Shown piece after piece: positions 1 through 20,523 of a stretch of DNA of 20,523 nt. This DNA comes from Geosiphon pyriformis uo1. Taxonomy: Eukaryota > Fungi > Glomeromycota. Positions within the stretch are counted from its first letter, which is position 1. Every line of letters starts with the position of its first letter. The notes under the pieces were generated by a model. It ran no database searches. It had not been told where the DNA came from and saw only the letters and a list, made by a program, of their open reading frames with translations. The translations under genes were made by a program, and so were the position numbers. Location: the NCBI GenBank assembly GCA_016748015.1, contig JAAOMT010000460.1:4973-25495 (forward strand). Direction: 5' to 3'.

Positions 1-142
1 CATTGTAAATACTGATCAAATCGATTACACACATATCCATAAAAGATTTTGAACCTTAACAATTATGATAGAGAGTCACTAAGCATGAAAAAACAAAAAT
101 TTTATTTTTTTTAAACAAGTTGTTATTCGGGCTTATCAAATT

Positions 143-182
143 TAATTGTTTCAGAGTAAAAAATTTTACTCTGAAACGATTA
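143..182. repeat. inverted repeat, 14-bp perfect arms GTTTCAGAGTAAAA / TTTTACTCTGAAAC
   Basis: Arms 148-161 and 164-177 with a 2-nt spacer. Extends to 143-182 with one G-T pair. Confidence 0.85.
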
Positions 183-552
183 TTATTATTATTTTATTAT
201 TATTATTACTATTATTATTATTATCAATGATTCTTGAATCCGGGGTTTTTTTGAATTTATTTTTTTGATTTACCGCAAAAAAAGTTTTTTCCATGTATCA
301 CTGCATTAAATTAACGGGAGGAGAATTTCAAGATTCTATCTTATTATTAAAAGAATCTCCTCAATGAATGAGTTTCTGGAAAAAAAATATTAATTTACAA
401 TTACGTGCGTGACTTGATCCTCATNNNNNNNNNNNNNNNNNNNNTTTTTTTTTTTTTTACGATTGAAAAGAATGTTCAAGAATAATTAAAAATTAGTATA
501 ATAAGAAATGATTTCATTATAAACAATCAAATAGAAGAAATGACGGAAGGGA

Positions 553-717
553 GGAAAGAAAGAAAGAAAGAAAGAAAGAAGTAAGTAAGTAATGAATGAA
601 TGAATGAATGAATGAACTATTTCGATACCCAATTTTAAATTTTAATTATCTAAACTTTAAATACATACGTACGTACATACATACATACATACATACATAC
701 ATACATACATACATACA

Positions 718-761
<44 letters not shown>

Positions 762-778
762 TACACACACACACACAC
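553..778. repeat. compound tetranucleotide microsatellites (GAAA, AGTA, ATGA; then TACA, TACT, CA)
   Basis: Directly visible in two blocks, 553-616 and 661-778. Confidence 0.9.
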
Positions 779-1046
779 AAAGTGCAAATGAATGAAATAA
801 AATTAAATCAAATTAAATTAAATCAAAAATAAAAATCCAAATTTTCTATTCTTATTTTTTATTTTTTTCGTAATGAATAATATCGGAAATAAACACATAT
901 CATTCTAGATACTTAAATCATGCATAACATTACATAAAATAAAAACGGAGAATNNNNNNNNNNNNNNNNNNNNNNNNNNNNNNNNNNNNNNNNNNNNNNN
1001 NNNNNNNNNNNNNNNNNNNNNNNNNNNNNNNNNNNNNNNNNNNNNN

Positions 1047-1139
<93 letters not shown>

Positions 1140-1158
1140 CATTATTATCATTATTATT
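1047..1158. repeat. (TAT)n microsatellite abutting an assembly gap
   Basis: More than 30 copies directly after the N-run 954-1046. Confidence 0.95.
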
Positions 1159-1819
1159 CAAGAATCCATGATTATCATCATGATTACATCACTTTTTTTC
1201 CCAATTCTAATAAAACTTTGCATCAATGAAGCTCAATTCAGTTATGCAAGAATTCCAAGCTTCGTAAATTACTTGTCGTTGTCGTCGTTGTAGTTACTAA
1301 ATAAAAAAAACTTTGATAAATTAGAAAATTAAATAGCATAAACTATTTTTACATTTTTTTTTTTTTTTTTCTAATTTTCATTTACTCATAAATATTAGAA
1401 ACCTTCGATTGATTAATTGCGTGATTAAATTAATATAATTTTTTACTTCATTAGTTTCGGCCCGTCAATACCATTTATGAAATTTTAATTGATAAAAATT
1501 AGAGCATAAAAATTAACAAATAAAAAATTTATTAATATGGCCTCATTATCATTAAATTTTGACGATTCTTCTTTTACTAAAGGAACTATTGAATTTCCGT
1601 TCTTCTTAATCTATTCTTAATTGATGAAAACCAAAGATATCTGTTTATTATTTAGATTCCTCTCATTTCCAAACCTTAAAATCAGAATAGGATCTGAGCC
1701 GCTTGAGCCACTTTAGAGACTAGCTTTCTATCTCATACTTTATAAATTTTATGATGAATGTGAACACGTTTATCGTTCATCGTTTTCAATCTTTAGAGAA
1801 TTTATTCTCAAATCTACAT

Positions 1820-1988
1820 AACAGTAGTAGCAGTAGCAGTAGCAGCAGCAGCAGCAGCAGTAGCAACAATAGTAACAATAGCAATAGTACAAACAGTAAC
1901 AACAGTAACAACAGTAGCAGCACTAGCAGTAACAGTAGCAGTAACAGTAGCAGCAGTAACACTAGGTGTAGCAGTCATTAGTAGTAGT
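1820..1988. repeat. degenerate (AGT/AGC/AAC)n trinucleotide array
   Basis: Directly visible. Produces the low-complexity ORFs 1751..1981 and 1814..2050. Confidence 0.85.
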
Positions 1989-2830
1989 TTTATTACATAA
2001 AATTCAAAGATCTTCATTGTTCCGAACTTTAACAAATTGAAAAATACCACTCGACTATTAAAGGAAATCTAATATTTACAAACCATAGGAAACCTTATCT
2101 GAAAACTCCCGATTGTACACTGTAATAATAAATTGTTTCCTTTCGTGAATGATTATGTGTACATGGATTTCTTTCATCCTTCTATTTTTTGAAATATACA
2201 CCAAAAAAAAAAATTTCTCTAAATATGTAACAAACGGCTACATCAATTTTTTAAAACTTTATCACACAATATATTTTATCGTTAACCCAAGAAAATGTTT
2301 TATGACATATTATTGATGGTTTAACTATAATGAATAGGTAACATTTTTAAGTAATCTCATTTATAAAAAAAATTCGCGTGGGCTACGCAAAAAACCAGTT
2401 CAATGGTTTTTGTTCCCAAATAAGAGGTTCAAAGTTTTTGCGATCTCTGATGGTCATGTTTATCGTGTACATTATACAAAATATATATATGTATATATGA
2501 ACATAATAACCACAGACCTTCTTTTGAATTTCTCGTGATAAGCATGATGACACAGACGCACATAAAAATTTATTATTGATTTTCAGAATAGATGACCATA
2601 ATTATTCAAAAATAAAAAAAACCCTTAAAGTTTCATTTTCACAGTTTCAGTTTCAGTTTTTGTTTTTTTTTTTGTTTTTTTTCTTATTTTGAACAACGGT
2701 ACAGTTTCACACACCAAAATCAAAAAACATTTTGCCAATTCTTTTATCCATGTTTCACCAATACTGAATTTTTTTTCATGTTTCAATCATTGAAAAAAAA
2801 AATTGGGAAAAAAAATATAGCTCGTTAAGT

Positions 2831-2941
2831 GTTATGTTATCTTATGTTATGTCAAGTTATCTTATTTTATGTTATGTCAAGTTATGTTATGTTATGTCAA
2901 GTTATGTTATGTTATGTCAAATTATGTTATGTTATGTTATG
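2831..2941. repeat. (GTTAT)n pentamer array with periodic GTCAA variant
   Basis: 22 pentamers. GTCAA at 2851, 2876, 2896 and 2916. Confidence 0.9.
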
Positions 2942-3228
2942 GGGAGGAATATAATTTTATGACGTTACAACTCCTTAAAATAAAAATAATTCTTCCTATT
3001 TTTTTTATTTTTTTTTTAAATCCAAAGGCACAAGGATAATTCTAATTAAAAAAAAAAAAAAAAAATTTAAAATTTAAAATTTAAAATTTGAAGATAAATT
3101 TATCTAAAAACAGGTTTTATTGTAATGAGTGAATGTTGTGTGATCTATTGAGTATTCCACAAGTATCTTCGATTTCCTAATCGCATTTTTTCAGTTTTTT
3201 GAAACCGGTTTAAAAAAAATTTAAAGTT

Positions 3229-3266
3229 TAATAATTATTTTTTTTTTAAAAAAAAAATAATTATTA
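3229..3266. repeat. perfect 38-bp AT-only palindrome
   Basis: TAATAATTA-T10|A10-TAATTATTA, no spacer. Confidence 0.85.
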
Positions 3267-3815
3267 TAATATATATCCATTATAAGGTTTATTTATCAAC
3301 CTTTATTTTAACCTATTTGAGAATTTGTAATAACTTAAAAAATAAATTTTTTTTTTCGGAAAAACTTTTATTCCTTATTGTTAACCCAACATGGTAAAAA
3401 AAAACTTATTTTTGTTTCCGACAAAGACGACGACGTTGAACAACAACAACAACAACATTGCTAACTATGTATAATTTAAGACAATGCTCATTATTCAAGC
3501 TTTAATTAATTGTACATGTAATATGTAATCTTGATTCCCTCCCTCATTACTTTCATCTATTACTCTACTAATACTTACTAGTAATAGGAATAAACCGTTT
3601 TCATAAAAGTTTCTTTCATAATCAAAATCTCCTGTTCGTTTATGAAAATTAATATTTTTTACATTATTAATCTTACTAAAGGTGAAAATTTGAAAAAATT
3701 AAATTATGTTATTTATAATTCTAAATATGAATTTTCTAAAAATCTAGATATATTATATAATTTTTTTGCAATTTGATTTCTTTTCGAATTTTAACTTTTT
3801 TATAGCCATAATGGA

Positions 3816-3835
3816 TATTATTATCATTATTATCA

Positions 3836-3868
<33 letters not shown>

Positions 3869-3873
3869 TACTA

Positions 3874-3921
<48 letters not shown>
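3816..3921. repeat. (ATT/ATC)n microsatellite
   Basis: Directly visible. Source of poly-Ile pseudo-ORFs. Confidence 0.9.
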
Positions 3922-4821
3922 TTCACAAAAATGTTTAGCGTCATGTCAATAAAAGACGTGAATATGCAATGGTTGATTGAGAATGTCAATTATGGTACTT
4001 TTTTAAGATTTTTGGCATTCATGATACATCAAATAAAAATGTTACAATTATTTGCTATTTTACAAGATCACTATTATTTTTGAATTCCCTAGTTTGAAGA
4101 TGATGAAAAGTTCAAAATAGTGAGAGGAATGATAAGTAACATTCCCCGAGAAAAAAAAAAGTCAAGATTCAGAAATAAAAATAACTAGACGATAGAGAAG
4201 TGAATGAAGACAGTAGTAGAAATAACAGTATAATAAGAATTTGACTTTTTTCATAGATCCCAGATCTACCGGTGAGTGATAATGGTCGTTTTTTGATTAT
4301 GAAAATGGGGTTTGTTTGTTGGGATTGTTCGTTTGGAGAAAAAAAGGATTAAAAAAATCACACCCACACACAAAGACAAGCACCCGAGTCTCACTACTTT
4401 CAAAGTTATCACGAGCCCGTTGTGCAAAACTATAAAAACAAATTTCAACAAATAAAATGGAACCAATTACAAATAAAAAAAAGGGGAATCGGGAAAGGGG
4501 ATATCATTCACTAATGTTAGGGAAGATTATGTACCGGAAAGGTGTGAATGATACTTGACGAAGTGAAAGGACAAAAAATTTTTAAAAAAAGTAAAAAATT
4601 CACCACAAACACACCATATTTTGAATTGACTATGTACGATAGCGTGTTGTGGTTAAAAGTAAAGATTAAAAAAAAACAAAAACAAAAAAAAAACAATTAA
4701 AAAAACAAAAAAAAGAAAAACTAGATGGTACAGTATTACAAAAAATCGTGATACATATACAAATTATCAAACTTTTTGTGTAACTATACTCTGGAAAAAT
4801 AAAACTATTTATAATCAACGA

Positions 4822-5558
4822 TCAAACGCACGTGTAAATAACATCCATTGGACTTCTGTTCATTATCGATTGAGATCCCGACATATTTACAACGTTATCA
4901 ACAGCATTGCTTGCAACAATAAATGGTGATTGATCCACTAAATTTGTTGAATTTGTAAAGGAATTCGCGTACATATCACCATTTTGTAAAAGTTTTTCCG
5001 GCTGACCAAAAATTGAAGCTAAAGAATTTGGAACATCAAAATGTTTTGCTTCTGTTGTTTGTTGCATACCAGACATTGACACGATTGAACTGGCCGAATG
5101 TGATCGTTGAAATGGGGGATATTGAAGTGAGCCTGGTTGATTAGTTATCGGTGACGATGATATCCCGACATTAAGCTGTTGAGACATATGATGATATGAT
5201 TGGGACTGCTGTTGTTGTTGTTGTTGTTGTTGTTGTGAGTGTGCAAAGGTTATCATGGATGCTTGAGCTGGTTGAGCACGAACGAATGGTTGTTGTTCAA
5301 TGGTAGGATAACCCATCATTAAAGCATATCCTTGATTTGAATGGGGATGATGATGATGATGAATATCCAGATGTTGTGATGGTTGACGTAATCGTAATTG
5401 TTGATGCCCCGTGATGAATTGATGTTCGTCGGAAGAGAACCTTCGCTGCCTTTTGGGTAACGATGGCTGCCTTGTACTAAAAGCTGTAGTCACGAATTGA
5501 CCGCTGTTAGTAGGAGTTAAGCTTGATAAAAATGACTGTGATCCCACCATATTGTGTA
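4822..5558 (-). CDS. areA: areA-like exon 5 (C-terminal Q/H/S-rich region, ends ...[10 protein letters not shown])
   Basis: Frame is open for 253 codons (5583-4825) with exon-like GC. Contains [11 protein letters not shown], poly-H and poly-Q. TGA at 4824-4822. Confidence 0.78.
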
Positions 5559-5914
5559 CTGAATGTGATTGGGAAAATACATTTCACAATGACATTCTTT
5601 TACCCATACACTCATGATAGTACCACCCGTTCAAATTTGAAATGTTCCCTTACCAGGTTTTGGGGCTTTCCCAGCAGCAGTCGTTCCACCACGATTTCGT
5701 TTTTTTATAACGTCCGTTTTCAAACTTAAAGGTCGAACAACACCGTGTAATTTTAAAAATAATCCACAGGCGTTGCACAAAGGTTGACCGTCAGGATTTC
5801 TTCGCCATAATGGAGTCGTTTGAGTATGACAATTTGTACAAGTGGTAGGATTAGTTGATTTATGGGAAGAACTGGTCAAATTATTATTACTGTTATTAGT
5901 ATTACTGTCATTAC

Positions 5915-5956
<42 letters not shown>

Positions 5957-6449
5957 TACTATTAAGATTGTTGTTATTGTTGTTGTTGTTGTTGTTGCCA
6001 CTATTATTATTATCATTTATGACATCTTTTGATAATGAGGATGTAGTTGCCGTTGCTGCTGCTGATGATGATGAGTTATATGTAGATGATTGTATTTCAT
6101 CACAATGAGATGGTGACCGAGGCCGCTTACTGGTTGGTGAAGCAGCTCTTTCACTTACTATTAAAGATGAAGAACTAGTCATATCGACGTCACTCCCATC
6201 ACCACTTAATAATAATGGAGGAGGTGGGGACGCCAATACGTTAAAAGTGTTTTTGTTATTCATGCTATGATCAATGATTGATAATGATAAAGAATTGTCA
6301 GAGGAATGTCTTTGGTTGTTAATGTTTGTTTGAATGGGTTTATCATGTTTGTCTTCACTGAGATTACTTCCAGTATTAAAAGTGTTTGGATTGGTATTAT
6401 TTTGACTATGATCTGAATTCATCATGGTGAATGAAGTCACTGTTGGTGG

Positions 6450-6497
<48 letters not shown>

Positions 6498-8246
6498 GGA
6501 TGAGGATGCAAGTAATTGTGAAGGATTAATGCTGGAAAATGGGGTTGTAGAATTTTGCGTCGTATCAACACCGCTCATCATATTGTACATTTTGACAAAA
6601 TCAAATAACGGGGAATCTGATTGACCGGATATTAAATCGGTGCCAGATGAATAATTATGGAAATAGTACCCAGCACTCTCTTCTGGTGTGATTGGGGTAC
6701 TGCTTGCCGAATGATCAATTGGAATACCTGGAAAATGGGGAATAATAATCGAGTCAATAAATGAATCTTTAAAAAAAAAAAGCAAGTAAAATTAAAATTT
6801 TATATCAACCTGCAGTGGCAGCGGCACCATAAGTCTCCAAAGTGTGTTGACCATATGGGGAGTTATATGTTAAATTATATTGAGCATTTGAAGATGTGAT
6901 AGATGCAGACATTGAATCAGATATATCTGTATCTGAATCATCACCGAGGTCATTGGGAATGGTAATGCTTGATTGAGATATCGAGGAGTTAAATTGAGAT
7001 TGTCGTCGCTAAGATTTCGTTAGAGAAAAGAAATCACGTGTTAAATTTAATAATAAAAGTAATAATAGTAGTAGTAGTAGTAGTAGCAGTAGTAGTAGTG
7101 ACATAAAGTGAAATGAAAATTTTTACCTTTTTATAAGCCATACAATTTGGAATTGAAATTATACCTTTGGTTGCGCGTGATAACGGTAAAGTGTATGGTA
7201 CGTTGTGTGGGGTGTTAATTCGTGTAGGTAAACCTGCTGTTGTATTTCTCCTTCCCATAAGATTTTGGGATGTTTGTGATGGAAAACCGTAATCTGAAGT
7301 GGCTGACGCCTCGAAAACAAATGGATTATAGCCAGAAGAAGACGAAGAAGCAGGAGTTTCAAAACCAGAAGAAGGGTTTGAACAATTTGTAGTCAATGAT
7401 GCCATTGGGATTGGTATAGCAGATGTCATGGATGAAAGAACGGGTGAGGAGGATGAGGCTGAAGAAACTGATCGATTTTCATCGTTAATACTTGAATCTG
7501 GAGATGCAACCATTCCCGAATGATCTTCAAAAAACATGATTTTATTAAAAGTATTTTCATTCTTTTGTCGATTATTATGAGCAGAACTTGGTGTCATTGC
7601 AATGTCTTGTTGTGTTTGACCAATTTCAGATGACTCGGACATATGAATGTCTCCAAATTGATACGAATCGATTCCTTCTTGAAGATTTCTATTGGAAAAA
7701 AAAAAGAATAAAAAAAGAATAAAGTTGAATTAGTTTTAGAGATATAAACTAACATAATCATATATAATAGATTGATCGTTTAAAAATTTAAACCACTTAC
7801 TCGCTAGATCTTGATATTTTAAAGGTTTGTGTAGAGGTTAGGGAAGAAGTTGGTAGACCGGAAATAGTGCTTGCCGAGGTTATGGAACAAGTAGGACTTA
7901 TTGGAGGACTTGTTGGATTATTCTGTCGCTCAAAATTTGATTGCTCATAACTCCAAGTGTCACGTTTTCGTAATGAAATTGCCATGGCACGCCAAGTCAA
8001 ATTCTCTAGTCGTCTACCGTTTGGTAAAGCGTCCTTTGCTTTGCTATAAAGTCGCCAGACGGACGCCGCCAGCGGGTCTTTTTTTGCCTCATTTACCCGA
8101 GTATCTTGGTTGGTTAACAACGACGACGACGACGATAGTTCCATATGGTTATCGGATTGTCGTCTTCTTGGTGGAAAGTTATAGGGTTCTTTAAGTTCAA
8201 TTTGATATGGAAACTGGGAGGAGGTTATATCTTCACTTGAAAACAT
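4822..8246 (-). CDS. areA: AreA/NIT2/Gat1-like nitrogen-regulatory GATA zinc-finger transcription factor, 5 exons: join(8246..7801, 7688..7127, 7008..6810, 6727..5654, 5558..4822), 1005 aa
   Basis: N-terminal motif [33 protein letters not shown] (DUF1752/PF08550 type). Finger and basic tail [50 protein letters not shown] closely match AreA/NIT2. Four GT-AG introns with matching phases (2,0,1,1) join the ORFs into one 3018-nt frame. ATG lies in an A-rich context (caaaaATG). Confidence 0.92.
5206..5235 (-). repeat. coding (CAA)n, 10-Gln tract
   Basis: In frame in exon 5. Confidence 0.88.
5559..5653 (-). other. intron 4 (95 nt, GT-AG), atypical and exon-like
   Basis: G|GTAAGG donor and TTTTCCCAATCACATTCAG|TA acceptor. 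This is the only AG in the segment that joins exon 4 in frame to the long downstream ORF. About 36% GC, no canonical CTAAC. Confidence 0.72.
5654..6727 (-). CDS. areA: areA-like exon 4 (poly-S, poly-N, GATA finger)
   Basis: Frame of ORF 5631..6785. Ends at CCT G|GTAAGG. Confidence 0.88.
5691..5840 (-). other. GATA zinc finger (C-x2-C-x17-C-x2-C, 5840-5766) plus basic tail
   Basis: 17-residue loop with Leu at loop position 7 ([10 protein letters not shown]), as in the AreA/NIT2/Gln3/Gat1 class rather than the 18-residue WC class. Confidence 0.97.
5880..6017 (-). repeat. coding (AAT/AAC)n microsatellite, Asn-rich tract
   Basis: About 35 Asn in 46 codons, just N-terminal to the finger. Confidence 0.9.
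6450..6506 (-). repeat. coding (TCA)n microsatellite, 19-Ser tract
   Basis: (GAT)n on the + strand, in frame in exon 4. Confidence 0.9.
6728..6809 (-). other. intron 3 (82 nt, GT-AG)
   Basis: GTTGAT donor, TTGAC branch-like site, TTTTCCAG acceptor. About 22% GC, phase 1. Confidence 0.8.
6810..7008 (-). CDS. areA: areA-like exon 3 (absent from the ORF track): [66 protein letters not shown]
   Basis: 199-nt stop-free frame between the TAG acceptor and the CAG|GTTGAT donor. Phases match both neighbouring exons. Confidence 0.82.
7009..7126 (-). other. intron 2 (118 nt, GT-AG) containing an (ACT)n microsatellite
   Basis: GTAAAA donor, CTAAC branch site (7023-7019), TTAG acceptor. About 25% GC. 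Splicing creates YKK|RRQSQF. Confidence 0.85.
7127..7688 (-). CDS. areA: areA-like exon 2
   Basis: Open S/T/P-rich frame matching ORF 7034..7642. Ends AAG|GTAAAA, phase 0. Confidence 0.85.
7689..7800 (-). other. intron 1 (112 nt, GT-AG)
   Basis: GTAAGT donor, CTAAT branch site (7733-7729), poly-T tract, TAG acceptor. About 19% GC by hand count. Restores frame into [21 protein letters not shown]. Confidence 0.9.
7801..8246 (-). CDS. areA: areA-like exon 1 (contains DUF1752 motif at about 7980-8078)
   Basis: ORF from ATG 8246. Ends at consensus donor GA|GTAAGT (7800), phase 2. Confidence 0.9.
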
Positions 8247-9266
8247 TTTTGAATATTTGTATTTTCCACTTTTGGGTCTTTAGGGGAAAAGTTTAAAAGG
8301 TTGTAAAAGATGAGTAGAATCAGTTTATGAAGAGCGTGTGAGTTGAAAGTCGTTCCTTGTTTGGTATAGGTGGGGAAACTAATTAAACTATCGACAAAAA
8401 TATTGTTATTGGTTTTTTTTTATTGTTGTTGTTGTTGTTGTTGTTGGATGCAATTTTTTGACGTTTCGGTTCCTGTCCGTCTTTTTTTTATTATTGCTGG
8501 CTTTTCTTTCCTTCTTTAGTCGGAAAAAAATAAGGGTAATAAGGTAGCAAGTGAAGTGAAGTGAAGTGGAAGGGAGGACGGTGGATGTTTTGAATAATTT
8601 TTCGAGATTTGATTAAGAGATGAAAATGAGGAAACTTTTTTTTTTTTTACAAAAATTGGCCGAACGAAGATGATGATAATGAAGAAGAAGGTGATGATGA
8701 TGATGATGATGATGCAAAAAAATTATAAGAAAAAATGAAGTGCGAGTGCTCAATTTTTATAGTTTTTTGTTTTCTATTGTCTGATGTCAAAAAGATAATT
8801 TTTTAGCGGAAAAAAAAAAAGCACAGACAAAGTTACTTTTTTTAAAATCTTGGATTCGTGTGTTAAAAGCTTTTTTCAAGTTACACTTGATCTTACTAAT
8901 CGAGCACTAGTCTACTTTTCACGTGATTAGGAAAGAGATATTTGAAGCTTGCTTTTTACGAATATGATAAAGTAATAATTTTTAAATTTTTATACTTCTC
9001 AAAGAGGCTGTGAGGTTTTTTATAAGAAATATGAACTTGATTTATAGTAAAGCCGAATCTCTAGCGTAAATTAAATTTTTGTATATAGTTGATAAACAAT
9101 ATAAAGGAATAATAAAAATAAAGTAAGCTAAATTAAAATGAAGTAAAAGTAAAGTAAAGTAAAGTAAAGTAAAGTAAAGTAAAGTAAAGTAAAAGTAAAA
9201 ATAAAAATAAAAATAAAAGTAAAAGTAAAAGTAAAGAAATAAAAGAAAACTTTATTTTAGTATATT
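8247..9266 (-). promoter_or_regulatory. putative long 5' leader / proximal promoter of areA-like gene
   Basis: No sense-strand ATG for 1,020 nt. Sense-strand CAA, CACTT and CAT repeats and pyrimidine tracts. TATAAA candidates at about 8761, 8994, 9024 and 9046. TCACGTGA at 8919-8926. Confidence 0.5.
9141..9235. repeat. (AAAGT)n grading into (AAAAAT/AAAAGT)n
   Basis: Directly visible. Confidence 0.9.
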
Positions 9267-9403
9267 CATTTCAAATTAAATTTATACATTTTTCCGAGCC
9301 TGATTTGTTTGTAAAGGATTGTATTCTCAGATTGAATTCAAGAATAATTAACTTCAACCACTAGACACTTTGTTACATTTTCTTTGAATTAAGGAGAAGA
9401 GCG

Positions 9404-9441
<38 letters not shown>

Positions 9442-9548
9442 GGAGAGAGAGAGGTCAAAAAAAATAAAGCAAAGCGAATATGTATGTATGTATGTATGCA
9501 TGTATGTTTGTATGTATGTATGTATGTGTGTGTGTGTGTGTATATATA
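9404..9548. repeat. poly-A, (GA)n, (TATG)n, (TG)n, (TA)n cluster
   Basis: Directly visible. Confidence 0.85.
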
Positions 9549-10199
9549 AATTGTATTGTATACCTTGATGATCCTCGAATACCCGCTTTATTTAAAACAT
9601 AAATAAAAAATAATATAGACTAACGTCCCCAACAAAAAAGTATTGATATCTAACCAACCAAATTCAACCACCCAACCTCCCAACCAACCCAAAAAACTCG
9701 TCATTTGATATTCCAGAAACCGGGTTTCAGGATAGCAACAAGAAAGAGAATTAGGGTATAGTATGCGAGATCGAGATTTCAAATTAAACAGGAATCATAA
9801 AGAAATATATATATATACATTAAGAAATAAAGAAAGAAGTGATATTAGGATTTCAAGAGAGAGAGAGAGAGGAGAGATAATGAAAAATTATTATCCTAAA
9901 CTTTTAAAAATTTTTTAGAAATACCTATTTTTTAACATGTGAAAGTTTAGAATGAAAAAAAAAAAAAAAAAATAATTTACTTTATTATTATTATTATTAT
10001 TCTATTAAGGTCAATCTTACACGATCCAAATAGGATATATTGGAAAAACAATTTTGGAACTAAAAAAAGAAATAAAAAAAATTTCTTGCTTAGGCAATAG
10101 ACAGGGGGGTGGGGGAGGAATAATCATGATTCTCAAGAAAGACGTGTGAATCTTGAAAGATATAATTAAGAATACTGTTATTATGATTTTCATTATTGT

Positions 10200-10307
10200 T
10201 ACTACTATTACTATTACTATTACTATTACTATTACTATTACTATTACTATTACTATTACAATCACTATTGCTATTACTAAATTTATTACTATTCCTATTA
10301 CTATTAC

Positions 10308-10364
<57 letters not shown>

Positions 10365-10411
10365 TATATTACTATTATTATATATTATTATTATTATTAT
10401 TATTATTATTA
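10200..10411. repeat. (TATTAC)n followed by (TAT)n
   Basis: Directly visible. Confidence 0.9.
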
Positions 10412-11080
10412 AATAAAAAATTTTTATATAAGCACCTTGAAAAAAAAAAGGACACTCCTTTCTAGTCTTAGGTTTGGTGAAAAAATATATATATATATAA
10501 TCAATTATTCAATAAAATAAAATAAAAGCATAATTAATAAAAAACAAAATCGTTCGAAATTATTGACGGTGAAAAGAATTATGTAAGTATATCAATATTT
10601 TAGCCCGAAAAAGGTTCATGTGTTTTTTTGTGTGTTGAAAATATTTTCATGTTTGGAAAAAGAAAAATGTAATTATCAGAAGCAATTAAGATTAACAATA
10701 TGTTGAAATCTATGTGAATGGTAGATGTGTGTTCGAGAATTCACGCTAAAGACAGGTTCATATCATCATCATCATCATCATCATCATCACATTTTTTCCA
10801 TGAATTATTCTCACTCCTGCTCATTTATTTTGAGAAAAAAATCAGAATCAAAATCAAAAATCAAAAATCAAACTTTCTAGCAATGGATCACGGCATGGAG
10901 CAAACAGATTTTCATTTCACAATACCTAAAACTAGATTATGATCGATCATGATTGAGAAATCTAATATAAACCTGTCAAAAAATGATCAGAATTACGAAT
11001 CATTGATTCTTAATGCCAATATTTGCATGCAAAAAAATAATAATAACAATTTGGAAGAAACATTTCAATTTTCAGCTTGG

Positions 11081-11103
11081 ATCAATAAATCAATAAATCA
11101 ATA

Positions 11104-11134
<31 letters not shown>

Positions 11135-11137
11135 CAA
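11081..11137. repeat. (ATCAATAA)/(ATCA)n array
   Basis: Directly visible. Confidence 0.85.
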
Positions 11138-11486
11138 CTTGTAATCGGTTGAATTTGATTAATCTAAAAGCTGCAACCCGAATCGATATTCACTTATAAA
11201 TGAACCTCACTTTTAAATATAAAAAAAAAGGTCACATATGCAAAACCAAGAAAAGAAGAAATTTTTAGCCGGAGACTTATCGGACCAATTTCCAAAACAA
11301 AATTTTTCCATAAAAAGTTATCCTTTTTTTGGAAAAGAAATACACTCATTCACGGTGCCCATCGATGATCAAAAAAAGCCACGTTGATTCAGGTTTCATG
11401 ATACTTTAAAGGTCGGACGATGTTTCAGAAATCTCATGTCCATTGCACATTTTACTTTTTTTCTTTTTTTTTTTTTTTTTTTTTTC

Positions 11487-11813
11487 NNNNNNNNNNNNNN
11501 NNNNNNNNNNNNNNNNNNNNNNNNNNNNNNNNNNNNNNNNNNNNNNNNNNNNNNNNNNNNNNNNNNNNNNNNNNNNNNNNNNNNNNNNNNNNNNNNNNNN
11601 NNNNNNNNNNNNNNNNNNNNNNNNNNNNNNNNNNNNNNNNNNNNNNNNNNNNNNNNNNNNNNNNNNNNNNNNNNNNNNNNNNNNNNNNNNNNNNNNNNNN
11701 NNNNNNNNNNNNNNNNNNNNNNNNNNNNNNNNNNNNNNNNNNNNNNNNNNNNNNNNNNNNNNNNNNNNNNNNNNNNNNNNNNNNNNNNNNNNNNNNNNNN
11801 NNNNNNNNNNNNN
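11487..11813. other. assembly gap (other gaps: 425-444, 954-1046, 14262-14617, 14881-15068, 19836-20032)
   Basis: N-runs, most flanked by homopolymers or microsatellites. Total 1,181 N. Confidence 0.99.
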
Positions 11814-12364
11814 TTTTTTTTCAAACAATGAGCTTTTTTCAAGAGCAAAAATTCTCAAATAAAACAAATTTTGTATTCTGGTATCTCTTTACAAGGCAAT
11901 ATCACTGCTAAAAAAACCCCTTTTTTTTTGACAAAAATTTCAAACTAACCGAATAAGAAAAAGGTGGCAGTTTTTTGAAGGAAAATCTCAAATATTCCTC
12001 ATACCTTTTTTCGTATTAATTGTTCTTTCATACATCTATGTATATTTTCCAGTGTACCAAATATTTTATCAATAAATAAAGAAAATTCAAAATCGAAACT
12101 TATCTAATGATATATATTTAATAAATGTGAAATATATATATACATTGTCCAACTTATCGAAAAAAAAAACATGTACCAATACATTGACATTGTACATTTA
12201 TTTAAATATGCTAATATATAACAATATTCCAATAATTTATTTATTTATTTTAATATACAGAGAACGAGTTAAAGAAAAATCAAAAAAAGTACCTTTTCAA
12301 TAATTAGAAGAATGGGACAAAACGAAACGAGAGACAAGAAAGAACGGGAGGGGACACCCTTGTT

Positions 12365-12454
12365 TCATCATCAATATCATCAATATCATCATCATCATCA
12401 TAATCATCAACATCATAATCATCATAATCATCAACATCATTCTCATCATCAACA
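12365..12454. repeat. degenerate (TCA)n array
   Basis: Directly visible. Gives an Asp-rich pseudo-ORF on the minus strand. Confidence 0.85.
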
Positions 12455-13657
12455 TGCGTTTTCCAGTTGATGTCTATAATTGATGGTGGATGATTTTTGG
12501 CTTGATAAGGTTTATTTGTTACATAAAAAAGATGGGGACTAAAAAAAAATTTCTTTCTGTTCTCGGTAAAACTTGGAAACAAACATTTTTTCAATCCTTC
12601 AAAAAAATATTTCTCTTAAAATATCCGAAAATAAGGTTTAACTGCTGCCATTAAGGTGAGACGGAATGGGTAAAGGAAATTCAGCAGGGTGAATCAACCA
12701 TTTTTGACAATTGAAAAATATAAACAAAATATTAGCCATAACTTTTTTCTTTAGTAAGTTTGAGTGTGGAGAAGTTGATAAGAAAACTTTTTTAAATTTA
12801 ATAATATTATGAATTTCCTATTCTGCCTCGATCTGTTCAAAATTTCAGTAAGTTTGAGACAAATGTTTAACAGTGATGCTGGATTTTCTTTTAATTTCCA
12901 CATGTCAAGTTTCCAATCTTTAGAAAATATAATAGAATCCACATGTTGATTTTTTGAAACTAGTGTGACAATCCTGTTGTCTTTTGATCAAGAGGATTGA
13001 ATAATTGTAACCTGATTGTATGTATTCAGTTTTTAACCCCTGTTTCTAGGACAACTGGGGAGTTTTTTTTGAACATAAACGCAAGGGATCATAAGAATAC
13101 TTTTTTTTTTTCTTTTTTTTTTTTTCCAATTAATTTCACCGGGGAATTAGAATTAGAAAGTAGGAAATTTAAAAAAATTCAATATAATTAGTACTTCGAG
13201 TACTGGTTATTATGTGACATGTAAATTTCGTTGAAAAAAATATGCGTTTAAATTCCCCTCACGGAACACGAGAGATCGAATCCGGTTGCTCCCTAAGAGA
13301 CGCTTTTATCTTTACAATCACAATATCAATTATTTTATTTTATTTGTTAATCGTTGATGCTATCAAATCAGTAATCAGAAAATCATTCCATAATAGGTAT
13401 GTAAATAATTAATCCGTAAAAAAAATAATAATACACACATTTATTGGGAAAAAAAAGACGGTTACTTTGGTATATTTAGTTTAATCTTTTTTACTCATAC
13501 ACATGACGCTTTTTTTTTTTAAAGTTTTATTGTTTGTATACTTTAACTTTTTTTGGATGATGCATGCTTAATTGTTTTTTTTTAATGCGTTTGAAATCGA
13601 TAAAAAATAGAGAATTTTTAAAAGATTATGTAATTTAAATACTTGAAATACTATATG

Positions 13658-13725
13658 GTTGTTGTTGTTGTTGTTGTTATTATTATTATTATTTTTTATT
13701 GTTGTTATTATTATTATTTTTATTG
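13658..13725. repeat. (GTT)n/(ATT)n compound microsatellite
   Basis: Directly visible. Confidence 0.8.
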
Positions 13726-14617
13726 ATTATTTATGAGGGGGATTTTTCTGTTAGAGATATTACGTACAGATATTTTGTTATTATTGACCGAGAGAAACTT
13801 TTTTAAATTTTTGAGAAAATTTTTAACAGAAGAGGAGAAAGTAGTATTGGTATTATCATTATTTGAATCTTTTTAGTAAAGAAAAAATAATCTTTTCTTT
13901 TAGTGATCTGTTGTTGTTGTTGTTAAAAAAAAGATTCTTTTTTCTTCAAGGAGCACATACACCACACGCAAAACACATACATGCACACACACACACACAG
14001 TTACATATACGTATACACACAGAATGAATATCAAAATTTTCTTTCGTTTCAAAAATTTTTTTTACAATTGACAAATAAATTTTGATAAAAGTAAAAAAAA
14101 GTCCAAGTTTCTTTTCAAAGAATTGTAAATTGTTTTTTCAAGATTCGAAACTATAATTAGTGTGTGTGTCAAATGACTCCTGCAAGTGAAACGTCACAGC
14201 ATGTAAAAAAAAAAAATCAAGTCATCATGAAAATACCAAAAGAAAAAATGAGGGGGGGGGGNNNNNNNNNNNNNNNNNNNNNNNNNNNNNNNNNNNNNNN
14301 NNNNNNNNNNNNNNNNNNNNNNNNNNNNNNNNNNNNNNNNNNNNNNNNNNNNNNNNNNNNNNNNNNNNNNNNNNNNNNNNNNNNNNNNNNNNNNNNNNNN
14401 NNNNNNNNNNNNNNNNNNNNNNNNNNNNNNNNNNNNNNNNNNNNNNNNNNNNNNNNNNNNNNNNNNNNNNNNNNNNNNNNNNNNNNNNNNNNNNNNNNNN
14501 NNNNNNNNNNNNNNNNNNNNNNNNNNNNNNNNNNNNNNNNNNNNNNNNNNNNNNNNNNNNNNNNNNNNNNNNNNNNNNNNNNNNNNNNNNNNNNNNNNNN
14601 NNNNNNNNNNNNNNNNN

Positions 14618-14656
<39 letters not shown>

Positions 14657-15180
14657 GATGCATAAATTCAAGATGCATAAACAATCAACATAGTTTCATT
14701 TAGTTTCAACTGAAATCAAGGTTAACTTCCCCGCTAACAATTTCAAACATTTAAAAAATATTGTTTCTTTCCCCTCTCTCAGCTCTTTTGAAAACTTCCT
14801 AATTTATCAATTGAAAGAACTATTTTTCCCCTTAGGATGAAAGAGAAACTTTACAAAAGCAAAAAGTGAAAATAATCTTCNNNNNNNNNNNNNNNNNNNN
14901 NNNNNNNNNNNNNNNNNNNNNNNNNNNNNNNNNNNNNNNNNNNNNNNNNNNNNNNNNNNNNNNNNNNNNNNNNNNNNNNNNNNNNNNNNNNNNNNNNNNN
15001 NNNNNNNNNNNNNNNNNNNNNNNNNNNNNNNNNNNNNNNNNNNNNNNNNNNNNNNNNNNNNNNNNNNNCATCCCACACCAGCTTACTCCCTTTGTATATT
15101 TGGCTAGAAAAATGTGATGATGAAAAACGGCAATAATAACGCCCAAAAAGAAAACAATTGATTTCAGTTTGTTGTACTTT

Positions 15181-15389
15181 TATCATCATCAACATGATCA
15201 TAATCATAATTATAATTATAATCATAATCATCATAATCATCATCATCATCATCATCATCTCATTACTCCTATTGCTAATGGTAATAAGAAAAAATCAAAG
15301 TTTATCGTTCGTTCCTGATCCATGCAATACCCGCGCACTAAATACTCAAAATATGCCGGGAAAAAAAACCGTGCATATTGAAAGCTTGG

Positions 15390-15454
<65 letters not shown>

Positions 15455-15557
15455 CGCTTAAAAAAGTATCTAATTGAAAAAAGGAAGTTTAATCAGCCCT
15501 CATGCGTGAGACTATAGAGTCAGCCGAAAATGAGTTTCACACGATAAATAAAACAAC

Positions 15558-15601
<44 letters not shown>
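15181..15601. repeat. (ATC/ATA)n 15181-15259, poly-A 15394-15452, (CAA)n about 15553-15600
   Basis: Directly visible. Confidence 0.85.
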
Positions 15602-16245
15602 AAAAATAAAATTGTAAATTTTTTTTCAATCCCATCTTTACCCAAAGTCAATTTTTCCAAGATAACGTGTCGTTAAAACAGATTTTGATTTATTGATTAC
15701 TTGCATCTTTTAAACAACAGCTAAAAAACTGTAGAGTTCATGGTTACCCTTTAAAGTGTCAAGGAACCTTGTAAACAAGTAAACAAGCAAACAAACAAAA
15801 ATAATGTTAATATGCATACCAACTACTTTTCTGGTAGGTTTATAGCTCTATGCACAATCTAATTGAAAAGAGGTAATTCGAGAAAATAAGTTCAATTTTC
15901 TGACTAAAAATGACCTGTTCATTTAATGAAATTGTAATATATATATAAACTTTTTTTAACCAAGAAACTCGAAAAGAATATTTTTTTTTTTTAGAAAAAA
16001 TCATTTTCACCTACCAATTCATTAATTTTTAAAGATTAAAATGTGTCACATTAACATTAATCAAGATTCAGAAAAGAACCCTTTCAACAATCCAAAATTG
16101 TCTGATTGAAAATCTTTTGTAAAGAGCTTTGGATTCTTTTGTTAATTACGATATCAGAAGTTGAGAAACAAATTAATCATATTCATTTTCTCATTATGTA
16201 ATCAAGTTCAAGGAGGTTAAAATCTGATATATAATACCCATTTTC

Positions 16246-16367
16246 GTTTCTGGTTCTGTTCCTGTTTCTGGTTCTAGTTCCTGTTCCTGTTTCTGGTTTT
16301 GGTTTTGGTTTTGGTTTTGGTTTTGGTTTTGGTTTTGGTTTTGGTTTTGGTTTTGGTTCCTGTTTCT
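16246..16367. repeat. hexamer array GTTYCT/GGTTCT with a (GGTTTT)10 core at 16295-16354
   Basis: Directly visible. Confidence 0.9.
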
Positions 16368-16686
16368 ATTATGCTTAGGTAAATGAGAAAATTCATGAAA
16401 GCGATATGGGGCTAAATTTCGATCACGCGTTACCATAATCTTGAAATTGGAAAAAAGTTATTATCATGGTCTCAGATAGCTACTCTGCTCTATTTTAGCA
16501 ATGAGAGTTAAATGAAATTTTTCAGAGAAATCGACGTGCAGATGATTACTATGTATTATAATTTTTGTAGACTCTTTCTATGCATCTTTAAGGTTCATGT
16601 GAAACATCAAAGATGAATATGATTTTTGAACTATTTCTAGGAAATCTTTAAAATTTGATTGGTTCTCATCTAATATTTTATTTTAC

Positions 16687-16707
16687 ATAATAATAATAAT
16701 AATAATA

Positions 16708-16730
<23 letters not shown>
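16687..16730. repeat. head-to-head (TAA)n/(TTA)n, 44-bp perfect palindrome
   Basis: Centre between 16708 and 16709. Confidence 0.85.
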
Positions 16731-16739
<9 letters not shown>

Positions 16740-18106
16740 GAGATCATGGAAATTTTATTAATGTATTCGTTGGGTTCCCAAATTTTTTTGATTTCCTTTT
16801 CTGATAGACTTGAGGTTGATCTAATTAAACCTTATTTTTTTAAGTTTTAAGATCCTTCTAATTAGTATCGATCTTATCCCTTCCTAGGTACAAATAAAAT
16901 GATTTTTAAACAATAATTGAGAATAATTTCCATATATATTAAATAATAAAATTTCTATCGAAAATTATTTCGATAAAAAAAAGAAAAAGAAAAAAATAGG
17001 TCTAGGAATCTATAAGAAGACATTTAATTACCGATAACGATGAAACAGTAATTTTAAAATAAAAAATAAAATTTTTTTTTTCTATTAGATTTAATAATAA
17101 TTTTCCGAAATTTTTTAATTTTTTTCAAAAATGTAATCGAAAAATGAATCTAGAAGAGACGTTGGGTGTGACTTTAATTTTTGTAGTATTTCACATTCTA
17201 ATATGGCATTTTTTGACACCATATGCTAGTTTCACAGGTGGTAAAAATTAAATTTTATTATTATTATTTTTAAATCACAATTAAAAACTTGTTTGAAAAA
17301 TTTAAGGAATGAAAAAAAAAAAGTTTCGGAAAATATATTAAAAATAAAAATTGAAAGAAATTTCCTTTTAAAAATTTTAATAAAATTCATTTTTTTATTT
17401 TATTTTAAGATTATAATTATTATAAATAAAAACAATAGAATCAATACAATTCTGAATTAAAAATTAAAAATTAAAAATTTTCAAATAATCAATCTTATAA
17501 TTGTTAAAAACTTTTTAGCTAAACAATTTTTTAAAATTTTAAAATTAATGATGCAATTGAAAAGAAAGAATTCAATAAAAATTTTTGTTCAATAATTTCA
17601 GCCGAATATATTATTGATTGATTGATTGATTGAATGCTTTCTTTGTGTTCAGATGATAAAATTTTATTTCGGGGTCCAAGTTGCGCGCGCACTATCACAA
17701 ATAAACATCTACCAGTAAATATATTTTACTTATATATTACGACAGATAACAACATGAAAAATGACATCACTCGTATTCTTAATTGTTGGGATGTAGAATG
17801 TATGGCATAATGACATGTTGATATCACAATCGTAAGGACAAAATAAAAAAAACTTTTTCACAGACTGTACAAACATAAGGTAGAGAATAATATTTGGAAA
17901 TTTAAAATAATTTTTTTTTGGTAACCTCACAAAATTATGGTTTAAAAATTGGGGATATATTCTGTAAAAGTTTTTTTTTTTAATATAATATCACTTTTTT
18001 ATTTATTTATTTTATTTTTTTTTGCGTTTTACAACATCTTCGTCTCCATATTTCGTAATTGATTCATGCACCATCTTAACGGTTGAATTCCCGCATAAAT
18101 CTCTGA

Positions 18107-18138
<32 letters not shown>

Positions 18139-18304
18139 CATAATGATGACAAACGATCATAATATGTATATGTATCACGACTGCAATTTCAAACCTTTGA
18201 AATACCCGAAAATATGCCTAACAACCTTAAAAAAAATTTCTAATCCACGGTTAATGTAACACACACAAACAACACTTATACTGGACATAAAAAACCTTTA
18301 GTAA

Positions 18305-18350
18305 ATTATTTTTATTATTTTTATTATTTTTATTATTTTTATTATTTTTT
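18305..18350. repeat. (ATTATTTTT)n 9-mer, about 5 copies
   Basis: Directly visible. Confidence 0.8.
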
Positions 18351-19306
18351 AACAAATACTCAGATGGTGAAACAAGATTAATGTTGCATAATGCAGGGCG
18401 AAAATTTTTTGTGTGCCTAACGCCTCATTGAGTAAAATGACTGGTTTCAATTATACGGATTTTAGTTTCTCAACATTTTTTTTTTTTTTACTATTTCATT
18501 GATCTACATAATACATCCCAAGAAAGTGGTAAAAATTACGTGTTACATGTAATTTTTGTACCATATAAACTGAATATGACATTTAATTTGAAATTATTTA
18601 TTGAATTTTTTGATGCAAAAATTAAAAATTAAAAATATCAAAATCAATTATTATTGGATTTCATAAAATTCTATTAATTGAAATTTGTTCGATCTAGGAG
18701 AAATATGAATATATTTTTTGAATCTTAAAAAAAGTTGATCTTGAAAGCTTCGTCATTCAAAGATCAAACCAACAATTTTTAAAGTTTTATAACCTATCCC
18801 AGTTTTTTGTAAAAAGAGTCAGTTGATTGATTGATTGATTGATTTTTTTATTTTTTCAATAAAATATTTTAAATAACTCTTTCAATTTATGCTTACCCAA
18901 TTATGAAAGAGATTTTCTCTCAATGAATTTTTTCCTATTCTAAATGTAAAAATCACGGCAGGGTACGAATTTCTGACTATATATGTATATGATAAGCAAG
19001 TTTTCTGAACATCATCCAACCTTTTCTAGATTGATTTGCTTATTCATTGGTAGGCAAAAAAAAAGGAAATGAATAACAAAAACTAAAGGGAGCAATAGCC
19101 AACAAAAAACTTTTTTAATTAATTTGAAATTTAGTCGACTTAGAAGGTTCCATCAATAAGGATTGGGCCACAAAGTATTAAAAAGGTGAAATAATGACAT
19201 CAAAAATTGTATTCTTTTTAGAACTCGGGTACTTCTACAAAAGACTAAAAACTTGAAGCGTTCAGAAAACAAAATAATTAATAATTTTAAAAAAAAATCT
19301 CACCAA

Positions 19307-19343
<37 letters not shown>

Positions 19344-20523
19344 GATTATCAAAAAAAAAACTTGCTCTACCAAGCTAACTCTTCGTTCAGAATTAAACGT
19401 ATTATCCATTTGTTAACGGTATATATTGTTCCAAACATTTAAAAAAAAAAAAAAAAGCGTCATCCTGCAAAGGAAGTTTAAATACATATAACCGCTTTTG
19501 GTTGAATGAATTTGAGATCATTTTTTGAATTGAAGAGTTCTTTGAAATTTTTAATTGTAGTAACAAGAAAAGTAATTTCAAAGTTTGGAAAACCTAACGC
19601 AGAGTGAATCATCACATTCCTTTAAAAGAAATTTATCTATCATCCCACATGGAAATCATTCTTTTCCCGTTGGAAGTAATTTTTTTTATCAAGAATAATT
19701 AAATTATTATTTTTTCATTAAAGATGCATATAAAGTGCTTTTAAGTGTACCTTTTTGGGAAATATTAATTTAGTTTGGATTAGAATTTTTTAATTTTCAT
19801 TTTCATTTTCATTTTTTTTTTTTTTTTTTTTTTTTNNNNNNNNNNNNNNNNNNNNNNNNNNNNNNNNNNNNNNNNNNNNNNNNNNNNNNNNNNNNNNNNN
19901 NNNNNNNNNNNNNNNNNNNNNNNNNNNNNNNNNNNNNNNNNNNNNNNNNNNNNNNNNNNNNNNNNNNNNNNNNNNNNNNNNNNNNNNNNNNNNNNNNNNN
20001 NNNNNNNNNNNNNNNNNNNNNNNNNNNNNNNNATTAAGGTCAAAAAAATAAATAAATAAATAAATGTTTTTTATTATTTGTGTCAAGGAATTGAAACAAA
20101 TAAATATTCTGAAAATAGTTGAACATATGCATACAAATTAAAACAACCCACTTTCAAAAAGTTGATCATAATATTAAAAATTAATTTTGGCTGAAAACTG
20201 GTGACTTTTTTAATTTTTTATAATTTTTTTTTATTCTTTTTATTTTTATTTTTTTGAAATAAACTCACTAAACAATGAACTTTTACCCATTATTGGGTGA
20301 TCGAGTAAAAAACCCTGCAAATTTTGCAATGGTTTTGTTTAGATCAGAATCTTTTTACCATTTTTAAAGGGAATAAATATTTTTTTCTTAAAGTCCAGAC
20401 CAATAACTAAATTGATTATTCAATTAATCAAAAAAAGGAAGGGAATTGATTTTTTTTATCAAAGCCTCAAGTGGAATCGAAATAAATTTTTTTTTTTCAT
20501 AGATTATTAATTTTAAACTTAAC

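Follow-up and report, generated by a model that had tools for sequence, protein, structure and literature searches.

The origin of new spliceosomal introns is a long-standing question, and well-documented births are scarce. The founding papers on intronization are said to be those of Irimia et al. and of Catania and Lynch, both from 2008. In the NMD-driven model of intron birth, a nonsense mutation comes first and is rescued by cryptic splicing. Exitrons (exonic introns) are alternatively spliced, protein-coding internal parts of exons. In fungi, intronization was reported in Cryptococcus, at five cases among 28,256 introns, in a study which also found that most intron boundary changes involve alternative splicing (Roy 2009, PMC2740785), and in Schizosaccharomyces, where its frequency is low (Zhu & Niu 2013, PMC3629103). 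Short, lineage-specific intron gains are also produced by introner-like elements and transposon-derived introns (PMC3609843, PMC9860276).

Here, a further candidate is described in an AreA-like gene of Geosiphon pyriformis, contained in a 20,523-nt stretch of contig JAAOMT010000460.1 (the whole stretch of DNA analysed, hereafter the window). With a probability of roughly 0.7, the 95-nt segment at 5653-5559 is a young spliceosomal intron that arose by intronization. Like the fungal intronizations, it would have come from an internal piece of a coding exon in which point mutations created GT..AG boundaries and which is excised in frame, with orthologues that retain the piece as coding sequence, an exon-like composition and weak internal signals. 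The published cases were confirmed with cDNA, whereas the splicing of the Geosiphon segment is deduced from sequence. The segment also differs from them in that it already carries two stops and a frameshift, so that it is no optional 'exitron', and in that it would remove a motif conserved throughout the subphylum from a single-copy regulator. Its place inside an ancestral coding exon, its ancestral length of 96 nt (a multiple of three) and its exon-like GC content recall an exitron, but an exitron is translatable when retained, which is precluded here by the two TGA codons and the frameshift. As with introners, the segment is a short and lineage-specific intron candidate; unlike them, it is present in a single copy and is homologous to the coding sequence of its own gene. 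The locus is probably a new, unusually legible case of a known, rarely documented mechanism, and not a new kind of event.

The AreA-like gene lies on the minus strand (8246-4822) and was rebuilt as a five-exon model of 1005 codons (Table 1), the 3018 nt of which contain one stop codon, at the end. It shares with AreA/NIT2/Gat1-type factors the combination of PF08550 with a single C-X2-C-X17-C-X2-C finger followed by KKRNR. The single finger, of type IVb and present with its basic KKRNR tail in exon 4, is 90-95% identical to those of named areA/NIT2 proteins. Because PF08550 is found in exon 1 and the PF00320 finger in exon 4, 'AreA-like' is a fair name for this architecture, by which the gene is predicted to encode an AreA/NIT2-type GATA factor, a putative nitrogen regulator. 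The ..WEWLTMSL end of Dikarya AreA has a role in NmrA binding. This C-terminus is missing from the window and from the Glomeromycotina orthologues, and within the fetched set it was seen in P0024.

Table 1. Parts of the AreA-like gene and of its putative fourth intron (positions in the window)
Feature	Position	Strand	Remarks
Exon 1	7801..8246	-	ATG at 8246; ends in phase 2; frame check, PF08550
GATA_AreA motif (PF08550), in exon 1	7980-8060	-	E=5e-14, 52 bits, cut-off 20.9
Intron 1	7689..7800	-	112 nt, GC 18.8%, GTAAGT...AATAG, CTAAT branch motif
Exon 2	7127..7688	-	frame check, matches in Ambispora gerdemannii
Intron 2	7009..7126	-	118 nt, GC 25.4%, GTAAAA...CTTAG; CTAAC 11 nt before end
Exon 3	6810..7008	-	frame check, matches in Ambispora gerdemannii
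Intron 3	6728..6809	-	82 nt, GC 22.0%, GTTGAT...TCCAG; TTGAC branch motif
Exon 4	5654..6727	-	GATA finger, basic KKRNRGG stretch, linker; ends ...GKAPKP + G
GATA zinc finger, C-X2-C-X17-C-X2-C	5739-5840	-	PF00320, E=4.7e-18
Putative intronized intron 4, phase 1, GT..AG	5559..5653	-	95 nt; homologous to 32 coding codons
TGA no. 1	5631..5633	-	on Gly codon (GGT/GGA/GGC) invariant in 22/22 aligned orthologues
1-nt deletion	5607..5608	-	Val/Ile codon before MGKR: window ATGAGTGT-ATGGGTAAAAGAATG vs relatives ATGGGTGTGATTGGTAAAAGAATG
TGA no. 2	5584..5586	-	immediately 3' of conserved MGKRMSL
Exon 5	4822..5558	-	244 sense codons + TGA at 4824-4822; open frame, conserved islands

Several features of the gene and its surroundings may be recorded here. 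Intron 3 contains two in-frame AG acceptors (6767/6766 and 6728/6727); with the AG at 6767 as acceptor, a possible alternative 3' splice site, the intron would shrink to 43 nt and the protein would gain 13 residues. Exon 4 contains trinucleotide arrays (5880-6017 and 6450-6508); written for the plus strand, these are (ATT)n, which encodes long poly-Asn, and (TGA)n, which encodes about 20 Ser in a row. Poly-Asn and poly-Asp runs are found at the corresponding site in the Ambispora orthologues. Non-coding microsatellites are dense in the window (661-777, 1047-1158, 2830-2941, 3816-3921, 9115-9249, 10203-10411 and 15394-15452), with the units (ATAC)29, (TAT)37, (TGTTA)22, (TAT)35, (AAAGT)n, (TACTAT)35 and A59, and there are almost no long single-frame ORFs besides the AreA-like gene.

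The segment starts with GTAAGG and finishes with TTCAG, between the end of exon 4 (...GGG AAA GCC CCA AAA CCT G at 5654) and the onset of exon 5 (TA CAC AAT ATG GTG). When read on from exon 4 it gives GKGTFQI, a stop and TGGTIMS, followed by a 'GT' that is one base short, and then runs into exon 5; all three lesions are present in the assembly sequence. Beyond the second TGA the frame is open for 253 codons, up to the stop at 4824-4822. The GC content of the segment is 35.8%, compared with the much lower values of introns 1-3 (Table 1) and with 36-42% in exons, a contrast drawn from three introns together with the profile of exons and non-coding DNA across the window. A search of the segment for a yTrAy branch motif found none, its A/T runs are all of 4 nt or less, and its longest pyrimidine run is 7 nt, short by comparison with introns 1-3. 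The absence of yTrAy is unremarkable, as it recurs in 46% of composition-matched shuffles. An earlier note, made from the window's letters before any comparison with relatives, had described the boundaries, both TGAs, the missing base, the GC contrast, the 253-codon frame and the lack of a branch motif, and all of these descriptions hold. It had also counted as evidence that the segment becomes an open frame once one indel and two stops are repaired, which turns out to be no better than chance: 91% of the shuffles need two stops or fewer and 66% need no more than one stop plus one indel, while introns 1-3 need one or two stops each when one indel is allowed. Being almost an ORF was consequently rejected as stand-alone evidence, since 66% of composition-matched shuffles are as good, and the signal in the segment is real only because of its homology to orthologues.

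Orthologues were recovered by a HMMER search with the exon 4 open frame and by a word search from the best full-length match. They come from Ambispora, Acaulospora, Diversispora, Funneliformis, Glomus, Rhizophagus, Gigaspora, Racocetra, Cetraspora, Dentiscutata, Entrophospora, Paraglomus and Jimgerdemannia, with further ones among JGI metatranscriptome proteins. Directly behind KKRNRGG..GK.PKP, all the orthologues carry GKGT[IV]Q[IL]G.GGASMGVMGKRMSL.., followed by ..VLSTSAP....; the peptide is present in P0002, P0151, P0005-P0012 and others. For alignment, the read-through of the segment was entered with an X at each of its three breaks, and it aligns to GKGTIQIGAGGASMGVIGKRMTLGG in P0002. The DNA likewise corresponds base for base to that of the relatives (for example, ATGAGTGT-ATGGGTAAAAGAATGTCATTG in the window against ATGGGTGTAATGGGTAAAAGAATGTCACTA in Diversispora), and the alignments through the segment, of protein with 22 relatives and of DNA with eight, are free of gaps apart from the one missing base. 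A G.GGASMGVMGKR-type sequence was found at exactly the place of the segment in 32 orthologues among 249 fetched proteins, all 32 belonging to Glomeromycotina, to Jimgerdemannia (Endogonales) or to JGI/Logan proteins of that type; within the fetched set this post-finger motif is thus particular to Glomeromycotina and Endogonales, and it was not found in the Dikarya AreA/NIT2 proteins checked. By these alignments, the putative intron is homologous to coding sequence of its orthologues. The idea that a piece of disordered linker had been removed therefore needs qualification: the piece does correspond to 96 nt in frame behind the finger, but it is not featureless, as it holds a motif conserved in Glomeromycotina and Jimgerdemannia.

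The relatives were also inspected at the level of the gene. Six genomic loci were examined, in Ambispora gerdemannii (L017), A. leptoticha (L023), Rhizophagus irregularis (L019), Gigaspora margarita (L020), Paraglomus brasilianum (L021) and Diversispora epigaea (L022), which cover the four orders Archaeosporales, Glomerales, Diversisporales and Paraglomerales. In all six, a single open exon extends from the finger to the stop codon, the open frame covering 350-430 aa upstream of KKRNR and 228-308 residues downstream of it to the stop. In A. gerdemannii, R. irregularis and D. epigaea, the matches of the window's exon 4 and exon 5 peptides share one frame and are separated by 87-123 nt. By contrast, exons 1-4 have their matches in different frames with short gaps between them in Ambispora, which indicates that introns 1-3 are old and shared with Ambispora, and that intron 4 is not. 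The closest relatives over the part from the finger to the tail, including the linker, are P0002 and P0151, whose metatranscriptome contigs are intron-free and keep the segment. In a quick maximum-likelihood tree (IQ-TREE) of the exon 4 piece, the window is sister to Ambispora (SH-aLRT 93). An intron at the position and phase of the segment was looked for in the six genomic loci and was not found, and as far as these loci and contigs represent them, the relatives lack an intron there. An ancient conserved intron was ruled out, position and phase not being shared with the orthologues.

The prediction of the earlier note that orthologues would lack the intron and carry a peptide like GKGxxQxGxGGxxMSVMGKRMSLxN after KKRNRGG was borne out in 32 orthologues and six genomic loci, and its reading of the segment as intronized coding sequence gains support, the outcome that would speak against it, namely a conventional intron at this position in orthologues, not having been encountered. 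An ordinary old intron with a chance resemblance to a peptide would be in keeping with the chance-level near-ORF property, but this is an extremely improbable reading in view of the base-for-base alignment with the relatives' coding sequence and of the fact that no relative has an intron at the position.

Two observations concern the relatives' own gene models. The deposited model of A. gerdemannii, P0005 (772 aa; GCA_910591945.1, L017:5321-6418), omits in-frame stretches of a fully open exon, one of which holds a conserved KKQRRFSSNEQ island, and another of which is a 625-nt piece upstream of the finger; the omitted stretches look like over-predicted annotation introns that are not real. In D. 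epigaea, the region of exon 1 (GATA_AreA) has two matches of equal identity, about 790 nt apart (L022:1695-1949 and 2482-2736), which suggests that the 5' part of the gene has been duplicated in tandem; this may account for the long model of 1124 aa.

The AreA-like locus and the segment are present in a single copy in the 128.3-Mb genome (792 contigs), so that the segment is not a repeat or introner, and the locus does not represent one of two haplotigs. An introner or transposable element-derived intron was accordingly ruled out, as only its own locus matches in the genome. Searches for a closer relative or for a Geosiphon transcript, in two scans of metagenomes and metatranscriptomes, found neither: the metagenome scan with exon 5 returned 597 pattern matches, none of which was confirmed, and the degenerate pattern GGT[TA]AAGKAPKP (inside exon 4), run against metagenomes and metatranscriptomes, recovered the P0151 contig and, as a chance match, a GC-rich bacterial sequence (L025), and nothing else. 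A word search with exon 5 alone among candidates of 133-423 aa gave no match, a result that carries no weight, as the real proteins have 800-1100 aa. Two other loci in the genome, C683:548736-549323 and C566:69431-70249, encode two GATA fingers each; these double-finger paralogues have open frames of 411 and 562 aa and are 42-47% identical to the finger of the gene. The best match of the HMMER search, P0001 (385 aa), combines a kinase-like N-terminus with two tandem AreA-type GATA fingers, an architecture unusual among the matches.

The boundaries of the segment keep the reading frame. Within 400 nt, 57 frame-keeping GT/GC..AG pairs would remove both stops, and the pair 5653..5559 (CTG/GTAAGG...TTCAG/TA, exon borders marked by slashes) is the shortest of them and the only one with a consensus-like donor, the other donors being of the GTGGAA or GTTATA kind. 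GTAAG occurs no more than twice in the 3018 nt of exons. The donor is as good as those of introns 1-3, and the length lies inside the 82-118 nt range of these introns. The donor falls within Gly-Lys codons, which read GGT AAG in the window, GGT AAA in Ambispora and GGC AAA in the metatranscriptome relatives, and a synonymous change of AAA to AAG appears to have given rise to GTAAG. The acceptor TCA G/TA stands opposite TCA CTC of Ambispora (S-V-H-N against S-L-H-N in the protein alignment), and its AG may stem from a C to G substitution that replaced Leu by Val, a step which is less secure, given the variability of the region and the distance of Ambispora.

Because the segment has no yTrAy motif and a pyrimidine run of only 7 nt, splicing of the putative intron 4 could be inefficient. 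Splicing might also use other boundaries, for example 5653 to 5484 (170 nt), or be partial, with regulated retention giving a truncated isoform beside the full one. The pair 5653..5484 is likewise frame-keeping, its AG being preceded by a GTGAC-like element, and inefficient or alternative splicing is frequent among young introns. The 170-nt version, however, would also delete the ..VLSTSAP.. island, which is still recognisable in the window, and alternatives of this type are very unlikely.

The distribution of damage along the gene bears on two further readings. Three disabling lesions fall in the 96 ancestral nt of the segment and none in the other 3018 nt; the chance of three lesions lying within 50 nt of one another in a 3114-nt ancestral CDS is 7.7e-4. 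At the lesion density of the segment, about 23 lesions would be expected in exon 5 (Poisson P(0) = 1e-10). None of 20000 shuffles reproduced the open frame of exon 5; the remaining two frames of the exon contain 12 and 9 stops, and the exon keeps conserved islands, including ..LS..P.., and conserved columns. At columns conserved in at least 90% of 22 orthologues, the window departs from the conserved residue at 4 of 9 within the segment and at 2 of 59 within the flanks (Fisher p = 0.002), the flanks being the finger, the linker and exon 5. The four mismatches of the segment concern the invariant Gly, a Ser changed to Ile, the Val codon with the deletion, and an Arg changed to Ser. The MGKRMSL of the segment is still identical to the consensus peptide, so that either the origin is recent or the evidence of decay is weak in that part. 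Since dS against the four nearest relatives is saturated or undefined in all three parts compared (exon 5, segment and finger), the case for constraint on exon 5 rests on its open frame and its kept motifs. As judged by these comparisons, coding constraint has been lost in the segment and kept in the flanking exons, the lesions are confined to the segment, and the rest of the predicted gene is intact, all of which supports intronization.

If the segment were left unspliced, the gene would be truncated or dying, with translation ending at the TGA at 5633-5631, a tail-less protein of about 760 aa with the finger, and exon 5 as an undecayed remnant. The weak branch site in the segment fits this reading, and a finger-containing product could still bind DNA, but we consider it unlikely: all sequence behind a first stop would be neutral, yet both further lesions fall less than 50 nt from it and none in the next 735 nt (approximately (50/800)^2 = 0.004), exon 5 has escaped the lesions expected at the density of the segment, its conserved islands are kept, its open frame is not reproduced by shuffling, and it would have to be a coincidence that the one good donor of the region and a frame-keeping AG enclose the lesions.

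The lesions could also belong to an assembly or sequencing artefact, or to a minority allele of one nucleus type, the real last exon being intact. Glomeromycotina are multinucleate and the locus lies among microsatellites, both of which would favour such an explanation. The assembly is described as obtained with a k-mer binning approach, which was also applied to an Illumina-sequenced genome (PMC9453076); Illumina data, presumably those used here, would not be prone to error clusters of this type. An artefact would call for two wrong substitutions and a non-homopolymer deletion, each an independent error, together with several further replacements within 50 nt and none in the 3-kb flank, all falling by chance between in-frame GT..AG sites, and a second copy or haplotig is absent from the assembly. 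This explanation is distinctly improbable.

Under the preferred reading of the segment as an intronized piece of coding exon, the last exon of the ancestor would have continued without a break from a point upstream of the zinc finger as far as the stop codon, encoding GKGT.Q.G.GGASMGVMGKRMSL behind the finger. In the Geosiphon lineage, point changes would have created a good donor (GGT AAA to GGT AAG, giving CTG/GTAAGG) and an acceptor (TCA CTC to TCA GTA, giving TTCAG/TA). Splicing between the new sites would remove exactly 32 ancestral codons in frame and join ...GKAPKP to exon 5. Once out of the mRNA, the segment would no longer have been selected as coding sequence, and would then have gained the two TGA codons, the 1-nt deletion and the replacements at conserved residues. 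In this scheme, we infer the removal of the segment from the mRNA, the order of events and the exact ancestral bases at both splice sites. The order could be reversed, with a nonsense mutation first and rescue by cryptic splicing second. Recoding or readthrough of TGA was rejected as an explanation, because a frameshift lies between the two TGAs.

The locus displays most of the steps of an intron birth: a known ancestral state, a donor and an acceptor apparently owed to a synonymous and a conservative change, respectively, an exon-like composition with weak internal signals, and early decay (two stops and one frameshift) confined to the putative intron. The predicted product would be without a 32-residue stretch holding a motif that is kept by all other sampled Glomeromycotina and by Jimgerdemannia. 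To our knowledge, Geosiphon is the only glomeromycete housing nitrogen-fixing Nostoc. A rather unlikely extension is that nonsense on the invariant Gly came first and was followed by rescue, and that loss of GGASMGVMGKR, or regulated retention of the stop-bearing intron with a tail-less isoform as its product, alters nitrogen sensing in the Nostoc symbiosis. If the nonsense-first order were true, the single-copy AreA-like regulator would have lost a motif kept in all other Glomeromycotina. The putative loss of so deeply conserved a motif from a member of a master-regulator family marks the motif itself as worth study.
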